In this document: positions 1 through 64,000 of the stretch, in pieces | How the letters are laid out: every line of letters starts with the position of its first letter | Position numbering within the stretch: the first letter of the stretch is position 1 | The notes under the pieces: generated by a model | What the model was told of the DNA's origin: nothing | The model's input: only the letters and a program-made list of their open reading frames with translations | The model's database searches: none | Sequence record: PZ445134.1 | From: a phage | Length of the DNA: 64,000 nt | Direction: 5' to 3' (one strand) | Made by a program: the position numbers and the translations under genes

Positions 1-125
1 GGACGATATTTCTGTTCTAGAATGTGTTCTTTGGAATTGATAGTAATCATGTAATTTTCCTCATTAACATTAAACTGGAGGATTTCTCCTCCATAATCAT
101 ATCACAATAAACGTAAAGCTTTGAC

Positions 126-812
126 TTAGAAGTCGTGAGTAGAATCGGCTTCCATTGCAATAACATAACTTACTTGAGAGCTTTCAAACTTGGCTGCAAC
201 TTTATCACCAGCTCCCCACAACATTACTTTATAGTTACCCGGCTGAATTTTCATATTAGCCATATTGATTACGAAGTTAAAGTTATTAGAACCATCATAA
301 TCGGTAAGAGTCAAAGAATACTTAGGACGAGTTAGTCCGGAATCTTCAACTTTATTATAGCCATTGATAACAATTTTACCATCTTTATTTGTAATAGCAA
401 TTGTATCAATCTGAAGACCACGTGAAACTCGAAGCAATTGTTGAAGGTCTTCAGCTTTAATTTCAGTAATCACAGAAGCCACTGGGAATTGAATTGGCTT
501 ATTAGGAAAAACAATGGTGCTCTTGTCAGCGGCAGGCCAATAAACCGTGGAACGTGTATCTGCAATTTTAATATTGCCATCGGTGTGCATTGAAATTTCA
601 GCATCATCAGACACTAGACTCAAAATGCTTAAGAAGCTATTCAAATCATAAAGTGCTACGTCAAAATCAATTTCATCAGAGATATTTGCTTCCGCATAAG
701 TGGTGCCATTAACTGCACGAGTCATAATAAATTTACCTTGACTCAGCAGAATGCCGGAGTTAATAGAGGCAAAGTTTTTCAGAATAGCGATAGTATCTTT
801 AGTCAGTTTCAT
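126..812 (-). CDS. 45: DNA polymerase sliding clamp gp45
   Basis: ORF track 126..827; N-terminus MKLTKDTIAILKNFASINSGI resembles T4 gp45 start; start moved to second Met; synteny with rpbA/46/47. Confidence 0.88.
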   Translation of the reverse strand: MKLTKDTIAILKNFASINSGILLSQGKFIMTRAVNGTTYAEANISDEIDFDVALYDLNSFLSILSLVSDDAEISMHTDGNIKIADTRSTVYWPAADKSTIVFPNKPIQFPVASVITEIKAEDLQQLLRVSRGLQIDTIAITNKDGKIVINGYNKVEDSGLTRPKYSLTLTDYDGSNNFNFVINMANMKIQPGNYKVMLWGAGDKVAAKFESSQVSYVIAMEADSTHDF

Positions 813-854
813 TTTATTTCCTTTCAAGACAATTCAAAGTTTATAACAAATTTA

Positions 855-1271
855 TTATGCAGCAACCATTTGCTTTTTAATAGCTTCAGGCAGTGATTCA
901 ATATATTCTGGAATTTTAGAAGCAACAATTTCGCCAGCTGCAATTAGTTGTTCGTCGGCATCAACACAGTAGAAATCTTCCAGACGCTCAGAACCATCTT
1001 TATCAAGAACGATTTTTCCGCCGGCTTCAATAGAATCTTTATAGTGCTTACGCATCAGATGAATCCACATATCAGATACATCGTTATCAATAAAACCATA
1101 AATCATAAAACGAGTTTCTTGTGGCAAAGATTGGAGTTTTTTAGCACTTGCGTCATCACAATGCAGGACCCATGCTTTACGAACACGATTATGGTTATGT
1201 GGGTTAGCGTCAGTACGGATAGAAGTAACTTTCAGATCAGCAGCAGTGAAACCTTTAGCAGTAGTAAACAT
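855..1271 (-). CDS. rpbA: RpbA-like RNA polymerase-binding protein (by position)
   Basis: 138 aa ORF between gene 45 and 46 as in T4; assignment is positional. Confidence 0.55.
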   Translation of the reverse strand: MFTTAKGFTAADLKVTSIRTDANPHNHNRVRKAWVLHCDDASAKKLQSLPQETRFMIYGFIDNDVSDMWIHLMRKHYKDSIEAGGKIVLDKDGSERLEDFYCVDADEQLIAAGEIVASKIPEYIESLPEAIKKQMVAA

Positions 1272-1283
1272 ATTATTTCTCTC

Positions 1284-1484
1284 TTATTCGTAGAAGTCGG
1301 TAACTGTCCATGCGGAATTGCGATTAGACATTATTTTATTATACTCATCTTTAAAAGCAGATTTGAGCATTTGTTCAGTAACAATATGTTCTTCACCTGA
1401 AAACGTATTGGTCAAAACATATTTTTTAATTTCAGGGACAACGAGAAGATGTTGGCCAGTTGAATACTCCATGTTGTTCTCCAT
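1284..1484 (-). CDS. hypothetical protein (45.2 position)
   Basis: 66 aa ORF, minus-strand array between rpbA and 46. Confidence 0.45.
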   Translation of the reverse strand: MENNMEYSTGQHLLVVPEIKKYVLTNTFSGEEHIVTEQMLKSAFKDEYNKIMSNRNSAWTVTDFYE

Positions 1485-1526
1485 TTAATTTGATGTGGTC
1501 ATTATAACCACATCGTGTTAAAGCAT

Positions 1527-3215
1527 TTATGAAACAGTCATTACCGTAAATCGTCCAACTTTGCTCATTTGAAGATGTTGTCCATACCGTTGAGGGTCAT
1601 GGTCTCGATGAGAGATAATGAACACATTAGTATTTTGTAAACTTCCGAGAATGGTATCTATAGCCTTAACAGCCTCAGAATCGACAGCACCATCAAAAAC
1701 CTCATCAAGAATCAGAGTGTTGATTTTAACACCGGAGACCTTTTCAGCAATATCTCGCCATGTAAACAACAATGCGATATCGATACGTGCCTTTTCACCT
1801 TGACTAAATGAAGCATAACTAAAATCTTCACGACCACGTGATTTTATAGATTCATTGAATTCTTCGTCAATAGAAAACACGTAATCAGCTTCCATGATTT
1901 TAAGATAATGGTTAATCTGCTTATTGAACAGAGGCACATATTTTTTAATGATAGCACCTTTAATACCAGAATCTTTTAACATATCTGTGATAATACCACG
2001 ATGGTATTTTTCAAGAACGATATCTGATTTTGTTTTAACGATTTTATCAAGTTCTTTTTGAAGCAAAGCTATCTCATCGGCATGGTCGATAAATTCTGCC
2101 GAGGCTTGTTCTATTGCAGCTTTAACTTTCTTAGCTTTATCAATAGTGGCAATCATTGCTTGTTTCTTGGTACGAATATCAGATGCAAGGTCCTGTTTAG
2201 TCTTAACATTAGCTCTATATTCGTCCACTAGGACACTCAGATTATCTCTGTGACATGTAAGTTGCTCGAATGAGTTATTACATTCGTGAAGCTTATCGGT
2301 AATCTTAGAGACAATAGGATCACCCTGGTGCAACTGTGATGCACAAGTAGGACACGTACCACCATCATGATACATCTTAATAACTTTGTTATACGAGTCA
2401 ATTTTAGATTTAATCAAGAATGCTTCTTGTCCTATCTTGTTAAATGCCTCAGTAGGGTCTTCATCAAGAACGATATTAAGTAGTCGCTCATTAGCTTCTT
2501 CGATTTCTGCTTTTAATGAACGAGCTTCTTTGGCTAGGTCGTCATACATATTCTGTAGACGCGCTACATTATCACCAGATAATTTCTTTTGACGTTCGAT
2601 ATTCTCGTTATAAATCTTAATTTGTTGGATAACACCATCTTTCTTGGCATCGAGAACTTGTCCCTGGGAATTAAGTTCTCGAACTTGAGACTTATTGATT
2701 TTATCCATTTCAGCGAGTGTGCCGACTTCTAAAAGGTCTTCGACAAGTTTTCTGCGAGCAGGGGTGCTAAGAGCCATGAAAGGGGTATACCCTGCCGTCC
2801 CAAGCACAACGATTTGTTTAAAAGACGCGTATGACATTCCGATGCTACGTTCAAATTCTTCTTGGAAGTCACGACTGCTGGCAGATTCATCAAGACGAAC
2901 ACCGTCAACGGAGATTTCGAAAATATTGGGCTTTTGGCCACGTTTAATGAAGTATTTTTTATCATCGAATTCCATCCAAAGCTCAACTAAGAGCCCTTTC
3001 TTGTTCGTGCTATTAATGATTTGCCCTTTCTTAACGTCACGAAATGGTTTACCGAAAAGTCCGAAAGTAACGGCTTCTAACATCGTAGATTTACCACCAC
3101 CATTTTTACCAGTGATTAATGTCTTTTGGACTTTATCTAATTGGATATCAATAGGATTCCCGCCTACCGACATGATGTTTTGATAACGAACACGATTTAA
3201 TTTAAATGATTTCAT
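1527..3215 (-). CDS. 46: recombination endonuclease subunit gp46 (Rad50/SbcC-like)
   Basis: 562 aa; Walker A GKNGGGKST near N-terminus; long coiled-coil middle; CPTC zinc hook; matches T4 gp46 length 560 aa. Confidence 0.9.
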   Translation of the reverse strand: MKSFKLNRVRYQNIMSVGGNPIDIQLDKVQKTLITGKNGGGKSTMLEAVTFGLFGKPFRDVKKGQIINSTNKKGLLVELWMEFDDKKYFIKRGQKPNIFEISVDGVRLDESASSRDFQEEFERSIGMSYASFKQIVVLGTAGYTPFMALSTPARRKLVEDLLEVGTLAEMDKINKSQVRELNSQGQVLDAKKDGVIQQIKIYNENIERQKKLSGDNVARLQNMYDDLAKEARSLKAEIEEANERLLNIVLDEDPTEAFNKIGQEAFLIKSKIDSYNKVIKMYHDGGTCPTCASQLHQGDPIVSKITDKLHECNNSFEQLTCHRDNLSVLVDEYRANVKTKQDLASDIRTKKQAMIATIDKAKKVKAAIEQASAEFIDHADEIALLQKELDKIVKTKSDIVLEKYHRGIITDMLKDSGIKGAIIKKYVPLFNKQINHYLKIMEADYVFSIDEEFNESIKSRGREDFSYASFSQGEKARIDIALLFTWRDIAEKVSGVKINTLILDEVFDGAVDSEAVKAIDTILGSLQNTNVFIISHRDHDPQRYGQHLQMSKVGRFTVMTVS

Positions 3216-3466
3216 ATGTATTCTCTTCGAATGAAGTCCTCTACATATTTTAACATGTCATCTCTATCAGCAAAATATTCATCTAGTTCTGCATACATAA
3301 CAACACCTGGCGCGTACTCACAGGTAACATACATTGTTCCAAAGAAACGAGGAGTTGATTCCTCGTAATTCTCAGTCCATTCAACGACGCCAATATAACC
3401 GTCACCAATACTAAATTCATGACGATGGATTTCATAATCAGTCTTCGTCATTATACGCGTCCTCAA
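3212..3466 (-). CDS. hypothetical protein (46.1 position)
   Basis: 84 aa ORF overlapping gp46 start by 4 nt. Confidence 0.45.
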   Translation of the reverse strand: MRTRIMTKTDYEIHRHEFSIGDGYIGVVEWTENYEESTPRFFGTMYVTCEYAPGVVMYAELDEYFADRDDMLKYVEDFIRREYI

Positions 3467-3695
3467 TACACGCTTCAGCCATTTTAAGAATAGAGCCAGG
3501 AGTATCGTTGTCCATTATATTAAAGCTAAATTCAACAGCCCAGTCGGTGCAGACATGAACTGCTTTAACTTCATTACCTTCAACGCGTAATGGCTCAATC
3601 CAATACTTGATAGTGTTCTCGAATCCATCATCATCTTTAACGTCCATTTCAACTTCAAGCCTGAGTCCAGCATTGTTAAATTCATCTAAAGTCAT
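3438..3695 (-). CDS. hypothetical acidic protein (46.2 position)
   Basis: 85 aa ORF in array. Confidence 0.45.
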   Translation of the reverse strand: MTLDEFNNAGLRLEVEMDVKDDDGFENTIKYWIEPLRVEGNEVKAVHVCTDWAVEFSFNIMDNDTPGSILKMAEACIEDAYNDED

Positions 3696-4711
3696 TGTGT
3701 TGCCTCAATATAAAGTTCGTTGGAATATTTGACCAGCGCTTCTCTGTCTTCGTCTGAGATATCTGGAATCGCGTCAATATATTCTTTAATGATATCTTGA
3801 AGAGATTTAATCTCGATTTCCTGGTCGTCATCAGATTCAACACTGTTATCAACTTTAGAAACCATACGAAGAGAGTGAACTACTTTTTCAAGTTCAGATT
3901 CAAACTTAGTCAACTCTGAATCAATTTCTGATACTATAACACGTACGGCTAGATTAGTATAATCAGAATAATTGATTTTGCCTTTAAACGGATAAGTGAT
4001 TCGTCGATGCCATGTTGTTTCGTTAGGAATAAATTCCATACGTTCAACATCAGTGTCAAATACCCAAAATCCGCGCGGGTCGTTCTCATCACCTGCAGTA
4101 AGGGTCCATGGTGTCCCAATATATTTGACGTTAGCAGCTTCAGAGATTGTGTGGAAGTGGCCGGACCAGACTTGTTTATAGGTCTTTAAGAAATCAGGTT
4201 CAAGCCCATGAGACTTCATTCCTTTATAGAAATAAAAACCATTCAGTTCCCAGTGCCCAACACAATACGCTGCGGAAGAAGTCTTGATGTGCTCTAAGAT
4301 TTCACCTGTATTTTCTTCGCACATCCATGGAACGATATCAATCAGACATCCGTCAAAATCTACAGTAGTTGGATGCTCGTAAATAGTAAAGTTTTCAAAT
4401 TGAGTTAACAATTCAGAAACAGTGTTAGGTGTTATTGTATTCTTAAACGCCATGTCATGGTTTCCTATCGTGACATGAACGTGAATGCCTGCTTTAGAAA
4501 TCATATCAACGATTTCACGATTGAATTCCATTGTACGATGTGTTATTGCTTTACGGACGTCAAACCAATCACCGTACTGAATCCAAGTTTTAATCCCATG
4601 TTTCTTAGAGTATTCAATTGCTTGACGAATACCATCACGTTGAATATCTTGAACCCATGGGTCGTCTTGTTTGACTCCGATATGGAAGTCGCCTAAGTGC
4701 AAAATTTTCAT
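3692..4711 (-). CDS. 47: recombination nuclease gp47 (Mre11/SbcD-like)
   Basis: 339 aa; calcineurin-like phosphoesterase motifs DFHIG, GDWFD, GNHD, GHWE; same length as T4 gp47. Confidence 0.9.
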   Translation of the reverse strand: MKILHLGDFHIGVKQDDPWVQDIQRDGIRQAIEYSKKHGIKTWIQYGDWFDVRKAITHRTMEFNREIVDMISKAGIHVHVTIGNHDMAFKNTITPNTVSELLTQFENFTIYEHPTTVDFDGCLIDIVPWMCEENTGEILEHIKTSSAAYCVGHWELNGFYFYKGMKSHGLEPDFLKTYKQVWSGHFHTISEAANVKYIGTPWTLTAGDENDPRGFWVFDTDVERMEFIPNETTWHRRITYPFKGKINYSDYTNLAVRVIVSEIDSELTKFESELEKVVHSLRMVSKVDNSVESDDDQEIEIKSLQDIIKEYIDAIPDISDEDREALVKYSNELYIEATQ

Positions 4712-4734
4712 ATTATTTCCTCATTAGTTAATTC

Positions 4735-4760
4735 ATTCTATCATCCGCTTATAAAGCAAA
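4735..4760 (-). promoter_or_regulatory. candidate MotA-dependent middle promoter for 47-46
   Basis: minus-strand TTTGCTTTA (MotA box) followed after 11 nt by TAGAAT, about 25 nt upstream of gp47 ATG with SD GAGGAA. Confidence 0.4.
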
Positions 4761-4783
4761 AAAAAGGAACTCCGAAGAGTTCC
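4758..4783 (-). terminator. rho-independent terminator
   Basis: minus-strand GGAACTC-TTCG-GAGTTCC hairpin followed by T8; directly after stop of small ORF 4783..4956. Confidence 0.7.
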
Positions 4784-4956
4784 TATCCACATAGTACACC
4801 ATACAGAGGCTCATTTGAACTTTTAAATCGAATGGGCTTGTATGTAATAGTTCCTTCGGCTTTAGCTTTATCATAAGACTCTTTAAAACGCCTCATTCTT
4901 TCTGCTTTGCCTTTACGGATTTTATCGAAATTTTCAGAGGTCAGGTCGTTCGTCAT
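4783..4956 (-). CDS. small hypothetical protein (57 aa)
   Basis: hand-translated ORF below track cutoff: MTNDLTSENFDKIRKGKAERMRRF...; ends at terminator. Confidence 0.3.
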   Translation of the reverse strand: MTNDLTSENFDKIRKGKAERMRRFKESYDKAKAEGTITYKPIRFKSSNEPLYGVLCG

Positions 4957-4995
4957 GCATAATCACCTCTCAGAAAATACCTAAATCGATTTCTC

Positions 4996-5217
4996 TCATC
5001 GTTTCCACCATTTCTTAACTTGAAATGAGTCAACCCACACGAGTTGTTTTGGGTCGGCCCTTATAACAGGTGGACAAATTTCTGTAATAGAACTGTCGTG
5101 ATATTCCTTTTCAGAGATTTTAACACAAAGAGGACCTCCCAATTTAAGGGTGAACCCTGCGTTCAGCTTAAGACGTTTAAACTTTGTTTGAACTAGCGCC
5201 ATTAATGATGTCCTCAA
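4996..5217 (-). CDS. hypothetical protein
   Basis: 73 aa ORF between 47 and 55. Confidence 0.4.
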   Translation of the reverse strand: MRTSLMALVQTKFKRLKLNAGFTLKLGGPLCVKISEKEYHDSSITEICPPVIRADPKQLVWVDSFQVKKWWKR

Positions 5218-5500
5218 TAGCCTGACGAGTAGTAACCCACTGGATTTTAATTAACTTGTCATTATATGGTTGTCGTAGAATATCCCGAGATTTCTTAATA
5301 GCATATTCGTAAGCTTCGAAGTTGTTTTGAATTGCTGCTTCTTGAGCATGAGCATAAAGACGGTTTAGTTCAAAACGATTCTTTTTAAGAATCTTTTCGG
5401 ATTTTTTACGTGCTTCAGCTTCATTTTTCTTTTGGATTTCTTGTAGCATTTTAGCTACTGCATCTTCTGCTTCTTTATTTTCAATAATCTCGGTAGTCAT
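5177..5500 (-). CDS. hypothetical coiled-coil protein
   Basis: 107 aa, charged helical sequence. Confidence 0.45.
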   Translation of the reverse strand: MTTEIIENKEAEDAVAKMLQEIQKKNEAEARKKSEKILKKNRFELNRLYAHAQEAAIQNNFEAYEYAIKKSRDILRQPYNDKLIKIQWVTTRQAIEDIINGASSNKV

Positions 5501-5501
5501 A

Positions 5502-5711
5502 TTATCTCATTAAATTAAAATAAAAACGTCCATCCTCTTCAATACAGAACTCATACTCAACCGGAGTCCCATTTATCGAAAATGACACGTCATGTGGGTT
5601 CAAAGGGTCGATGTCAAAATTAATTTTAAATTCACGACCCAACAGTTTTACCAAATAAGGGATTGCTTCGTCAAAAGGTTCTTCTAAGTAGTTAGAGATG
5701 TCAATTGTCAT
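5502..5711 (-). CDS. hypothetical protein
   Basis: track ORF 5502..5795 trimmed to Met at 5711 to avoid 95 nt overlap with gene 55. Confidence 0.4.
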
Positions 5712-6258
5712 CCTCATATAAAAAATCCAAACTAGGCGAATCGCTAACAACTTCCTTCTTTTCAGCCCCAGGAGCTTTATAAGCGGATTCTTCATAATGC
5801 GTCATTTTATCGTAGATGTCTTGAATAAACGTTTCATCTACCAACGCTACCATATCATCGTCATGACTGTCGTAGACGTTATGAACGAAGTAACTATATT
5901 TCTTTGCAACTTCCTTACGTTCTTTTTTGATACGTTGGACAAAAGCATTAAAACAAGCTCGAGTTATGTATGCATGTGGGTTATTGTACTTAGTTTCGTC
6001 GAAATTATGAAGACCCTTAATAGAGGCTTCAATCCCATCTGCAATCATCTCCTGCTTCCAAGACTGGGTATATCCTGAAAAGTTGAAACGTTTGGACAGG
6101 CCTTCGGCGATAAGCATAATTGCTAAACCGATGGTATCATTCTGACGAATAATTTTGTTTGGGTCTTTATTATTTAAGAGCTCCTTTTTCCACTCGATTA
6201 TAGCGGCGAGAAGCTCTTTATTATTCACATAGTTATTTTTAGGTTTTTGTTCAGTCAT
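5701..6258 (-). CDS. 55: late transcription sigma factor gp55
   Basis: 185 aa; strong resemblance to T4 gp55 ([58 protein letters not shown]). Confidence 0.92.
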
Positions 6259-6413
6259 AAGTACCTCTTAGCTCAATTCATAGGTCTATTATATCATAAT
6301 ATTTAGAGACCTATCTTAAAGCACGAGATACTATCAAAGATACATAACTTTCATAAAGTTGTCGACTTAAAATTCACCAAACTTTTATTCGGTTATAGTA
6401 ATTCGAGATAGTT

Positions 6414-6641
6414 TCATTCTATTTCCTTTGCTGCAAATAAGGCAGCATCCAACGAATCAAATTGGTCAACGAAATCAATATTCAATGCATCGTCATCCGT
6501 AGCATATAACCACCATTGTTTGAATTCGTATTCTAGAATAAATCCAGGACCTTCAATCTGAGGAAGACCTAGACTATTTGTACTAACTTCATAACCAGCT
6601 AGACGCAGGTCATTAATCAAAGTTTCTGTTAATACGTTCAT
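6414..6641 (-). CDS. hypothetical protein
   Basis: 75 aa ORF. Confidence 0.45.
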   Translation of the reverse strand: MNVLTETLINDLRLAGYEVSTNSLGLPQIEGPGFILEYEFKQWWLYATDDDALNIDFVDQFDSLDAALFAAKEIE

Positions 6642-6970
6642 TTTACCGCCTTAACAATTTTCAGGTCAACGAATTTTTTCTTACGTTGATTTTTCATACG
6701 ACGGATAGTCTTTTCAGAGATTTCATGTTTCTGATAAGCTTTAGATTCAACACCAAATGCAGCAACGTCAAATTCAGAAAGAATATATTGTACTAGAATT
6801 TCACGAATAGAATTACGTCCAATTTTCTGGTCGTGTTTTTGCATGATTTCATAAAGACGGAATTCCCACGCGTCAAGAACTTGAGGAGTAACAATATTGC
6901 CGGATTCAAGAAGAGCAACAACTTTATCGAAAGCGAAAGAATTAACTACGTTTTTGATTTTAGTAGACAT
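6638..6970 (-). CDS. hypothetical protein
   Basis: track ORF 6638..7009; start moved to Met at 6970 preceded by SD GAGGAA, because the upstream part overlaps the promoter. Confidence 0.45.
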   Translation of the reverse strand: MSTKIKNVVNSFAFDKVVALLESGNIVTPQVLDAWEFRLYEIMQKHDQKIGRNSIREILVQYILSEFDVAAFGVESKAYQKHEISEKTIRRMKNQRKKKFVDLKIVKAVK

Positions 6971-6988
6971 ATTATTTTCCTCGGTTAT

Positions 6989-7037
6989 TTTATTATCCAA
7001 TGAGAGCATTATACTCTGCTCTCAAGAGTTTGTAAAT
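6989..7037 (-). promoter_or_regulatory. early promoter with dyad symmetry (PeSL-like); copy 1 of a 49-bp duplicated cassette
   Basis: minus strand TTTACA -35, 17 bp, TATAAT -10 flanked by inverted arms GAGAGCA/TGCTCTC; near-identical to 38299..38347. Confidence 0.55.
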
Positions 7038-7039
7038 CG

Positions 7040-7252
7040 TTATCCGAACTTTTTAGCGCCTTTCCAGCCTTCGTACATAACTGCACAAGTCAGTAATACA
7101 GCGTGCTGGCATTCTTTGTATTTGTAAATCCAGAACCAGCGTAAAAAGTCTTCATCCTCAACACCGTTGAGTTTCATGTTGGCAAAGAATTCGGCACGTT
7201 CTTCACGAAGTTGCCATGACACAATATTTTCAGGATTCATTTTGTGTTCCAC
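7040..7252 (-). CDS. hypothetical protein
   Basis: 70 aa ORF. Confidence 0.45.
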   Translation of the reverse strand: MEHKMNPENIVSWQLREERAEFFANMKLNGVEDEDFLRWFWIYKYKECQHAVLLTCAVMYEGWKGAKKFG

Positions 7253-7371
7253 GCCCCGTTTTCGTCGATGAACTTAATCCAGTCATTTACAGACCATTTA
7301 GTTGTGTCACCCTTTGGATTAACATTTAAAGTATATAATCCCTGCTTAAAAAGCATTCGTTTGATATTCAT
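7237..7371 (-). CDS. small hypothetical protein
   Basis: track ORF 7237..7464 trimmed to internal Met with SD GAGGAAA; 44 aa. Confidence 0.3.
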   Translation of the reverse strand: MNIKRMLFKQGLYTLNVNPKGDTTKWSVNDWIKFIDENGAWNTK

Positions 7372-7378
7372 AATTTCC

Positions 7379-7672
7379 TCAACTGTAACGATAACATTCG
7401 TTAGCTTTACGTTTGGCTTCAGTATGAGAAGTATTATAATCATAATCTTCTTTACTGTAAACATCTTTTTTCAACTTACGAACTTCTTTGCGGAGTTGTC
7501 GATTCATTTCGTTCTTGACTTCAGAATCAACGCCTTTCATACGTTTCCATTTATCCGAGCGGAAAATGTTTTCAACCATGTCTTTGTGGCTAACACCGTC
7601 AGGAGCTTTACGTTTACCAAAATAGTCGTAATCACGAACTTTCAAATCTTTACGACGATACGTTTTACCCAT
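7379..7672 (-). CDS. hypothetical basic protein
   Basis: track ORF 7379..7699 trimmed to Met at 7672 with SD GAGGT. Confidence 0.4.
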   Translation of the reverse strand: MGKTYRRKDLKVRDYDYFGKRKAPDGVSHKDMVENIFRSDKWKRMKGVDSEVKNEMNRQLRKEVRKLKKDVYSKEDYDYNTSHTEAKRKANECYRYS

Positions 7673-7679
7673 AAGTACC

Positions 7680-8090
7680 TCAGAGGTTGATTGATACAAT
7701 GCGTTTGATAAAATTCACTTCACTTACTGAAAGGTCTTTAAGACCGATTGATTCTAAACGCTGAGTAAGCGTCAACATCGGGATATAGTCCCAATGTGTT
7801 TTAGACGTTTGATAAGTACGGACGCCATTAGCAATTTCAACGTTCAAATCAGAAATGGTAATGAATACCAGACGTTCGTTGTTTACATTAAGAGTTAGAA
7901 CAACTTTCTTCGAATTCAGACTAATCATTTTGTTTTCCTCTATAGTAGATGGTTTAATCTTAACACATCTATTGAGGATGTAAACTGTTTTATGAAAATA
8001 TTTTCGATTTGAGAGGGGCACAAGGAGATAGTGAAGTGAAGATTCCAATTGGATTATATTAGAAATGAGATAAAGAAGACCAGGCGGCAC
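7680..8090 (-). CDS. hypothetical protein
   Basis: 136 aa ORF. Confidence 0.45.
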   Translation of the reverse strand: MPPGLLYLISNIIQLESSLHYLLVPLSNRKYFHKTVYILNRCVKIKPSTIEENKMISLNSKKVVLTLNVNNERLVFITISDLNVEIANGVRTYQTSKTHWDYIPMLTLTQRLESIGLKDLSVSEVNFIKRIVSINL

Positions 8091-8094
8091 CTGG

Positions 8095-8418
8095 TCAATC
8101 TTCTATGATATCAGAGTCATATCCTAATGAAATCAAGGACTTTTTAAACTCTGCAATATTCTTTTGTTTCTTATCATTTAAAAATATGACAGGATAACGA
8201 ATATTAAGTGAAGTGAATCCTGCACGTTTAGCAAGAGATACGATTAAAGGACGGTCATATTCAATCTTACCATTATTAGTGAGGACTTTATAAAATGTAT
8301 AAGGAGCATTGAGCTCCTTTAAAAGTTTTGTAACAGTATAACATCCTGGACAACGTCCTACTTCTTCAGGGATGCCATAGATTTCAATCTTGTTCTTTAA
8401 GTTCGAGTTTTGTTCCAC
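8095..8418 (-). CDS. nrdH: glutaredoxin-like protein NrdH
   Basis: CPGC redox motif in KIEIYGIPEEVGRCPGCYTV; upstream of nrdG/nrdD; start uncertain, GTG at 8416-8418 proposed. Confidence 0.55.
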   Translation of the reverse strand: MEQNSNLKNKIEIYGIPEEVGRCPGCYTVTKLLKELNAPYTFYKVLTNNGKIEYDRPLIVSLAKRAGFTSLNIRYPVIFLNDKKQKNIAEFKKSLISLGYDSDIIED

Positions 8419-8701
8419 GAGAAATAATTCCTTGGTAAGCCCAATAAGGAGGATTAACAGAATCCTCGCCAGAGTTTTCTTCAGGAAAATAAACCTGGAT
8501 AACAAATCCAGATTCATCAAAGGTAAAATAAACTGTAGGTAATTCACCTAACAATTCAGCACGATTATTAATTTCTTCGAGTTCTCGTTCACATCCAGCC
8601 CAAAAACTAGGATTTAAACTACATTCGTAAAAATAATAGTCATTACCGAACATATCAAAACCATTCCAACTCTCAACCACATACCGCTCAAAACTAATCA
8701 T
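8384..8701 (-). CDS. hypothetical protein
   Basis: 105 aa ORF. Confidence 0.45.
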   Translation of the reverse strand: MISFERYVVESWNGFDMFGNDYYFYECSLNPSFWAGCERELEEINNRAELLGELPTVYFTFDESGFVIQVYFPEENSGEDSVNPPYWAYQGIISRGTKLELKEQD

Positions 8702-8703
8702 AA

Positions 8704-8943
8704 TTAAGCCTTTTTATCAAGAACAGAATTCAGTTTATTAGTAATTTTGTCCAAACGTTCATTGAATTCGCTGGAGGATAAACCCTTTTCAGGAGAAATT
8801 AAACTAATCACGAAAAATACAACAGTAAAAGGAATAAGAAAAATAGCTCCAACTGCCATAAACAAAAAGAACGTTACAGTTGTAAGAAAATCAGCTAAAC
8901 CTTTACGAAATTTATACATATTTACCCTTAATTGATTAACCAA
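8704..8943 (-). CDS. small membrane protein
   Basis: 79 aa with hydrophobic segment FLFMAVGAIFLIPFTVVFFVISLI. Confidence 0.45.
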   Translation of the reverse strand: MVNQLRVNMYKFRKGLADFLTTVTFFLFMAVGAIFLIPFTVVFFVISLISPEKGLSSSEFNERLDKITNKLNSVLDKKA

Positions 8944-9033
8944 ACATTGATAAACACTAAACTATATTGCGAATAAAATTCTGGACCAAAACGAAAAATC
9001 ATATCATTTATAGTATCCATAGTGTAATTCAAT

Positions 9034-9504
9034 TTAATCATGTTTCCACACCCCGTCGGTATTTGTCCAAAGTCGCTGATTATCTGATCCTCGCCACAGT
9101 TTTTTGGTCGGAAGATTTTTCTCATACTTCCCATCAATAATAACATCAACATATTTAAGCATTTCTAGTTGTTTAATATCTTCAAACTTATATCCTGTCC
9201 ACAACCAAATGCTTTTATTGGGATAAAGTTTTTTTACTGTTTGAACAATGCAATGAACAACATCTTGGTTATCAGGATAGAGAGGGTCTCCTCCAGTTAT
9301 AGTTAATCCTTCTATATAATCGTTATTCAAACATTCAATTAATTGTTCCAGCGTTTCACCGGTGAATGGGATACCATTTCTAGCGTTCCATGTTGATTTA
9401 TTATAACACCCCTCGCATTTATGCAAACAACCTGTAACGAAAAGAACGACCCTGCAACCGGGGCCATTCACAAAATCGCAAGGATAAAATCTATCATAAT
9501 TCAT
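9034..9504 (-). CDS. nrdG: anaerobic ribonucleotide reductase activating protein NrdG
   Basis: 156 aa; radical-SAM cysteine cluster GCLHKCEGCYN; overlaps nrdD stop. Confidence 0.88.
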   Translation of the reverse strand: MNYDRFYPCDFVNGPGCRVVLFVTGCLHKCEGCYNKSTWNARNGIPFTGETLEQLIECLNNDYIEGLTITGGDPLYPDNQDVVHCIVQTVKKLYPNKSIWLWTGYKFEDIKQLEMLKYVDVIIDGKYEKNLPTKKLWRGSDNQRLWTNTDGVWKHD

Positions 9505-10792
9505 TGGTGTTTAACCCTATGCATGATTTCTTTATTTTTGCCGAGATTAAATCCGCGTTCGTTCGGATTTCCAAGATAACCGCATGTTCTTCTTATTGTG
9601 TTCATCTTTTTAGGATCAGTTTCTCCGCAAACTGAACAAACAAATCCGTTTTCAGTAGGAGTCATTTCATGAGTACTTCCACATGTAAAACATTTATCTA
9701 CTGGCATATTAACACCAAAATAATCTAAATGTTGTGCAGCATAATCCCATACAGCCTCAAGACCTTTTAGGTTATTTTTCATATCAGGAAGTTCAACATA
9801 AGAAATGTGACCACCAGTCGCAATGAAATGATATGGCGCTTCACGAGAAATCTTTTCAAACGGAGTAATATTTTCTTCTACTGAAACGTGGAAACTATTA
9901 GTGTACCAGCCTTTATCAGTAACATCTTTTACACTTCCATATTTTTCGGTATCAAGTTTACAGAAGCGATAGCACAGGTTTTCAGCAGGAGTAGAATACA
10001 AGCTAAAAGCAAAACCGGTTCTTTCAGTCCACTGCTTAAGACGAGCATTCATTTTAGTCAAAATTTCCTGTCCAATATCACGTCCGACAAGAATATTCAA
10101 TTCGTGAATACCAATGTATCCTAAAGACACTGAACTTCTGCCGTTTTTAAATAACTCAATTATATCATCATCAGGTTTAAGACGAACCCCAAATGCACCT
10201 TCTTGGTAAAGAATAGGAGCAACAGTAGCTTTAACTCCTTTTAAGGAACTAATTCTACACATCAAAGCTTCAAAACACAGATCCATTCGTTCATTAAATA
10301 GCTCAACAAATTTCTGTTCATTGAATTGTGTTCCAATATAAGAATCTAACGCAATACGAGGAAGATTCAGTGTTACAACACCAAGATTATTACGCCCATC
10401 AAGAATTTCATTACCAGTCGAATCTTTCCATACGCTCAAAAAACTACGGCAACCCATTGGAGAAACAGGAACAGATGAACCGGTGATAGCTTTATTATTC
10501 TTAACTGAAATAATATCAGGATACATTCTTTTGCTTGCACATTCTAACGCAAGCTGCTTAATATCATAGTTCGGGTCGTCTTTATAAAGATTAACACCCT
10601 CTTCAACGAACATAACAAGTTTAGGGAAAATAGGAGTTATCCCATCGCGACCAAGACCTTTAATACGATTTTTCAGAATTGCTTTCTGAATCATTCGTTC
10701 AGTCCAGTCAGTTCCCGTGCCAAATGTAATGGTTACAAAAGGCGTTTGTCCGTTTGAACTGAAAAGTGTATTTACTTCATCATTATATTCAG
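9501..10792 (-). CDS. nrdD: anaerobic ribonucleoside-triphosphate reductase NrdD, exon 2
   Basis: C-terminal glycyl-radical motif RRTCGYLG and CxxC...CxxC zinc site; 5' boundary is the proposed 3' splice site. Confidence 0.8.
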
Positions 10793-11825
10793 CATGAGTC
10801 GCAAATTCATGCCCGTTTATATGAAACAACAAAATTTGGATAGTCCATAGATATGCAACGTTCTTTTATAGTGCTAGGATGAAAATTTAGCGCTTTAGCT
10901 GCTTCTATATAAGACGTATACTTAATACCGTCAACAACCACATATTCAGGAACTTTATGAATAGTAGTCTTAATACTCAAAACAAGAGGATGAGTTTCGA
11001 CTTCACTTTCAGTGCAATTTAAATATTCCGCTGCTTTTTTAAAACTTCTAAAAGTTTTATTTTTAAGCTTTATCGATACTTGTTTTTTACTTTTTCGACT
11101 ATTGATATTATTTTGCACATGTTCCTTAGATCTTCTGTTTTTAGCATAATATTCAGCCACAGAAGATTTTATATTGTTTTTATGAGATTCGGATAACACT
11201 TTACCCTTATGAGCATCTCTTAATTTTTGAATATGTTCTTCAGTATCCGGATGCTTATAAAACTTTTTACCGCCTATGGATTTATTTAAACATTTTTTGC
11301 TATAAAAATATTTACGTATGACCTCTTCTTCATGTTTTAATGCATCTTTATAACTATCAAATGTTTTTAAAATTATCCATTTAGTAGGTGTATCAGTTTT
11401 TAAGCGTTCATTTATATACTTAGATGACGTTGTGTAAGTTTTCCAGTTTGTGGGCTTGTTTTTAATTGTTCTAAATTTTTTATAACCGATATAAATGTCG
11501 CCATTAGAAAACTTAACTAAGTATGTAAATGCGTCTTTATCTTTTATTTTAGTACAACGTCTTTTTATCCATTTCATTGTTTCACCTCGTATTCATAAGA
11601 TAATCTTATTTATACAAGATGACTGCTGCATGTCGCCATGCAGATTAGACTATATCTTCATCTTTCGATGCCGGCCGTTTCGAATAGCATTAGCTTCTAT
11701 TCTACACCGCTACATTCATCACGGTTAGTCGTTAGGCATTTAGTTCAAAAGAACATTTAGCACGGGATTGTCTACTAGAGAGGTTCCCCGTTTAGACCGG
11801 TTTTACATGAGCCTGAATTAAATTA
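10793..11825 (-). mobile_element. group I intron in nrdD
   Basis: nrdD reading frame interrupted; intron 5' region contains CTAAACGGGGAACCTCTCTAGTAGACAATCCCGTGCTAAAT, which matches the conserved core of T4 td-type group I introns as I recall it; intron begins TAATTTAATTCAGGCTCATG after exon ...TATGAGT; 3' end chosen at a G that restores frame and gives 1033 nt. Confidence 0.7.
10807..11577 (-). CDS. GIY-YIG homing endonuclease (I-TevII-like) inside the nrdD intron
   Basis: 256 aa; N-terminal YLVKFSNGDIYIGY (GIY..YIG), downstream conserved Glu/Asn, C-terminal NUMOD-like helix-turn-helix; strong SD GAGGTGA before ATG. Confidence 0.75.
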   Translation of the reverse strand: MKWIKRRCTKIKDKDAFTYLVKFSNGDIYIGYKKFRTIKNKPTNWKTYTTSSKYINERLKTDTPTKWIILKTFDSYKDALKHEEEVIRKYFYSKKCLNKSIGGKKFYKHPDTEEHIQKLRDAHKGKVLSESHKNNIKSSVAEYYAKNRRSKEHVQNNINSRKSKKQVSIKLKNKTFRSFKKAAEYLNCTESEVETHPLVLSIKTTIHKVPEYVVVDGIKYTSYIEAAKALNFHPSTIKERCISMDYPNFVVSYKRA

Positions 11826-12363
11826 ACTCATACGCCTGGAATGCATCATATACGTCTTTTTCTGTTTTAGATTGGGCATAATTCAACGCATCAGCGATTT
11901 GCCATTTTTCTGCATCCTCAATATGTTTTGCATAGGTGCGTTTAACATAAGGAGAAAGTACTTTGTCTACATTAGCAAAAGTCGTTCCGCCGTATTGATG
12001 GGAAGCAACCTGTGCGGTAATTTGTGCCATAATTGCAGTAGCAACACCAATCGATTTAGGCGTTTCAATTTGAGCATTGCCTAATTTAAATCCATTCTCA
12101 AGCATCCCCTTTAAATCGACTAAACAGCAATTAGTAAACGGAAGAGCAGGAGAATAATCAATATCATGCATGTGAATGATTCCGCTTTCATGCGCATGCA
12201 TAATAAAAGACGGGACCATATTTTTGGCAATGTGCTTAGACACAATACCAGCCATAAGGTCCCGTTGAGTTGGAAAAACACGAGAATCTTTATTAGCATT
12301 CTCGTTCAAAAGATCTTTATTAGTTTTATGAATTAATCCTTCAATTTCTTTTTCAATTTTCAT
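11826..12363 (-). CDS. nrdD: anaerobic ribonucleoside-triphosphate reductase NrdD, exon 1
   Basis: N-terminal 179 aa of NrdD; in-frame TAA 7 nt into the intron. Confidence 0.8.
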
Positions 12364-12833
12364 TTTAAACTCTTTCTAAGCTGCTTTTTGAATGAAGCTA
12401 TTAATTGTGTTTTGGTATCAGATTCATTATATTCAAATCCTCTTTGAAGCATCTCGGCCATCATTTCCTCTTTACCTAGTCTTGAGAACTCTTTAGTTTT
12501 GTCTGGAACAAAATTAGGATGGATATTATTATCAGAATAATCTTGTTTCAAATAAGCGAGAAGAGCTTCAAGCCATTCGAGGTAGTCGACATCACGTCCT
12601 TTAAGACCGGAACGGTTGAACTTATGCTTCATTTGACCTTCTGCTGCGTTGCACAGATTACAGAGTAATCCACGAACTCTACCGGCTTTTGGCCCGTTTA
12701 ATTCATGGTCGTGGTCAAGATGGTTACCTTGAACATCAGGGTCTAATTCACGGTGGCAAATAGGACACTTACCGTTCTGTGCATCATAAAATTTTTGTTT
12801 TTCTTCTTTATATTTTGCGCCTGATAATAACAT
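12360..12833 (-). CDS. 49: endonuclease VII (Holliday junction resolvase) gp49
   Basis: 157 aa; cysteine/histidine zinc site CPICHRELDPDVQGNHLDHDH...CNLCN; matches T4 endo VII length and sequence as recalled. Confidence 0.9.
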   Translation of the reverse strand: MLLSGAKYKEEKQKFYDAQNGKCPICHRELDPDVQGNHLDHDHELNGPKAGRVRGLLCNLCNAAEGQMKHKFNRSGLKGRDVDYLEWLEALLAYLKQDYSDNNIHPNFVPDKTKEFSRLGKEEMMAEMLQRGFEYNESDTKTQLIASFKKQLRKSLK

Positions 12834-12838
12834 GATAA

Positions 12839-12871
12839 ACCCTTACCTTAAATAGATAAGGGTATTTATTA
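12839..12871 (-). promoter_or_regulatory. late-promoter-like TAATAAATA plus SD-sequestering hairpin upstream of gene 49
   Basis: minus strand TAATAAATA, then ACCCTTA-(11 nt loop)-TAAGGGT whose 3' arm is the SD, then ATG. Confidence 0.45.
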
Positions 12872-13294
12872 ACTTAAACGTCTTTCTAAATATTCAATGT
12901 ATTCTGCGGCTGCTTGCATCAGGTTACCTTCATAGCCGTCGTTATTTTCTTGTCCAGCTAATTTAGCTAATGCATAAGAAATTCGTTCACCTTCGAATTC
13001 ACCAAGTTTACTACCTAGCACATCCGCAATATCAGCCGAATCAATTTCTTCGAGTTCATCTATTGAATGGGATTCCCAGAAGCACCAAAGAGAAGTATCA
13101 CGGTCATAGATGCAAAGTTTCTCACCTGTGTTCAACATCACTTCGATAATGCCATGGCCGCCATAACCATCTTCGGTAGTAGTACCAATTACCTTGATGA
13201 TTGTTCCTTTCTTTAATTCAGGAAACTTGTCTTGTAGTTCTTCATCTTCTTTAACAATCTTGAACCATTTACCGCGAGTTTCAGAAATATTCAT
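12869..13294 (-). CDS. hypothetical acidic protein
   Basis: 141 aa ORF between 49 and nrdC. Confidence 0.45.
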   Translation of the reverse strand: MNISETRGKWFKIVKEDEELQDKFPELKKGTIIKVIGTTTEDGYGGHGIIEVMLNTGEKLCIYDRDTSLWCFWESHSIDELEEIDSADIADVLGSKLGEFEGERISYALAKLAGQENNDGYEGNLMQAAAEYIEYLERRLS

Positions 13295-13295
13295 A

Positions 13296-13493
13296 TCAAT
13301 ATCCTCTATAAAAGTTGCGATGCGTGCGTTTCGCTTTGCGAAGCTGACGTTTAGTTGGTCGAACCGTAAATGGTCGTCCGGAGAAAAAATTTGGTTCGGT
13401 TTTAATCAACACATACCAATCGTGTTCGCCACTTTTTAATAAACGGTACAATAATTTAACTTGCATAATAATCTCTTCCCATTTCCAAATCAA
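13296..13493 (-). CDS. hypothetical basic protein
   Basis: 65 aa ORF. Confidence 0.4.
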   Translation of the reverse strand: MIWKWEEIIMQVKLLYRLLKSGEHDWYVLIKTEPNFFSGRPFTVRPTKRQLRKAKRTHRNFYRGY

Positions 13494-13594
13494 TCATATC
13501 GTTTACTGTAGGTTCATCATAACACGTTTCTTCGTCGTTGTAAACTGTTTCGACGTCTGGCTCGACAGTTTCCCATCGAGCCGAATACCATGGT

Positions 13595-13930
13595 TTAACC
13601 CCGGAGTTTATTGAGCTCTTCATAATCAATCCAGGATTCTAGCCCTGACGGCAGGTCACATTCAATGTTCCACAGAAGCTCTTCGATGGCTTGTAGGCGA
13701 TTATATTCTTCAACAGTAATAGTAACCATTGTTTCAGGCTTTTTAACCATCATGTCATTCATCAGAATGTACAGGTCTTCACAAACAGCCGGGTCGTCCC
13801 ATGTCCATATTTCAGCATCTCGAACCAATGAAGTCGGAATCGAATTTAAAACTTCAAGCTTAGTAGGAGCGTCAGGGCCGAGAAGAGTTGCTACAAATTT
13901 ATACGCTCTGGCGAAATCAATATCATTCAT
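13595..13930 (-). CDS. hypothetical protein
   Basis: 111 aa ORF. Confidence 0.45.
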   Translation of the reverse strand: MNDIDFARAYKFVATLLGPDAPTKLEVLNSIPTSLVRDAEIWTWDDPAVCEDLYILMNDMMVKKPETMVTITVEEYNRLQAIEELLWNIECDLPSGLESWIDYEELNKLRG

Positions 13931-14190
13931 TTAAAATATTCTCGCAGTTGGTCGAATCCACCAATGTGACTTCCGTCAGGAGCAAACACTTGAGGCATAG
14001 TCAATCCGACTTGTGATTCACGTCCAAGCTTAACCAGAAGCTCAGCAATTTTCTCATCATCAAAAACACCTTTTTCTGGCATAACATTAATGAATTCAAA
14101 TGGCTGTTTCTTAACAGTCAGCAATCGTTTCGCATTATCGCAATAAATGCATTTATGAATAGTAGAGTCATACCCGTACACTTTAAACAT
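13927..14190 (-). CDS. nrdC: glutaredoxin/thioredoxin NrdC
   Basis: MFKVYGYDSTIHKCIYCDNAKRLL... CxxC motif; resembles T4 NrdC; start moved to MFKVYGY. Confidence 0.85.
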   Translation of the reverse strand: MFKVYGYDSTIHKCIYCDNAKRLLTVKKQPFEFINVMPEKGVFDDEKIAELLVKLGRESQVGLTMPQVFAPDGSHIGGFDQLREYFK

Positions 14191-14596
14191 TATTTTTCCT
14201 TTCATCAATTAAATATGCAATGCCAAATACAATACATGTAATAAAACCTGTGATACAGATAGAAACCAACAACACTGTACCAAAGAACCAAATCAAGTTA
14301 TCTTTAGTAGTTTGTTTGATATCCATCTCACGAATTTCTATAGCTATCGTATCACCTTTATTAAGAAGCGTATAAAACGATGGTGATACATGCCTGTCAA
14401 AAACTCGACCTTGTTCATCTTTATAAACTGCAATAAATTCCAGTTTAGAATATTTTCCTGTAGATTGACCTGAAATTAATTCCACTACCTCCACAGGAAT
14501 TACTTTAGTTTCCATGTAAGTATTCTGGCTGTTCCAAATGAATGGAATGATGGCAAAAACTAAAGCTGTAATAAAACAACGAAGGCTATATCTCAT
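14183..14596 (-). CDS. membrane protein
   Basis: 137 aa with N- and C-terminal hydrophobic segments. Confidence 0.45.
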   Translation of the reverse strand: MRYSLRCFITALVFAIIPFIWNSQNTYMETKVIPVEVVELISGQSTGKYSKLEFIAVYKDEQGRVFDRHVSPSFYTLLNKGDTIAIEIREMDIKQTTKDNLIWFFGTVLLVSICITGFITCIVFGIAYLIDERKNNV

Positions 14597-14901
14597 TATA
14601 ATGTTCTCTCAAATTTGTGGAAGCATTTACGGCATTTCAATTTCAAGTTATCAGTGGTCCAGTTAACCAGTTGGACTTGGATAGTTCCACATTCCGGACA
14701 TGGATGTTTTGCTGCCGATTTGGCAGCATTTTCACGTCGTTCAACCATTTTCATTATTTCGTTCCATGCCGGAGGAACGAACTCTTCTTCACCGTGGATT
14801 TTATCTCGCTGAACAAATTCAATCTTTGAACTATCGTCGATAAACTTAACCAAGCTGTGATTAGTGCTCATGTCAATATCCTCTAAAAGACGTAGTTTCA
14901 T
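14596..14901 (-). CDS. zinc-ribbon protein
   Basis: 101 aa; CPECG...CRKC pairs. Confidence 0.45.
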   Translation of the reverse strand: MKLRLLEDIDMSTNHSLVKFIDDSSKIEFVQRDKIHGEEEFVPPAWNEIMKMVERRENAAKSAAKHPCPECGTIQVQLVNWTTDNLKLKCRKCFHKFERTL

Positions 14902-15851
14902 TATAAAACCTCAATGGCATTTCGTAAACCATCCGCTTTCGCATTCAGAGCTTTTAACGATTTAGTTTTTTCTGCAATCTGGGCTTCGACTTCTTTCAGT
15001 CGAGATTTGAGATATTCGCGTTCTTCTCTTAAATTATCAACTTTTTCTACTTTAGGTTCTTTAATAGGCTTAGGTTTATACGTATTAGGGTTCTTCAGTT
15101 TAATTAGAATGTGTGAACTGTACAGCATTGAACCATTATCTTCGGTTTCGTCATACATTTCCACTACGTCCATCATCTCCACCATCGTGCAGAGTTTATA
15201 AGACAACGAACGAATAGTTTTGTTGTGCTTATTAATTTCTTTAGAGTTCATGGTGCCTAGATTACGCGAGTAGTAATAAGGAACCTGGATATCAATTGTC
15301 AATGATGCGTTACCATTACCAGTTGGTTTGAATACTGCAGTAACCCAATCTTTAACATGAACTTTATTTGTACGACCATCGCCACCTGTGAATAATTTAC
15401 GAGAATGTTTAAAAAGCATATTCACTTGGTTATTGAATTCACAAGCAAATTTATCAGCAAATTTAGTTTCAGGAATGGTAGATAACCAATCAGCCAAGTA
15501 GGTCTTTTTAACATCGTTAACAATAGTAAATTCAACCAAATCGGTTATAGATGTCGCAGTTTTAATGAAGCTCGGCTTCATAAAGTTTTTAATGTTATCG
15601 CGAGCTATAGTAGAAGATAATAAACGAGAACGTTTGAACCATTGAAGCAGTGTCCCTAATGAATGAGAATACGCATTCTGAGTATCTTTACAGATATGAT
15701 TTTCTTGGCCTGTGTATGTACCAAAATCGCGAAGAATACCGCTTACTACAACTCGGTGTGGAACATCAAATCCTAATGAACCAGAAGCACGTTGGGCATG
15801 AACGTTAGCGATAAGACCTGCAAAATAATCAACGTAATGTGAACGTGTCAT
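14901..15851 (-). CDS. hypothetical protein with C-terminal coiled coil
   Basis: 316 aa; last about 55 aa heptad-like (LREEREYLKSRLKEVEAQIAEKTKSLKALNAKADGLRNAIEVL). Confidence 0.5.
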   Translation of the reverse strand: MTRSHYVDYFAGLIANVHAQRASGSLGFDVPHRVVVSGILRDFGTYTGQENHICKDTQNAYSHSLGTLLQWFKRSRLLSSTIARDNIKNFMKPSFIKTATSITDLVEFTIVNDVKKTYLADWLSTIPETKFADKFACEFNNQVNMLFKHSRKLFTGGDGRTNKVHVKDWVTAVFKPTGNGNASLTIDIQVPYYYSRNLGTMNSKEINKHNKTIRSLSYKLCTMVEMMDVVEMYDETEDNGSMLYSSHILIKLKNPNTYKPKPIKEPKVEKVDNLREEREYLKSRLKEVEAQIAEKTKSLKALNAKADGLRNAIEVL

Positions 15852-15874
15852 AATATTTTCCTCTCGTTAAGATA

Positions 15875-15912
15875 GATTCATTATACTCCAACCGTCCTTG
15901 GTTGTAAACTGA
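15875..15912 (-). promoter_or_regulatory. early promoter (PeSL-like)
   Basis: minus strand GTTTAC -35, spacer containing CCAAGGACGGTTGG, TATAAT -10. Confidence 0.5.
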
Positions 15913-15913
15913 T

Positions 15914-16846
15914 TTATGATTTTAATGCATTCATTGCGTTAAAAAGTTTAGAGTACTGCAACTGGAGCTTGGTAACTACTTGTTGAGCATCACGAAGCTT
16001 AGCTTGTGCTTTGTCAAGTTCAACAGACAGTTGGTCCACAGTGGCTTTGATTTGATTATAATAGTAATCTTCGGCAGGAAGAAGACCGTTAGAGATTTCC
16101 AGTTTAGTCGACGGTGTGCCGTTAAACATAACAGGTTGTGCTGAAGCTGCATTAATCTTACCGATAGTCGGGGCGACAATAATTGACGCTTCGAACGTTG
16201 CATTTTCCTTTTTAAGATTTTTATAATATTCAGAGTCTTTGTGCCACCATGGCGCAGGAACCTTTTTACCAATAGATACACGAGCCTGGATAGCGATATG
16301 GCCCTTATTCTTGATAACGTCGATAATATTAAGCTCACGAGAATAAATTGCTTTAATCTGGTGAATATTATCACCTAACACTTCCAACGCTTGGTGGAAT
16401 ACACGAGCAACGTTATCATTCTTAGGTTTATACGTAAGAGTGAACTCATTCTCACTGATAACCATGATTTCTAACTTATCGTAAGTATATTTCAAATGTT
16501 TCATGTTAATTGCTTGAGGACGAATACGAGAAGCAATGGCCATCAAATTGTTAAGGTTATTCCGGAACTGCTTAGCGAAATATTGTCCTTCACCGCCAAT
16601 ACAAAAATTACGAAGTTTCTGTTTGGCTAATAAACGGCTGAACTCACCATTTTTAATGAACTCTTTAACAGGTGTGTTAGTAACGCATTCAAATTGAGTA
16701 AACTTACGAGAAGTAATCCCATAATATGAACAGATTTCCTCAATCTCTTCAGGGGTCTTTACAGGCATACGGATAGGATTAGGTCCTGGAGTATATGCGT
16801 TCGAGGTAAATTCTTTGATAAGTTCTCTACGTGTAATAAAAGCCAT
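15914..16846 (-). CDS. hypothetical protein with C-terminal coiled coil
   Basis: 310 aa; C-terminal LSVELDKAQAKLRDAQQVVTKLQLQYSKLFNAMNALKS. Confidence 0.5.
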   Translation of the reverse strand: MAFITRRELIKEFTSNAYTPGPNPIRMPVKTPEEIEEICSYYGITSRKFTQFECVTNTPVKEFIKNGEFSRLLAKQKLRNFCIGGEGQYFAKQFRNNLNNLMAIASRIRPQAINMKHLKYTYDKLEIMVISENEFTLTYKPKNDNVARVFHQALEVLGDNIHQIKAIYSRELNIIDVIKNKGHIAIQARVSIGKKVPAPWWHKDSEYYKNLKKENATFEASIIVAPTIGKINAASAQPVMFNGTPSTKLEISNGLLPAEDYYYNQIKATVDQLSVELDKAQAKLRDAQQVVTKLQLQYSKLFNAMNALKS

Positions 16847-16869
16847 TTTATATTCCTCGTGTTGAAAAA

Positions 16870-16913
16870 TTTATTATACTCCAACCATCCTTGGTTGTAC
16901 ATCATTCCTTAAG
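16870..16913 (-). promoter_or_regulatory. early promoter (PeSL-like), near-copy of 15875..15912
   Basis: ttattatactccaaccatccttggttgtacat shares about 30 nt with the 15875 cassette. Confidence 0.5.
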
Positions 16914-17897
16914 AAGTTTTACTACTTGAATAAGATTAGCTCGTTCTGTTTTATTTTTACCATTTAAGCCTGCTAATCGTGAGATTTCATCGTCAGTCTG
17001 TTGAATAGTTACATTAAGTTCGTTAATCAAAGCTTCAAAGTATTTGATTTGCTCAGCATGTTTTGATTCAAATTTCTGAACCGGAATAACGTCTTGGTTC
17101 AGTTCATCAATAAGGACTTTAAGAGCATCTTCTTGGTTGATATCGTATTCAATTTCTTTTATTTCTTCAACGAGCTCGTCTTTATATCTAACGTCTTTTA
17201 GTCCTGGTGCTGGTCCTGAAATCTCTTCTTTAAGAGTGCAAACATATCCAATACGGTATCCAATGCCGTCTCGCTTGATATCAACTTCGTCAATAAATCC
17301 ACAATGTTTAAGACCAGAGCCGATTATGTCAAAATATCCTTGACGTCGTCCTTCAAACGTTACACGAACTACTAAGACAGTTTTACCACCGACCTTTTGA
17401 AGCTCACATTTATAAAAGTTTGTTGAACCTGAATAACGTGGATGAGTTTTAAAGTTCATCTGACGATCTAGGCCCATTTGTAAGCGTGCTGATACGGCCA
17501 TAAAACGTGTTTGGTTCTCGTTAAGATGAGCAACAATCCATTTCAAAGGCATTTTACACTGTTCACGACCGAACAAATCAGTACGTCCTAGATTACGCAG
17601 GATGTTGTTAGAGTTAATCATCGACAGAACGTTAAGTTTATTCAGCGCGCTGAAGATTCCATCGGCCATTGATTTTCCGTAACCTTTACACGCTTTAATA
17701 AGCGCTCGCGGTAGATTAGTATAGATTTCAGACGGCATATGAAAATCAAATTTACTAGTCAGTAATTGATGAACTTGGATAGCAATTTGCTCATAATTAA
17801 GTGCTCTGCGATCATTATGATCTTTAAACCACACTTTAATCTGTGAAGCACATAAACCGTTAATTTCATGTTTTACCGCATCAGATGTAATGCTCAT
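16902..17897 (-). CDS. hypothetical protein with C-terminal coiled coil
   Basis: 331 aa; C-terminal coiled-coil-like tail. Confidence 0.5.
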   Translation of the reverse strand: MSITSDAVKHEINGLCASQIKVWFKDHNDRRALNYEQIAIQVHQLLTSKFDFHMPSEIYTNLPRALIKACKGYGKSMADGIFSALNKLNVLSMINSNNILRNLGRTDLFGREQCKMPLKWIVAHLNENQTRFMAVSARLQMGLDRQMNFKTHPRYSGSTNFYKCELQKVGGKTVLVVRVTFEGRRQGYFDIIGSGLKHCGFIDEVDIKRDGIGYRIGYVCTLKEEISGPAPGLKDVRYKDELVEEIKEIEYDINQEDALKVLIDELNQDVIPVQKFESKHAEQIKYFEALINELNVTIQQTDDEISRLAGLNGKNKTERANLIQVVKLLKE

Positions 17898-17927
17898 ATC
17901 TATTTCCTCAGATTGAATTGGAACTCA

Positions 17928-17958
17928 AAACCATTATAACCCGTCCTTGGGTAAAGCG
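17928..17958 (-). promoter_or_regulatory. early promoter (PeSL-like)
   Basis: cattataacccgtccttgggtaaag: -10 TTATAATG, -35 variant CTTTAC. Confidence 0.4.
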
Positions 17959-17959
17959 T

Positions 17960-18487
17960 TTATGCGTGAACCGTCTTTAAACGTTCTTCAAATTTCCGAA
18001 GAGTACTAATACGTTCTGCTTTCTGTTTTGTATAGTTTGCAATACGTTCTGAAGTGAGAGCGTATCGTTCATTTACTGTTTCTTTCATGAAGTCAGGGAT
18101 TTCACGAGAAGCTTTAATTTCATCAAACTTATCGAGTACTGCCTGGTCTTCAGCGATTAAATTTTCGTACATCTCGATATCTTTCTTGATAAACTCGATA
18201 TCTTCCTGGGTTACTTTGGATAAACGAGATGCTTTATCCTTTTTGTACTGCTCGTTAGTTTCACGAGACCAGAATAATGTACGTTTTTTGTTAGTGTTTT
18301 TGTAGACTTCCACAATTCCAACTGAATCGATGATAGCAATCCAATTCCAGCGAGATTTGAAAATCTGACCTCCATCCACGGTAATCTCGTTACCATAAGC
18401 AACGTCATTAAAGAACTTGCTTTGTGCTTCAGATTTAAATTTACCGTCGTTATAATTTACCAGGTTGAAAATATCTTTAGCGTTCAT
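17960..18487 (-). CDS. hypothetical protein
   Basis: 175 aa ORF. Confidence 0.45.
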   Translation of the reverse strand: MNAKDIFNLVNYNDGKFKSEAQSKFFNDVAYGNEITVDGGQIFKSRWNWIAIIDSVGIVEVYKNTNKKRTLFWSRETNEQYKKDKASRLSKVTQEDIEFIKKDIEMYENLIAEDQAVLDKFDEIKASREIPDFMKETVNERYALTSERIANYTKQKAERISTLRKFEERLKTVHA

Positions 18488-18504
18488 GTTTTACCTCCAG
18501 TAGT

Positions 18505-18545
18505 TGATAGGTCTATAATAACATAACCATAGACCTTGTAAACAA
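18505..18545 (-). promoter_or_regulatory. early promoter with dyad symmetry (PeSL-like)
   Basis: minus strand GTTTAC, 17 bp, TATTAT; inverted arms AGGTCTAT/ATAGACCT. Confidence 0.55.
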
Positions 18546-18833
18546 CTAAAAGAAACTTTTTTCGGTATTTTTTCCACTGAACCAAACCGATTTCGGAATT
18601 TTCTGTAATTTTTCAGATTTAAGTTTCTCTTCCTGTTCTTTCTTATATGCATCCTTGTCGTACTGGAACAACTCTAAGGCATTCTTTTGTAGACGGTCTA
18701 AGGTAATTAAGGCTTTAGTTTTTCCTTTCAAGGAAGAGTCCTGGCGAACCTCCTCGCTATATTGCATCGTAGAACTAACCATACGATGAGCATACAGTTC
18801 GACTGCGGCTTTAATTTTTTGCATAAAATCCAT
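18546..18833 (-). CDS. hypothetical protein
   Basis: 95 aa ORF with SD AGAGG. Confidence 0.45.
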   Translation of the reverse strand: MDFMQKIKAAVELYAHRMVSSTMQYSEEVRQDSSLKGKTKALITLDRLQKNALELFQYDKDAYKKEQEEKLKSEKLQKIPKSVWFSGKNTEKSFF

Positions 18834-18971
18834 AACATAGCCTCTTTGATTTGTACAACATTATTTTTAAATATTTCTATGCCCTCAGTAGGTTCCTGGT
18901 GTCCTTCTTTGAGGTAAGCCATATGATTATTCATCTTTATGGCTTTTGTTACCTCAGAACTTCCTATAAGC

Positions 18972-19973
18972 TTATTTCAGTAAAGTAACTTCCGAGATTT
19001 CCTCCCAACCATCTTTATCAGTTGAAATAAAATCTGCTACGTAAAGAGCCGTACGTAATGATACATTGCGAAGACGAGATACGTTAGCCTTCATCCAGGA
19101 CAATGCTTTATACGTTTCTGCATCTGTCAGACCACGTTTCTGCATCATGTCAGTAGATAATATTACATCTTCAACTCGAACCATAATCTCTTCATTAGAG
19201 TGTACTCCAAGGTCGAGATACACTGAACGAGATACTAAAGCTTGAAGGTGCGGGGCAAGCTTCGAACCGCGTTCTAACTCTTTATCGATATCAACGTTTG
19301 TAATGAAAACGATAGTACCTTCAAACTCAAATTCTTTATCAATACCCTTATCATCGAGATAAGATGACGCAGTGCTCCAGCAAACTTTGCGTTTATCTCC
19401 GGTATCTAATGCTGCTTTAAGAAGGTTCAAGATGTCCATATCTGAGAATACGTCAACGTCGTCGATTAAGAGAACGCTGTCTGCATCACGGTTGAGCCAA
19501 AGTTGTTCGTAAAGGCCAATACCGGAGATTTTACCATTAATGCTTTTGTATTTGATGAAACCATTATCATTAGCATTATTAAGTGCTTTATCCAGAGAAT
19601 ACGTCTTACCAATACCAGCTGCACCTGAAATAATGAGTGAACGAATTTTGCCATCGATAATGCCATTCGTCATCATGTTCATTACTTTAAAGCGTTTGTT
19701 GATACGAGTTTTCATATCTTCAGTGCTTTCAACAACTGAAACTGGTGACGTCTCAGCTCCTTCCATTACGATGTCTGATTTGAAGACCCATACTCCACGT
19801 TCAGAACCATCAATCATAACGAAAATTTTACCATCACCTAAGTGGGAACATTCAGGATTAAGCTTTGCCGGAAACCATGTCTTTGTGGCAACATAAGAAC
19901 CAGAGATTTCGTTATTACGATAGATACCTTTTTTGATTTGAACGTTGAACATTTTATTCTCCAATTTACTCAT
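18972..19973 (-). CDS. P-loop ATPase (AAA-like)
   Basis: 333 aa; Walker A GAAGIGKT and Walker B VLLIDDVD. Confidence 0.6.
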   Translation of the reverse strand: MSKLENKMFNVQIKKGIYRNNEISGSYVATKTWFPAKLNPECSHLGDGKIFVMIDGSERGVWVFKSDIVMEGAETSPVSVVESTEDMKTRINKRFKVMNMMTNGIIDGKIRSLIISGAAGIGKTYSLDKALNNANDNGFIKYKSINGKISGIGLYEQLWLNRDADSVLLIDDVDVFSDMDILNLLKAALDTGDKRKVCWSTASSYLDDKGIDKEFEFEGTIVFITNVDIDKELERGSKLAPHLQALVSRSVYLDLGVHSNEEIMVRVEDVILSTDMMQKRGLTDAETYKALSWMKANVSRLRNVSLRTALYVADFISTDKDGWEEISEVTLLK

Positions 19974-19984
19974 TTCGTTTCGAT

Positions 19985-20020
19985 AGGTTTATAATAACAT
20001 GTTTAAAGCAAAAGTAAACA
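19985..20020 (-). promoter_or_regulatory. early promoter
   Basis: minus strand GTTTAC, 17 bp spacer, TATTAT. Confidence 0.5.
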
Positions 20021-20021
20021 A

Positions 20022-20240
20022 TTATTTGCGACGAGATTTTTTGGTAAGAGGTTGAAAGAACACTGCTTTACCTGCAGGAGTCAAAGTAACTCGTAATGCA
20101 TTACCGATTCCCAAGGATGCTTTAACAAGACCTTTAGATTTCAGTTCACCGAATGCTTGACGTTGGTCTGCATCACGAGTGTTAACCATAAGACCTTTAT
20201 CACCAGCTTCACGAATCATTTCTAACATTTTGGTTTTCAT
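20022..20240 (-). CDS. small putative DNA-binding protein
   Basis: track ORF 20022..20297 trimmed to MKTKMLEMIRE with SD GAGGAG; 72 aa; winged-helix-like composition is a guess. Confidence 0.4.
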   Translation of the reverse strand: MKTKMLEMIREAGDKGLMVNTRDADQRQAFGELKSKGLVKASLGIGNALRVTLTPAGKAVFFQPLTKKSRRK

Positions 20241-20261
20241 TTTGTTCTCCTCTTGTTTTGA

Positions 20262-20298
20262 TAGGTCTATAATAACATATCCTAAAAGTATGTACACT
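20262..20298 (-). promoter_or_regulatory. early promoter
   Basis: minus strand GTGTAC -35 variant, 18 bp, TATTAT. Confidence 0.4.
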
Positions 20299-20316
20299 AC
20301 TTTTTAAAAATATTTT

Positions 20317-20342
20317 GACCCCCTAAAGGGCCCTAAGGCCCT
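20317..20342 (-). terminator. GC hairpin after nucleotidyltransferase gene (weak terminator)
   Basis: AAGGGCC-TTAG-GGCCCTT immediately after stop at 20345; no clean U-tract. Confidence 0.35.
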
Positions 20343-20344
20343 TA

Positions 20345-21334
20345 TCATTTATAGTATGAATTGTGGTTTTCTAAGTAGACTTGCTCAAGGAAGTCATCCC
20401 AGAAACTCATATCTACTTTTTGCTGCATACCATTCTTGGAAGCTTGTTCTGACGCATGTTCAACTTGGTCAACGATATCTTCTAGGAATTCTTGTACAGT
20501 TTTAAACGTATGTTTACCAAGCTTAACATCGAGAATAAATGGAGCATCCTGAAGTGGGTAAACCAGGTCGCCGGTTTTGTAAATTTCCAATAGTTGAAGT
20601 CCACCGCGACATGCATGACTCAGTGCTTTCCAGTCAATACCTTCGTTAGCTTCTGCCTTACGAGCACGTTCACCATAGTTCTCTTCCAGTTTAACCAGGA
20701 TGGCATTGAACTCTTTATTGGTTAATGTGTCTTGGAATTTACGGTCCAACAGATTATAGAATGTTTGCTTACCTGTTTTCTCGTTTTCGGTTTCAACCCA
20801 TGAAGCAAATTCACCTACAGGCAGAACATTCTTCATATGTGATAAACGAATTACTGCACCATTATCAAAGTATTGTCCCCATTCATTAGAACGTTTAAGG
20901 GCTTGTCGAAGAACAGCCAGTCGAGAACCCTTGACACCATATTTAGAAGCTTGCTTACGGACATACCCTAAATAAGATTTCATGTTAGTAGTATAGAAAC
21001 GAGACCTGTTATCTTGAATATACTTCCACACGTCAGGCAAATCAGATTTAACTACTAAACTTGGTGGAGTGTGAAGCATATCTAATGCGACAGTTTCACC
21101 ATCCGCAGCTAGTTTAAAGAAATATTTGAGACTATACAACTCATGGTCCACGTCGTCTTTTGTGTTCTTAGAAGATGTGTTATTCGTGTTCTTGCTCATA
21201 TGTTCTTTAACGTTACCGGTCAAGATGTCACGAGCATGAGGGACATAAATTTCTTTAAAATCGACGTCAGATTCAGGAGTAGACGTTCCATAAAGGTGGC
21301 TACCAAAGTAGCCTTTCATAATTGTTTTCATCAT
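20345..21334 (-). CDS. polymerase-beta-superfamily nucleotidyltransferase
   Basis: 329 aa; N-terminal GSHLYGTSTPESDVD fits the GS-x(9-13)-D-x-D nucleotidyltransferase signature. Confidence 0.55.
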   Translation of the reverse strand: MMKTIMKGYFGSHLYGTSTPESDVDFKEIYVPHARDILTGNVKEHMSKNTNNTSSKNTKDDVDHELYSLKYFFKLAADGETVALDMLHTPPSLVVKSDLPDVWKYIQDNRSRFYTTNMKSYLGYVRKQASKYGVKGSRLAVLRQALKRSNEWGQYFDNGAVIRLSHMKNVLPVGEFASWVETENEKTGKQTFYNLLDRKFQDTLTNKEFNAILVKLEENYGERARKAEANEGIDWKALSHACRGGLQLLEIYKTGDLVYPLQDAPFILDVKLGKHTFKTVQEFLEDIVDQVEHASEQASKNGMQQKVDMSFWDDFLEQVYLENHNSYYK

Positions 21335-21804
21335 TTAGCCTTATATTCAAGAGTAGGACAGACTTTTTCTTTACGAGCTTTAAGGTATTCACCTATTAAT
21401 GATTTCTTACGTTCAATAGGTTCAAGTCCATTTTTAATTCGTTCTTGGTTTTGTGCAATGAACTCAATTTCTTTATAATATTTTCTGTCGTTATATTTGT
21501 CTAACAACCAAGACGGACCAATTACCAACACGGTAGCAATAAAAGCCATGACTGCTACAATTAAAATGCCTACACCAATTGAGGCTGGAACTAATGTCCA
21601 TAGACTGCTAAAAACAAAGAATTTAGTTAAAATTTCCTGGCCAATGATTGTTACTGCTGCTAAAATCGCAAATCCAATAATTGAAACAGCCAATACTGGG
21701 ATTAACGTTTTCCAAAAATAAGCACACAACGTTTTCGGGCGATTCCATGTACTATTGAACGCGGCATAAATTTTAAAGTGCCAAGAGTTTTCATTGATAA
21801 TCAT
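21331..21804 (-). CDS. membrane protein
   Basis: 157 aa with multiple hydrophobic helices. Confidence 0.45.
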   Translation of the reverse strand: MIINENSWHFKIYAAFNSTWNRPKTLCAYFWKTLIPVLAVSIIGFAILAAVTIIGQEILTKFFVFSSLWTLVPASIGVGILIVAVMAFIATVLVIGPSWLLDKYNDRKYYKEIEFIAQNQERIKNGLEPIERKKSLIGEYLKARKEKVCPTLEYKAK

Positions 21805-21813
21805 AATAATTCC

Positions 21814-22344
21814 TTATTTCAAAGTCGGGATAATAGAATCAAGATAAGCTTTAAGAGCAACTGCTTCATCTTTGTCTAATGTAACGATATGTTGACGAAG
21901 GTCATCAATTTGACGAATAACTACGACATCACCATCTTCATAAGAAGGATTAACGCCTAAGACCGTTGTAGAGTCAGGGTTGGCTGGATTTGTAATAAAA
22001 GCATTACGGCATTTAGCCCATTGAAGTTTGGCCTTTTTGGCTGTTTCAGATTCCACGAATTCTTTCACCTTAGTGACGAATGTTTTCCAATTATTAATAG
22101 AAAAACATTCGTCTTCAGTTTCGATATTAACACCACTATAAAGTCCATGATAAAAACGAACTTGAAGGTCTTCGTCAATGTTAATTACAGATGCATGGCC
22201 TGGTGGATTGAGTTTCAAAATCTTGTCAAGTTCCATAGGAAGAATAGTAGCAGCATCATCTTCTTGTGTCAGAACATACACATAACCACGTTTTTCGATA
22301 CATAAATCACCAAACAACTCGGTTGTTTCAATTACAGTTTTCAT
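21814..22344 (-). CDS. hypothetical protein
   Basis: track ORF begins at TTG; ATG at 22342-22344 with SD GGTGA preferred. Confidence 0.45.
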   Translation of the reverse strand: MKTVIETTELFGDLCIEKRGYVYVLTQEDDAATILPMELDKILKLNPPGHASVINIDEDLQVRFYHGLYSGVNIETEDECFSINNWKTFVTKVKEFVESETAKKAKLQWAKCRNAFITNPANPDSTTVLGVNPSYEDGDVVVIRQIDDLRQHIVTLDKDEAVALKAYLDSIIPTLK

Positions 22345-22345
22345 A

Positions 22346-22525
22346 TTATTCACCAATTAAAGTTTCAACAAAATTCACCAAAGCATTCTGACAAGCATCA
22401 ACCTGATTTTCATAAAAGTCTACATTATCATTTACCGCATGATAAGCTACATCATTCAAATCTGAATCAGCTTCGCGCAAGTCACGAATAAGGTCCATCA
22501 ATTTATTAGCTTGTTCACGGGTCAT
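22346..22525 (-). CDS. small hypothetical protein (59 aa)
   Basis: hand-translated MTREQANKLMDLIRDLREADSDL...; below track cutoff. Confidence 0.35.
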   Translation of the reverse strand: MTREQANKLMDLIRDLREADSDLNDVAYHAVNDNVDFYENQVDACQNALVNFVETLIGE

Positions 22526-22632
22526 TTTACCATACTCGTTTCAATAAGATTCACTATGCCGTTTACCATGTTATAAGTAAACATCGGATAATTATATTGT
22601 ACTACAACATAAGCGATAAGCAAAAGTTTCAT
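22522..22632 (-). CDS. small hydrophobic peptide (36 aa)
   Basis: hand-translated MKLLLIAYVVVQYNYPMF...; SD GGAGAA; stop overlaps next start (ATGA). Confidence 0.3.
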   Translation of the reverse strand: MKLLLIAYVVVQYNYPMFTYNMVNGIVNLIETSMVK

Positions 22633-22654
22633 TTTGTTCTCCATTTGTTTTGGT

Positions 22655-22692
22655 AGGACTATGTTATAGTAGTCCTACCAAGACGTAAACTA
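22655..22692 (-). promoter_or_regulatory. early promoter with dyad symmetry (PeSL-like)
   Basis: minus strand GTTTAC; inverted arms GGTAGGACTA/TAGTCCTACC spanning the -10. Confidence 0.5.
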
Positions 22693-22896
22693 CCGATTAT
22701 GTTTTAAATGTTGATAAAGTTCTTCAACTTGTTTAGGGTCCAAAACAATTAAGTCATTTTCTTGGCGAAGGTAAATCCATCCCTTATCCCCAGGACCATT
22801 TTTACAAAACATCACCACCGTATCATCATCTTCAGCGCTTTCAGGTAAAAGTTCAAGTACACCGTCTTCAGATTTTCCAGTATAATCGTAAAGCAT
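22690..22896 (-). CDS. hypothetical protein
   Basis: track ORF trimmed to internal Met with SD TGAGGA. Confidence 0.4.
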   Translation of the reverse strand: MLYDYTGKSEDGVLELLPESAEDDDTVVMFCKNGPGDKGWIYLRQENDLIVLDPKQVEELYQHLKHNR

Positions 22897-22903
22897 AATG
22901 TCC

Positions 22904-23083
22904 TCACATAATCTCGTTAACATACATTTGCAATTCGGTGTGGGCATCTGCCATCTTTTTCATAGCTCTGTTAATGTCGATGTCTCCATCTTCGCAACCA
23001 TGAGCATTTTCCCAATCGGATACAGCGTTAGCGTACTCTTCAATCAAAAACATTAACTTAGAAATTTTTTCTTTACGTGACAT
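22904..23083 (-). CDS. hypothetical protein
   Basis: track ORF begins at TTG; ATG at 23081-23083 with SD GAGGAG preferred. Confidence 0.4.
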   Translation of the reverse strand: MSRKEKISKLMFLIEEYANAVSDWENAHGCEDGDIDINRAMKKMADAHTELQMYVNEIM

Positions 23084-23104
23084 AACGTTCTCCTCTAGTA
23101 AGTA

Positions 23105-23140
23105 AGGTCTACTATAACACAACCTGAGGAGAAGTAAACT
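23105..23140 (-). promoter_or_regulatory. early promoter (PeSL-like)
   Basis: minus strand GTTTAC, 17 bp, TATAGT; inverted CTCCTC/GAGGAG arms. Confidence 0.5.
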
Positions 23141-23149
23141 GCTAAATGC

Positions 23150-23177
23150 AAAAAAGCCCCAACCTTTCGGAAGGGGC
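23150..23177 (-). terminator. rho-independent terminator (copy 1 of 3 identical)
   Basis: minus strand GCCCCTTCCGAAAGGTTGGGGC with GAAA loop, followed by T5-6. Confidence 0.65.
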
Positions 23178-23182
23178 TTTGA

Positions 23183-23740
23183 TTAGTTTTTGTAATATCG
23201 TAAAGGGTTGATATGGAATGAAAGCATTGCGCGTGGAATAGGACGACTCAAAAGACTCTTAAGTTTCCAACCACAGTAAACACGCAGATAAAATGTAATA
23301 CCACCAACCTTAAGATAAGGTATAGCAGCGAATAATCCCCATGCCGACTCGTTCCAAACTAAAAGATATCCATGATGTGCCGGATCAGGAGATCCAGATT
23401 TAGTTTCGGCGTTGCCTTTATAGTGCCATTCTGATGAAGCTTCGCGACCTAAAACATGATACGAAAAATTATATGCTTTGTTGCGCCATAGCCAAGCTAC
23501 GCGTTGAGCATATTTACCTATAACAGGAATTTTACGTATTTTAGACCAACGTTCAACATGGCCGCGGTCACCATCGATAGGATTATCGTAAGTCATCATC
23601 CAGTCAAAGCCATAAGGTAGTTTACCGGTTTTTTCACTATGGAATGGAACTACAAATGGTGCTAGAATAATTGCTAAAATCGCTGCGATCCAATCTATAG
23701 GAACAAGAACAACCCAACTTATGTATTTTAAAAATTTCAT
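23183..23740 (-). CDS. membrane protein, unknown function
   Basis: 185 aa; N-terminal hydrophobic helix WVVLVPIDWIAAILAIILAPFVV; gene bracketed by identical terminator copies. Confidence 0.5.
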   Translation of the reverse strand: MKFLKYISWVVLVPIDWIAAILAIILAPFVVPFHSEKTGKLPYGFDWMMTYDNPIDGDRGHVERWSKIRKIPVIGKYAQRVAWLWRNKAYNFSYHVLGREASSEWHYKGNAETKSGSPDPAHHGYLLVWNESAWGLFAAIPYLKVGGITFYLRVYCGWKLKSLLSRPIPRAMLSFHINPLRYYKN

Positions 23741-23772
23741 ATATCCTCTCTTAGTTTACAAGGATATTTATA

Positions 23773-23800
23773 CAAAAAGCCCCAACCTTTCGGAAGGGGC
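23773..23800 (-). terminator. rho-independent terminator (copy 2 of 3 identical)
   Basis: same 27-nt element aaaaagccccaacctttcggaaggggc; after rI stop. Confidence 0.65.
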
Positions 23801-23807
23801 AGGTAAA

Positions 23808-24110
23808 TTAGATAGATTTAGGCTCTAATTTTATTTTCATGAACTCTGCAAATTGTCTGGCAGTTTTTATGCCTTGTTCATGACATTCAAATGCATCATC
23901 ACAGGGGCTATTTTTGTAATGCTTTGCCATATACTTATAAAATTTTTCAGAATTCTCAACATTTTGAATTTCGAACAAAGTATATACGTTTTTAATCCCT
24001 GATTCCATAAAGTTGTCAAAGTACGGGTCGACATATGCAGTGCCAACTATAGGAGTTGTTGCTGCAAAAAACCCCAGCATCGCCACGATGGCTATCGCTC
24101 TTAAGGCCAT
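23808..24110 (-). CDS. rI: lysis inhibition regulator RI (antiholin)
   Basis: 100 aa; signal/anchor N-terminus and ...DPYFDNFMESGI... resembling T4 RI as recalled; adjacent to tk. Confidence 0.7.
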   Translation of the reverse strand: MALRAIAIVAMLGFFAATTPIVGTAYVDPYFDNFMESGIKNVYTLFEIQNVENSEKFYKYMAKHYKNSPCDDAFECHEQGIKTARQFAEFMKIKLEPKSI

Positions 24111-24122
24111 ATAGGCCTCCTG

Positions 24123-24335
24123 TTAATTTTGGCCAGTATTTATTTTTCGCCTTTGGACGGCCTTAACATCTGCGAGGTATTTTTCCAGCTTGCGCTTGCG
24201 TGTATAATCTGCTTTAGAACCAGTTTGACGGATATCCTCGTTTAAATGAGAAATAGAATGTCCTAATTCTCTTCGGATTTCATCCAATTGGGTTACAGTA
24301 AGATTACGAAGTTGTCTTTCGTTTAATTGCTGCAT
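24123..24335 (-). CDS. hypothetical protein
   Basis: 70 aa ORF. Confidence 0.45.
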
Positions 24336-24362
24336 ATATACCTCTTGGTTAGATATTAGTAT

Positions 24363-24944
24363 TTATAACAACCCTGTCAAATCATTCCAATGCTTCCGGC
24401 ATAATGACACATATCTATCAGTATCACCAATTTCAATTTGACTGCCATCTGTAATTGGAAGTCCGTCTTCCGTGACTCTAGCTACCATTGTGGCCTTTTT
24501 ACCACAATGACAGACACCTTTAAGTTCAACAAGCTTATCGGCAATAGCCATTAATGCTTGAGAACCTTCAAATAGATTACCTTTAAAATCTGTTCGTAGT
24601 CCATATGCCATTACCGGCACATTGTATACGTCAACAATACGACTAAGTTGATACACCTTTTCAGTAGTTAAGAACTGAGCTTCGTCAACAAATACACAAT
24701 GAATATCCTTTTGTGCTGCGGCCCATTTATAGAATTCAAAGATATCCATGTCTTTTGTAATTATATTGGCGTCCTGACGAATACCAATGCGAGAAACGAC
24801 TTCACAGACAGAATCGCGAGTATCAATAGCAGGCTTAAGAACTAATACACCCATTCCGCGTTCTTTATAATTATGCGCAGCAGTCAAAAGAGAAGCAGAT
24901 TTTCCAGCATTCATTGCTGCATAAGTAAAAATTAAACTCGCCAT
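24363..24944 (-). CDS. tk: thymidine kinase
   Basis: 193 aa; P-loop AMNAGKS; C-terminal zinc ligands CHCG...CRKHW. Confidence 0.9.
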   Translation of the reverse strand: MASLIFTYAAMNAGKSASLLTAAHNYKERGMGVLVLKPAIDTRDSVCEVVSRIGIRQDANIITKDMDIFEFYKWAAAQKDIHCVFVDEAQFLTTEKVYQLSRIVDVYNVPVMAYGLRTDFKGNLFEGSQALMAIADKLVELKGVCHCGKKATMVARVTEDGLPITDGSQIEIGDTDRYVSLCRKHWNDLTGLL

Positions 24945-24953
24945 ATCACCTTC

Positions 24954-25139
24954 TTAAAGCGTATTCACATAAGCTATTAATTCGTTTTCTTTCTTATCAA
25001 ACCGGTCAGCAAATTCTTCTTGTTGTTCGGGAGATAGCGGGCCGTATTCATCATAAAAGGTGTTTGCTTCTGCATGCTCATCTAGAAGTTCATGGATAAG
25101 CTCAAACAATTTATCTTTTTGTTCTTTACTCAGACTCAT
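24954..25139 (-). CDS. hypothetical acidic protein
   Basis: 61 aa ORF. Confidence 0.45.
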   Translation of the reverse strand: MSLSKEQKDKLFELIHELLDEHAEANTFYDEYGPLSPEQQEEFADRFDKKENELIAYVNTL

Positions 25140-25309
25140 ATATTAATTTCCAGGAGTTTTAAAATAATTCGCTTTTGCTTAAATATTTCCGTAGTTAAAT
25201 GGTCAGTATCTTTTTGACCGATTCCAATGGCAAAACCTTTATTAACAGCGAGTTCAATTAAATTATCAAGCTCACGTAACACTTCATATTGTAACTCAAA
25301 ACTATTCAT
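25136..25309 (-). CDS. small hypothetical protein (57 aa)
   Basis: hand-translated MNSFELQYEVLRELDNLIEL...; ATGA overlaps at both ends. Confidence 0.3.
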   Translation of the reverse strand: MNSFELQYEVLRELDNLIELAVNKGFAIGIGQKDTDHLTTEIFKQKRIILKLLEINI

Positions 25310-25533
25310 TTTGGTTTACCTTCTTTAACGAAATCGGGATAAGGATAAAATCCTGAATAAAATCCTTCACCTTTATGATTGATGCATCCTTTATTAGAAC
25401 AATAGCACCAATAGTCGAAATCACAAGCCATTTCATCATTACATAAAGCAAAAACTACAGGCCATTCGCATTTTTCGCATTTAGCACCTGTAAGAATTTT
25501 TGTTTGACTCATAGCCATGTCACCTTTAAGCAA
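25306..25533 (-). CDS. cysteine-rich small protein
   Basis: 75 aa with 9 Cys (CEKCEW...CNDEMACDFDYWCYCSNKGC). Confidence 0.45.
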   Translation of the reverse strand: MLKGDMAMSQTKILTGAKCEKCEWPVVFALCNDEMACDFDYWCYCSNKGCINHKGEGFYSGFYPYPDFVKEGKPK

Positions 25534-25736
25534 TATTCTTCTACATGTTGTTTACGGCCTTTCTTATCAATAAAGGTATATTCAACGAATGTTCCGATGT
25601 AGTCTTTATCTACATCATGTGGACTATTAATTGGACATTTGGTACGACAAATGCGTTCCCATTGACGAATAATTACTGCCTTATTCTTTGGGTCATATGG
25701 ATGTGGATAATGTATATTCATAATAATGGTTCCCAA
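25509..25736 (-). CDS. hypothetical protein
   Basis: 75 aa ORF. Confidence 0.45.
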   Translation of the reverse strand: MGTIIMNIHYPHPYDPKNKAVIIRQWERICRTKCPINSPHDVDKDYIGTFVEYTFIDKKGRKQHVEEYCLKVTWL

Positions 25737-26215
25737 TCAACAATCACAATTTCTAGTTTAGTGGAATATGTATCTAAAATCTCTTCGATTATATCCCAGT
25801 TTCCACCACCAATACCTGCACCAATTCTTGGCATATAAATTACAGGCTTTGTTATCTTATTCTTTCCGAATTCATTTAATTCTATTATACAATTCATTAA
25901 AGCAGAGTACTCAAAATTAGGTCCCGGCTCAAACTGTGTATAAAGATTAAAGCAATAAGCTTTATGGGTCTTAAAATATTTTTCATAAACCGAATAAGTC
26001 CCGAGTTTAGACTCGTCTCCGAATTCGGTTTGAAGTTTATCGGCTTCTAAAATTTTTGGATAAGCCTTTGCTAATTGTCCTGCCACACCGGCGCCCATTG
26101 TATGAAAACAATTACACCCATGAGCGATATTATTACCTTTAGAAAACAGGGCGACGATATCGCCCTTGATATAGTTTTTAATCACTTGCTGCAAGTCCTC
26201 TAGTATAAGAGTCAA
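25718..26215 (-). CDS. macro-domain protein (ADP-ribose binding/processing)
   Basis: 165 aa; glycine-rich motifs HGCNCFHTMGAGVAGQLAK and PRIGAGIGGGNW typical of macro domains. Confidence 0.55.
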   Translation of the reverse strand: MTLILEDLQQVIKNYIKGDIVALFSKGNNIAHGCNCFHTMGAGVAGQLAKAYPKILEADKLQTEFGDESKLGTYSVYEKYFKTHKAYCFNLYTQFEPGPNFEYSALMNCIIELNEFGKNKITKPVIYMPRIGAGIGGGNWDIIEEILDTYSTKLEIVIVDWEPLL

Positions 26216-26525
26216 CTAGGCGGTCTACCATAGAATTGCATGCTGCCTTATCTTTAGGTTCCGCCACCGAGCATTCTAATATTTGCCATTTTTTATGATA
26301 TCGTTTAATTAAGGTAGACGCCTTGAACCTACTAGACGCCCCATCTTTTTCTCCGTCTTTATACGCATATAACAATTTTTGTGAAAAATCTACTTTACAC
26401 TCTTGACTTTTACCGCAATAATCAGACGCTGTTCTGTTTGTATACTCCGTTACATCAGTATATGTAGTATTAGCAAGAGCGTTAAATGAAACCAAGCCAA
26501 CTATTAAAGCCAACATTTTGGTCAT
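26178..26525 (-). CDS. secreted small protein (vs position)
   Basis: 115 aa; signal peptide MTKMLALIVGLVSFNALA; four Cys; same length as T4 Vs but identity not verified. Confidence 0.4.
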   Translation of the reverse strand: MTKMLALIVGLVSFNALANTTYTDVTEYTNRTASDYCGKSQECKVDFSQKLLYAYKDGEKDGASSRFKASTLIKRYHKKWQILECSVAEPKDKAACNSMVDRLVDSYTRGLAASD

Positions 26526-27064
26526 TCTTTTATTTCCAGTAGTTTATTTGATTTAAGGTAATTAGCCTTTTCTAGGACTTCAGAAGCATATTTACTTCCA
26601 GCACTTGTCTTCCATCCCGCATTATATGAGGATATAGCCTTTCTTATATCCCCATTATGTATATTTAACCAATAAGAAAATTCGATATAAGCCCATCTGG
26701 CTGAATTAGACCGCTTAGATAGCATTTTCTTAATTTGGGCATCAGTCATATTATAACCAAGCTGGTTAATTCTTGCCCTCATTGTTGGTAGATAATTTTG
26801 GAACATTCCATACGCATGGTGACCTTTCTTATCTTTAAGATTAATACCGGCAGATGATTCCTGCCATAGTATTGCGGCCATTATGTATCCAAGTCCTTTC
26901 TTATGCATATTTTCATGCGTTTTAAATTTTCCATCCTTAGAAAACTGTTCCCCAAACTGATAAGCATAATTCAAGTTATCGAGTTGGACATTACTAAAAG
27001 TATGCTCGGAGCTATGTGCTGATAATGAAAGAGCAAATAGACCAGCGAGTAGTGCTTTTCTCAT
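26522..27064 (-). CDS. lytic transglycosylase-like protein
   Basis: 180 aa; signal peptide; SLT-like ...WQESSAG... AYGMFQ motifs. Confidence 0.55.
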   Translation of the reverse strand: MRKALLAGLFALSLSAHSSEHTFSNVQLDNLNYAYQFGEQFSKDGKFKTHENMHKKGLGYIMAAILWQESSAGINLKDKKGHHAYGMFQNYLPTMRARINQLGYNMTDAQIKKMLSKRSNSARWAYIEFSYWLNIHNGDIRKAISSYNAGWKTSAGSKYASEVLEKANYLKSNKLLEIKE

Positions 27065-27072
27065 GTTTACCT

Positions 27073-27531
27073 CTAGATTTTAATCACTGCTTTAGAAGCT
27101 TTTCCTGGTAGTCGTTTACTGTTAATAATAGCCATTCTGCATTGAAGAGTCTTCATTTTGAACGCTGGATTTTCGCGACAAACTGTAAGTCCTAACCAAA
27201 GATTTCCATCAGTTATTTCTAAACGGCCTGGGCGATATTCAACACCTTCGACAAAATCTTCATCAACATCTGGACGTGCCGGCATTGATAAAAATTCTGC
27301 AACTTCTTTAACATGATTTTTTACTTTACGAAATAATTCAAAAACGTAGTTCTCATCTATTTCTCTCTGGATGGCACGATCTAAGAGATGTTGAGAATAC
27401 TTGATATGAAAGCCTGGTAGTCCAAGAGACTTTGCAGCATCTTTTATACCGGCATTTATTTTGCGGAACTCCGTTTCAAAGATTCGACGGAGTTTATTAC
27501 GGCGGATAAAAACGTCAGAATTGATAGTCAT
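27073..27531 (-). CDS. regB: endoribonuclease RegB
   Basis: 152 aa; close match to T4 RegB as recalled (MTIN..VFIRRNKLRR..FHIKYSQHLLDRAIQREIDE). Confidence 0.85.
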   Translation of the reverse strand: MTINSDVFIRRNKLRRIFETEFRKINAGIKDAAKSLGLPGFHIKYSQHLLDRAIQREIDENYVFELFRKVKNHVKEVAEFLSMPARPDVDEDFVEGVEYRPGRLEITDGNLWLGLTVCRENPAFKMKTLQCRMAIINSKRLPGKASKAVIKI

Positions 27532-27549
27532 TTTGATTTCTCCTCTAGT

Positions 27550-27588
27550 TGACAGGTCTATAGTAACACAACTAGAGGAGAAGTAAAC
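27550..27588 (-). promoter_or_regulatory. early promoter with dyad symmetry (PeSL-like)
   Basis: minus strand GTTTAC, 17 bp, TACTAT; 10-bp arms CCTCTAGTTG/CAACTAGAGG. Confidence 0.5.
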
Positions 27589-27592
27589 TACT

Positions 27593-27808
27593 TTATTGAT
27601 AAAATGGAGTTAAAGCCCAAGATTCTTTAGATACCATATCGGCGAAATGCCTCATCTCTTCGATTTGGCGACGACGCTGGTCAGCGTAGTCTTCTTCGCC
27701 TTCTTCCTTACAATCTTCAAGGTCTTCTTCAAGATACTTTAAGTATTCACTACAAATTTTGTTGACCTTTTCTTGAAAGTCTAATAACCCTGTAATAGTA
27801 GAAGCCAT
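27593..27808 (-). CDS. hypothetical acidic protein
   Basis: 71 aa ORF. Confidence 0.45.
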   Translation of the reverse strand: MASTITGLLDFQEKVNKICSEYLKYLEEDLEDCKEEGEEDYADQRRRQIEEMRHFADMVSKESWALTPFYQ

Positions 27809-28074
27809 TAGTATTTTTCCTCAGGTCGAAATACTGCACGACACGCCCACATGCTGGCTTCTTTTAGATGTTGCTTAGCATACTTAAGAGCCTGCACTGC
27901 ATCCATATCTTCTTTGGTTTGTTGCTCTGATTCATTTTCTTTCAAGATATATGCTTCTTCAATCAGAGCATCAAACATCAATCCAAGACGGACTTCTGCA
28001 TCTTTAATAGCGTTCACTTTACTGATTTTATCGTCGGTATGCGGCTTGTAGCCTTTGATGTCTTCAATCGGCAT
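27808..28074 (-). CDS. hypothetical protein (vs.3-vs.5 interval)
   Basis: track ORF trimmed to MPIEDIKGYK with SD GAGGAA; 88 aa. Confidence 0.4.
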   Translation of the reverse strand: MPIEDIKGYKPHTDDKISKVNAIKDAEVRLGLMFDALIEEAYILKENESEQQTKEDMDAVQALKYAKQHLKEASMWACRAVFRPEEKY

Positions 28075-28288
28075 AAGGAATTTCCTCATCGGTGGCAAGG
28101 TCATATTCGACCAATTGGATAGGCTCATTAATACCATATCCGCGTACAGTGATATCGGTTGACGGATATTTTCCAGTAATATCACCCGTTCTAAAGGCTT
28201 CAATGAATGATTGCTCGCCTGAGCAACTAAACCAGGCGGCAAAACATTTTAAAACATCTTCAGACCCTTCTATAATCAATTTAGCCAT
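28064..28288 (-). CDS. hypothetical protein
   Basis: 74 aa ORF. Confidence 0.45.
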   Translation of the reverse strand: MAKLIIEGSEDVLKCFAAWFSCSGEQSFIEAFRTGDITGKYPSTDITVRGYGINEPIQLVEYDLATDEEIPYAD

Positions 28289-28650
28289 TATAGACTCTCA
28301 GTAAAGGTACGAGCGATAACGTCGCTCTGTTGTTCTGGAGTCAGAGAGTTAAAGCGAACTGCATAACCGGATACACGAATGGTCAGCTGAGGATATTTTT
28401 CCGGATGCTTAACTGCATCTTCCAGAGTTTCACGACGCAGAACGTTAACGTTCAGGTGTTGACCACCTTCAATTTTAACTTTAGGTTGATGTTCAATTTC
28501 AATTTCACGGGCATTCAAACCGTAGAAAATTTCCGGGTCTACAATAGCGTCTTCTTTAAAAGTCTTAGAGACAATAATCCGGGCCTGGGTACCGTCTTCA
28601 AAATAAATAGTGCCTTTATGCGCACCTTCAAGAATTTGATATGCTTTCAT
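28288..28650 (-). CDS. autonomous glycyl radical cofactor (GrcA/YfiD-like)
   Basis: 120 aa; C-terminal [17 protein letters not shown] glycyl-radical motif. Confidence 0.85.
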
Positions 28651-28656
28651 ATAACC

Positions 28657-28965
28657 TCAATTAGAAAATAAATTTATCCAAGTTTTTTCTTTAATCAAAA
28701 ATGGGTCGGAATTAAACGCCATTAAACTTTGAGTGATTAATCCTTTAAATGACCCATCAATAAATTCCATTTTGAAATGCGGAATACTAGTCATCAACCG
28801 TGCATTAGGAGCAGTACAAAGAACCTGCCGACCTGCGAATGGACCTTTAGTCAAACGATATCGTTTAGGTTTAAAATGGTAGATCTCGTAATTTTCTACA
28901 AGAGCCCTTTTATTGCATACTGGGCTGTTATAACAATACTCAAAAACTTCAATAGTGGTCATCAT
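28657..28965 (-). CDS. hypothetical protein
   Basis: track ORF trimmed to MMTTIEVFEY at ATGATGA junction with upstream stop. Confidence 0.4.
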   Translation of the reverse strand: MMTTIEVFEYCYNSPVCNKRALVENYEIYHFKPKRYRLTKGPFAGRQVLCTAPNARLMTSIPHFKMEFIDGSFKGLITQSLMAFNSDPFLIKEKTWINLFSN

Positions 28966-29501
28966 TGCATTCCAATCACAAAAAATTGAGGACGAGCAAT
29001 ACCGCCGATGCAATATTTGCTTTTGCAACAGTGTTGGACTGTTTTAATATGTATGTTGTAAATCTTATCCATATCAGGAGCTTTAATAGGCTCGTCAATT
29101 ATATACAGAATACGAGAAAGCGTTAATCCACGGAATTTAGAACCTTCATTGCCAATAAAACTACGGACAGAATCAGTAAATAAACGGAATCGAATATCGT
29201 CGCTAGAATAACGAGAAAATTCTTTTTTAATGTTGCCAACAGAAATTTTAGCATAGGCTGAAGTATTAGAAAGAACAATAACTGTTCCACCGTCATACAG
29301 CCAATTAACAGCAAAATTAGTTACTGCAGTCGATTTACCCGATTGTCTGCCGCCGTCTAAACGAAGTGTACAGTACTGCTTGAGTACGTCTTCAAATGGT
29401 GGGGCATAACCGTTCTTACAAATTTCTTCTACTCTAGCATCAGAATGGTGTGTAAAAGCATTCATCAGGGATAGATAAGGTCCAGTTAAAAATGTTCTCA
29501 T
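28962..29501 (-). CDS. P-loop protein, unknown function
   Basis: Walker A GGRQSGKST; start at MRTFLTG preferred, but the frame is open a further 39 codons upstream through a GC-rich leader. Confidence 0.5.
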   Translation of the reverse strand: MRTFLTGPYLSLMNAFTHHSDARVEEICKNGYAPPFEDVLKQYCTLRLDGGRQSGKSTAVTNFAVNWLYDGGTVIVLSNTSAYAKISVGNIKKEFSRYSSDDIRFRLFTDSVRSFIGNEGSKFRGLTLSRILYIIDEPIKAPDMDKIYNIHIKTVQHCCKSKYCIGGIARPQFFVIGMQ

Positions 29502-29673
29502 TTTATTCTCTCTAGGTTTGGGCCGTTCCGTGGCACATGTTAGGTCCTTCGCCTCGCTATGTAAACCCATTACCGCACTTGGGCTCGACCTTATTACAGG
29601 TTGGAAAAGGTACATCACTCAGAGGACTCGACGTTCGTAAGGAGAGGTTGCGTTTCCCTTTATTAGGCAAGAA

Positions 29674-30003
29674 TTATACTCTAGGCTTTTGAGCTTGTTT
29701 GGTATTGGATTCCCATGCGGCTTTGGTAATTTTGTTAGCGGCATAACCAAAGGCACTAGATAGAACACCTTTAGAGTTGAATACATCCAATCCAATAAGT
29801 ACGCCGGCTGTGCTAAATTTAGGAGCAAAGTACGCATTAGTTTTAGAAAGAGCTTTTTTCAATTCAGGGTCTTGAACCAAGCCATCAAAAACGCCTTTAC
29901 TATTTACTTTATATGTTACTTTGGGATTTTTAGCTTCTTCGATAGCAGCTTTCTGTTCTGCAGATAATGTAACTTCAGTGATAAACTCTTGATATGTTTT
30001 CAT
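29674..30003 (-). CDS. internal-protein-like protein with capsid targeting sequence
   Basis: starts MKTYQEFITE (CTS consensus MKTYQEFIAE); track ORF trimmed to this Met. Confidence 0.65.
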   Translation of the reverse strand: MKTYQEFITEVTLSAEQKAAIEEAKNPKVTYKVNSKGVFDGLVQDPELKKALSKTNAYFAPKFSTAGVLIGLDVFNSKGVLSSAFGYAANKITKAAWESNTKQAQKPRV

Positions 30004-30077
30004 TTTGTTCTCTCTAAATTTGGGCCATGGAATGGCCCATGAATTGTCCATTTCTGTATTTACCACTCCAAGTAATT

Positions 30078-30115
30078 ATGAATATACTATCACAATTTTA
30101 GGAGAAAGTAAACTG
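30078..30115 (-). promoter_or_regulatory. early promoter
   Basis: minus strand GTTTAC, about 18 bp, TAGTAT; 5' UTR would include hairpin GGGCCAT-TCC-ATGGCCC at 30022-30038. Confidence 0.4.
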
Positions 30116-30418
30116 TTATTTACCTTTAATTACTTTAGCTGCTTCGATAGCCGCTTGCTGAAGGTCATCCATAGACATACCGAATTTAGAAGCAAAGTTA
30201 TCAATTTTCTTTTCGACAGCATTCAAAGGCTTGGCCTGTTTACCTTCATTAGCGCCAGGAAGAGCGAGAATACGCTCTTTGTCAATATAAAGGCTTACAA
30301 GTTTCTTACGGTCTTTATCGGACAAATCATGAAATGAATGGGCCTTTTTATTTATAGCGGATTCTAATTTACCTGCACTCACTCGCGCTTCTGCAATAAA
30401 TTCTTTATACGTTTTCAT
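30116..30418 (-). CDS. internal-protein-like protein with CTS (IPIII-like N-terminus)
   Basis: starts MKTYKEFIAEARVSAGK; resembles T4 IPIII N-terminal region as recalled. Confidence 0.65.
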   Translation of the reverse strand: MKTYKEFIAEARVSAGKLESAINKKAHSFHDLSDKDRKKLVSLYIDKERILALPGANEGKQAKPLNAVEKKIDNFASKFGMSMDDLQQAAIEAAKVIKGK

Positions 30419-30439
30419 TTTTGTTTCCTTGTTTGTTTT

Positions 30440-30480
30440 GATAGAGTAATTATACCATATTAATACTTAAGCGTAAACTG
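30440..30480 (-). promoter_or_regulatory. early promoter
   Basis: minus strand GTTTAC -35 and TATAAT-like -10. Confidence 0.45.
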
Positions 30481-30481
30481 T

Positions 30482-30742
30482 TTAAGCTTTACCGCCAGAA
30501 ATAATTCCGAAGTTGTTAAAATCGTATCCAATATCGTCAACATCTACTTTAGGGCTTGCTACAACATAAGCAATTTCACTACGTTTTGCATAGGTGTTGA
30601 TTTCTTTACCATCGCCACCTAAGAAAGAATACCCATTACGTTTTAATGAGCCAAAGTCTTCCGCATCACCAATGAAAGCTTTAACTTTAAATTTATGACC
30701 TTTGGCATCTGCTTCAGCGATAAATTCTTGATACATTTTCAT
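30482..30742 (-). CDS. internal-protein-like protein with CTS
   Basis: starts MKMYQEFIAE. Confidence 0.6.
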   Translation of the reverse strand: MKMYQEFIAEADAKGHKFKVKAFIGDAEDFGSLKRNGYSFLGGDGKEINTYAKRSEIAYVVASPKVDVDDIGYDFNNFGIISGGKA

Positions 30743-30748
30743 TTTTCC

Positions 30749-31162
30749 TTAGTAAATTGATTTACCATAGTATTTGTACCAAGTAGGACGTTGGGCAATT
30801 TTTTCGTCTAAGCGTGCTTGACTTATCGCAATGGACGCTTCGGACGGGACATAATTATTACGAAATTCGGCAGGGATGTCGGAAATATCCTGGACAGTCG
30901 TGTCCTTGATTTTGAAACCACGTTTCAAGCATTCAGCGATTAGCTCGATTTGTCGTAAACGTAAAAATTCGAGTTTGTCGTAAAAGAATGTTACGTGACC
31001 TGTGCCTAAGATAAATGTTGGAGAGATTTTAAAATCCTTTACACGTTTACCGTTTTGAACATGTTTACGGACTGCACCAAATACGCGTGGTAATTCACGA
31101 TACTCAGCCATAAGATGTTGGTCGGTCAGTTCAGAAACAAGTGTTAAATTGATACGAGTCAT
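30749..31162 (-). CDS. denV: endonuclease V, pyrimidine dimer DNA glycosylase
   Basis: [34 protein letters not shown]... matches T4 DenV as recalled; start moved to MTRINL. Confidence 0.88.
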
Positions 31163-31184
31163 AATTTCCTCCAAGTAGTTGATG

Positions 31185-31220
31185 AATGTATAGTATCAAA
31201 GTCCTTGGAGGAAGTAAACA
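31185..31220 (-). promoter_or_regulatory. early promoter
   Basis: minus strand GTTTAC -35; TACTAT/TATACA -10 region. Confidence 0.45.
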
Positions 31221-31502
31221 CTATTTTTCTGAAGCGCCTGAAATATATTTTTCAAGACGTTGTTTCATTAGCGAGCCGTTCTTAGCGATTTCTTCCGGTT
31301 TATCGCACATACGCAACAAGGCTTCAAGCTTAACGATATCACTGGTGCGCTCAAATTTGCGAGTATCTATCTTACTAGCAAGTTCAGAAATACGTGCTAA
31401 TAGACTTTCGGCTTCAACCAAAGCTGCACCTAGCTTAGTTGCAAATGTGTCAGTAGCTTCGTTAAGAATAGATTCTGATAAAAATTCACTATATGTTTTC
31501 AT
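31221..31502 (-). CDS. internal-protein-like protein with CTS
   Basis: starts [10 protein letters not shown] after trimming; overlaps e stop by 4 nt. Confidence 0.55.
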
Positions 31503-31987
31503 ATATACGCTTTCCAAGTTCCTGTTTTAAATGTTGAGATTACGCGTTTCGCGCGATTAGGTGTCTGACGATACCATTTAGACTTGGCTAGATTTACTGC
31601 CGCTTCATCCCAACGTTTCTGTTGAAGCATACGAAGAGAATTAGTAAAACCAGCAACGCCTGCTACACCCATTTGGAAGACCATATTGACCAATGCACAT
31701 CGACGAACTGCATCTAAAGAATCATATACCGGTTTAAGTTTAGCATTACCCAAGATTCCGCGAACGGCTTTATCAACGTCTTCATTAAATAGCTTTTCAG
31801 CCTCATCAAGGGTAATTGTACCGTTGCATTTACGTCCGATCATTCTGTCAAGTTCAGCTTTAGCTACGGCTAAAGACGGGTTCTTTGTTACTAAATGACC
31901 TATGCCAATAGTCCAAAAGCCTTCAGTGTCTTTGTATAAAGCCAGTCTAAGACCTTCGTCATTACGAAGCATTTCAAATATATTCAT
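31499..31987 (-). CDS. e: lysozyme (endolysin) e
   Basis: [32 protein letters not shown]... about 75-80 percent identical to T4 lysozyme as recalled; start moved to MNIFEML. Confidence 0.92.
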
Positions 31988-32021
31988 AATACCTCCCACG
32001 TTTATAGGAGGTATTTATTAC
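31988..32021 (-). promoter_or_regulatory. late-promoter-like TAATAAATA plus SD-sequestering hairpin upstream of e
   Basis: perfect 9-bp inverted repeat AATACCTCC / GGAGGTATT with 10-nt loop; 3' arm contains SD GGAGG; TAATAAATA abuts 5' arm. Confidence 0.5.
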
Positions 32022-32480
32022 TTATAGGATGGTAGTGAGCACCTTATATAATGATTTGCCCATTACGTATTCCCATTGAGAAGGTTTAATTAAAGCGAAT
32101 GCATCAAATTCAGGAATCTGTCGTCCGTCTGGGAATGTATGATAGGAATTACAAACACTGTTTCTGAATTGCTCGTGCTCTACAGGGATGGTATATAGGA
32201 ACAGATGAATATTCTTATTGTCTGAGTAACGATGTTCACCTAGGTCTTTCAGGAAGGCAGGGTCATATTGTGTAAACCCAGTTTCTTCTTCGCATTCACG
32301 AATAGCGGCTTTGATAGGAGATTCACCGGGCTCGACACGACCTTTAGGAATATCCCACCGATGAGCTAAAGAACCTTTAGGACGAGAACCAGTTACACGC
32401 CCCATGAATAATTCTTTATCTTCGGTAAGGAAAATAATACCGGCTGATAGTTCTTTCACTTTATTTTTCTTACTCATCAT
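32022..32480 (-). CDS. nudE: Nudix hydrolase NudE
   Basis: Nudix box GRVEPGESPIKAAIRECEEETG; start uncertain. Confidence 0.8.
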   Translation of the reverse strand: MMSKKNKVKELSAGIIFLTEDKELFMGRVTGSRPKGSLAHRWDIPKGRVEPGESPIKAAIRECEEETGFTQYDPAFLKDLGEHRYSDNKNIHLFLYTIPVEHEQFRNSVCNSYHTFPDGRQIPEFDAFALIKPSQWEYVMGKSLYKVLTTIL

Positions 32481-32721
32481 CTCGGTCCCATGATTGTTTA
32501 AAGATATCTCGTATAATAATTTCAACACATGTTTCTGTTGACGGACTTTCACTATCAGATATTTGGACCATATAATCAGAAATAGGTCGGAACATATCCA
32601 AGTCGCTTTCTAAATCTTCTTTGATTTTCTCTTCTGACGTTCCGGTATCATAGGAATACAGATAAGAATCACATGATTCTGATTTAATGTAAATTGCTAT
32701 ACTCATCTCAAATTCCTGCAT
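32470..32721 (-). CDS. hypothetical acidic protein
   Basis: 83 aa ORF. Confidence 0.45.
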   Translation of the reverse strand: MQEFEMSIAIYIKSESCDSYLYSYDTGTSEEKIKEDLESDLDMFRPISDYMVQISDSESPSTETCVEIIIRDIFKQSWDRDDE

Positions 32722-33194
32722 TCGGTAATAAAACGTTCAACTTCATTATTCTTGGCTTTTATCTTGTCTTTATGTTCTTGTAAACTACTTTTAATAAGAT
32801 TAATAATGATGGCGGCGGTACCGCCGCCAATGATGCCACCAACAACACTTATGATACTAGATGCTAATAAGATAGCAATAATATCAACAAAACCAAAAGA
32901 ACTCACCTTAGTACTGAAAAACCATATAGACGGTACAAATATAATCCATCCTGTTATCCATTGGCACTTATTGAAAAACTTTTCAAGCTCAGCTTGAGTT
33001 GTTCGTATTACTTCATCGATAGGTTGATATCCATTAATGTATCTGTTCACGATAATACCTGCTGGCTGGTCGATTTTAAATTCTTGACAAATATGTTTCA
33101 CTAAGTAGGATGGACATCCTGTCCAATCTACTGAATAGTATGAAATACCTTCATTGCCATCGACTATATTAGACCAATATGTTTTGTTAATCAT
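32703..33194 (-). CDS. membrane protein
   Basis: 163 aa with hydrophobic helices and C-terminal coiled segment. Confidence 0.45.
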   Translation of the reverse strand: MINKTYWSNIVDGNEGISYYSVDWTGCPSYLVKHICQEFKIDQPAGIIVNRYINGYQPIDEVIRTTQAELEKFFNKCQWITGWIIFVPSIWFFSTKVSSFGFVDIIAILLASSIISVVGGIIGGGTAAIIINLIKSSLQEHKDKIKAKNNEVERFITECRNLR

Positions 33195-33880
33195 TACCAG
33201 CCTTCCATAGGGAATTCCAGATAAACTTGAGCATTGACACGAATTTCATTGGTAATCTTTTTAACTCGGTCTGTATTACGAGATACACGTCCGAACCAAC
33301 GCCATCCATTACTAATTGCACGAGAACCAGTGTGCCATGTTTGCCAATCAAACTGAAGAAGAGTACGATCTGGAGCTTCCCATTTCTCTAGTTCACCTTT
33401 TTCGATTTTTTCGAGGACTTCTTTGTGCCACTGGCGATAGATAAGTTCGCCATCAGGAATCTGACTGAACTCTGCAGTTCCTGTTGCAAAATGAGTAGGA
33501 CACACATCAGCGTTAACAAGACCAAGAATATGTTCAGAATGGTAACGAGGGTTGTCATAATCAGGTTGTCCTGCAGTAATAAAGTGTTGACCGGCCGGAA
33601 TATCAGGGCGTGGAACATCATCATGGTGATACCCAGGAATAGCAGGATACCAACCGGGCATCAGCATGTGAACTCGTGAATCAAATACTACATCCGAGTC
33701 TTTCCAATCGTCAGGAAGATTTTGGATAAAGCTACGAGTAATTGGGCCACCATTATCAAAAGCAAAATTCAAATCGCAGTTAAAGAACATAGGCTCGTTT
33801 TTAATCTGGTCATTTTTAATCGCATGAGCAAAACCACCTACTGCACGAGCTTGACTATTAAACACTTTAGAACTATTCAT
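33194..33880 (-). CDS. hypothetical protein
   Basis: 228 aa; His/Asp-rich stretch; no motif recognised. Confidence 0.5.
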   Translation of the reverse strand: MNSSKVFNSQARAVGGFAHAIKNDQIKNEPMFFNCDLNFAFDNGGPITRSFIQNLPDDWKDSDVVFDSRVHMLMPGWYPAIPGYHHDDVPRPDIPAGQHFITAGQPDYDNPRYHSEHILGLVNADVCPTHFATGTAEFSQIPDGELIYRQWHKEVLEKIEKGELEKWEAPDRTLLQFDWQTWHTGSRAISNGWRWFGRVSRNTDRVKKITNEIRVNAQVYLEFPMEGW

Positions 33881-33881
33881 A

Positions 33882-34187
33882 TTATTTTCCTCGACATTCT
33901 TTAATGAAATTTTCTAGATTGGTAGATTCAATAGCTTTTTTACGAGCTTCTGCGTGTTCTTCTTCAGACAATTTACGTTTATAATTGACCCAGACATTAT
34001 GGTCGAAACTAGTCGTGGCATATAATAACAATGCTCCGACGAATAATAAAAACGGTGATAAGAATACAAAACCAGGAACACCATCCATATCGTAAGCCTT
34101 TTGTAATACTGCAACAGAAAGGGCTGCGTAAAAAAGCGATGCAAATATTGTTAAAAGACCAATTCGGTTGGTTTCGCCTAATTTCAT
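33882..34187 (-). CDS. membrane protein
   Basis: 101 aa; two hydrophobic helices; SD GAGGAG. Confidence 0.45.
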   Translation of the reverse strand: MKLGETNRIGLLTIFASLFYAALSVAVLQKAYDMDGVPGFVFLSPFLLFVGALLLYATTSFDHNVWVNYKRKLSEEEHAEARKKAIESTNLENFIKECRGK

Positions 34188-34199
34188 AATATTCTCCTC

Positions 34200-34247
34200 A
34201 TGTTTTAATAGGACTACTATAACATAGTCCTATCATGTTGTAAACAG
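34200..34247 (-). promoter_or_regulatory. early promoter with dyad symmetry (PeSL-like)
   Basis: minus strand GTTTAC, 17-18 bp, TATAGT; arms ATAGGACTA/TAGTCCTAT. Confidence 0.55.
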
Positions 34248-34257
34248 TTTTGTGAAG

Positions 34258-35214
34258 TTATTTGAAAGGTTTTACCATATGGAAATTTTGTTTGAAACGT
34301 TTGACGTAATCATCATGTCCTAAGCTTTGGTACATACTTACTACTTTGCTGTAGTTTTCCCAGGCATACTCACGGAACCAACCAGAAGTGATGCTTGTGC
34401 AGACTTTTTCTAATGCCATCATGAAACTGGCTTCAGGGTTAATTTTAAAGTCATTAGGAATCTGAGAACGTTCTAATGCTAGTACACATGATTCTTCATA
34501 TACACCGGCCAATTTGACCATTTCTGGTAATGATTCGAACTTCTCACGTGAGGTCATGACTTCAGAACCGTCTTTCATATAAAATGTATACGCTGGACGG
34601 TCTGTTAGTGCAATGGCTTCATGAATAGTATCATGGTCATACGTATAGATGTCATCTTTAAAGAACGCACTTTTAGAAGTGTCAAGAACTGGGTGAGCAT
34701 AGTTCAAGGTTTCTTTCTGGCGTTTCAGCATAATTTCAGTAAGTTCATCGTTCAGTGTAACACCTTTACCACGAAGATACTGAATATGGTTCATAGTCTT
34801 TAAAAAGAATGGATTATTTTTCTTGAAACGATGAGACATCTTAATTGCAAGACATATCTCAGGAGTTGCCCAGTAAAACCCGTTCAAACGGTCTTTAGAC
34901 AAATTTTTCTTGGCGTATTTTAAAAGGTCATAAGAAGACGTGAAATCTTCAGGAGTGAGTTCACCGACTAATTCACGGACATTAGTGATTGCCGGAACAA
35001 TATATGCTTCAAAATGAGTTTCGCGTCCATTATGGAAGCATTTGAAAACTTGGACACCAGGGTTATCTTGATGAACATATACGCCCATCATTTGATTTTT
35101 GAATGTATTCCAAGAACCTTGGTCTGCAATAAAGTCCCAGTCACTATTTTTGATAGCGTTAGAATCAATAAGACCATGATAGTGAAGTGCACGAGAACCA
35201 ATAACTAACATCAT
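34258..35214 (-). CDS. hypothetical protein (possible nucleotidyltransferase-like N-terminus)
   Basis: 318 aa; N-terminal IGSRALHYHG...SDWDF loosely resembles a GS...D.D signature; weak. Confidence 0.45.
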   Translation of the reverse strand: MMLVIGSRALHYHGLIDSNAIKNSDWDFIADQGSWNTFKNQMMGVYVHQDNPGVQVFKCFHNGRETHFEAYIVPAITNVRELVGELTPEDFTSSYDLLKYAKKNLSKDRLNGFYWATPEICLAIKMSHRFKKNNPFFLKTMNHIQYLRGKGVTLNDELTEIMLKRQKETLNYAHPVLDTSKSAFFKDDIYTYDHDTIHEAIALTDRPAYTFYMKDGSEVMTSREKFESLPEMVKLAGVYEESCVLALERSQIPNDFKINPEASFMMALEKVCTSITSGWFREYAWENYSKVVSMYQSLGHDDYVKRFKQNFHMVKPFK

Positions 35215-35242
35215 AATATTTTCCTCGGATTAATTCATTAAC

Positions 35243-35494
35243 TTAAATTTCACGACATGCGATATCATATTCATCCCAGAGGTCATCGTGTGAAGCCTCT
35301 ACCAATGGAACGATTGTACCATTTATGTCTTCATTATAAGGGCAAATTGTACAGTGTGCATCTTCGAATCGAATGCCTTTATGTTCAGATTTTTTATAAC
35401 GCATATCGAATATCTTTGCAAACTTTTCACGAGTAATGGTTTTAGCAACCACTTCGGTTCCAATACTTTCGTAATAAATCATTGTGGGCTCCAT
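35243..35494 (-). CDS. hypothetical protein
   Basis: 83 aa ORF. Confidence 0.45.
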   Translation of the reverse strand: MEPTMIYYESIGTEVVAKTITREKFAKIFDMRYKKSEHKGIRFEDAHCTICPYNEDINGTIVPLVEASHDDLWDEYDIACREI

Positions 35495-35504
35495 TTAATT
35501 TGAT

Positions 35505-35542
35505 AGGACTACTATAACATAGCCCTATCTTGTTGTAAACTG
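35505..35542 (-). promoter_or_regulatory. early promoter with dyad symmetry (PeSL-like)
   Basis: minus strand GTTTAC; arms TAGGACTA/TAGCCCTA around -10. Confidence 0.5.
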
Positions 35543-35544
35543 TT

Positions 35545-35742
35545 TTAGCAAGAATAACTAGATGATACCCAGCCTTGAACAGTAATACTATTATTTGATA
35601 CCGAGATTGCATTCTGGAGATTCAGACCTGCGTTATCTTCAATCCATAATGTAACTTCTTCGCGTTCTTCTGTTGCAATTTGGAACAGGTTTTCTAGGGC
35701 AGCTACTGCCGTACGTACAGCACAATCTAATTCACGAGACAT
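35545..35742 (-). CDS. small protein, C-terminal GW(V/I)(S/A)SSxxC family member
   Basis: 65 aa ending ...VQGWVSSSYSC. Confidence 0.45.
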   Translation of the reverse strand: MSRELDCAVRTAVAALENLFQIATEEREEVTLWIEDNAGLNLQNAISVSNNSITVQGWVSSSYSC

Positions 35743-35751
35743 ATGATTTCC

Positions 35752-36024
35752 TTAGCAAGTGTGAGAAGATGCAATCCAACCACCGGTTTCGAGGCTCAGG
35801 TTGTAGTCGTATTGGTAAACGTCAGCCCATTCAGCATAGCCGTTTTTTGTACAACGTTCAAGATCGGCTTTAAGCTGTCCTGGTGAATGATAAGTTCCAC
35901 CCATACCATAAGCTGGATACAAGTCGAATGATGTGTTTTGTTTATCAGCAATTTCTTTGGCAGCCTCAATAGCTGCATAGATTTTTGCTACGGCTTCAGC
36001 CAGTTCGGTTTGTTCTTTAGACAT
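35752..36024 (-). CDS. small protein, C-terminal GW(V/I)(S/A)SSxxC family member
   Basis: 90 aa ending ...TGGWIASSHTC; shares GGTY and IAD motifs with 36034..36339. Confidence 0.5.
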   Translation of the reverse strand: MSKEQTELAEAVAKIYAAIEAAKEIADKQNTSFDLYPAYGMGGTYHSPGQLKADLERCTKNGYAEWADVYQYDYNLSLETGGWIASSHTC

Positions 36025-36033
36025 AATGATTCC

Positions 36034-36339
36034 TTAGCACAACGCAGAAGACGAAACCCAAGCACCTTCAGTAATAACGTAACCATTACCTTCACGCTTA
36101 ACATCGCCACCATTATTTTCAATTTCATCTTTCATCCACTGGGATACGATTTCACCCTTAGGATAATAAGTACGACCGCTACCATAATCACCTACAGAAA
36201 ATGATACGGCGTATTGGTCTGCGATCTTTGTTGCTTCTTCTTCGATACGTTCAGCTTGATTCAGAAGTTTATAAATTGCATCTGAAGCGGATTTGGCATC
36301 ATTAAACTCTGGTACTTTAATTTCAATAATCTTACTCAT
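36034..36339 (-). CDS. small protein, C-terminal GW(V/I)(S/A)SSxxC family member
   Basis: 101 aa ending ...EGAWVSSSALC. Confidence 0.5.
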   Translation of the reverse strand: MSKIIEIKVPEFNDAKSASDAIYKLLNQAERIEEEATKIADQYAVSFSVGDYGSGRTYYPKGEIVSQWMKDEIENNGGDVKREGNGYVITEGAWVSSSALC

Positions 36340-36695
36340 TTTCTACATTCCTTAATAAAGTTTTCTATTGTTTCATTTTCACGTCTAGCTAGGAGTTCAT
36401 TATAACTAATCATTTGAGAAGCGTAAACCTTTTTATTTTTCTTGTTATGGCTTATAAAATCGTAGTAAAAATAGACTACAGTACAAAATGACGCGATGGA
36501 TGCAAAGGCTTGGGTATACCGTAAGTCCTGCCATTGGTCTGTGAATCCACCAGTGTTCCCTATAAATCCTAATACAACGCCGTCAATAAGAAATCCAACT
36601 AATCCAAAGGCAAATCCCATGCTAATACTCATAATAAAAATTAGAATGTTCTCGCCAAGAGAAGGCCATACGGTTAAGAGTTGAGGCTTTTGCAT
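36336..36695 (-). CDS. membrane protein
   Basis: 119 aa with 2-3 hydrophobic helices. Confidence 0.45.
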   Translation of the reverse strand: MQKPQLLTVWPSLGENILIFIMSISMGFAFGLVGFLIDGVVLGFIGNTGGFTDQWQDLRYTQAFASIASFCTVVYFYYDFISHNKKNKKVYASQMISYNELLARRENETIENFIKECRK

Positions 36696-37099
36696 CTTAT
36701 TTCCTTAACGAATTCCATAGCTTCTTCATATTCATACTTTTTAACAGCTTCATCATACTGAGCTTGGGCTTTTGCGCACTGATCTTTCCATTCTCTTAAT
36801 CGGGCTCTGTGATGACGGCCTTGGTACCAATATCCTACCCAATTAATAGGCATTAATAAAAACGGTACAATAAGTGGTGCGACGAACATTAATGAAAATG
36901 CTGCATCAGACGATATAACTTCACTAGAATCTAAAACAGCTCCTATAATCATAAAGATTAAAAATGCTAAAGCTAAAATAGGGCCAAATAGTACTTCATT
37001 TGGGATTAATTTACGCTTGTATTCATACGCCCAGGGCTTAATTGGCATGTATAGGGTTGGCTTTGACATATTCTCTACATTCCATAATAAATTGCTCAA
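36674..37099 (-). CDS. membrane protein
   Basis: 141 aa with hydrophobic helices. Confidence 0.45.
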   Translation of the reverse strand: MSNLLWNVENMSKPTLYMPIKPWAYEYKRKLIPNEVLFGPILALAFLIFMIIGAVLDSSEVISSDAAFSLMFVAPLIVPFLLMPINWVGYWYQGRHHRARLREWKDQCAKAQAQYDEAVKKYEYEEAMEFVKEIRCKSLNS

Positions 37100-37655
37100 G
37101 GATTAAATTGTTAGTGAAATTAGGACTAACAACCATGGTTTCATAAAGCGCATCAATAGCACTTAAAGCATCAACTCTTTTAAGCAAAGGCTTACCTTCA
37201 TACATAGTTTCAGAATCGACGATTAACGTAAAGTAATATTTTTTATTATTGACCAGAACTTCTGTATCAATATAAAACATGTTAGATCTTAAAAGCTTGT
37301 CTCTAAAACCATAATAATCTTCAGAGCGTTCGCTGATATATTCCCATTCAGTGTTTAAACAACAAACAGACCATGTAGGAGCAACGAAATCAGTGAATCT
37401 AATATCATGGTCTGCAACTAGTTTAGCAATAGCTCCGATATCATGAATCATAATACCTGGGGCCAATAAAGATTTTCGGTTATTTGCATATTCAGTTGTC
37501 TCATAAGAAGACGACCAGTACCATTTACGTCCAGTTGCAACATATCGTAATGAATCAACTAAAGACGTAGGTGGATTTACCTTATTTCGGAACTCTTCGA
37601 ACATTGAGTCAATATCATTATTTTGGTTTCGCATGTTAACTCCTTTATTATCCAA
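37038..37655 (-). CDS. hypothetical protein
   Basis: 205 aa ORF; start uncertain. Confidence 0.45.
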   Translation of the reverse strand: MDNKGVNMRNQNNDIDSMFEEFRNKVNPPTSLVDSLRYVATGRKWYWSSSYETTEYANNRKSLLAPGIMIHDIGAIAKLVADHDIRFTDFVAPTWSVCCLNTEWEYISERSEDYYGFRDKLLRSNMFYIDTEVLVNNKKYYFTLIVDSETMYEGKPLLKRVDALSAIDALYETMVVSPNFTNNLILEQFIMECREYVKANPIHAN

Positions 37656-37683
37656 AAGGAGGACCGGAGTCCTCCGTATTATT

Positions 37684-38292
37684 TTATTTCAAAGAGTTAA
37701 TATATTCTTGTACATCAGCAGAAGTGGTTTCGACACCAGCTGGAGTGCCATTGAACGTTTCAACACGAGTCAGAGTGTCTTCGATATCAACCTTAGTCAG
37801 TGCAGCGATTTCAATTACATCATCAGCCGTAGAGATACCAAGGGCATTGGCTGCTCGAGTTTCACGAATGTATTCGAGTTTGATTGCCAGATTCTGACGA
37901 GCATCGTCAAGTTCAACCACCTTACGAGCAATTTCAATTCGCATAGCGGCATACCCGTCGGCTTTTGTATTAAGTTGTTCGGCAGTTCGACGATACAGAA
38001 GACCAAGCTTAGCATGCATGGTAACATCTTGTCCTTCAGCCAGGAGCTTACGAATTTCACGTTCCTTAGAAGCGGCTTGCTTGTTCTTTTCATTAACAAG
38101 TTCGCGAATACGTTTTTCTTCATTAATAGATTTAACCGAAGCCGTTTTTAGTTCTTTGATTTGGGTAATCAACTTATCTGCAGCTGCGTTATACTGTTCT
38201 TCGACAGTCAGATTTTTAGCCATAGCAGTACCCAGTTTAGTGCGGATGAATTCAACAAGTTTCTTCAGTGTGTTCATATTATTACCTTTCAA
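37684..38292 (-). CDS. coiled-coil protein, possibly PspA/IM30-like
   Basis: 202 aa almost entirely predicted helical/charged; PspA similarity is impressionistic. Confidence 0.4.
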
Positions 38293-38298
38293 TTGGTG

Positions 38299-38347
38299 GT
38301 TTATTATCCAACGAGAGCATTATACTCTGCTCTCAAGAGTTTGTAAA
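38299..38347 (-). promoter_or_regulatory. early promoter with dyad symmetry; copy 2 of the 49-bp duplicated cassette
   Basis: tttattatccaacgagagcattatactctgctctcaagagtttgtaaat differs by 1 nt from 6989..7037. Confidence 0.55.
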
Positions 38348-38575
38348 TTATTTTTTAATCAAATTGACATAAAACTCGGCATCTTCCGGGTGCATGCCTT
38401 CACAGTATTCTTCAACCATGAACTTCTTAACGGCTTCATAAGGACCACTCAGATTAAGCTCAGTTGTCCAGAACTTGGAATCTTGGACTGAATCGATACG
38501 AACTTCAGGGTGACGGTTGCGAATAACTTCTTCGGTGTATTCATAATCAACGACATCAATACTAACTGTAGCCAT
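38348..38575 (-). CDS. hypothetical protein
   Basis: 75 aa ORF. Confidence 0.45.
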   Translation of the reverse strand: MATVSIDVVDYEYTEEVIRNRHPEVRIDSVQDSKFWTTELNLSGPYEAVKKFMVEEYCEGMHPEDAEFYVNLIKK

Positions 38576-38584
38576 TTTGTTTTC

Positions 38585-38632
38585 CTCTTGATTTGATGTG
38601 ATTACTATAACATAAACTTACTTAGATGTAAA
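38585..38632 (-). promoter_or_regulatory. early promoter
   Basis: minus strand ATTTAC -35 variant and TTATAGT -10. Confidence 0.4.
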
Positions 38633-38786
38633 TTATTTCAACGTCACCTTTAGCTGCTTTATAACCTTCAGCCCAAGATACAACAGAGTTTTTATCTGAG
38701 GATTCAAATTCAGGCATTGGACTTTCACCAATATTCACACAGTATGTTTCTTCATTTTCATCGAACCAAATAATTAAAGTAGTCAT
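38622..38786 (-). CDS. small hypothetical protein (54 aa)
   Basis: hand-translated MTTLIIWFDENEETYCVNIGESPMPEF...; SD GAGGAG. Confidence 0.3.
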   Translation of the reverse strand: MTTLIIWFDENEETYCVNIGESPMPEFESSDKNSVVSWAEGYKAAKGDVEIIYI

Positions 38787-38809
38787 TTTGTTTACTCCTC
38801 TGTAGTTGA

Positions 38810-38848
38810 TAAGTCTATAGTATCACCGTCCTTGGTGCTTGTACATCA
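38810..38848 (-). promoter_or_regulatory. early promoter
   Basis: minus strand ATGTAC -35 variant, TACTATAG -10, CCAAGGACGG element in spacer. Confidence 0.4.
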
Positions 38849-38855
38849 TTATTTT

Positions 38856-39188
38856 TTAATTTTTCCAACTTAACAACTTGTAGTGTCCTTCATTAATACG
38901 TGGTTTATCCCAAGAAATACTAATATATGATTCACTGTCAATAGAAGTCGCCGGGTTTTTCTCTACCGTAAGACCTTCACTTTCCAGCCATTCAATAGTA
39001 TTTGCGCATAAATCAGAAGAACACCTCATCGGAAACCGGCAAGATTTTTCACCTTTAGCTGCAGTGTTATACATCTTTTCTAAAATACGCTTTTGCACGT
39101 TTTTAAAAATAGTTTCAGCAGATTCTTCAGATTTTTTATTCAGTTCAGTATAAAGACTCATAACATTCTTCTCATTAATAGGGCTCAT
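38856..39188 (-). CDS. hypothetical protein
   Basis: 110 aa ORF. Confidence 0.45.
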   Translation of the reverse strand: MSPINEKNVMSLYTELNKKSEESAETIFKNVQKRILEKMYNTAAKGEKSCRFPMRCSSDLCANTIEWLESEGLTVEKNPATSIDSESYISISWDKPRINEGHYKLLSWKN

Positions 39189-39218
39189 AATATCTCAATC
39201 ATAAGCACATGTAAACAA

Positions 39219-39494
39219 TTATTTCATATTATTGAAATAATCTTCAGCGATTTCGTCATTATCATGGTAAACTTTGGTAGACGATTTGGCGTAACCTTCA
39301 GCTGAGAACATATTAATCACAACCTTTATAGTATACCACTGTCCGTCTTCGTTACCCATTACTGCGTAAGTTTCAAACATCGGATGGTCAGGTCCAATAA
39401 CTTTAATATCATTCACCGTACGTCCGAAATCTTCTGGAACGCATTTCATAAAGAAGTTGAACATTTCGCCGTAATTATCCATTTCATTCTCCAA
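39219..39494 (-). CDS. hypothetical protein
   Basis: 91 aa ORF. Confidence 0.45.
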   Translation of the reverse strand: MENEMDNYGEMFNFFMKCVPEDFGRTVNDIKVIGPDHPMFETYAVMGNEDGQWYTIKVVINMFSAEGYAKSSTKVYHDNDEIAEDYFNNMK

Positions 39495-39517
39495 GTTTTT
39501 TCTGTATCGGTAGTTGA

Positions 39518-39556
39518 TAGTTGTATAGTACCACGGAAGAACAGGGATGTAAACAG
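39518..39556 (-). promoter_or_regulatory. early promoter
   Basis: minus strand GTTTAC, 17 bp, TACTAT. Confidence 0.5.
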
Positions 39557-39677
39557 TTTTGTGAAAAAATTTTTAAAAGTTTTTTTGGGAATTCTAGGGC
39601 AAGGAGAGGCAATTAAAGGATAGGATATTGTATTATAAAGGGAAGAAACTAAATGATGCCTAGAGAGGTCCAGAAAG

Positions 39678-39705
39678 GCCTAGATACTAAAAAGCCCCAA
39701 CCTTT
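39678..39705 (-). terminator. rho-independent terminator (copy 3 of 3 identical), downstream of tRNA region
   Basis: same 27-nt element aaaaagccccaacctttcggaaggggc. Confidence 0.65.
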
Positions 39706-39766
39706 CGGAAGGGGCTAAGCCTTGCGGCAACCTTGTCGGGGTTCCACCTACTAGGTAAGTGTTTGT

Positions 39767-39858
39767 ACGAAACGCCGGGATTCGAACCCGGTTATTAAGC
39801 AGTTGACGCTACTCAATATTTTTAAAAGGCCGTATCTCGGCCATATCCGAACGTTCCG
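39767..39858 (-). ncRNA. tRNA-like element (T-arm plus acceptor-like stem), possible small stable RNA
   Basis: minus strand CCGGG-TTCGAAT-CCCGG T-arm followed by CGTTTCG, which pairs with CGGAACG 85 nt upstream; no clean cloverleaf found by hand; no CCA. Confidence 0.3.
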
Positions 39859-40097
39859 TCAAAAACGCTACTCGGCTTACGGCAAAGATATTTCCTCGAA
39901 TCGATAATTCTGTGCGCCGTTTCTGCTGTGATGTAAGGGGATATTAACAAATCGTAAAGATTTATTAAGACCAGTCCTTACGCAGGGAACATCAGTCCGA
40001 CGACTTACCGGTAGCGACCCGGTTTCTTGTTTGGTGCGCCGGTGAATGCTGGTAATCAGTCTTCATACGACGGCTTGACTATATAATAGTCTTCATT

Positions 40098-40172
40098 TGG
40101 TATCCCGCCCTGGGATCGAACCAGGACCGCAAACTTAGAAGGATCGTATGCTATCCATTACACCAGCGGGAT
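40098..40172 (-). tRNA. tRNA-Arg (anticodon TCT)
   Basis: hand-folded cloverleaf: acceptor ATCCCGC/GCGGGAT, D-loop AATGGATA, anticodon loop CTTCTAA, T-arm CCTGG-TTCGATC-CCAGG, encoded CCA. Confidence 0.7.
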
Positions 40173-40177
40173 GTAGT

Positions 40178-40254
40178 TGGTGACCCCGACCAGATTTGAA
40201 CTGGTAACCTTTCCCTTATGAGGGGACTGCTGCTAACCATTGAGCTACAGGGCC
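40178..40254 (-). tRNA. tRNA with anticodon CAT (Met or Ile2-type), atypical D-arm
   Basis: acceptor GGCCCTG/CGGGGTC with two G-U pairs, anticodon loop CTCATAA, T-arm ACCAG-TTCAAAT-CTGGT, encoded CCA; D-stem pairs poorly. Confidence 0.5.
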
Positions 40255-40316
40255 TAAATAACTTTCTATTATGAAAGGCACTTTAGAGCACCTTTGGTAA
40301 TAGAGGGTATGAATTA

Positions 40317-40343
40317 ATAATAACACATAATTCTTAAAGCAAA
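40317..40343 (-). promoter_or_regulatory. candidate MotA-dependent middle promoter for the tRNA cluster
   Basis: minus strand TTTGCTTTA MotA box, 12 nt, TATTAT; about 55 nt upstream of tRNA at 40254. Confidence 0.4.
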
Positions 40344-40350
40344 TTACGTT

Positions 40351-40641
40351 TTACCGTACCATATTAATGTAATTATATTCAATGCAACGTAATTTCAAAG
40401 GATTCTTGAAAATATCATATTCAAGAGGGCCTTTTTCTGTTTCAATAAAGAAATCAAAGTTAACTGTGTTAAATTTATCATCTTCATAGAGTAATTTAAC
40501 CTGTGAAGACGAACGGTCGATGTAAACCTTTTCAACTTCAAAATTAGTCAAAATACCATAGTCATCGACTAGTGCTTTAGCTGCACGTTGATCACTTTCG
40601 TATCCATTCTCGACAGATTTTACTTTAGCATAAAGAATCAT
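40351..40641 (-). CDS. hypothetical protein
   Basis: 96 aa ORF. Confidence 0.45.
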   Translation of the reverse strand: MILYAKVKSVENGYESDQRAAKALVDDYGILTNFEVEKVYIDRSSSQVKLLYEDDKFNTVNFDFFIETEKGPLEYDIFKNPLKLRCIEYNYINMVR

Positions 40642-40997
40642 GAGTGTTCCACCACTTCAAAAGTATGTGCACTGACAATCTGGTACCAGTCAAAATTTTC
40701 TTCAGCATTTTTGTAGATTTCACGAAGAGCTTCAACAGTTTTTCCTGTAGCAACAAGATCGTCAATACCGCCAAGAGGATAACAGTCACCAGCAAACAGA
40801 AGGAAATTAATAGTTTCTGTAGGTTCTGGATGCAGAACACCGTTATCGTCTACCACTTCAAAGAAAGTGTAAGAAGGAGTACAAGTTTTAATCCAAGCCC
40901 ACGCTTGAGCCGCTGAATCAAATGGTCTGCGTATCAAACGACAATCAGGGTCTTTAGAAGGATTTGCTTCAAAATCCGCATATACATGATATTTCAT
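40638..40997 (-). CDS. hypothetical protein
   Basis: 119 aa ORF. Confidence 0.45.
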   Translation of the reverse strand: MKYHVYADFEANPSKDPDCRLIRRPFDSAAQAWAWIKTCTPSYTFFEVVDDNGVLHPEPTETINFLLFAGDCYPLGGIDDLVATGKTVEALREIYKNAEENFDWYQIVSAHTFEVVEHS

Positions 40998-41183
40998 TTA
41001 CTCACCTTTTGCAATTTTATCCATAACGATAGCGATTAAGCCTATTAGAAATGCTACTACCAACGAGATAGAATTTTCTGTTGTTGTCAGTAGTCCACAA
41101 ATGAATCCTACAAACATCGAAAAACTAAAAGCCATTGAAGCAATTACTACAGCAACATTACGAATCAGTTCAGCGCGTTTCAT
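40998..41183 (-). CDS. small membrane protein
   Basis: 61 aa, one hydrophobic helix. Confidence 0.4.
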   Translation of the reverse strand: MKRAELIRNVAVVIASMAFSFSMFVGFICGLLTTTENSISLVVAFLIGLIAIVMDKIAKGE

Positions 41184-41204
41184 TTTATTCTCCTCAGTAG
41201 TTGA

Positions 41205-41243
41205 TAGGGTAATAGTATCACTACCCTATATAAAAGTAAACGG
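41205..41243 (-). promoter_or_regulatory. early promoter with dyad symmetry (PeSL-like)
   Basis: minus strand GTTTAC; arms TAGGGTA/TACCCTA. Confidence 0.5.
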
Positions 41244-41252
41244 TTTTATAAA

Positions 41253-41561
41253 CTATTTTATTCCGCGTGATGCAATCGTATTCTGCCGTTTAACGCCAGT
41301 TTGTTTAAAGTTATGATTGTCGAGTTGATCGGTGCGAGCAACTCCGAATGATGATTTAATCTTAGCTTTAGATCCTTTAGTTATAGAAATAAACATCTCG
41401 GGAGCCCCTTTCTTAAAGTCCGAAGCAATTACTTCAACACCGTTCTTAGCAAGTGACTTCATAATTGCTTCCGCATACTCATCATCAAGACCCGCTTGAG
41501 TATGAATAACGAATGTCTTTGGTGCAGCCGCTTCATTGATAAATTCTTTAAATGTTTTCAT
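41253..41561 (-). CDS. internal-protein-like protein with CTS
   Basis: starts MKTFKEFINE. Confidence 0.6.
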   Translation of the reverse strand: MKTFKEFINEAAAPKTFVIHTQAGLDDEYAEAIMKSLAKNGVEVIASDFKKGAPEMFISITKGSKAKIKSSFGVARTDQLDNHNFKQTGVKRQNTIASRGIK

Positions 41562-41587
41562 TTTATTTTCCTAATTAATTTTGATGA

Positions 41588-41623
41588 GATAATAGTACCA
41601 CTACCCTATCTAAAAGTAAACTC
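41588..41623 (-). promoter_or_regulatory. early promoter
   Basis: minus strand GTTTAC and TACTAT. Confidence 0.45.
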
Positions 41624-41894
41624 ATTTTAAATAAATTGCGTATTTTTTATAGCCACCAGGCTCGTGTCGAAGACCCCTATCATTAGCAAAACGCTCAATG
41701 TTGTTAATTTGATTCTGGTCAAGTTCAGAGATGTCAAACACGAAATAGTTACGTTTGTTACCAACTGTTACATAGTCAGTTAAATCAATACCATATAGGT
41801 AATTGATGTCAGCAATCATAGTCTTGACAGCTTTGCTAATTTTTACTTTTTCGTTAAAAGTAGCTTCATTGATAAATTCTTTAAATGTTTTCAT
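41622..41894 (-). CDS. internal-protein-like protein with CTS
   Basis: starts MKTFKEFINE. Confidence 0.6.
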   Translation of the reverse strand: MKTFKEFINEATFNEKVKISKAVKTMIADINYLYGIDLTDYVTVGNKRNYFVFDISELDQNQINNIERFANDRGLRHEPGGYKKYAIYLK

Positions 41895-41919
41895 TTTATT
41901 TTCTTAATTAATTTTGATA

Positions 41920-41957
41920 GGACCTACTATAACATAGTCCTATCAACATGTAAACTA
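41920..41957 (-). promoter_or_regulatory. early promoter with dyad symmetry (PeSL-like)
   Basis: minus strand GTTTAC; arms TAGGACTA/TAGTCCTA. Confidence 0.5.
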
Positions 41958-42221
41958 TTAAATACCTGCTTCGCGCTTAACATAAGCAACATAAGCTTCG
42001 ATAGCTTTCTTGCTGGTAATTTTTACCTGACCGCGTCCGTTGCCTTCTTTAGAGTTTTTCTTAACAACTACATTACCATCTTTAACACCCCATACATGGA
42101 CATAAGTACCGATGTTTCGGTCGTAGAACATTGCATGGTCGTTGTTGTAAGAGAATGATTCGTAGTTCTCTGTCAGAGTAGAAGATTGAGATTCAGCGAT
42201 AAATTCTTTATACGTTTTCAT
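41958..42221 (-). CDS. internal-protein-like protein with CTS (IPI position)
   Basis: starts MKTYKEFIAE; located beside 57B where T4 has ipI. Confidence 0.6.
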   Translation of the reverse strand: MKTYKEFIAESQSSTLTENYESFSYNNDHAMFYDRNIGTYVHVWGVKDGNVVVKKNSKEGNGRGQVKITSKKAIEAYVAYVKREAGI

Positions 42222-42249
42222 TTTATTTCCTTGAGGTCGTTTATTTGAT

Positions 42250-42287
42250 AGGATGATAGTAACACACCATCATCCTTATGTAAACTG
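42250..42287 (-). promoter_or_regulatory. early promoter with dyad symmetry (PeSL-like)
   Basis: minus strand GTTTAC, 17 bp, TACTAT; arms GGATGAT/ATCATCC. Confidence 0.5.
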
Positions 42288-42298
42288 TTTTGTGAAAA

Positions 42299-42984
<686 letters not shown>

Positions 42985-42988
42985 TTTA

Positions 42989-43723
42989 TTACCTTAAGAT
43001 TTTTTCAATTTTAGAATAAAGCTCTTCTAAAGAGCCGTCGTTTGTAATAACTAAGTCGCCTTCTTCAATAGGCAACCCAGCTTCTGTAATATGTTTATCA
43101 GTGGATTCCGTACCAGAGCGAACCACATGAATAACTGTAGCACCCATCGCTCTAGCGGTTTCCATTTCATGGACTTGACGTGTATCGGTCACAACGTAGT
43201 AATCGAAATCACTTCCAATATAATCCATATAGTTTAATGCAAAAAGCTTAACCCAATACATACGGTCAAATAAATTAACGACAACATCCGTACCGAGGGC
43301 TTGCATAAGACGGCGGATCGACCACGTGTCGTTGATATTATTTATAGCTTCACGCAGGGCTTCATACGGTTTAATATCTAGATATGAGTATCCACCTTCT
43401 AGTGATGATAATACGTTAACACCATTAATTGGCAGGTATTGTCGTTGTAAATAAATTAGCGTTTCTTCCATTAATTCAATAACATCCAACTTATTGATAT
43501 TTAATGGTGTTTCACGGTCGTATCCAATGCCTTCAAAGTATTCATATTTCAACTCAGTGAATACATCTGGGTTTTCGGCGTGTTTACGCTCCCAAGCTAT
43601 TGCTAGAGCGTCTTTAATTGGATATGCTAATTGATATTTTACGGATTTAAAGTTTGAATTGATGTAATCAGCAGTAGTGTCTTTACCACTACGTTTGATG
43701 CCGCTTAAAAAGATTAGCTCCAT
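42989..43723 (-). CDS. 1: deoxynucleoside monophosphate kinase gp1
   Basis: 244 aa; P-loop SGIKRSGKDT; strong resemblance to T4 gp1 as recalled. Confidence 0.88.
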   Translation of the reverse strand: MELIFLSGIKRSGKDTTADYINSNFKSVKYQLAYPIKDALAIAWERKHAENPDVFTELKYEYFEGIGYDRETPLNINKLDVIELMEETLIYLQRQYLPINGVNVLSSLEGGYSYLDIKPYEALREAINNINDTWSIRRLMQALGTDVVVNLFDRMYWVKLFALNYMDYIGSDFDYYVVTDTRQVHEMETARAMGATVIHVVRSGTESTDKHITEAGLPIEEGDLVITNDGSLEELYSKIEKILR

Positions 43724-43777
43724 AGGTTTTTCCTCATATAATTTATGAACGATTATAACATATGGAGCTAGAAGCGA

Positions 43778-44362
43778 TTAGCGCAAGGAAGGGTGTCTAG
43801 AAATGGATTTAGATTCAGCAGCCTGACGTGGTTGTTGAGATACAATGACTTCACCGTCTTTTTCTATCGTCATATACGCGTAATGAATAGTTGCTACGCA
43901 AGTAACGGCAGGGTCAGAGTCTTCAGTGTAACTAAATTCAATTTCGCTCAAATCGGAAATCCATGGTTTATAGAAATTTGCCGTCAAAACTACTTCGGTC
44001 TTATTGTTGTTTAAAATGTGCAAAGTAACAAACTCAGGACCATCGGTATGGGCTGTATTATGACCAGTTATATAGTTATTAGTGCTGAGCATCCATTTAT
44101 ACATGTTCATCCAGGACGTCATGTCTTCATCAACTATAAATCGTACAACAAAAGGGTCATATTCAAATGTGGTGCCTGCACGCATTGCACGTCCTAACCC
44201 CATTGTGCCTGTCACAGTTTCAACAACAGGAATTCTCACACCTGGTAATGGAGCCGTTTGGGCATTGAGCACAAAACCTGAAGTTCGTGTACTATCTGGG
44301 ATATCCACAACAAAGTTTGTTATATTTGTTTGGTTAAAAATCTGTCTCGCTGGACGAGTCAT
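43778..44362 (-). CDS. 3: tail completion / sheath stabiliser gp3
   Basis: position between 1 and 2 as in T4; start uncertain. Confidence 0.65.
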   Translation of the reverse strand: MTRPARQIFNQTNITNFVVDIPDSTRTSGFVLNAQTAPLPGVRIPVVETVTGTMGLGRAMRAGTTFEYDPFVVRFIVDEDMTSWMNMYKWMLSTNNYITGHNTAHTDGPEFVTLHILNNNKTEVVLTANFYKPWISDLSEIEFSYTEDSDPAVTCVATIHYAYMTIEKDGEVIVSQQPRQAAESKSISRHPSLR

Positions 44363-44464
44363 AAGCACCTCAAAAACGCTTTAATAAAAATGCAGTATAA
44401 TGGTTTTAGGTCTCTTCCATTAATCCGGTTCAACAGAATATCAGAAGAACGGAAGAGAATAGAA

Positions 44465-45286
44465 TTAAGATTTCCAAACAGTATTCGCAGAGAAACGTTT
44501 TCCTTTTGACATAAACTGCTGAGTAGGTAACATGATTATGTTAGCCCAGTCTTTAGGAGCGATTTCTGTTATTGTTCCTCTAATGTGGCCTGGCAGGTAT
44601 GCTTTAACCATTTTGTCAGCACCTTGAAATCCTTTCACCTTGCTCCAGTCTATCTTCAACTTTGTGTTATTAGTAATAGTAGTTGTGCTAGCATATTGCT
44701 TCAGCAATTCTTCAAGAAACTGTTGACGTGCTTTAGGCGGGATATAGTGCAAGTTTAGCCCATACATCAAATTATGTTTACCTAATCCTAAATAAATAAT
44801 CAAAGGATATCGGTCCCAATATGGCAGAGTATCTTTATGTTTAGCATCATACACGTAAGTATAAATTTTGCCTGGCGTAGGCTTGACTACTTTATGACCT
44901 TTTACACTTTTCTTAATTGTTTCAACGAACCACTTGGATGATTTGTTGTTTACTGCTGCACCTTCATTTCTAATCTTTTCTCGTATTGAACTGCGAAACG
45001 AGTTTATCATCAGAAGTTGACGTTCTTGCTTATTGAGTTTATTTTTAGGTTTAGATTCAAGCGTTTCAATTTTCTGTGCAGTCTTAATAGATGATGCGTA
45101 TCTAGACATTGCAGATGTAAACGACGAGTATTTTATTCCTTTTGATTCTGCAAATGCTTTTGCAGTGATTCCTTTCTCTTTAGCTTTCTTGTATTCTAAT
45201 CCTATCTCAATCCATTTTCTTTCATTTATAGACTGAGCAATCTTAGGGGCTTGTACGCCTTCAGATATAATTTGGAATATGCTCAT
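44465..45286 (-). CDS. 2: DNA end protector gp2
   Basis: 273 aa basic protein at T4 gene 2 position; T4 gp2 is 274 aa. Confidence 0.75.
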
Positions 45287-45288
45287 AA

Positions 45289-45738
45289 TTACCCCTTGTA
45301 TCCGAGTTTTCTAAGACCGTCTTCGGTTAGAACTCGAAATTTTATATTTCTCTTTTCTGCGACAGCAGAAGCAGCTTTCCATTTGTCACAGTTCACAGAC
45401 CAGGTATATATTTCATTCATATAACGTTTCTTTGCTGCAGTCGTAAGATTTACAGGCTTAATAGGTGGTTGAGTTTCTTTCTTTGGTTTTATTTCTACAA
45501 AGAACTCTTGACCTGATGCATCTTTCATCCATATGTCCATATAGTATCGACGTTTCTTACCTTCGGCATTACAAAAATATGGAATTACTGCTGTTTCACT
45601 ACCCCATGCAATAATTTCTGGATTTTTATCCAACCATTCGAAAAAGAATTTTTCCCAGTTTGAACGATACGTTATTTTGGTATGGTCTCCACGGTATTTT
45701 TTTAAATTTTTCGGGACCCATTTACCAGAGTAGGCCAT
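45289..45738 (-). CDS. 4: head completion protein gp4
   Basis: track ORF trimmed to [14 protein letters not shown] (about 150 aa, T4 gp4 length). Confidence 0.7.
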
Positions 45739-45750
45739 GTTGTCCTCCTT

Positions 45751-45758
45751 ATAAATAG
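45751..45758 (+). promoter_or_regulatory. late promoter TATAAATA (for 53 and downstream)
   Basis: exact TATAAATA 42 nt upstream of gp53 start. Confidence 0.55.
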
Positions 45759-45765
45759 TATTATT

Positions 45766-45773
45766 ATTTATAC
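45766..45773 (-). promoter_or_regulatory. late promoter TATAAATA (for gene 4)
   Basis: exact TATAAATA on minus strand 28 nt upstream of gp4 ATG; divergent from plus-strand copy. Confidence 0.55.
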
Positions 45774-45799
45774 CAATTTCATATTGGAAGGAGACTATC

Positions 45800-46375
45800 T
45801 TGTTATTTACATTCTTCGACCCAATAGGATATAGTGCTAAAACAGTTAATAAGAACGCACCTACTATTCCTATGACAGACATATTTCGTAACTATAAAGA
45901 GTACTTTAAGCGTGTTGCTGCCAATTATAGATTACGTTCTTATTATATTAAAGGCTCTCCACGTCCTGAAGAACTAGCAAACATAATTTATGGCAACCCT
46001 CAATTATACTGGGTCCTTTTGATGTGTAATGATAACTATGATCCGTATTATGGTTGGATTACATCTCAGGAAGCAGCGTATCAAGCTTCTATTCAGAAAT
46101 ATGCTAATGCTGGCGGCGACCAAGTTCTTTATCATATTAATGAAAATCGTGAGAAATTTTACAATTTGGTTTCATATCCGGATGAGCCTTTAGTGTGGTA
46201 TGATAAAGGCGATAAAGCTCGTAAGTATCCACAATATAAAGGACCTTTAGCTGCAGTAGATACTTATGAAGCGGCTGTACTAGATAACGAAAAACTTCGT
46301 AAAATAAAAATTGTTGCAAAAGAAGATATAAACTCGTTTATCACAGATTTGATTCGTGAGATGGAGATTGCATAA
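45800..46375 (+). CDS. 53: baseplate wedge protein gp53
   Basis: MLFTFFDPIGYSAKTVNKNAPTIPMTDIFRNYK... resembles T4 gp53; apparent TTG start preceded by SD GGAAGGAG. Confidence 0.85.
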   Translation: MLFTFFDPIGYSAKTVNKNAPTIPMTDIFRNYKEYFKRVAANYRLRSYYIKGSPRPEELANIIYGNPQLYWVLLMCNDNYDPYYGWITSQEAAYQASIQKYANAGGDQVLYHINENREKFYNLVSYPDEPLVWYDKGDKARKYPQYKGPLAAVDTYEAAVLDNEKLRKIKIVAKEDINSFITDLIREMEIA

Positions 46376-48108
46376 TGGAAATGATTAGCAGTAGCCTTAA
46401 TTGGTTCGTGGGTGTTGTCGAGGACAGAATGGACCCATTAAAACAAGGGCGAGTTCGAGTTCGAGTCGTTGGTCTTCATCCGGCGCAGAGAACACAAGGT
46501 GATGTACAAGGTATTCCTACAGAAAAACTTCCATGGATGACTGTTATTCAACCTATTACGTCTGCATCAATGTCAGGTATTGGTGGTTCTGTTACAGGTC
46601 CTGTTGAAGGAACTCGAGTATATGGTCATTTCTTAGACAAATGGAAAACAAACGGTATTGTACTCGGTACGTATGGCGGAATTGTACGTGAAAAGCCTAA
46701 TAGACTTGAAGGTTTTTCAGACCCGACAGGCCAGTATCCGCGACGTTTAGGTAATGATACGAACGTATTAAACCAGGGTGGTGAAGCTGGTTATTATTCG
46801 AACTCTAACGTAATTCAAGATAACAACTTAGATTATGGTATAAACCCAGACGATACAGATTTAGCAAATATTCCAGAAGATGATGACCCTAATTTTACAA
46901 TAACAGAAATGTTACGTCGTGATGAAGGTCTTCGTGATAAAGTGTATTGGGACCATCTAGGGTATCCTACAGTAGGTATTGGACACCTTATCGTAATGGA
47001 AAAGACCCGAGACATGACTCGAATTAATAAATTGTTATCTGATCAAGTAGGGCGTGAAGTAACAGGAAATCCCGGGACTATTACATTAGAAGAAGCAACA
47101 GCTCTATTTGAGAAGGACCTTGCTAAGATGCAGAAAGACATTCGTTCTAATTCTAAAGTAGGTCCTGTTTATGCTAAAATGAACAGATCTCGCCAAATGG
47201 CATTAGAAAACATGTGCTTCCAGATGGGCGTTGGTGGTGTAGCAAAATTCAATACTATGCTTAAAGCAATGGCCGCAGGTGATTGGAAAACCGCATACAA
47301 ATCTGGACGCGATTCGTTATGGTTCCAACAGACTAAAGGGCGTGCTTCACGTGTAACAACAATTATTTTAACTGGTAACATGGAATCATATGGCGTTCCT
47401 GTTAAAACACCACCTTCACCAGGAGTTGGTGCTGATTTAGTTACTAGAAATACCGATCCAGAAGACCCGGCTGGTCCTCCTGTTCCGTTAGATTCACGTA
47501 TCCTTTTTAAAGAACCAGAATCAAGTTATCGTGGTGAGTATCCATACGTTCATGCTATGGAAACAGAAAGCGGTCATATCCAAGAATTTGATGATACTCC
47601 AGGTAACGAACGTTATCGCTTAGTTCATCCAACAGGGTCATATGAGGAAGTTTCTCCGTCTGGTCGTCGCACTCGTAAAACTGTAGAAGACCTTTTTGAC
47701 ATCACTAATGGCGATGGGAACTTCTTGATTTCCGGTGATAAACTTGTTAACGTTGGTGCTAACGAAATATATTATAACATGGCAGACCGCCTCCATCAAA
47801 TAGACGGCAATGACACAATCTTTATTCGTGGTAACCAATCTAAAACTGTTGAAGGCGATGGAACTCTTTACGTTAAGGGTAATATCAAAATAGTTGTTGA
47901 CGGAAATGCAGATATTCTTGTTAAAGGCGATGCTAAAACTCAAGTTGAAGGGAATCATGATTACACCGTCAACGGAAACGTTAAATGGACTGTTAATGGT
48001 AATGTTGATATGACTGTTGCCGGGGATTGGACAGAGACAATGTCTACAATGAGCTCAATAGCTTCAGGACAATATACTGTTGACGGATCTCGTATTGATA
48101 TTGGGTAA
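46375..48108 (+). CDS. 5: baseplate hub / tail lysozyme gp5
   Basis: 577 aa; central T4-lysozyme-like domain; C-terminal beta-helix repeats (VxGNxK...); T4 gp5 is 575 aa. Confidence 0.9.
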   Translation: MEMISSSLNWFVGVVEDRMDPLKQGRVRVRVVGLHPAQRTQGDVQGIPTEKLPWMTVIQPITSASMSGIGGSVTGPVEGTRVYGHFLDKWKTNGIVLGTYGGIVREKPNRLEGFSDPTGQYPRRLGNDTNVLNQGGEAGYYSNSNVIQDNNLDYGINPDDTDLANIPEDDDPNFTITEMLRRDEGLRDKVYWDHLGYPTVGIGHLIVMEKTRDMTRINKLLSDQVGREVTGNPGTITLEEATALFEKDLAKMQKDIRSNSKVGPVYAKMNRSRQMALENMCFQMGVGGVAKFNTMLKAMAAGDWKTAYKSGRDSLWFQQTKGRASRVTTIILTGNMESYGVPVKTPPSPGVGADLVTRNTDPEDPAGPPVPLDSRILFKEPESSYRGEYPYVHAMETESGHIQEFDDTPGNERYRLVHPTGSYEEVSPSGRRTRKTVEDLFDITNGDGNFLISGDKLVNVGANEIYYNMADRLHQIDGNDTIFIRGNQSKTVEGDGTLYVKGNIKIVVDGNADILVKGDAKTQVEGNHDYTVNGNVKWTVNGNVDMTVAGDWTETMSTMSSIASGQYTVDGSRIDIG

Positions 48109-48111
48109 CAT

Positions 48112-48627
48112 ATGGCACAAATACTTCCTTTAAATACCGACTTAGGAGAAGACATGGAAGGGGCGTCTATTGACGTCCTTTTTACTCCACAGTTAGAAAC
48201 AACCGAAACTTTAGTGTCAATAAATATAACAGATTATGAACCGACACAAGGCATTACGGTAGATGGTAATCGTTTATACGGAACATATGAAAGTGTGTTT
48301 AGCTTTTCTTCGGATGCATTGAAATACCGATTAAATGACGATTTTGAAACCGCATCTTCATGGGACGATTTACCAAAAGATGAATCCACACAGTTATATT
48401 TGTGGAGAGCTCCTCAGAATCTTCGTAAAGTGTTTAGTTATACGGTTGAAATGATTTATAACCACCAAGAAGAAAGTTCATCAGGCGGCTCAAGAAGTGA
48501 CTCTAGTACAGAACCTCCGCCAGCTCCAGTACAAAAAACTCTTACTAAGGTTTATACAAAAACTATAGTAGGAAATTGGAGCAAATGGGCTCAACAATTA
48601 CGAAACTATGTTTATGCGAGGCCATAA
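48112..48627 (+). CDS. hypothetical protein (5.1 position)
   Basis: 171 aa ORF between 5 and 5.4. Confidence 0.5.
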
Positions 48628-48629
48628 AA

Positions 48630-48923
48630 ATGTCTGGATTAAGTTACGACCAGTGCGTTACAACAGGTCATGAAGCATGGCCTCCTACAGTAATTAATGC
48701 TTCTCAATCTAAAGTATTCACCGGCGGTATTCCTGTTCTTGTAGCAGGAGACCAAATAACACCTCATACAGAAATTAAAAAACCGTACGAGACTCATGGT
48801 GGTGTTACTGAACCTCGTACATCTAAAGTATATGTCACCGGTAAAAAGGCCGTTCAAATGGCTGACCCAATTTCATGCGGGGATACTGTTTCTCAGGCCT
48901 CGTCAAAAGTCTTTATAAAATAG
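48630..48923 (+). CDS. 5.4: PAAR-repeat spike tip protein gp5.4
   Basis: 97 aa after trimming to MSGLSYDQ; same length as T4 gp5.4. Confidence 0.75.
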
Positions 48924-48931
48924 GAATTAAA

Positions 48932-50902
48932 ATGGCAAACACTCCTGTAAATTATCAGTTAGTCAGAACGGCGAATGCTATTCCCGAAATTTTTATCGGG
49001 GGCACATTTGCCGAAATCAAACAGAACATTATCGAATGGCTCAATGGGCAGAATGAATTTCTTGATTATGATTTTGAAGGTTCGCGTTTAAACGTATTGT
49101 GTGACCTTTTAGCATATAACACTCTTTACATCCAACAGTTCAGTAATAGTGCAGTGTATGAAAGTTTTATGCGTACTGCAAACTTGCGTAGTTCTGTTGT
49201 ACAAGCGGCTCAGGATAATGGATATTTGCCTGCATCTAAATCAGCAGCACAAACAGAAATTATGCTTACATGTACGGATGCATTAAATAGAAACTATATC
49301 ACTATTCCACGTGGCACTCGTTTCCTGGCGTATGCTAAAGGTACTTCTGTAAATCCATATAACTTTGTCTCTACCGAAGACGTCATTGTAGTTAAAGATA
49401 AAAATAATCAATATTTCCCACGTCTTCGATTAGCTCAAGGACGTATTGTTCGCACTGAATTAACATTTGATAAATTAAAACCTATCATTATTCGCGATAA
49501 GAACATCGATCGTAATTTGGTTAAATTGTATGTTGACGGAGCAGAATGGATTAACTGGACTCGCAAATCGATGGTTCATGCTGGTTCTACTTCAACCATT
49601 TATTATATGAGAGAAACTGTTGACGGGAACACTGAATTTTATTTTGGTGAAGGTGAAATCTCTATTAACACATCAGAAGGTGCTTTAACATCCAACTACA
49701 TTGGTGGCCTTAAACCTGTCCAGGGTTCTAAAATCGTAATTGAATATATTTCTACTAATGGTGCTGAAGCAAATGGTGCAGTAGGATTCTCTTATGCTGA
49801 TACATTAGCTAATATCACAGTTATTGGAATTAATGAAAACCCAAGTAATAACCCTGACTTCGTTGGTGCGGATGGCGGTGGCGACCCTGAAGATATTGAA
49901 CGTATCCGTGAATTAGGTACAATTAAACGCGAAACTCAACAACGATGTGTGACTGCGACTGATTACGACACATTCGTCTCTGAACGATTTGGTTCTATTA
50001 TTCAAGCGGTTCAGACATTTACGGATTCATCTAAGCCTGGGTACGCATTTATTGCTGCTAAACCTAAGTCTGGGTTATATTTGACTTCAGTCCAACGAGA
50101 CGATATTAAAAATTATCTTAATGAGTATAACTTAGGGACGATAACTCCTGTTGTTATTTCTCCTGATTATTTGTTTATTAAAATGAATATTCGCGTTACG
50201 TATGCATTGAACAAATTACAGGAATCTGAACAATGGTTAGAAGGCCAAATTATTAATAAAATCGACCGTTATTATATTGAAGACGTGGAAATTTTTAACT
50301 CGTCATTCGCAAAATCTAAAATGTTAACGTATGTCGATGACGCAGATATTTCTATCATTGGTTCGTCTGCGACTATTCAAATGGTTCGCGAGGTACAGAA
50401 CTTCTACAAAACACCTGAAACAGGTATTAAATACAATAATCAGATTAAAGATAGAACATTAGAATCTAACGTGTTTTCATTTGATAGTTTACGCGTTGAC
50501 CCTGAAACGGAAGCTACTATTAAATATGACGTTCGCATTGTAGGTTCAGATAGAAATGACCGTGGCATTGGACAAGTTATTATTGGCCCGTTTGCAGATG
50601 GCGACGTTATAGAAAATGCTTATATTCAACCATATACTGGTGACGATTTTAATAAACTTCATGTTACGGACGGAAGAAACAAATATTACTCTATAGGTGA
50701 AGTAAATTATCCGGCTGATTCAATTTATTGGAATATAGCTAAAATTGATTTAACTTCTGATAGGTTTGAAGTTCAAACTATTGAACTCTATTCAGACCCA
50801 GCCGATGATGTTATCTTTACTAAAGACGGGTCATTAATTGTATTTGAAAATGACTTACGTCCACAATATTTAACCATAGATTTGGAGCCTATTTCACAAT
50901 GA
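48932..50902 (+). CDS. 6: baseplate wedge protein gp6
   Basis: 656 aa after trimming to MANTPVNYQ; T4 gp6 is 660 aa. Confidence 0.85.
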   Translation: MANTPVNYQLVRTANAIPEIFIGGTFAEIKQNIIEWLNGQNEFLDYDFEGSRLNVLCDLLAYNTLYIQQFSNSAVYESFMRTANLRSSVVQAAQDNGYLPASKSAAQTEIMLTCTDALNRNYITIPRGTRFLAYAKGTSVNPYNFVSTEDVIVVKDKNNQYFPRLRLAQGRIVRTELTFDKLKPIIIRDKNIDRNLVKLYVDGAEWINWTRKSMVHAGSTSTIYYMRETVDGNTEFYFGEGEISINTSEGALTSNYIGGLKPVQGSKIVIEYISTNGAEANGAVGFSYADTLANITVIGINENPSNNPDFVGADGGGDPEDIERIRELGTIKRETQQRCVTATDYDTFVSERFGSIIQAVQTFTDSSKPGYAFIAAKPKSGLYLTSVQRDDIKNYLNEYNLGTITPVVISPDYLFIKMNIRVTYALNKLQESEQWLEGQIINKIDRYYIEDVEIFNSSFAKSKMLTYVDDADISIIGSSATIQMVREVQNFYKTPETGIKYNNQIKDRTLESNVFSFDSLRVDPETEATIKYDVRIVGSDRNDRGIGQVIIGPFADGDVIENAYIQPYTGDDFNKLHVTDGRNKYYSIGEVNYPADSIYWNIAKIDLTSDRFEVQTIELYSDPADDVIFTKDGSLIVFENDLRPQYLTIDLEPISQ

Positions 50903-53900
50903 CAGTAAAAGCGCCAGCAGTCACGAGTCTCAGATTATCTAAATTGTCCGCAAACCAAGTTCAAATTCGCTGGGATGAGGTTGGCGCTAATTTCTACTAT
51001 TTTGTGGAAATAGCTGAGACCAAAACAGCTAACGGGGAAGCAATTCCCCGTAATAGTTATAGATGGACTAATTTAGGATATACCGCTGATAACAATTTCT
51101 TTGAGTCTGGTTTAAATTCATTGACAACATATATGATGCGTGTGGCTACAGCAGCGGAGGGATTTGAGCAGTCTGATTGGAGATACACCGAAGAGTTTGA
51201 AACATTTGAAATAAACGCTTATACATTCCAACATATGATTGAAATGCAATTAGCTAACGAGTTTATTTCTGAAAAATTTACAAAAAATAATACCAACTAC
51301 GTTGATTTTAATAATGACACGATCATGGCAGCACTGATGAGCGAGTCGTTCCAATTTAGTCCTGCATACACCGATGTGTCATCGATTAGAAATTTTATAA
51401 TTGGCGAAAATCAGTATCATGAAATCCAGGGGCATATCCAAGATGTATGTAAAGATATAAATCGAGTATATCTAATGGAATCTGAAGGAATTCTTTACCT
51501 TTTTGAAAGATTCCAACCTATTGTAAAAGTGTCTAATGATAAAGGCCAAACATGGAAAGCGGTTAAATTGCTTAATGACCGTGTAGGATATCCACTTTCA
51601 CGAACCGTATATTACCAATCAGAATATACGACGTATTTGCTCGGCTATGATAAGATTTTTTACGGGCGTAAATCATCCGATATTCGTTGGTCTGCTGATG
51701 ATGTTCGTTTCAGTTCACAAGATGTAACATTTGCTAAAATAGGGGACCGATTAAATTTAGGTTTTGATGTAGAGATTTTCGGTACATACGCGTCATTACC
51801 AGGAAACGTATCACGTATTGCAGAAGCTATTACTTGTAATGATGACTATGTTTATATTGCGGCCAGAGATAAAGTTCGCTTCGTTAAAACCAGTAACGCT
51901 CCTATTGATTCAGATCCATTATCTCCGACCTATTCCGAACGATTGTTTGAACCTGAGACGTTTACAATAACAGGCAACCCTAAAGCAGTTTGTTATAAAA
52001 TGGATTCTGTTGGTGGAAGAATATTCGCTCTTATTATTGGTGAAGTCGAAAACGTTAATGATGACCCAAGAACAAAGCCTATTTTGGATTCCGTTGATAA
52101 AGGTGTATACGTTTTAGACCATGACGCTGGAACATTTAAAAGGATATTTGGTAATACCGAAGAAGAACGCCGTCGTATAGAACCGGCTTTCACCAATATG
52201 TCTACTGATGGTGTTGAGCTTTATATCTCTTCTAGTAATTTTAAATTTTTAGAATCTGATATTGTTGACGACCCAGAAACGCAATCTAAGTATGGACTTT
52301 TAGGAGCAGTTAAGTACGAATATCCTAGAGAATGGCTCGCAGATAAACATTACCATATGATGATTTTCGCATCAAACGAAGAAAGTAATTGGGAAACTTT
52401 TTCACCAACTCCTATGCAGTATTATGCAGAACCTTTCTTTAGTTATTCTAGAAAATCAGGCACACGTTCTTGGATTAATAACTCTGATAGAGCGGTAGTG
52501 ATTTATTCTGATTTGCTTTACACAAAGGTAGTGGAAAGCCACCCCAGCACTTCACCTGATCGTAAAGTTCATGAATACTGGAATGATGGTGATTGTAAGA
52601 TTGTTATGCCGAATATAGAATTCACTGGATTTAAAAAATACGCATCTGGTATGTTGTTTTATAAATCATCAGGTGAAATAATTTCATATTACGATTTTAG
52701 TTATCGTGTTAGAGATAATGTTTCTATAATTTGGAAGCCCACTAACGTATTTTTGACCTCCTCATTACAAAACCAAGAAAAAGAAACTTCTTGGGTTCCT
52801 GTTGAAGAGACAGGTCTAGCTGACCCGGATTTACGCCCATTACTCACTACAATGATGCCAGAGTCTTATCTGTTGGATAATACAAACTTTGAAGCATTTT
52901 GTGAAGCGTATATTCAATATCTTTCTGATGGATACGGGACTCATTATAATAACTTATTGAATTTGATTAAAAATAAATACCCACGAGAAGAACACGCATG
53001 GGAATATCTTTGGTCTGAAATTTATAAACGGAACATTTATTTGAATGCTGAGAAACGTGATTTAGTTTCTAGGTTCTTTGAGTCCAGAAGTTACGATTTT
53101 TATTCTACTAAAGGAACTGAAGCGTCGTATAAGTTTTTGTTTAAAGTTCTTTATAACGAAGACGTTGAAGTGGAAATTGAGTCATCTGCTGGAACAGAGT
53201 ACGATATCATAATTCAATCTGATTCTATAAGTGAAGATTTGGTTGGACAAACTATATACACCGCTACAGGTAGATGTAATGTTACATATTTAGAAAGAAG
53301 CTATTCTAAAGGTAAATTACAATGGACTGTGACTATTCATAACCTTTTAGGTAGGCTTTTAGTCGGTCAAGAAGTAAAAGCCGAAAGACTAGCAGATTTT
53401 GAAGGTGAAATAGTTCGCGGTATTAAAGGTAAAGAACTTGCCCAAAACACTATTGATTATTTTAATCGTGGTAGAGCTTATTACGTCATGAAAATAAAGT
53501 CAAATCTTCCATCCTCTCGTTGGAAATCTGACGTACTACGTTTTGTACATCCGGTAGGATTTGGATTTATTGCAATAACCTTATTAACAATGTTTATTAA
53601 TACAGGATTAACGCTTAAACATGTTGAAACTATTATTAATAAATATAAAAATTATAAGTGGGATTCCGGACTGCCTACGGAATATGCAGACCGCGTCGCT
53701 CGTTTAGACCCTCAAGGTAATGTAGAATTCAATCCTGTTACAGGTGAAGTAATTTATGATGCCGGTCCTTATGCCGGTATCGAATACCCTTTACCTGCAA
53801 ATTATAACGAAGAAAATGATAACTCTATTTTCCAAGGACAATTACCGTCCGAACGACGCAAGCCAATGAGCCCATTATTTGATGCATCAGGTACAACGTT

Positions 53901-53997
53901 CTCTAGATTTAGAGAGCTTGTTAATGAAAGATTGTTAGATAACGTGGGAAATCCTAGAGACCCGATTAATCCACCACAGGTTAAATTAGATGAATGA
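50899..53997 (+). CDS. 7: baseplate wedge initiator gp7
   Basis: 1032 aa, identical length to T4 gp7. Confidence 0.88.
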   Translation: MTVKAPAVTSLRLSKLSANQVQIRWDEVGANFYYFVEIAETKTANGEAIPRNSYRWTNLGYTADNNFFESGLNSLTTYMMRVATAAEGFEQSDWRYTEEFETFEINAYTFQHMIEMQLANEFISEKFTKNNTNYVDFNNDTIMAALMSESFQFSPAYTDVSSIRNFIIGENQYHEIQGHIQDVCKDINRVYLMESEGILYLFERFQPIVKVSNDKGQTWKAVKLLNDRVGYPLSRTVYYQSEYTTYLLGYDKIFYGRKSSDIRWSADDVRFSSQDVTFAKIGDRLNLGFDVEIFGTYASLPGNVSRIAEAITCNDDYVYIAARDKVRFVKTSNAPIDSDPLSPTYSERLFEPETFTITGNPKAVCYKMDSVGGRIFALIIGEVENVNDDPRTKPILDSVDKGVYVLDHDAGTFKRIFGNTEEERRRIEPAFTNMSTDGVELYISSSNFKFLESDIVDDPETQSKYGLLGAVKYEYPREWLADKHYHMMIFASNEESNWETFSPTPMQYYAEPFFSYSRKSGTRSWINNSDRAVVIYSDLLYTKVVESHPSTSPDRKVHEYWNDGDCKIVMPNIEFTGFKKYASGMLFYKSSGEIISYYDFSYRVRDNVSIIWKPTNVFLTSSLQNQEKETSWVPVEETGLADPDLRPLLTTMMPESYLLDNTNFEAFCEAYIQYLSDGYGTHYNNLLNLIKNKYPREEHAWEYLWSEIYKRNIYLNAEKRDLVSRFFESRSYDFYSTKGTEASYKFLFKVLYNEDVEVEIESSAGTEYDIIIQSDSISEDLVGQTIYTATGRCNVTYLERSYSKGKLQWTVTIHNLLGRLLVGQEVKAERLADFEGEIVRGIKGKELAQNTIDYFNRGRAYYVMKIKSNLPSSRWKSDVLRFVHPVGFGFIAITLLTMFINTGLTLKHVETIINKYKNYKWDSGLPTEYADRVARLDPQGNVEFNPVTGEVIYDAGPYAGIEYPLPANYNEENDNSIFQGQLPSERRKPMSPLFDASGTTFSRFRELVNERLLDNVGNPRDPINPPQVKLDE

Positions 53998-54994
53998 TTC
54001 AAGTGTTGTCTATCGTGCGATAGTTACTTCAAAATTTAGAACTGAAAAAATGTTGAATTTCTACAATTCAATAGGTGATGGTGATAATAAAAACACCATC
54101 TTTATAACGTTTGGTCGGTCTGAACCATGGGCTGCTAATGAAAATGAGGTGGGCTTCGCCCCACCGTATCCAACAGACTCGGTTTTAGGTGTAACAGATA
54201 TGTGGACTAACATGATGGGTTTAGTTAAAGTTATCCCATCTATGTTAGACTCGGTTATTCCTAGACGTGACTGGGGAGATATTCGTTATCCGGACCCTTA
54301 TACATTCAAAATAAATGATATAGTCGTATGTAATACAGCCCCATATAATGCCACTGAAGTTGGGGCCGGATGGTTAGTATATCGTTGCGTAGATGTTCCT
54401 GATGTTGGGATGTGTTCTATTGAGTCTCTCGACAACAAAGAAGAATGTCTTAAATTAGGTGGTAAATGGACTCCGTCTGTTCGTTCTATGTCTCCTCCTG
54501 AAGGCCGTGGAGATGCTGAAGGGATTATCGAAGTTGGTGATGGATATATATGGGAGTATCTTTATGAGATTCCACCTGATGTGTCTATAAACAGATGTAC
54601 TAATGAATATATAGTCGTTCCATGGCCGGAAGAAGTTAAAGAAGACCCTGCTCGTTGGGGATATGAAAACAATCTAACCTGGCAACAAGATGATTTTGGC
54701 CTTGTGTATAGAGTTAAAGCAAACATAATTCGTTTTAAAGCCTATTTAGACTCAGTTTATTTCCCTAATGCAGCACTGCCTGGTAATAAAGGATTTAGAC
54801 AAATTTCTATTATCACAAACCCGTTGGAAGCTAAACTCCGTCCTAATGACCCTAATATAAAGGCTGAAAAGGATTATTATGACCCCAGAGATTTACAGCG
54901 TCATTCTGGTGAAATGATTTATATGGAAAACCGTCCACCTATTATTATGGCAATGGATCAAACCGAAGAGATCAATATTTTGTTTATGTTCTAA
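53990..54994 (+). CDS. 8: baseplate wedge protein gp8
   Basis: 334 aa, same as T4 gp8. Confidence 0.88.
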   Translation: MNDSSVVYRAIVTSKFRTEKMLNFYNSIGDGDNKNTIFITFGRSEPWAANENEVGFAPPYPTDSVLGVTDMWTNMMGLVKVIPSMLDSVIPRRDWGDIRYPDPYTFKINDIVVCNTAPYNATEVGAGWLVYRCVDVPDVGMCSIESLDNKEECLKLGGKWTPSVRSMSPPEGRGDAEGIIEVGDGYIWEYLYEIPPDVSINRCTNEYIVVPWPEEVKEDPARWGYENNLTWQQDDFGLVYRVKANIIRFKAYLDSVYFPNAALPGNKGFRQISIITNPLEAKLRPNDPNIKAEKDYYDPRDLQRHSGEMIYMENRPPIIMAMDQTEEINILFMF

Positions 54995-54997
54995 TTT

Positions 54998-55022
54998 AGG
55001 GAGACTTCGGTCTCCCTTTCGT
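54998..55022 (+). terminator. rho-independent terminator after gene 8
   Basis: GGGAGAC-TTCG-GTCTCCC followed by TTTC. Confidence 0.65.
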
Positions 55023-55023
55023 G

Positions 55024-55031
55024 TATAAATA
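55024..55031 (+). promoter_or_regulatory. late promoter TATAAATA (for gene 9)
   Basis: exact TATAAATA 26 nt upstream of gp9 ATG. Confidence 0.6.
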
Positions 55032-55056
55032 GTATAAACTATTAAGGATTAGCCAC

Positions 55057-55920
55057 ATGTATATTCAAACTCCAAAACAATTGATTGACGTTGGCGAAAT
55101 TGGTAACGCTTCTACAGGCGATATCCTTTTTGACGGCGGTGTTAAAATAAACAATGATATAAATGCTATTTACAATGCGTTTGGTGACCAACGAAAAATG
55201 GCAACTGCTAATGGGACAGGACCAAATGGGCAAATAATCCATGCCACTGGATACTACCAAAAAGGAGGCCCTACTGATTATTTCACCCCTGTTCCAGTAG
55301 GAAGTAGACATGACATAGATGCTTCTACCGGTGGTGTTATTGTTACTGTTGCTAGAGGTGAACTCGGTGATTCCGTGGAATTTATAAATTCAAACGGGTC
55401 AATTTCTGTAAACAACCCATTAAGTATCCAAGCATTAGATTCTATTAAAGGTGTTGCAGGTAATTTAGTTATAACTACACCTTATACTAAAGTTACTCTT
55501 CGTTGTATTTCTTCTGGTGCAGGCGGTTCAATATGGGATTATTCTACAGAAAGTATGTTTAGTCATACCGAAATTCCTGTAGACGGGACATGGAATATTA
55601 TTTCAGACTATGTCAATATTCCTCTATTTTATAAAACTGAATATAATGCTGCTAAACTTTTGGTTACATGCCAATCTGCCAACGGCAGAAAAATTAAATC
55701 ATGCGAAATAAATATTCTAATAGATACAATTAATTCAAGAGTTATTTCAACCGAATACGCAGTGATGCGCGTTGGTAATGATAACGAAGAAGATGAAATT
55801 GCGAATATTAGTTTTTCGATAATTAACAATTTTGCCACTATGACAGTTTCTTCACATATAAATGGTCTTCGAGTGGCAGCTAAAGTTATTTCAACTCAGA
55901 AAATTAGGGTCGCTCAATAA
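55057..55920 (+). CDS. 9: baseplate protein gp9 (long tail fiber socket)
   Basis: 287 aa; T4 gp9 is 288 aa. Confidence 0.88.
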   Translation: MYIQTPKQLIDVGEIGNASTGDILFDGGVKINNDINAIYNAFGDQRKMATANGTGPNGQIIHATGYYQKGGPTDYFTPVPVGSRHDIDASTGGVIVTVARGELGDSVEFINSNGSISVNNPLSIQALDSIKGVAGNLVITTPYTKVTLRCISSGAGGSIWDYSTESMFSHTEIPVDGTWNIISDYVNIPLFYKTEYNAAKLLVTCQSANGRKIKSCEINILIDTINSRVISTEYAVMRVGNDNEEDEIANISFSIINNFATMTVSSHINGLRVAAKVISTQKIRVAQ

Positions 55921-57734
55921 TGAAACAAAATATTAAAATTGGGAACGTCGTTGATGACGGACAAGGCGATTACCTTCGTCGTGGTGGTGCAAAAATTAAT
56001 GAAAACTTTGATGAGTTGTATTATGAATTAGGCGATGGCGAAGTTCCGTATTCCGCTGGTGCCTGGAAAACATACCATTCTTCAGATGGACTTAATTTAG
56101 CTGCTGAATGGGGTAAATCATACGCAATTGATACTTCAACAGGGCGTGTTTCTATAAATTTACCTAAAGGAACAGTGGAAGATTATAATAAAGTAATTAG
56201 AGCCCGTGATGTATTCGCCACATGGAATATTAACCCTGTAACATTAATTGCTGCCAGCGGTGATACTATTAAAGGTTCTTCTAGCCCAGTAGAAATCAAT
56301 GTGCAGTTTTCAGACTTAGAATTAGTTTACTGTTCTCCTGGGCGCTGGGAATACGTTAAAAATAAACAAATAGACAAAATTACTAGTTCTGATATTAGTA
56401 GTGTAGCTCGTAAAGAATTTTTAGTCGAAGTTCAAGGTCAAACTGATTTTCTCAATGTATTTGGGCCTGTTTCTTATAATGTGAATAATATCCGTGTAAA
56501 ACATCGTGGTAACGAATTATACTACGGTGATGCGTTCAGTGACAATAGTGACTTTGGTTCTCCAGGAGCTAATCCTGGAGAAATCGTTGCATTAGATGGT
56601 AAAAACATCCGTTTAAGACAACCATGTAATATTGGCGACACCGTACAAATTGAAACCTTTTTGGATGGGATTACACAATTACGCAGTTCTTATTCTCGCC
56701 GCCAAATACGTATTTTAGATTCTAAATTAACAACCCGTCCTTCCTTAGAAGGAAGTGTATATGTCGCTGATTTGTCAACTTTGAAATCTATTCCTTTTTC
56801 GGCATTTGGAGTTAATCCTTCAGAACCGGTCAATACTAATTCTTTAGAAGTTCGTTTTAATGGCATTCTTCAAGAATTAGCTGGTACTGTTGGTTTACCT
56901 ATGTTCAGATGTGAAGGTGCTGATGCAGAAACTTCTACTGAGTGTTCAGCTTTAGGTGGGACTTGGGTTACATCTAACACAGATTATTCTATTGAATATG
57001 ATGATAACGATGCAACTATTGCACGTGCTTTAGTCTTTGACCGTAAGTTTGAAGACCAAGACATTATTGATATTACATGGTTTAATAACGATTTAGGCAC
57101 TTTATTAAGTATCGATGACATTTTAGATACAACTGATGAAAAGTATGTCGCACAAGGTGCAACCGTAAATGTGACCGGCGATGTGGCTTTGACCGATTTC
57201 AATAATATCGGATGGCCTAATGTAGAATCTGTTCCGGCATATAGCAGGGAATTCTCATCTATTGCAAATATTTTTAACACTATTTACCCTGTCGGTACTA
57301 TTTACGAAAATGCAGTGAACCCTAATAACCCAGCCACGTATTTAGGATTTGGTTCTTGGAAATTATGGGGACAAGGAAAAGTATTAGTTGGATGGAACGA
57401 CGATATTAGCGATCCTAATTTTGCATTAAATAATAACGACCTTGATTCTAGCGGGAATCCTACACATACCGCCGGTGGAACAGTCGGAACAACGTCTAAC
57501 ACACTAACTAATTCTGATTTACCTCCTACTCAAACTGACGAGAAAGTTCTTATTTCCGATGAGAACGGTACAATTATTATTGGTGGATGTCAATACGACC
57601 CTGATGCAGAAGGTCCTATATACACCAAATACCGTGAAGGCCACGCCACAACGAATAGTACACACGTACCGCCTCAAACCGTAAATAATATTCAACCGTC
57701 AATTACCGTATACCGTTGGGTAAGGATTGCATAA
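55920..57734 (+). CDS. 10: baseplate wedge protein gp10
   Basis: 604 aa; T4 gp10 is 602 aa. Confidence 0.88.
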
Positions 57735-58393
57735 TGACCATACTTAATACTAAAGCGGGAGTAATATCCCGCGAAGCAGATTTTTTAGGATTTAGAAAAA
57801 ATCCTACTCAAATTGATATTTTAAACAACCAAGGCGTAGGTTCTGTAACAATTTCTCAATTGGCAAAAGGATTCTACGATGATAACGTAGAATCTGCAAT
57901 AAACGATGTTCATAATATTGCTAGAGCAGATGTAGGAACAGTTACAATTAACACCTCAGGTGTATCTCCTGAAGGAACTTCACAGGTAGATTATTGGTCC
58001 TTTAGTGGAAGTGTAACCGACCCTAGTTTGCCCGATGGAAGCCCTGTTATTGTAAAAGTTTACGGGCTTCCTGTTAATGCTACTGTAGGTATGACAGCCG
58101 ACGAATTTGTTGTACAATTACGTACTACTCTCCGGAATGCGATTTCCGACCAATTGGCTATTGCAGAGTATAAAGATGACCCTACTGTTGGGACTAAATT
58201 ACAAATAACATATTTAGATAACCAAAGACACGTACTCCCAACGTATTCCGCTTATGGTATCACGGTTTCTCAAGAAATAGTGTCTCAGGCTAAGTCCGGG
58301 TACGGCACTTGGAATTTACTAGGTGCGCAAACCCTTACTCTTGACAACCATAATTCACCTACAACCTTTTATTATTTTGTGAGAACCGCATGA
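57734..58393 (+). CDS. 11: baseplate wedge protein gp11
   Basis: 219 aa after trimming to MTILNTKAG; TAATG overlap with gp10 stop. Confidence 0.85.
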
Positions 58394-59940
58394 GTAACAA
58401 TACATATCAGCACGTTTCGAACGAATCCGTATATGTTGAATTTGACCCTACCGGGTCAAATTTTGATAGTTCAATAACCAATGTCCAGGCAGCCCTAGCC
58501 TCAATTAGCGCATATGGTGTTAAAGGTGTTCCGGACGCAAGTGAAACAGAAAAAGGTGTAATTCAATTAGCGTCGGAACAAGAAGTTCTTGACGGTTTTA
58601 ATAGTACTAAGGCCGTTACACCTGCCACATTAAATGCAAGACTTCAGTATCCGAACGCGTCAGAAACACAATACGGCGTAACTAAATATGCAACACAAGA
58701 GGAGGCCATTGCTGGCACTTTAGACACTGTTTCTATTACTCCGCTTAAATTAAACCAAACTATTGATAACACTTTCTCTACTCGTTATTCAACAGAAACA
58801 ACTAACGGTGTTATTAAAATTGCAACTCAAACAGCTGCACTTGCCGGGTCTGATGACACCACAGCAATGACTCCGCTTAAAACGCAGCAATTAGCAATAA
58901 AATTAATTTCTCAAATAGCTCCTAATAACGACCCGGCTTCAGAATCTATTACCGGTGTTGTGCGTTTAGCTACGGTGGCTCAAACACGTCAAGGAACTCT
59001 TCGCGAAGGATATGCAATTTCCCCGTATACCTTTATGAATTCTGTTGCAACACAAGAATATAAAGGTGTTATACGTCTAGGAACACAAGCGGAAATTAAT
59101 AACAATTTGGGAGATGTTGCTGTAACAGGTGAAACGCTAAATGGTAGAGGAGCTACCGGTTCTATGCGTGGAGTCGTAAAATTAACGACGCAGGCCGGTG
59201 TTGCCCCTGAAGGCGATAGCTCTGGAGCATTAGCATGGAACGCAGATGTAATTAATACACGCGGTGGGCAAACTATTAATGGTTCTTTAAATTTAGACCA
59301 CCTCACAGCAAATGGAATTTGGTCGCGTGGCGGAATGTGGAAAAACGGTGACCAGCCAGTTGCAACAGAGAGATATGCATCTGAACGTGTTCCTGTTGGA
59401 ACAATTCAAATGTTCGCAGGTGATAGCGCTCCTCCAGGTTGGGTTTTATGTCATGGTGGGACCATTTCTGGAAACCAATTTCCGGACTATCGAAATGTGG
59501 TTGGAACAAGATTTGGCGGTGATTGGAATAATCCTGGAATTCCAGATATGCGCGGCCTTTTTGTTAGAGGAGCTGGCACAGGCAGCCATATTTTAAATAA
59601 TCGCGGTCAAGACGGCTATGGAAAGGATAGATTAGGTGTAGGATGTGACGGCATGCATGTTGGCGGTGTCCAAGCACAACAAATGTCATATCATAAACAT
59701 GCCGGTGGATGGGGCGAATATCAACGTCATGAGGCACCGTTCGGAGCATCCGTATATCAAGGTTATTTGGGTACTAGAAAATACGCTGATTGGGATAACG
59801 CATCATATTTCACAAATGACGGCTTCGAATTAGGTGGTCACCGCGACGCAACAGGCACTCTTAACCGTGAAGGACTTATCGGATATGAGACCCGTCCATG
59901 GAATATATCTTTAAATTATATTATTAAAGTCCATTACTAA
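58390..59940 (+). CDS. 12: short tail fiber gp12
   Basis: 516 aa; repeated GVIxLAT/GVxKxAT motifs; T4 gp12 is 527 aa. Confidence 0.88.
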
Positions 59941-59949
59941 GGGTAAAAA

Positions 59950-61392
59950 ATGATCGAATTAAAAAGTCTACCATATGTTGATGGCCCTCCTGATGAGGGT
60001 CAAAAACGTTTAAACTGGATTAAAAATTCAGAAGAAATAACTGGCGCTGATACGTTATACGGTTCTGAAGGAGTAATGAACCGTCCAATAACAGAAGTTC
60101 AACGAAATGTAGAAACAATTAACGATAACGTTAAGACTATCGCAGAATCTTTAGATACCGCTAATGCTGATATTGTCACAATTAAAAGTATCTTGGATGT
60201 TTCTGGTGACGTAGATGCTTTAGCACAAATTGGACATAACACTGATGATATTGAAGTATTAAAACACACGGTAAATTCACACGGTGTTGATATTTTAAAC
60301 ACTGAAGAAAAACTAGATGATACTATTGCTAATATCGGAGTAGTTAATCCAGAAACAGATTCGGTGTATCGTACGGTGCGTAACGACCTTCTTTGGATTA
60401 AAACCGAATTAGGGCAATATACTGGACAAGATATTAATGGTGTCCCAACCGAAGGTAATGAAAGCACCGGGCTAAAACGACGTATTATTACTAACAGTTC
60501 AGTGTTGGTTGACCAAGGCGTTCGTTTAACCGAGTTAGAAAATAAATTTGCCGATTCTGATGTTGGGGCTCTGACAACCGAAGTTGAAAACCTCCGTCAA
60601 GAAATAGGTCCTAGACCATCGTTAACAGTACCGGTTTACACTCGTTTATCTGGTATTGATTCATCCATTTCTATCCAAACCAGAGATATTGCGGCATTAA
60701 AAGATTTTGTTGGATATCCTAATTCAACCGCTATTAAAACTCAAGTCGAGGCAAATCGTCTTTCTATATCAACAATAAATTCAGACATTAACTCGCCGGG
60801 TGGTATTAAACCGCGTTTGACAACGTTAGAAACTACTATAGGCTCTCCAGATTTACCGTCTACTCTTCAGGGTAAGATCAAATTAAATACCGATTCCATT
60901 TCAGGTATTAACACAGTTTTAGGTGTTGATTCTTCTAGTGGTTTACGTTTTAACGTAGCATGGCTTAATCAGGTGGTTGGCGTCGATTCAAATGGTGGAC
61001 AACCTGAACCGGCTGGTTCACTTTTATATAGGACTCGTATTCTTGAAACTGATGTTACTGACCTAGGCAATAACATTCAAAACGTTCAAACCGAATTGGG
61101 AACTAATTCGTCCGGTATTAAAGGACAAGTGACTAGTTTAAATAAACTTATAAGCGGCACTAACCCAAACGGTCAAACCATAGAAGAACGTGGTATATTG
61201 CCAACAGTTAAAAACCATGACACATCAATTAATGGTTTAACTTCTAGAATTGCTACTCTTGAAACTGATTTGGCCGCTGCAGAAGCTGAAATCCAAACTC
61301 TTAAAGAGGCTGGATATATCGAAGATGCTCCTTCAGACGGTAAATTCTATGTTCGTAAAGATGGTGCATGGGTTGAACTTCCTACAGCTTAA
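59950..61392 (+). CDS. wac: fibritin (whisker) Wac
   Basis: 480 aa; N-terminal LPYVDGPPDEGQKRLNWIKN resembles T4 Wac; long coiled-coil body. Confidence 0.85.
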   Translation: MIELKSLPYVDGPPDEGQKRLNWIKNSEEITGADTLYGSEGVMNRPITEVQRNVETINDNVKTIAESLDTANADIVTIKSILDVSGDVDALAQIGHNTDDIEVLKHTVNSHGVDILNTEEKLDDTIANIGVVNPETDSVYRTVRNDLLWIKTELGQYTGQDINGVPTEGNESTGLKRRIITNSSVLVDQGVRLTELENKFADSDVGALTTEVENLRQEIGPRPSLTVPVYTRLSGIDSSISIQTRDIAALKDFVGYPNSTAIKTQVEANRLSISTINSDINSPGGIKPRLTTLETTIGSPDLPSTLQGKIKLNTDSISGINTVLGVDSSSGLRFNVAWLNQVVGVDSNGGQPEPAGSLLYRTRILETDVTDLGNNIQNVQTELGTNSSGIKGQVTSLNKLISGTNPNGQTIEERGILPTVKNHDTSINGLTSRIATLETDLAAAEAEIQTLKEAGYIEDAPSDGKFYVRKDGAWVELPTA

Positions 61393-61398
61393 TGAAAA

Positions 61399-61418
61399 GG
61401 GCCTTCGGGCCCTAAAGG
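61399..61418 (+). terminator. GC hairpin after wac (weak terminator)
   Basis: GGGCC-TTCG-GGCCC; followed by TAAAGGATTT, not a clean T-run. Confidence 0.4.
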
Positions 61419-61424
61419 ATTTAT

Positions 61425-62351
61425 ATGTCAGGTTATAATGCACAAAACCCTAAAGAATTAAAGGACGTAATATTACGTCGTTTAGGCGCTCCTATTGTAA
61501 ATGTTGAATTAACTACAGATCAAATTTATGATTGTATTTCACGAGCGTTAGAACTTTATGGCGAATACCATTTTGATGGGTTGAATAAAGGTTTCCATGT
61601 ATTTTTTGTTGATGACGAAGAAAAATACCGTCACGGCGTATTTGATATGCGTGGTTCTAACGTATTTGCTGTAACAAGAATTATAAGAACAAACGTTGGC
61701 TCTATTACTTCAATGGATGGTAATGCAACTTATCCATGGTTCACTGATTTCCTTTTAGGAATGGCCGGTGTTTCAGGTGGTATGGGTAGTAATTGTGGTA
61801 AATTCTATGGACCGAACGCTTTTGGCGCTGACCTTGGGTATTATTCTCAATTAGTATCTTATATGGGTATGCTTCAAGATATGATTGCTCCTCTTCCAGA
61901 TTTTTGGTTTAACTCTGCAAACGAGCAATTAAAAGTAATGGGTAACTTTAGACAGAAAGATGTCATTATTGTTGAATCGTATGTTCGTTCTTATATTGAG
62001 ACCCATAAGATGGTAGGAAATACAGTAGGGTACGGGCAGGTCGGTCCTCGTGATTCATGGTCTATTTCTGAACGTTATGATAATCCAGACCATAATTTGG
62101 TCGGACGACGAGTTGGTGAAGATCCTGCAACTAAACAAGGCGCATATAACAACCGCTGGGTTAAAGATTATGCAACTGCATTAGCTAAAGAGCTTAATGG
62201 GCAAATTCTTGCTAAACATCAAGGTATGATGTTACCGGGTGGCGTCACTGTTGATGGCGTTCGATTAATTGAAGAAGCTCGTTTAGAGAAAGAAGCTTTA
62301 CGAGAAGAGTTATATTTACTGGACCCTCCTGCAGGTATTTTGGTAGGTTAA
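61425..62351 (+). CDS. 13: neck protein gp13
   Basis: 308 aa; T4 gp13 is 309 aa. Confidence 0.88.
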
Positions 62352-62352
62352 T

Positions 62353-63117
62353 ATGGCAACTTATGATAAAAATCTTTTCGCCAAACTAGAAAATCGCGGT
62401 GGGTATTCTCAGACAAATGAGACCGAAATCCTCAATCCATTTGTCAATTTTAATAACTATGAGAATAGTCAGACATTAGCCGATGTTCTAGTGGCAGAAA
62501 GCATACAGATGCGCGGTATTGAATGTTTTTATGTTCCACGTGAATATGTTGCTGTGGACCTTATCTTTGGTGAGGACCTTAAAAATAAATTTACTAAAGC
62601 ATGGAAATTTGCTGCATATCTGAACTCATTTGAAGGTTATGAAGGAGCGAAATCGTTCTTCAGCAACTTCGGAATGCAAGTTCAAGACGAAGTTACATTA
62701 TCTATTAACCCAGGTCTTTTCAAACACCAGGTCAACAATCAGGAGCCTAAGGAAGGTGATTTAATATACTTCCCAATGGACAACAGTTTGTTTGAGATTA
62801 ACTGGGTTGAACCATATGACCCATTCTATCAAGTAGGTAAAAATGCAATTCGTAAAATTACTGCAGGCAAGTTTATTTACTCTGGTGAAGAAATCAATCC
62901 GGTGCTTCAGAAAAATGAAGGTATCAATATACCTGAATTTAGTGACTTGGAACTTAACCCTGTTAGAAATCTTGACGGTATCCATGACATTAATATCGAT
63001 GAATATTCTGAAGTTGAGCAAATCAATTCAGAGGCAAGTGAATACGTTGAGCCGTATGTAGTAGTTAACAACCGTGGTAGACAAAATTCACCCTTTGATG
63101 ACGGATTTATGAATTAA
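62353..63117 (+). CDS. 14: neck protein gp14
   Basis: 254 aa; T4 gp14 is 256 aa. Confidence 0.88.
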
Positions 63118-63123
63118 TAAATA
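63115..63123 (+). promoter_or_regulatory. late-promoter-like TAATAAATA upstream of gene 15
   Basis: TAATAAATA 44 nt upstream of gp15 start; same variant as upstream of e and 49. Confidence 0.4.
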
Positions 63124-63166
63124 GATAAGATAAAGCAAACACCGGTCGAAAGGCCGGTTAGGAGAA

Positions 63167-63991
63167 ATGATGTTTGGCTATTTTTACAACTCGTCGTTCA
63201 GGCGATATATCACAATGATGGGCGATTTGTTTTCAAATATCCAAGTTAACCGTCAATTGTCTACAGGCAATAAATTAATTAGGGTTCCTATTACGTATGC
63301 ATCTAAAGAGCACTTTATGATGAAACTTAATAAATGGACCTCTATAAACTCACAAGAAGATGTGGCTAAAGTCGAAACTATTCTACCACGTATAAATCTC
63401 CAAATGGTAGATTTCGTTTATAACCCAACGTTTAAAACAAATATATTGAATAACTCTCTTTTGAGTAAATCGACTAAGGATATTGTAGACCAATACAACC
63501 CATCACCAATTAAAATGATTTTTGAACTGAGCATCTTTACTCGTTATGAAGATGATATGTTCCAAATCGTTGAGCAAATTATTCCATATTTTCAGCCGCA
63601 TTTTAATACGACTATGATTGAGCAATATGGGCAGGATATTCCATTTGAAAGGGATATTAAAGTCGTATGGATGTCAGCAGCAATGGATGAACAAATAGAC
63701 GGTGATAATTTATCCCGTCGACGTTTAGAGTGGTCATTAACATTTGAAGTAAATGGATGGATGTATCCTCCGGTAGGCGCAGCAGAAGGCCTTATTAAAA
63801 CGACTTATCTTGATTTTCATGCTAATGAACGAGACCTTCAAACAGCCACCAGCGTTTTTGAATCAGTTGATACAGAAATTAAACCGAGAGACGTTGAAGC
63901 ACAAGATTGGAATGGCGAAGTTGAACAAACTTATACTCATGATATTCCAATCCCGACTCCACCAACCCCTCCTGGTCCTAGAAAACAATAA
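63167..63991 (+). CDS. 15: tail sheath stabiliser / tail terminator gp15
   Basis: 274 aa; T4 gp15 is 272 aa. Confidence 0.85.
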   Translation: MMFGYFYNSSFRRYITMMGDLFSNIQVNRQLSTGNKLIRVPITYASKEHFMMKLNKWTSINSQEDVAKVETILPRINLQMVDFVYNPTFKTNILNNSLLSKSTKDIVDQYNPSPIKMIFELSIFTRYEDDMFQIVEQIIPYFQPHFNTTMIEQYGQDIPFERDIKVVWMSAAMDEQIDGDNLSRRRLEWSLTFEVNGWMYPPVGAAEGLIKTTYLDFHANERDLQTATSVFESVDTEIKPRDVEAQDWNGEVEQTYTHDIPIPTPPTPPGPRKQ

Positions 63992-64000
63992 GAGGTAAAT

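Follow-up and report, generated by a model that had tools for sequence, protein, structure and literature searches.

Seven genes in the 64,000-nucleotide stretch of phage DNA analyzed here (sequence record PZ445134.1, referred to below as the window) are very probably cassettes of the polymorphic internal protein (IP) system of T-even phages, situated at the two canonical loci of that system and encoding injected anti-nuclease cargo. The window is from a Mosigvirus, an RB69-like phage. A variable set of cargo proteins tagged with the capsid targeting sequence (CTS) at two hyperplastic loci has been known since 1994 and is textbook material for T-even phages. The concept of diverse injected anti-defense proteins united by the CTS only was stated by Rao and Black in 2010 (PMC3012670) and again by Silas in 2025 (PMC12373910), in both cases citing Repoila 1994.

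Leader-Bearing Genes and Their Loci

Seven open reading frames begin with MK(T/M)(Y/F)xEF(I/L)xE, at exactly the coordinates given by a first-pass annotation of the window. All seven are on the minus strand and encode proteins of 86–109 aa. These genes, designated A1–A4 and B1–B3 for the two clusters, are listed below together with two of their neighbors.

29674..30003, minus strand, A1, 109 aa; leader MKTYQEFITE, then V
30116..30418, minus strand, A2, 100 aa; leader MKTYKEFIAE, then A
30482..30742, minus strand, A3, 86 aa; leader MKMYQEFIAE, then A
30749..31162, minus strand, denV, pyrimidine-dimer glycosylase (Pfam Pyr_excise), inside cluster A
31221..31502, minus strand, A4, 93 aa; residue after the leader is S
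41253..41561, minus strand, B1, 102 aa; leader MKTFKEFINE, then A
41622..41894, minus strand, B2, 90 aa; leader MKTFKEFINE, then A
41958..42221, minus strand, B3, 87 aa; leader MKTYKEFIAE, then S
42299..42754, minus strand, 57B, anti-CBASS protein Acb1 (Pfam Acb1, 7.4e-59), conserved flank of cluster B

A six-frame scan of the window with the pattern MK[TM][YF]xEF[ILV]xE found the starts of these seven genes and no other position, against 1.5e-5 matches expected from the six-frame residue frequencies. No match was obtained in 200 shuffled sequences, and a looser pattern gave no eighth leader-bearing open reading frame in the window.

Cluster A is located at the T-even IP locus e-denV-vs.8 and cluster B at 57B(Acb1)-trna.4. 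The assignments of denV, e (phage lysozyme), and 57B in the first-pass annotation were confirmed; 57A and gene 1 are further neighbors. The same neighbors are found in T4, where ipII and ipIII adjoin e and denV, and ipI adjoins 57B. The start codon of A4 overlaps the stop codon of e (ATGA), and A3 follows downstream of denV after a gap of 6 nt. The genes for the prohead protease gp21 and the scaffold protein gp22 presumably sit just past the 3' end of the window, by synteny with T4 and RB69.

Leader Sequences and Predicted Mature Proteins

Mutagenesis of the CTS of T4 IPIII demonstrated that targeting is controlled by positions 4 (aromatic) and 7 (Phe), and cleavage by gp21 by positions 8 (Ile or Leu) and 10 (Glu) (PMC9026906). 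Both targeting determinants, with Tyr or Phe at position 4, are present in all seven leaders. The gp21 prohead-protease motif I/L-x-E at residues 8–10 is also found in seven of seven (ITE in A1; IAE in A2, A3, and B3; LSE in A4; INE in B1 and B2). A second site, L-N-E before A, appears at residue 15 of A4. The CTS codons vary at synonymous sites (ACA/ACG, GAA/GAG, and ATC/ATT), which indicates that conservation acts on the protein.

The predicted mature proteins are 76–99 aa in length, or 8.2–10.6 kDa, for all seven genes, which places them among the T4-type internal proteins of approximately 8–20 kDa, most of which are basic. Five of them are basic with pI values of 8.9–9.8, as are IPI* and IPII*; the values for A1 (approximately 99 aa) and B1 are 9.7 and 9.8, respectively. 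The predicted mature forms of A3 (pI 6.8) and A4 (pI 6.3) are near-neutral.

Promoters and Stem-Loops

Matches to the early-promoter pattern GTTTAC-N16-19-TANNAT number 19 in the window, with 1.3 expected, and every one is on the minus strand. The earlier statement that most of the genes are preceded by an early promoter of their own is correct for A1, A2, B1, B2, and B3, five of the seven; A3 and A4 are without one. The promoters at the two clusters are as follows.

30084..30113, minus strand, early promoter upstream of A1, T4-type, near-identical to the T4 ipIII promoter
30449..30478, minus strand, early promoter upstream of A2, T4-type, GTTTACG...TGGTATAAT
31190..31219, minus strand, early promoter upstream of denV, probably serving A3 too
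41581..41621, minus strand, early promoter with embedded stem-loop (PeSL-like) upstream of B1
41911..41954, minus strand, early promoter TTTACA-17-TATAGT with embedded 13-nt inverted repeat upstream of B2
42245..42285, minus strand, early promoter with embedded 11-nt inverted repeat upstream of B3

Inverted repeats are found inside the promoters of B2 and B3 and in the promoter downstream of B1. The stem of B1 is weaker and was recognized by eye only, and the stems of the cluster A promoters are weaker as well. The combined promoter and stem-loop module matches that of T4 ipI and ipIII, and the modules of B1 and B2 are identical at 55 of 56 nt. The module also fits the consensus TTTACW-N17-TAYWAT (PMC4122927) of PeSL elements, which are mobile regulatory cassettes of the promoter-early stem-loop type (Arbiol 2010, Comeau 2014). 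These elements likewise join a promoter to a short inverted repeat and recur where the cassettes of a hyperplastic region meet, whereas the repeated module of the window also takes in the ribosome-binding site and the 30 nt that encode the CTS.

None of the seven genes is immediately preceded by a canonical late promoter (TATAAATA), and the sole nearby copy lies inside A2. Late expression during prohead assembly is therefore assumed by analogy with T4.

Identity of the Protein Bodies

By sequence comparison, A2 is the ortholog of IPII (Ip2), B1 is Ip7, and B2 is Ip9. A2 is identical to T4 IPII at 92 of 100 residues and scores 7e-54 against phrog_7857 ("internal virion protein"); its homologs appear in 198 phage records with identities of up to 100%. 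B1 shares 91% identity with ip7 as annotated in T2 and matches phrog_2667 at 3e-40, with homologs in 284 records that include Klebsiella and Enterobacter phages. B2 is 86% identical to Ip9 of RB15, and the fold predicted for its body is alpha-beta-beta-alpha-beta-beta.

The bodies of A1, A3, and A4 are orthologous to RB69 ORF123c (97% identity), ORF125c (95%), and ORF127c (100%), respectively, although two compensating indels scramble the CTS of the last of these. A1 belongs to phrog_3966 ("unknown function") and has homologs in 91 phage records; the near-identical matches listed are all annotated as "hypothetical". A relative in the Dhakavirus ESCO10 has 33% identity to A1 and carries the CTS. 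Homologs of A3 were found in 216 records and those of A4, a member of phrog_3499, in 497.

B3 falls in phrog_13302 ("unknown function"), the most narrowly distributed of the families found here; it has 36 records, and it forms a single 90% cluster. The annotations among the matches listed for B3 are "hypothetical" or uninformative, and none names an internal protein. The single-sequence AlphaFold2 model of B3 has a pLDDT of 50 and is unusable. For five of the seven proteins the PHROG is annotated as an internal head or virion protein, and identical or near-identical copies (98.7–100%) of all seven bodies are present in deposited phage genomes.

The bodies had been described as mutually unrelated. 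This agrees with pairwise BLASTP, in which no pair falls below E = 0.05, but A3 and B1 require an exception. Both of these bodies match phrog_2667 (1e-12 and 1e-32, remote homology), so the window holds approximately six families rather than seven. The first-pass annotation had named similarity of all seven bodies to IPII or IPIII as the outcome contrary to its reading; one of the seven, A2, has such similarity.

Identity with IPI or IPIII was rejected for each of the seven genes. None of the bodies gave a match to T4 IPI under E = 0.1, and none has a significant match to T4 IPIII (193 aa). Searches of Pfam, PADLOC, and the PDB gave no significant match for any body, with a best PDB value of E = 0.029 in a search that included the IPI* structure entry. 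It is thus only family precedent and genomic position that suggest an anti-defense role for the six proteins other than A2.

Cassette Mosaicism

The content of cluster B differs among related phages. RPN187 has B2 and B3, S143_2 and VIPECOMC06 have B1 and B2, and the window has all three. In cluster A, phi25-307 carries six cassettes; this phage also has an IPIII. Where the window has IPII in that cluster, RB69 carries another cassette, ORF124c. Phage OLB35 encodes an Ip7-Ip9 fusion. This mosaic distribution points to recombination between cassettes. The module of approximately 100 nt that opens each cassette (early promoter, stem-loop, ribosome-binding site, and CTS codons) could provide the homology for recombination, and cassette exchange would keep the IP set diverse.

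The body of Ip9 also exists without the leader. It is found as a stand-alone protein of 66–86 aa in Seuratvirus and metagenomic phages, and an 861-aa protein of Kuttervirus type has it as its C-terminal domain. The DNA hypermodifications of the T4-like, Seuratvirus, and Kuttervirus-type groups are arabinosyl/glucosyl cytosines, 7-deazaguanines, and aminoethoxymethyl-uracil, respectively. It may be suggested, with considerable doubt, that A1 (phrog_3966) and B3 (phrog_13302) are unrecognized IP families and that the Ip9 body is a portable inhibitor domain. If so, Ip9 would block a class of modification-dependent nucleases irrespective of the modification they recognize, and T4-like phages would have added the CTS as a tag to pre-existing cytoplasmic anti-defense genes for delivery before transcription.

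Proposed Function

The steps proposed for the seven gene products follow those established for T4. Each product of approximately 9–12 kDa would bind the scaffolding core during prohead assembly through the CTS, its first 10 residues. Cleavage by gp21 after Glu10 of the I/L-x-E motif would free the mature protein, which would stay with the DNA inside the head and then be ejected into the cell alongside it. Since ejection would accompany that of the DNA, the IP is expected to act before phage gene expression. Each IP would most likely serve to inhibit a single first-response host nuclease variant, foremost among the modification-dependent Type IV enzymes of the GmrSD family that cut sugar-modified cytosine DNA. 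The leaders, the loci, and the identities of A2, B1, and B2 support the earlier proposal that the products form a diversified cargo packaged in the head and injected; the packaging, the cleavage, and the injection are themselves predicted from the leader. No Mosigvirus virion proteomics covering the seven proteins was found in the literature searched.

Each of Ip1, Ip2, and Ip3 blocks a single GmrSD variant; IPI (Ip1) inhibits GmrSD-CT596 and Ip2 inhibits GmrSD-ECOR21 (PMC12373910). The target of A2 would accordingly be the GmrSD/BrxU-type enzyme of ECOR21, a function known from the T4 protein. Enzymes of the GmrSD family cut the DNA of Mosigvirus, which contains arabinosylated 5-hydroxycytosine (PMC13390438; PMC6024577), and the Mosigvirus NicPhage is sensitive to BrxU (PMC13390438). 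Since NicPhage has a gene of the B3 type, BrxU is probably not an enzyme that B3 blocks.

All three characterized IPs act on GmrSD variants, both loci are argued by Silas et al. to be dedicated to the GmrSD family (PMC12373910), and a nuclease acting on entering DNA is the kind of target that best suits a stoichiometric inhibitor delivered by injection. These observations favor nuclease targets over the possible, though less probable, alternative that some of the uncharacterized members are packaged and injected to act on defenses other than Type IV, or to take over host functions in the manner of Alt. The latter is consistent with the absence of similarity to Ip1–3 in the bodies other than A2, with the position of cluster B beside the anti-CBASS gene, and with the occurrence of Ip9-like domains in phages of very different DNA chemistries; no homology constrains the target.

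It is unlikely that the IPs are packaged but work mainly in the head, as basic counter-ions and aids to DNA packing or to the scaffold. The basic pI values of five mature proteins would fit such a role, as would the contacts of T4 IP lysines with DNA phosphates and the head-assembly aberrations of IPIII mutants (PMC3012670; PMC9026906). Neither the unrelated bodies, nor the fast turnover of cassettes between near-identical genomes, nor the neutral members A3 and A4 are predicted by it, and specific nuclease targets have now been assigned to all three T4 IPs (PMC12373910).

IPIII expressed in the host without its CTS rescues the plating of a deletion phage on a restricting strain. This activity from the cytoplasm, the early-type promoters, the repetition of the module at the DNA level, and the leaderless Ip9 bodies would each suit some of the seven being unpackaged, early cytoplasmic accessory proteins that keep the leader simply as part of a recombination module (promoter, ribosome-binding site, and first 30 nt), but this is improbable given that the leaders vary synonymously with the functionally mapped residues fixed, that the cleavage motif is kept in every one, and that T4 ipI and ipIII share the early-promoter layout and yet are packaged at approximately 300 copies.

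Injected anti-nuclease cargo remains the preferred reading. By acting before phage gene expression, IPs decide how the phage fares against first-response nucleases and shape its host range. Targets have been assigned for Ip1, Ip2, and Ip3 only, and the restriction enzymes dedicated to arabinosylated 5-hydroxycytosine, with their inhibitors, are barely mapped. The first-pass annotation had proposed the non-IPIII-like members as uncharacterized effectors. This is amended in that the window has no IPIII-like member and the IPII-like A2 has a known target; the six further putative cargo proteins, from a phage with arabinosylated 5-hydroxycytosine, are practical candidates against GmrSD/BrxU variants and for host-range engineering of therapeutic phages.

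Comparison with Known Systems

The seven genes share with T4 IPI, IPII, and IPIII the 10-residue CTS, the two loci, the early promoter/stem-loop module, and the size class, and A2 is itself IPII. The window differs from T4 in having neither IPI nor IPIII, in carrying seven cassettes rather than three, and in a gene order that places denV inside the cluster. The DNA of this type of phage carries arabinosylated 5-hydroxycytosine, in contrast to the glucosyl-hmC of T4, and the relevant nucleases may therefore differ.

The polymorphic IP cassettes of T-even phages, the Ip4-Ip13 series, were reportedly described by Repoila et al. (1994, EMBO J 13:4181). B1 and B2 correspond to Ip7 and Ip9 of this series, which also has unrelated bodies behind a common CTS at a hyperplastic locus, whereas the families of A1 and B3 have no IP annotation among the records listed. 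An IPI homolog has been reported at the 57B locus of RB69 (PMC6024577), where the window has Ip7, Ip9, and B3.

Seven Genes Led by a Capsid Targeting Sequence

Seven ORFs had been described in the first-pass annotation as beginning with the 10-residue N-terminal capsid targeting sequence (CTS) of the T4 internal proteins (IP or Ip). All seven exist at exactly the coordinates claimed, and every one is on the minus strand. The bodies of the encoded proteins (residues 11 to end) were compared with one another, with T4 and RB69 proteins, with PHROGs, and, using tblastn, with 50,697 phage records. The results are summarized below.

CTS-led genes of the window: coordinates, strand, length, closest named relative, PHROG, phage records matched and best identity
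A1, 29674-30003 (-), 109 aa; RB69 ORF123c (97%); phrog_3966, "unknown"; 91 phage records; 99%
A2, 30116-30418 (-), 100 aa; T4 IPII (92/100 residues); phrog_7857; 198 phage records; 100%
A3, 30482-30742 (-), 86 aa; RB69 ORF125c (95%); phrog_2667; 216 phage records; 98.7%
A4, 31221-31502 (-), 93 aa; RB69 ORF127c (100% body); phrog_3499; 497 phage records; 100%
B1, 41253-41561 (-), 102 aa; Ip7 (91% to the annotated ip7 of T2); phrog_2667; 284 phage records; 98.9%
B2, 41622-41894 (-), 90 aa; Ip9 (86% to "Ip9" of RB15, UniProt Q38376); phrog_7673; 183 phage records; 100%
B3, 41958-42221 (-), 87 aa; no named relative; phrog_13302, "unknown"; 36 phage records; 100%

In a six-frame scan of the window, the pattern MK[TM][YF]xEF[ILV]xE is confined to the seven ORF starts. 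The number of chance matches expected from the six-frame residue frequencies is 1.5e-5, and none was obtained in 200 shuffles. A much looser pattern revealed no eighth or degenerate CTS gene in the window. A purine-rich ribosome-binding site precedes every start except that of A4; the ATG of this gene overlaps the e stop codon, and A4 is translationally coupled to e.

The DNA of both clusters is 96-98% identical to that of Mosigvirus (RB69-like) phages, and the neighboring genes are denV (Pyr_excise), e (phage lysozyme), nudE, 57B, 57A, and gene 1. In the T4 record, ipII and ipIII are located between denV and e, and ipI is located between trna.4 and 57B. By comparison with that annotated record, clusters A and B are assigned as the two canonical internal-protein loci. 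The order in the window is e-A4-denV-A3-A2-A1-vs.8, which places denV inside cluster A, slightly unlike T4. The conserved flank of cluster B, 57B (42299-42754, -), matches the Pfam family Acb1, an anti-CBASS nuclease, at 7e-59, and thus the ipI locus directly adjoins another counter-defence gene. Between the IP clusters, tRNA genes were found only at 40098-40254 (-): tRNA-Arg(tct) and tRNA-Met(cat).

Identity of the Bodies

Rather than all seven bodies matching IPII or IPIII, only A2 is IPII, and no likeness to IPI or IPIII was found for any of them against the T4 proteins. None of the seven proteins scores above the curated Pfam cut-offs, PADLOC returned no meaningful match, and no significant match to the PDB was obtained by sequence, IPI* included. 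The claim that the bodies are mutually unrelated holds by BLASTP but not at the level of PHROGs. Leaderless A3 (1e-12) and leaderless B1 (1e-32) both match phrog_2667, and these two proteins are therefore probably distant relatives. Relatives of B1 are also carried by Klebsiella and Enterobacter phages, and in a collection of 5.8 billion proteins, B3 is represented by a single 90% cluster.

The interpretation of the seven genes as a diversified set of injected cargo proteins was sound but had previously been published. "At least 10" Ips are reported for related phages (Silas 2025, PMC12373910), names exist for Ip7 and Ip9, the reference records AY303349 and NC_004928 include the RB69 orthologues, and all seven proteins have 98.7-100% identical copies in public genomes; the finding is thus already known. 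What is modestly new concerns annotation, since the families of A1 and B3 are not labeled as internal proteins in the records listed. The near-identical matches listed for A1 are all annotated "hypothetical", and those listed for B3 are "hypothetical" or uninformative, with none among them called an internal protein.

In the Dhakavirus vB_EcoM_ESCO10 (L010:1447-2114, DNA of a relative), two CTS-bearing ORFs directly follow denV. The one adjoining denV encodes a 33% relative of A1, and the other encodes an Ip7-like protein. Both are annotated as "RNA polymerase ADP-ribosylase/ADP-ribosyltransferase", which looks like a mis-annotation.

Conservation of the Leader

In mutagenesis of the CTS of T4 IPIII, targeting depended mainly on residues 4 and 7, and processing on residues 8 and 10; the prohead protease gp21 cleaves after Glu in I/L-x-E (PMC9026906). 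All seven leaders retain Y/F at position 4, F at 7, I/L at 8, and E at 10. The CTS codons vary between cassettes at synonymous positions, and therefore the target of selection is the peptide rather than a DNA repeat alone; the same variation rules out the motif as a DNA-repeat artefact. The predicted mature proteins contain 76-99 aa (8.2-10.6 kDa). Like IPI* and IPII*, five of them are basic (pI 8.9-9.8); A3 and A4 are near neutral. The leader appears as a short helix in the AlphaFold2 model of B2, joined by a low-confidence linker to the folded body.

The RB69 copy of A4, ORF127c (L003:3048-3329 in the RB69 DNA; compared with window 31440-31520), contains -1 and +1 indels, 21 nt apart, within the CTS-coding part. 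These turn intact leader residues into MKTYMNFYQNLSLNE. The A4 leader is intact in the window and in phi25-307; either RB69 has truly lost the leader, or its reference record contains a sequencing error.

Promoters and Cassette Mosaicism

The window contains 19 copies of the promoter pattern GTTTAC-N16-19-TANNAT, all on the minus strand; the expected number is 1.3. An early promoter of its own, as had been proposed for most of the genes, is present for five of the seven. A GTTTAC-type promoter is located 25-55 nt upstream of each of A1, A2, B1, and B3, and that of B2 is TTTACA-17-TATAGT. A3 begins 6 nt downstream of denV, behind denV and its promoter. A shared late promoter for the clusters was considered; the sole nearby TATAAATA is inside A2, and none of the cassettes has a TATAAATA late promoter directly upstream of it. 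By analogy with T4, the proteins are assumed to be available when the prohead assembles.

A repeated module in cluster B comprises the promoter with its embedded inverted repeat, the ribosome-binding site, and the 30 nt of the CTS; B1 and B2 are identical at 55/56 nt. T4 ipI and ipIII have this module in common with the window cassettes, and the A1 promoter is nearly that of T4 ipIII. In sequence, these modules fit the published promoter-early stem-loop (PeSL) elements, for which the T4-group consensus is TTTACW-N17-TAYWAT (PMC4122927) and which mediate modular shuffling (PMC4122927; PMC2839356).

Such shuffling predicts mosaicism, and a mosaic distribution of cassettes is visible. The window contains B1+B2+B3, RPN187 contains B2+B3, and S143_2 and VIPECOMC06 contain B1+B2; coverage of the cluster B locus by any record is at most 86%. 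Cluster A of phi25-307 has six cassettes, one of them an IPIII, and RB69 has a different cassette, ORF124c, in place of the IPII of the window. The 77-aa "ip7 protein" of Escherichia phage OLB35 (P0017) has an Ip7-like N-terminal half and an Ip9-like C-terminal 35 residues, as expected for a deletion joining adjacent cassettes such as B1 and B2.

The promoter/stem-loop module (ATAGGGTA...TACCCTAT) occurs once more, downstream of B1 at 41201-41241 (-). There it precedes a 61-aa trna.4-like ORF (40998-41183) that has no CTS, and the module is thus not limited to IP genes. In the 5' untranslated region of A1, a perfect 8-bp GC-rich hairpin, TGGGCCAT-TCC-ATGGCCCA, is present at 30021-30039, within an extra segment of ~50 nt between promoter and ribosome-binding site that the other six leaders do not have.

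Proposed Function

The best-supported reading for the seven proteins is the established IP mechanism. The CTS would dock each protein on the scaffolding core, and gp21 would then cut off the leader. The mature protein would remain with the DNA in the head, be injected together with it, and neutralise a first-response defence. That the six non-Ip2 proteins are packaged, cleaved, injected, and active against host defences is our inference; a literature search yielded no virion proteomics for Mosigvirus IPs.

T4 Ip1, Ip2, and Ip3 each inhibit a single GmrSD-family Type IV enzyme, a different one in each case and without cross-protection, and Silas et al. proposed that the two Ip loci are devoted to the GmrSD-family arms race (PMC12373910). 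Growth on ECOR17 requires IPIII, and a CTS-less form of this protein is still effective if it is provided inside the cell. GmrSD-family enzymes cut Mosigvirus DNA, which contains arabinosylated 5-hydroxycytosine (PMC13390438; PMC6024577), and the logic of the T4 Ips therefore applies to the window. The Mosigvirus NicPhage has a B3-type gene yet is sensitive to the Type IV enzyme BrxU, which is weak negative evidence.

The Ip9 Body Outside T4-like Phages

The B2 body is predicted to adopt an alpha-beta-beta-alpha-beta-beta fold (AlphaFold2, pLDDT 78), for which the structural neighbors are generic only. When the Ip9 body was searched exhaustively, without a profile, against 1.84 billion representatives, 11 relatives were obtained. 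Five of these homologues (P0022, P0023, P0027, P0028, and P0030) are leaderless, stand-alone proteins, and two (P0021 and P0026) have CTS-like leaders; the CTS-like leaders on Ip9-body relatives are MKFNEFLTEA and MKSFKEYLTES. In the 861-aa P0029, an Ip9-like domain occupies residues 665-734. In unrelated phages, the leaderless stand-alone proteins are 66-86 aa long; Seuratvirus SHIN8 (L006:1492-1716) encodes a 74-aa homologue without any leader, and a large protein of Kuttervirus KFSST3 (L007:1-1734), for which no informative family match was found, has an Ip9-like domain at its C-terminus. The presence of the Ip9 body outside T4-like phages, partly leaderless, supports the idea from the Black laboratory that the CTS may have been appended as a tag to small phage proteins that already existed (PMC9026906).

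Salmonella Kuttervirus KFSST3 (Ackermannviridae) also contains a 79-aa ORF (L007:2386-2625) starting MKGFKDFLTEA, close to the T4 CTS, which suggests that phages other than Straboviridae may also use the tag.

What the first reader, a model, noticed from the sequence alone, without database searches (positions are those of the whole stretch)
35545..36339. Three tandem small paralogs ending in GW(V/I)(S/A)SSxxC
ORFs 36034..36339, 35752..36024 and 35545..35742 end in ...EGAWVSSSALC, ...GGWIASSHTC and ...QGWVSSSYSC. The first two also share internal motifs (IADQ/IADK, GxG(R/G)TY, PKGE/PGQ) and similar upstream DNA (ttccttagca before the start). A conserved C-terminal Cys four residues from the end after a Ser-rich stretch could be a processing, anchoring or modification signal. 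I do not recognise this family.
Basis: seen in the sequence. Interest (0 to 1): 0.55.

Follow-up and report, generated by a model that had tools for sequence, protein, structure and literature searches.

The report
Cys-tailed phage proteins beside a nucleotidyltransferase
The three small genes are real members of a widespread but undescribed phage protein family that always ends in Trp-x-x-Ser-Ser-(x-x)-Cys and almost always sits just upstream of a MenT/ANT-like nucleotidyltransferase, so the tail is probably how these proteins engage that enzyme.

Summary
Three tandem minus-strand ORFs (101, 90 and 65 aa) in an RB69-like phage end in GAWVSSSALC, GGWIASSHTC and QGWVSSSYSC. The Cys is the last residue, not four from the end.

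- **Real genes:** pN/pS is 0-0.18, and the motif is conserved at the amino-acid level, not the DNA level.
- **A large family:** 187 cluster representatives were found. In 154 members Trp(-7) and Ser(-4) are kept in 153, Ser(-3) in 147, and Cys is the final residue in 147. No Pfam, NCBIfam, PADLOC, PDB or fold match exists.
- **The new finding is a gene linkage:**
  - Arrays of 1-6 such paralogs lie directly upstream of a 318-aa gene (window 34258..35214, DUF7277+DUF7275).
  - This was so in 33 of 33 testable loci seeded from the small proteins.
  - It was so in about 74 of 79 loci seeded from the enzyme.
- **Best reading (about 0.4):** the tail is the acceptor or handle for modification by this enzyme.
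- **Main rival (about 0.3):** MenA-like regulators or adaptors of the enzyme.

No paper describing the module was found. The function has not been tested.

The parts
36034..36339 (-). Paralog p1 (101 aa), YGSGRTYYP type. Corresponds to RB69ORF139c+138c, which are split by a 1-nt insertion in the RB69 reference. Its start codon overlaps the e.3 stop (ATGA).
   Evidence: phrog_899 E = 1.3e-22. AF2 model pLDDT 89.3.
35752..36024 (-). Paralog p2 (90 aa), YGMGGTY type. Corresponds to RB69ORF137c.
   Evidence: phrog_899 E = 1.4e-18. tblastn matches in 282 phage records.
35545..35742 (-). Paralog p3 (65 aa): helix plus tail only, without the YGxGG loop. Corresponds to RB69ORF136c.
   Evidence: phrog_4882 E = 1.6e-36. 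tblastn matches in 252 phage records.
36037..36060 (-). C-terminal tail of p1: W-V-S-S-S-A-L-C.
   Evidence: family logo.
35755..35778 (-). C-terminal tail of p2: W-I-A-S-S-H-T-C.
   Evidence: family logo.
35548..35571 (-). C-terminal tail of p3: W-V-S-S-S-Y-S-C.
   Evidence: family logo.
36031..36036 (-). TAAGGA: the p1 stop codon fused to the Shine-Dalgarno sequence of p2.
   Evidence: GGAA is the commonest tetranucleotide after the stop in 166 tails.
35749..35754 (-). TAAGGA: the p2 stop codon fused to the Shine-Dalgarno sequence of p3.
34258..35214 (-). Partner gene (318 aa, RB69ORF134c). A Pol-beta-type nucleotidyltransferase of the MenT/AbiEii/ANT/Lnu structural kind, with Pfam DUF7277 at the N-terminus and DUF7275 at the C-terminus.
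35243..35494 (-). Small ORF (83 aa, RB69ORF135c, phrog_3723) between the array and the enzyme gene. It is lineage-specific filler and is not conserved across the module.
   Evidence: Other phages carry different genes at this position.
36399..36427 (-). Promoter-like site (TTTACG-17-TATAAT) about 60 nt upstream of p1.
   Evidence: This is a consensus match only; the number of such sites is not above shuffles.
35511..35539 (-). Promoter-like site (TTTACA-17-TATAGT, with TG) between p3 and ORF135c.
   Evidence: Consensus match only.

Best explanation
**What it is.** p1, p2 and p3 belong to a phage-specific family of small acidic cytoplasmic proteins. Each has an N-terminal amphipathic helix, a variable middle region that often carries a YG(M/S)GGTYYP loop, and an invariant C-terminal tail W-x-[S/A/P]-S-S-(x0-3)-Cys-COOH.

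**The module.** Arrays of 1-6 such paralogs form a two-part module with the gene immediately downstream, a catalytically intact MenT/ANT-like nucleotidyltransferase (ORF134c).

**Proposed mechanism (inferred, not shown).**
- The tail is the common handle by which all paralogs enter the enzyme's active site.
- There the enzyme covalently modifies it. The most likely chemistry is O-nucleotidylylation or O-phosphorylation of the invariant Ser-Ser pair.
- The Trp would act as the docking anchor.
- The terminal Cys thiol or carboxylate would either help to bind the metal-nucleotide or be the acceptor itself.
- The variable bodies would then carry the modification to different targets during early infection.

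**Shown:** the genes, the family, the motif, the linkage, the enzyme's fold and its catalytic residues. **Inferred:** physical contact between tail and enzyme, and the chemistry.
For: **The motif is under extreme selection.** In 154 members, W(-7) is kept in 153, S(-4) in 153 and S(-3) in 147, and Cys is the last residue in 147. Conservation is at the amino-acid level.

**The motif behaves like a portable tag.**
- Paralogs that the family HMM no longer detects still keep the tail. Examples are p3, 146-aa proteins ending DWDSSSMYC, and short tails ending W-x-P-S-S-C.
- The W-to-SS spacing is fixed, while the SS-to-C spacing is 0-3 residues.
- Some members repeat W-[D/E]-S-S-(G)-C inside the acidic linker.

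**The linkage is strong.**
- In 33 of 33 testable loci seeded from the small proteins, the enzyme gene lies 14-1400 nt downstream on the same strand (or overlaps the called tail ORFs in a few loci). The other 11 loci end less than 900 nt downstream and cannot be tested.
- In loci seeded from the enzyme, 73 of 80 have 1-5 tail ORFs upstream.
- All 5 loci found in the bacterial and archaeal genome collection, all from metagenome-assembled genomes, also have tail ORFs.

**The linkage is asymmetric.** Tails were never seen without the enzyme where this could be tested. The enzyme does occur without tails. This fits proteins that need the enzyme to function.

**The enzyme.**
- G6-S7, D25-x-D27 and E69 are invariant.
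- ANT and Lnu relatives transfer NMP to hydroxyl groups (established knowledge).
- MenT1 and MenT3 transfer phosphate onto an active-site Thr or Ser (PMC11375011). Protein Ser-OH is therefore a chemically plausible acceptor for this clade.

**Several substrates with one shared tag** would explain why an array of diverged paralogs keeps one identical tail.
Against: - There is no direct evidence of contact or of modification.
- The AF2 model of p1 places W-V-S-S in a beta-strand of the small sheet (E93-96) rather than in a floppy tail. The Ser residues may therefore be partly structural.
- The enzyme's catalytic core is equally conserved in lineages without nearby tail genes. Examples are CC31, where 8 tRNA genes sit upstream instead, the L118 lineage, and Streptomyces, Gordonia, Vibrio and roseophage homologues. 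The enzyme must therefore have another, probably ancestral, substrate. Its closest structural relatives act on tRNA 3' ends, and some distant homologues sit near Pnk, RNA ligase or tRNA genes.
- The gene order, with the small protein upstream of the NTase, is also that of MenA-MenT and AbiEi-AbiEii pairs, where the small partner is a regulator and not a substrate.
- An invariant terminal Cys is not explained by Ser modification alone.
Confidence: 0.4

Rival explanations
1. **Regulator or adaptor model (MenA-like).** The small proteins are not substrates. They bind the nucleotidyltransferase non-covalently, through the N-terminal helix, the tail, or both, with the tail perhaps plugging the active site. 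They would inhibit, time or retarget an enzyme whose real substrate is RNA, for example tRNA 3' ends.
For: - The best structural matches are the tRNA-modifying toxins MenT1, MenT3 and MenT4.
- In MenAT and AbiE systems a small upstream gene controls the NTase, and MenA1 acts through a single extended alpha-helix.
- All family members share a long N-terminal helix.
- The invariant S7 of the G-S motif corresponds by position in the G[S/T] motif to the MenT1 T39 / MenT3 S78 phosphoacceptor. This is my inference.
- The enzyme persists with an intact core without tail genes.
- Some homologues sit near tRNA, Pnk or RNA ligase genes.
Against: - The helix is variable and the tail is invariant. A regulator would be expected to conserve its binding helix.
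- Arrays of up to 6 diverged paralogs are not expected for an antitoxin.
- The enzyme occurs alone in some phages, so it does not need neutralising.
- The family is essentially absent from bacterial chromosomes. Only 5 loci, all from metagenome-assembled genomes, were found in a collection of 185,579 species genomes. It is therefore not a classical toxin-antitoxin or defence module.
- The small proteins have no sequence or fold similarity to any solved antitoxin.
Confidence: 0.3
2. **Independent-tail model.** The tail works on something other than the co-encoded enzyme. Possibilities include docking to a conserved host protein, a C-terminal-peptide-binding domain or protease, thiol or metal chemistry through the terminal Cys, or oligomer disulfides. 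In this model the synteny with the enzyme reflects a shared pathway or a co-inherited cassette.
For: - Single invariant cysteines are usually chemically active.
- The tail is conserved across phages of very different hosts (Enterobacteria, Aeromonas, Acinetobacter, Xanthomonas and environmental samples). This would fit a universal bacterial target.
- Both partners have the same early-gene, accessory-region context.
Against: - Linkage of 33/33 and about 74/79 across otherwise unrelated genomic backgrounds (30-390 kb contigs) is hard to explain without a direct functional tie.
- No candidate host partner was identified.
- 78 of 154 members have only one Cys, so an intramolecular metal site or disulfide is excluded for them.
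Confidence: 0.2
3. **RiPP-like precursor model.** The roughly 80-aa body is a leader. The frequent G-G before the Trp is a cleavage site. The octapeptide W-x-S-S-S-x-x-C is a core that is dehydrated or cyclised. A Ser(-3)-x-x-Cys-COOH arrangement is the spacing used for AviCys or lanthionine rings.
For: - Gly is common at -9 (97/154) and at -8 (80/154).
- S(-3)-x-x-C-COOH has the same spacing as the AviCys-forming end of epidermin or cypemycin (my own knowledge).
- Multiple precursor paralogs next to one enzyme gene is a typical RiPP layout.
Against: - No lanthipeptide dehydratase, cyclase, LanD-type decarboxylase, radical-SAM enzyme or peptidase family was detected among the window neighbours that were scanned.
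- The only universally linked gene is an NTase.
- The pattern is the opposite of RiPPs. Here the 'core' is invariant and the 'leader' is variable.
- Short tails ending W-x-P-S-S-C lack the S-x-x-C spacing.
- 7 of 154 members have a residue after the Cys.
- AF2 folds the tail into the domain.
Confidence: 0.05

Closest known systems
MenAT / AbiE toxin-antitoxin modules (DUF1814 nucleotidyltransferase with a small upstream partner)
   Same: - The G-S, D-x-D and E catalytic motifs are present.
- The small partner gene or genes lie directly upstream on the same strand.
- The partner carries a long alpha-helix, like MenA1.
   Different: - Pfam does not place ORF134c in DUF1814. It matches only DUF7277 and DUF7275.
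- Sequence identity to the MenT structures is 8-11%.
- The module is in virulent phages and not in bacterial chromosomes.
- The partners come as arrays of 1-6 paralogs with an invariant W-x-x-S-S-(x-x)-C tail. No such tail is mentioned for the MenA antitoxins in the sections read.
- The enzyme can occur without partners.
- Toxicity and tRNA modification have not been tested.
ANT(2'')/AadB and LnuA O-nucleotidyltransferases
   Different: Their acceptors are antibiotics and not proteins. There is no sequence similarity. ORF134c has a much larger and highly conserved C-terminal domain, with invariant H128, H174, H194-D195, H198, E240-E241, R249 and C272 within its own clade.
NTase-fold enzymes that modify a protein hydroxyl: GlnD-PII, GlnE-glutamine synthetase, MntA-HepT, and the CitX/MdcG holo-ACP synthases (from my own knowledge, not tested here)
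   Same: In each case an enzyme of EC class 2.7.7 attaches a nucleotide-derived group to a Tyr or Ser of a small partner protein encoded nearby.
   Different: None of these appeared among the listed matches of the fold search. Their acceptor sites are internal and not a C-terminal tag. No multi-paralog arrays are known for them.
RlaP, the RNA-ligase-associated Pol-beta NTase of phages
   Same: It is a phage-encoded Pol-beta-type NTase predicted to restore RNA ends (PMC7824862). Some distant ORF134c homologues sit near Pnk or RNA ligase genes.
   Different: ORF134c does not match the Pfam RlaP model and matches only DUF7277/DUF7275. In the window it is not next to an RNA ligase.
C-terminal S-x-x-C ends of lanthipeptide and linaridin precursors (AviCys)
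   Same: A terminal Cys with a Ser three residues upstream, and several precursor-like paralogs next to an enzyme gene.
   Different: See the RiPP rival. The required enzyme families were not detected among the window neighbours scanned. The 'core' is invariant and the body is variable. Short tails lack the spacing.

Membership tests
PHROG 899 / PHROG 4882 (phage protein clusters of unknown function) | Significant HMM match | tested here: met
   p1 E = 1.3e-22 and p2 E = 1.4e-18 to phrog_899, matching only its C-terminal positions 134-221. p3 E = 1.6e-36 to phrog_4882.
The tail-Cys small-protein family as defined here | C-terminal W-x-[S/A/P]-S-S-(x0-3)-C at the end of a protein of 52-180 aa | tested here: met
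   All three ORFs meet this. The logo from 154 members is. 186 distinct tails were found in phage loci.
The tail-Cys small-protein family as defined here | Location directly upstream of a DUF7277/DUF7275 gene on the same strand | tested here: met
   The end of p3 lies about 330 nt from the start of ORF134c in the window. The same holds in 33/33 and 73/80 loci elsewhere.
Pol-beta-type nucleotidyltransferase fold (for ORF134c) | hG[GS] motif, [DE]h[DE]h motif and a third carboxylate | tested here: met
   G6-S7, D25-W-D27 and E69 are invariant in 47 sequences. G6, S7, D25 and D27 are also invariant in distant homologues.
Pol-beta-type nucleotidyltransferase fold (for ORF134c) | Structural similarity to solved NTases | tested here: met
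   [not shown]
DUF1814 / AbiEii / MenT toxins | Match to the DUF1814 sequence model | tested here: not met
   A Pfam scan of 47 members at E <= 5 returns only DUF7275 and DUF7277.
DUF1814 / AbiEii / MenT toxins | Growth-inhibiting NTase that adds nucleotides to tRNA 3' ends and is neutralised by the upstream gene | not testable with these tools
   This needs expression and tRNA assays. It can be said that the module is almost absent from bacterial genomes.
MenA / AbiEi antitoxins (for p1-p3) | Sequence or fold similarity to a known antitoxin | tested here: not met
   [not shown]
RiPP / lanthipeptide precursors | A co-encoded dehydratase, cyclase, decarboxylase or leader peptidase | tested here: not met
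   No such Pfam family is present in the neighbours. The only conserved neighbour is the NTase.
RiPP / lanthipeptide precursors | Conserved leader with a variable core | tested here: not met
   The reverse is seen here: an invariant tail and a variable body.
T4-type internal head proteins (encoded near this region in T4) | An N-terminal capsid-targeting sequence (MKTYQEFIAE-like, from my own knowledge) | tested here: not met
   The N-termini are MSKIIEIKVPEF, MSKEQTELAEAV and MSRELDCAVRT. The family also occurs in phages unrelated to T4.
Lipoprotein / CaaX-type Cys anchoring signals | An N-terminal lipobox after a signal peptide, or a Cys four residues from the C-terminus | tested here: not met
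   There is no hydrophobic N-terminus. The Cys is the last residue in 147 of 154 members.

The most novel reading that the evidence does not exclude
Hundreds of virulent phages encode a previously unrecognised protein-tagging system. In it, a MenT/ANT-like nucleotidyltransferase attaches a nucleotide or phosphate to a universal C-terminal W-x-x-S-S-(x-x)-Cys tag. The tag is carried by a diversifying set of small effector proteins, each aimed at a different host target (takeover or counter-defence). This would be a new class of enzyme-activated phage effectors and a new kind of protein nucleotidylylation on a C-terminal peptide tag.
Probability: 0.25. Interest if true: 0.85.

Novelty: new variant of a known kind. 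Interest (0 to 1): 0.66.

Why it matters
**Scale.** The enzyme family is found in 734 deposited phage genomes across many genera and in more than 2,200 protein clusters. The tail family has at least 187 clusters at 50% identity. Everything is annotated as 'hypothetical', and I found no paper on it.

**The signal is unusual.** A near-invariant eight-residue C-terminal tag is shared by otherwise fast-evolving paralogs and is tied to one enzyme gene. Sequence-to-function signals this clean are rare.

**What it would add.** If the tag is a modification site, this would be a new type of protein nucleotidylylation and a new logic for phage effectors, in which one enzyme serves many tagged cargos. 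If the proteins are regulators, this would extend the MenT/AbiE nucleotidyltransferase control paradigm from bacterial toxins to phage-encoded enzymes that may act on tRNA. Either way it gives an immediately testable handle on part of the 'dark matter' of the hyperplastic regions of T4-like phages.

Tried and rejected
- **Chance or DNA-level repeat.** Rejected. Shuffles give 0.0 occurrences against 3 observed. Ser and Cys codons vary. pN/pS is 0-0.18.
- **A regulatory DNA element ('ttccttagca').** Rejected. It is the Cys codon, the stop codon and the Shine-Dalgarno sequence.
- **An RNA element.** No Rfam family lies in the region. Only two tRNAs are found, at 40101..40254.
- **Known protein families.**
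  - Pfam, NCBIfam and PADLOC gave nothing significant for p1-p3 or for longer family members.
  - The marginal Pfam hits to Peptidase_S78_2 and E217_Gp32 for p1 are below their cut-offs.
- **Word-indexed homologue searches.** These found only close relatives. The exhaustive profile search was needed.
- **Unavailable or failed searches.** The search for related loci with the 147-sequence alignment failed because it has no conserved 7-10 column stretch. I replaced it with a back-translated YGMGGTY DNA pattern. About 30 of its 73 hits were unrelated GC-rich contigs and were discarded. The afdb50 fold library was not available.
- **Other conserved neighbours.** The second 'conserved' ORF cluster (21 loci) is the antisense strand of the enzyme gene. 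ORF135c and the membrane-protein genes are lineage-specific.
- **Co-variation of enzyme cysteines with tails.** C272 is kept in 5 of 5 tail-linked enzymes and lost in 3 of 4 tail-less distant ones, but C243 does not track. The number of independent events is too small to count as evidence.
- **Internal head protein, lipoprotein/CaaX and RiPP readings.** See the membership tests.
Full report
**1. Where we are.**
- The 2-kb stretch around the finding is 97-98% identical to RB69-like phages (Mosigvirus), with 139 records covering at least 80% of the query.
- In the RB69 record the three ORFs are RB69ORF139c+138c, 137c and 136c. All are 'hypothetical' and lie between e.3 and e.2.
- In T4 itself e.2 and e.3 are adjacent. 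The block p1-p2-p3-ORF135c-ORF134c-ORF133c-ORF132c is therefore an accessory cassette in a hyperplastic early-gene region.

**2.
- Searches give three minus-strand ORFs: 36034..36339 (101 aa), 35752..36024 (90 aa) and 35545..35742 (65 aa). They end in GAWVSSSALC, GGWIASSHTC and QGWVSSSYSC.
- W..SS..C-stop occurs three times in the six-frame translation of the window and 0.0 times in 100 shuffles.
- Pairwise similarity is weak (E = 2e-4 to 2e-3), but the alignment is coherent.
- Two details need correcting.
  - The Cys is the last residue.
  - 'ttccttagca' is the reverse complement of tgc-TAA-GGA-a: the Cys codon, the stop and the next gene's ribosome-binding site. The start of p1 overlaps the stop of e.3 (ATGA).
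- The ORFs are under purifying selection, with pN/pS 0-0.18 against close relatives.
- No RNA family lies here.

**3. The family.**
- Word-indexed searches found only close relatives, but these already kept the tail. The Aeromonas phage CC2 homologue ends GYWMSSSDQC.
- A profile search of 1.84 billion representatives gave 187 proteins at E <= 1e-3. Nearly all are 70-120 aa, and the match runs to the very end of the protein.
- In 154 members, counting back from the Cys:
  - G(-9) is present in 97.
  - G(-8) is present in 80.
  - W(-7) is present in 153.
  - Position -6 is hydrophobic or polar.
  - Position -5 is S in 97, A in 44 and P in 10.
  - S(-4) is present in 153.
  - S(-3) is present in 147.
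  - Two variable residues follow.
  - Cys is the terminal residue in 147, and is followed by one residue in 7.
- A second conserved block is (A/E)YG(M/S)GGTYYP. It follows an N-terminal helix that ends in ..AE.IADE...
- Some members repeat W-[D/E]-S-S-(G)-C in the acidic linker.
- Across 166 distinct tails, both invariant Ser positions use AGY as well as TCN codons and Cys uses TGC and TGT. Selection therefore acts on the peptide.
- No Pfam, NCBIfam or PADLOC family matches. PHROG 899 and PHROG 4882 match but have no known function.
- The AF2 model of p1 (pLDDT 89) is a long helix (residues 15-43) packed on a small sheet, with W-V-S-S as the last strand.

**4. Tandem arrays everywhere.**
- Klebsiella phage Marfa has five to six tailed paralogs in a row. 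Their tails are ...GAWVSSSEMC, ...GGWVSSSMEC, ...RIWHPSSC, ...GFWYSSSMQNC and ...LGWQSSSLDC.
- The Xanthomonas jumbo phage XbC2 has two.
- In loci fetched with a back-translated YGMGGTY pattern, 44 loci hold 1-6 tailed ORFs. These include paralogs that the family HMM misses but that keep the tail, such as 146-aa proteins ending DWDSSSMYC.
- A short tail class, W-x-[P/S/T]-S-S-C, is common.
- With the tail removed, 165 of 186 distinct proteins still join one BLAST single-linkage cluster, and the p3 type forms a second cluster. This is one diverging superfamily whose only invariant part is the tail.

**5. The key context is a linked enzyme.**
- Clustering of all neighbouring ORFs gave one partner, the homologue of window ORF 34258..35214 (318 aa, RB69ORF134c).
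- It lies downstream on the same strand, 14-1400 nt from the array (or overlapping the called tail ORFs in a few loci), in 33 loci. The other 11 loci end less than 900 nt downstream, so the score is 33 of 33 testable.
- The reciprocal test used 80 loci seeded with the enzyme. Of these, 73 have 1-5 tailed ORFs upstream.
- Of the 7 others:
  - L128 has two tailed ORFs just outside my filter.
  - L153 has only 243 nt upstream.
  - Five truly lack them. These are CC31 and one other lineage.
- In the collection of 185,579 bacterial and archaeal species genomes, only 5 loci carry the enzyme. All come from metagenome-assembled genomes and all have tailed ORFs. The module is therefore phage-specific.

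**6. What the enzyme is.**
- Pfam sees only DUF7277 and DUF7275, and no PDB sequence matches.
- The family is large: 2,211 clusters and 734 phage records. The genera include Escherichia, Acinetobacter, Aeromonas, Pseudomonas, Vibrio, Klebsiella, Stenotrophomonas, Streptomyces and Gordonia.
- The alignment shows invariant G6-S7, D25-x-D27 and E69. These form the Pol-beta nucleotidyltransferase triad.
- It also shows a very conserved helical domain with K125, H128, H174, H194-D195, H198, E240-E241, C243, R249 and C272.
- The AF2 model (pLDDT 92.7) matches:
- MenT toxins add nucleotides to tRNA 3' ends. They are controlled by small upstream antitoxins that induce phosphorylation of an active-site Ser or Thr, and MenA1 does so through a single long helix (PMC10435456, PMC11375011).
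- ANT and Lnu enzymes nucleotidylylate hydroxyl groups of antibiotics (established knowledge).

**7. Interpretation.**
- *Shown:* a conserved two-part phage module made of tail-tagged small proteins and a catalytically intact MenT/ANT-like nucleotidyltransferase.
- *Inferred:* the tail is the element through which the small proteins meet the enzyme. I put about 0.6-0.7 on this general link.
- Within it I favour covalent modification of the tail (about 0.4), for four reasons:
  1. The invariant residues are nucleophiles (Ser, Ser, Cys) next to an aromatic anchor.
  2. The tag is portable and sometimes repeated.
  3. Many diverged bodies share one tag, as several substrates of one enzyme would.
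  4. Tails were never seen without the enzyme, while the enzyme occurs without tails.
- The main rival (about 0.3) is a MenA-like regulator or adaptor role for an enzyme that acts on RNA. It is supported by:
  - the gene order;
  - the shared N-terminal helix;
  - the fully conserved catalytic core in tail-less lineages;
  - the presence of tRNA, Pnk or RNA ligase genes near some homologues. In CC31, eight tRNA genes replace the array.
- An independent role for the tail (about 0.2) and a RiPP-like precursor role (about 0.05) are less likely, for the reasons given under the rival explanations.

**8. Comparison with what is known, and novelty.**
- The enzyme is a new, sequence-distinct branch of a known fold. 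It fails the DUF1814 sequence test, so it should not be filed as a MenT/AbiEii member, although it may work like one.
- The small proteins belong to no described family.
- Full-text searches for the RB69 gene names, the DUF and PHROG identifiers, and combinations of MenT, nucleotidyltransferase and phage terms found no description of the tail or of the module.
- The jumbo-phage survey that catalogues phage NTases describes RlaP and CCA-adding enzymes. My term searches in it found no mention of a C-terminal-Cys family.
- I therefore rate this a new variant of a known kind (an NTase with a small partner). There is a real chance, about 0.25, that it is a new protein-tagging system.

**9. Limits.**
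- No multimer prediction, no model coordinates and no experiments were available.
- The linkage statistics come from ORF calling by a simple script and from contigs that are phylogenetically non-independent.
- Absence of tail genes was tested only within about 2.5-14 kb of the enzyme gene.

Noticed in passing
window 32703..33194, 33882..34187, 36336..36695, 36674..37099, 37038..37655 (all minus strand): Five neighbouring genes (e.2, ORF133c, e.3, e.4, e.5) share a second C-terminal motif..(N/R/Q)-F-(I/V)-x-E-C-R... Examples are NFIKECRGK, NFIKECRK, RFITECRNLR, EFVKEIRCK and QFIMECREY. e.2, e.3 and e.4 are annotated as predicted membrane proteins in RB69. These genes flank the tail/NTase cassette on both sides. 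The same ending is seen in neighbours in Marfa, CC31 and PEi20.
   Followed up: partly
L001 (RB69 AY303349) 5662..5968, corresponding to window 36034..36339: The RB69 reference carries a 1-nt insertion after CAGTGG that splits p1 into ORF139c and ORF138c. It also has a Ser-to-Pro change in the tail (VSSPALC). The cause is either a lab-strain pseudogene or a sequencing error. The gene is intact in the window and in a 48-member cluster.
   Followed up: yes
L169 (Enterobacter phage CC31) 5714..8112: The NTase homologue CC31p140 is intact, but it is preceded by one small ORF and eight tRNA genes instead of a tail-protein array. No tailed ORF lies within 14 kb.
   Followed up: partly
L157 (Streptomyces phage Wakanda), L159 (DSS3_PM1), L158 (Gordonia phage Toniann): Distant, shorter homologues of the NTase (26-30% identity) have no tailed ORFs nearby. 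They sit within a few kb of polynucleotide kinase, RNA ligase or metallophosphoesterase genes, or of a tRNA cluster. This hints at an RNA-end function for the ancestral enzyme.
   Followed up: partly
window 34258..35214 (residues C243 and C272 of ORF134c): Two cysteines are invariant within the tail-linked enzyme clade (EExCVLALER and EKVCTSITSGWFRE). C272 and the SGWFRE motif are lost in three distant tail-less homologues. C243 is Tyr in the tail-linked Acinetobacter phage KARL-1.
   Followed up: partly
window 36399..36427, 35511..35539, 34216..34244 (minus strand): T4-early-type promoter-like sites (TTTAC(A/G)-17-TATA(A/G)T) lie before p1, before ORF135c and after ORF134c. No terminator-like site lies between the array and the enzyme gene. 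The overall number of such sites is not above shuffles.
   Followed up: no
window 33194..33880 (minus strand): ORF132c (228 aa), downstream of the cassette, has no Pfam match. It is part of the insertion relative to T4. It did not appear among the widely shared neighbour clusters.
   Followed up: no
window 40101..40254 (minus strand): Two tRNA genes (Met and Arg in the RB69 annotation) lie about 3.8 kb upstream of the array on the same strand.
   Followed up: no
NC_018855.1 (phage HX01), MK962756.1 (phage JK42), and the protein cluster of Klebsiella phage vB_KpnM-VAC36 (P0172): Some deposited records label genes in this block as 'major capsid protein', 'tail completion protein', 'sulfurtransferase' or 'prohead assembly scaffold protein'. 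Nothing found here supports those names, and they look like annotation artefacts.
   Followed up: no

Follow-up and report, generated by a model that had tools for sequence, protein, structure and literature searches.

The tRNA-bearing block described here comes from a T-even phage of the RB69-like group (Mosigvirus) and is its T4-type tRNA operon, an already known arrangement, carried on the minus strand of the window (the whole 64,000-nt stretch of phage DNA that was analysed, record PZ445134.1). Its noncoding part is made up of elements that are already known, the species 1 and species 2 RNAs of T4 (rnaC and rnaD, respectively), so that the finding is a re-identification; this identity, together with the anatomy of the tRNA/rnaD/rnaC block as such an operon, is held with high confidence. 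Along the minus strand the order is a candidate MotA-box promoter, tRNA-Ile(CAU), tRNA-Arg(UCU), a probable rnaD-like remnant of 66 nt, rnaD, rnaC, a trailer and a terminator. What may be new is a covariation-backed fold of rnaC, a candidate kissing loop within that fold, a wider rnaD family and a putative 'mini-rnaD' segment, all of which were absent from Rfam 15 and from the literature searched.

Identity of the operon

The nearest genome was that of RB69, with 96% identity over 8 kb of the window, and 824 phage records matched. From tRNA-Arg through rnaD, rnaC, the trailer and the terminator to the e.8 promoter, the stretch was colinear with T4 at a mean column identity of 91%, and it was matched by 806 phage records. 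Fold z-scores were -3.6 for rnaC, -2.5 for rnaD and -3.3 for the 66-nt extra segment. Given these low z-scores, the 91% alignment with T4 and the 806 matching records, it was concluded that the stretch is not chance sequence. The T4 reference record carries two misc_RNA features directly 3' of tRNA-Arg, namely rnaD (species 2, 119 nt) and rnaC (species 1, 139 nt), and the ends of both RNAs in the window were taken over from this annotation by homology. A preliminary description of the region had suggested that the RNAs downstream of the tRNAs might be counterparts of the two small stable RNAs of T4, which was borne out by the T4 annotation and by a base-for-base alignment.

The same description had treated 39859-40097 as one GC-rich element of about 240 nt with no ORF. 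As a single element this had to be given up, since it is composed of the 5' 46 nt of rnaC, a 6-nt spacer between rnaC and rnaD (39905-39910, minus strand), rnaD itself (120 nt) and the 66-nt segment. Its base composition and lack of an ORF had been described correctly, G+C being 45% in the rnaC-rnaD block (39766-40096) against 37% in the window, and no ORF of at least 60 aa being present (the longest are of 42 aa and 34 aa).

Promoter, trailer and terminator

A candidate MotA-box (T4 middle) promoter was located at 40317..40343 on the minus strand, reading TTTGCTTTA-N12-TATTAT with the core TGCTTTA-N12-TATTAT at 40317-40341. The criterion used was (a/t)(a/t)TGCTTtA followed by TAnnnT at a distance of about 12 bp, which was matched 12 times in the window against 3.4 matches expected. 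The same MotA-box sequence also precedes tRNA-Gln in T4 and the tRNAs of RB69, and the promoter candidate that had been proposed upstream of the tRNAs thus stands as a pattern match conserved in T4 and RB69. No copy of the late-promoter consensus TATAAATA was found within the unit, the nearest on the same strand lying about 3 kb upstream.

At the other end, rnaC is followed by a 3' trailer (39717..39765, minus strand) with a predicted hairpin, CACUUACC-UAG-UAGGUG, at 39745-39761, in which the window has an A-U pair where T4 has G-C. The same trailer follows rnaD in phages VR5 and UP19, which have no rnaC. A predicted intrinsic terminator comes next (39688..39716, minus strand), consisting of a G+C-rich hairpin, GCCCCUUCCGAAAGGUUGGGGC, and UUUUU; it is conserved in T4, in agreement with the terminator noted earlier downstream of the block. 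This terminator was missed by a simple terminator scan because its stem has an internal loop. With a promoter match upstream and a terminator downstream, both conserved in T4, the earlier reading of the whole block as a single transcription unit is supported at the level of these predicted signals.

The two tRNA genes

Exactly two tRNA genes were called by ARAGORN in the 64-kb window, both on the minus strand and both at precisely the coordinates proposed for them before: a tRNA-Arg (UCU) at 40098..40172 and a tRNA with anticodon CAU at 40178..40254. Each has an encoded CCA, and each exceeded the RF00005 gathering score of 29 (49.7 and 55.4 bits, respectively). The tRNA-Arg is 1 nt off its T4 equivalent. 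The CAU tRNA was labelled Met by ARAGORN; as it is only 1 nt from T4 tRNA-Ile (73 of 74 nt identical), of which it is the orthologue, it was assigned as a putative AUA-reading isoleucine tRNA, in keeping with the decoding role first suggested for it. Its sequence contains the pairs C4-G69 and C5-G68, which are TilS determinants. The D-stem of this tRNA had been said to pair poorly. One C.C mismatch is indeed seen in the Rfam alignment, so that the remark was no more than mildly overstated, and the D arm of T4 tRNA-Ile is identical.

The two tRNAs had also been linked to codons commoner in phage genes than in the host. In the long ORFs of the window, AGA was used at 9.4 per 1000 and ATA at 13.7 per 1000, whereas the usage of both codons in E. 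coli is several-fold lower, and this point was therefore upheld.

The consensus fold of rnaC

The rnaC orthologue (139 nt, 39766..39904, minus strand) is 97.1% identical to T4 rnaC over 139 nt and scored 165.6 bits with CM R1; homology, covariance model and consensus folding together assign to it a tRNA-shaped fold with four arms. A collection of homologues drawn from phage records together with viral and metagenomic contigs comprised 31 distinct sequences, and the consensus fold was computed with RNAalifold from 18 homologues. According to this model, rnaC is a tRNA-shaped RNA whose ends form a 7-bp acceptor stem stacked on a 5-bp T stem. The 5' strand of the acceptor stem (positions 2-8, CGAUUCG; 39897..39903, minus strand) is predicted to pair with the 3' strand (positions 131-137, CGUUUCG; 39768..39774, minus strand), which directly abuts the T stem. 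The pairs of this end-to-end stem are C2-G137, G3-C136 and A4-U135, followed by two invariant U.U mismatches and then C7-G132 and G8-C131.

The T arm (39775..39791, minus strand) has a 5-bp stem and a UUCGAAU loop, with an exchange between G-C and U-A at its third pair, and its DNA fits the SegB recognition core GGTTCRANTCC (core from PMC2330249). The third arm is a 10-bp stem (positions 87-112; 39793..39818, minus strand) closed by the hexaloop CGUCAA (39803-39808), and the place of the D arm is taken by a long irregular hairpin (positions 9-77; 39828..39896, minus strand) with the apex UUGACG at 39857-39862. The 3' tail of rnaC as encoded in the window is ACA rather than CCA, which argues against aminoacylation.

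The fold was supported by compensatory changes. Over the 18 homologues, 99.6% of cells were paired and 12 pairs were changed on both sides, as opposed to 1-2 in slid controls; when divergent, type-2 copies were added, 98.6% of cells were paired and the number of pairs changed on both sides was 16. At pair 4-135 of the acceptor stem, A-U was found in 11 sequences and G-C in seven (11 against 13 with the type-2 copies included). Across 25 distinct sequences, nine of the ten pairs of the 10-bp arm had changed on both sides, and the helices of the long arm were likewise supported by pair counts. Furthermore, CM R1, which was built from this fold, recovered the divergent type-2 copies, found in Kanagawavirus, Moonvirus, Gelderlandvirus and Klebsiella phages, at 73-91 bits.

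A candidate kissing loop in rnaC

The long-arm apex UUGACG and the hexaloop CGUCAA are perfectly complementary, and both loops remain unchanged while the stems beneath them vary. Klebsiella-phage copies of rnaC have CGCCAA as the hexaloop and UUGGCG at the apex, a U-A to C-G exchange. Among the 31 distinct sequences, the combination UUUGACG/CGUCAA was found in 25 and UUUGGCG/CGCCAA in six, and mixed combinations did not occur. This pattern suggests a 6-bp kissing contact between apex and hexaloop, which is rated as likely and not as proven because the compensation represents a single event in one Klebsiella-phage lineage. If the contact is real, rnaC would have no free anticodon-like loop, and only its acceptor/T-arm limb would resemble a tRNA.

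rnaD and the 66-nt segment

The rnaD orthologue (120 nt, 39911..40030, minus strand) is 87.2% identical to T4 rnaD and scored 161.5 bits with CM R2. Its predicted fold begins with a 5' hairpin, P1 (ACCGG-GUCGCUA-CCGGU), followed by a rod that is closed by P2 (GUCGUCG/CGGCG-CA) and continues through P3 (UGUU/AGCA) and P4 (UAAGG/CCUUA) to a variable distal hairpin, with the conserved internal loops GGACUGA/GAAAC and CCCUG/AUCAC. Single-sequence and consensus folds agreed. Covariation was thin among close relatives, the helices being mostly invariant, with 99.2% of cells paired and only two pairs changed on both sides, and in UP19-type phages the distal hairpin is replaced wholesale. With CM R2, phages of the Karam, Moon and Klebsiella types were found to carry divergent rnaD-like elements immediately behind tRNA-Asn, at E values of 1e-8 to 1e-3. 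Both the exchanged distal hairpin and these divergent elements were counted as additional support for the predicted fold. In these copies the sequences of the P1 stem are wholly different, the motif YCCCUG is universal, and the innermost P2 pair (G39-C123) flips from G-C to C-G. Inspection of the internal loops by eye for K-turn, sarcin-ricin and SRP-like motifs gave nothing convincing. A possible pairing of rnaC with the P1 loop was discarded, since rnaC and rnaD occur independently of each other.

As in T4, rnaD lies 3' of tRNA-Arg, but in the window the two are separated by an extra segment of 66 nt (40031..40097, minus strand) that is absent from T4 and appears as an insertion relative to it in the alignment. 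This segment was present only in a few relatives (L003, L016, L028 and L029). It folds at -16.4 kcal/mol (z -3.3) into a hairpin, GACUAU-UAU-AUAGUC, and a subsequent short stem. When read by eye, it contains blocks in the order in which they occur in rnaD, namely AAG / CGUCG / GACUGAU / CAGCA / CGGCGCAC(CA); MAFFT alignment of the segment with rnaD recovered only the 3' block, CGGCGCAC. On the strength of the ordered blocks seen by eye, the segment is probably an internally deleted rnaD paralogue, a 'mini-rnaD'. In RB69, an ORF is found at the same junction.

Distribution of rnaC and rnaD

The two RNAs occur separately within the tRNA arrays of several Tevenvirinae genera. In phages EcS1, AS6, SonariX, CF-SP2 and ABTNLPp2, rnaC alone lies between tRNA genes and fills the inter-tRNA gap; in Providencia phage PSTCR6, rnaD alone lies between tRNA-Arg and tRNA-Ile, and in VR5 and UP19 it stands alone before the trailer with rnaC cleanly absent. 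As each occurs without the other, rnaC and rnaD were regarded as separable modules of T-even tRNA arrays.

Rfam searches of the region at E up to 10, and of eight related loci at E up to 1, returned only the tRNAs and chance matches. Neither rnaC nor rnaD was found by blastn in 5,426 E. coli genomes, and a search of the genomes of 185,579 bacterial and archaeal species with a loop-independent rnaC pattern yielded no genuine copy; the sole match in that set was spurious, being GC-rich, coding-like sequence with no CM match and no tRNAs. In metagenomes, the same pattern was found only on T4-like contigs. In public records, rnaC and rnaD are mis-annotated as proteins or as 'tRNA-Met'.

Possible functions of rnaC and rnaD

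The function of the T4 species 1 and 2 RNAs has been stated as unknown, some 50 years having passed without one being assigned (PMC3014915); no functional assignment was found in the literature searched, and the RNAs are missing from Rfam. The present comparative work leads to hypotheses of a tRNA-shaped rnaC with a probable kissing-loop lock, of an rnaD family situated by tRNA-Asn and of independent inheritance of the two modules. In T4, both RNAs accumulate late as seen by Northern blot (PMC9697503), the stable rnaC of about 140 nt having been shown for T4 only. With a convergent SNP near position 41 of rnaD, virulence on ECOR34 rose from 0.17 to 0.98 (PMC12685909), and this position falls in the predicted helix P3; in T6, the tRNA region acts in counter-defence (PMC13096335). 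With counter-defence tRNA regions, the effect of the rnaD SNP and a fold model to hand, the question of function becomes directly testable. Because T4 remains viable on laboratory hosts after deletion of its tRNA region, rnaC and rnaD could have only a conditional function.

The fold, taken together with established RNase P biology (PMC11143913), suggests that the polycistronic transcript would be cleaved by RNase P at the start of each tRNA and at the 5' end of rnaC, and that exonucleases would then trim the 3' ends back to stable stems, which would lead to the accumulation of rnaD and rnaC. The best guess, tentatively proposed here, is that rnaC may be a non-decodable mimic of the acceptor/T-arm half of tRNA, binding, titrating or recruiting a factor that recognises this half. 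The target would most plausibly be a host factor for tRNA-directed defence or processing, and rnaD would be an independent, rod-shaped partner of another factor, with host-specific fitness effects. A more speculative proposition, and a rather unlikely one, is that rnaC serves as a locked tRNA mimic or decoy, carried within the tRNA arrays, against host immune effectors or toxins that sense the acceptor end or elbow, with rnaD as a second countermeasure. The acceptor/T-arm limb would in that case be displayed on a body closed by the kissing-loop ring, and, if true, this would explain both the retention of the RNAs across Tevenvirinae genera and the opening of a semi-permissive host by a point mutation in rnaD.

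The main rival reading, possible if somewhat doubtful, gives rnaC and rnaD no trans-acting role and sees in them processing 'punctuation' that acts in cis, or stable by-products: structured spacers that direct the cuts made by RNase P and exonucleases, shield the 3' end of tRNA-Arg and insulate the operon from e.8. Both RNAs always lie flush against tRNAs or the terminator, rnaC has exactly the features that RNase P requires, the ends of rnaD coincide with adjacent processing sites, and phages that have lost the tRNA region still grow on laboratory hosts, all of which would be expected of such spacers. However, the invariance of the hexaloop, the long-arm apex, YCCCUG and AAGUCGUCG while the stems vary exceeds the constraint on a spacer, ordinary tRNA spacers in these arrays measure only 2-10 nt, and a single SNP in rnaD was sufficient to alter host-specific virulence.

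It is improbable that the two RNAs act in trans as base-pairing sRNAs regulating host or phage mRNAs, even though both are abundant late RNAs (PMC9697503) with conserved single-stranded motifs. The two best-conserved loops of rnaC are complementary to each other and hence not free, the 3' ends of both RNAs are not of the terminator type and would arise by processing, and no match was returned from the 5,426 E. coli genomes by blastn, a search that detects similarity and not short antisense seeds.

The preliminary description had placed a tRNA-like element with a canonical T arm, an acceptor-like stem and no clean cloverleaf at 39767..39858. The T arm (CCGGG-UUCGAAU-CCCGG) was correctly recognised, and the want of a cloverleaf agrees with the failure of both ARAGORN and RF00005 to call a tRNA there; the element as delimited, however, is only the 3' 92 nt of rnaC. 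Very little remains in favour of a free-standing degenerate or pseudo-tRNA with a local acceptor at 39767-39858, accompanied by a separate GC-rich spacer RNA at 39859-40097, and such an arrangement is judged most improbable. One can draw a local 8-bp stem (ACGGAACG/CGUUUCGU), the corresponding 95 nt in the SonariX/PG7-type copy are labelled 'tRNA-Met' by ARAGORN, and the best Rfam match of 39767-39858 was a weak one to tRNA-Sec (15.4 bits, E=6, gathering score 47). Yet this local acceptor (positions 46-53/131-138) showed no double change and was broken by an A.C mismatch in six of the 18 homologues, whereas the stem joining the 5' and 3' ends of rnaC covaries cleanly; the 5' strand of the local stem is part of a long-arm helix that covaries, and the T4 RNA is annotated as 139 nt. 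Within 39767-39858 no 7-nt anticodon loop on a 5-bp stem was found, the arm in question being a 10-bp stem with a 6-nt loop. Two hairpins of a first hand fold, AGGA/UCUU and GGCCG/CGGCC, were also set aside, as pair counts favoured the global fold.

A coding role for the region, with the small proteins that several GenBank records annotate, is scarcely credible, for although ORFs of 42 aa (39822-39950, minus strand) and 34 aa (39803-39907, plus strand) exist and 'hypothetical protein' features cover the region in many records, close homologues differ by 1- and 2-nt indels within these ORFs, the substitutions preserve pairs and are not codon-patterned, and the T4 products are known as RNAs.

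Comparison with known systems

Under the consensus fold, rnaC resembles canonical tRNAs, class II tRNAs and tRNA-Sec in having an end-to-end acceptor stem stacked on a T stem of 5 bp that carries a UUCGAAU loop, and it shares with canonical tRNA a predicted set of four arms at one junction and a position within tRNA arrays. It differs in that a D arm and a 7-nt anticodon loop are missing, the hexaloop is apparently sequestered, the acceptor contains two U.U mismatches and most copies have no encoded CCA; RF00005 and ARAGORN fail to detect it. Among noncoding partial mimics of tRNA, YrlA (RF02553) and the tRNA-like domain of tmRNA are comparable, both having a T arm and an acceptor-like helix and neither being decoded. 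RF02553 matched neither rnaC nor rnaD in a search up to E 10, and none of the eight related loci in one up to E 1, and the tmRNA model did not match rnaC. The ends of YrlA form a Ro-binding stem, whereas those of rnaC are predicted to form an acceptor, and tmRNA has G3.U70 and CCA and is charged, whereas rnaC has neither G3.U70 nor CCA. The phi80 M3 RNA and the C4 RNA of P1/P7 are phage RNAs freed by RNase P by way of a tRNA-like end helix (PMC11143913), to which rnaC may be likened; C4 is an antisense regulator, and no sign of an antisense role was seen for rnaC.

The closest counterparts are those of T4 itself. T4 rnaD (NC_000866 71053-71171) has 87% identity to the rnaD of the window, with the same predicted helices and conserved internal loops; it adjoins tRNA-Arg, whereas the rnaD of the window is parted from tRNA-Arg by the probable 66-nt rnaD-like remnant, the distal hairpins differ in sequence, and the 3' end is CACA in the window and CACC in T4. 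T4 rnaC (NC_000866 70908-71046) is identical to that of the window at 135 of 139 nt and has the same predicted fold, with no functional difference to set the two apart; it occupies the same site, being preceded by rnaD and followed by the same trailer, terminator and e.8, and of the four substitutions that separate the two RNAs, three turn a G.U pair of the long arm into G-C.

Conservation and annotation of rnaC and rnaD

The acceptor stem of rnaC (the orthologue of T4 species 1 RNA) contains two tandem U.U mismatches, formed by positions 5-6 (window 39899-39900) and 133-134 (window 39771-39772), that do not vary among the 31 distinct sequences of this RNA. The same invariance (31/31) was observed for the 3' tail, GU[A/C]CAA (window 39763-39767), and a true CCA was encoded only by the Klebsiella-phage copies among these sequences. 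The T-arm DNA of rnaC (window 39775-39791, GGTTCGAATCC) fits GGTTCRANTCC, the core recognised by homing endonuclease SegB (PMC2330249); segB is absent from the window, which holds only 2 of the 8 tRNA genes of T4.

Both rnaC and rnaD (the species 2 orthologue) are present in the RB69 reference (L002, NC_004928; 2454-2592 and 2599-2718, respectively) but were left unannotated there. In the same locus, ORF148c/149c (1723-2285) lies after rnaC, and an inserted ORF150c (2715-3059) separates tRNA-Arg from rnaD at the junction where the window has its 66-nt segment. Mis-annotation was also found in other public records. The 3' 95 nt of rnaC are labelled 'tRNA-Met' in the SonariX (PQ898399; L033 1256-1350) and PG7 (KJ101592, 75844-75875) records, a call also given by ARAGORN, and in many others rnaC or rnaD is overlaid by 'hypothetical protein' CDSs, as exemplified by the CDS features in related loci L036, L040, and L005. 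In Karam-, Moon-, and Klebsiella-type phages, tRNA-Asn is directly followed by divergent rnaD-like elements (L005 2642-2754, L033 103-215, L017 785-896, L036 335-445, L034 555-708, and L040 109-262) that are likewise either unannotated or overlapped by CDS calls; their 5' hairpin, P1, is about 45 nt larger in the Klebsiella copies.

Promoters

The MotA-box/-10 pattern was matched 12 times in the whole window, versus 3.4 expected from shuffles, with most matches on the minus strand, a bias consistent with a middle-gene region. A sigma-70-like promoter (39525-39553, minus strand; TTTACA-17-TACTAT with a TG extension), which is also conserved in T4, lies between the operon terminator, which it closely follows, and the downstream e.8 homologue (CDS 39219-39483).
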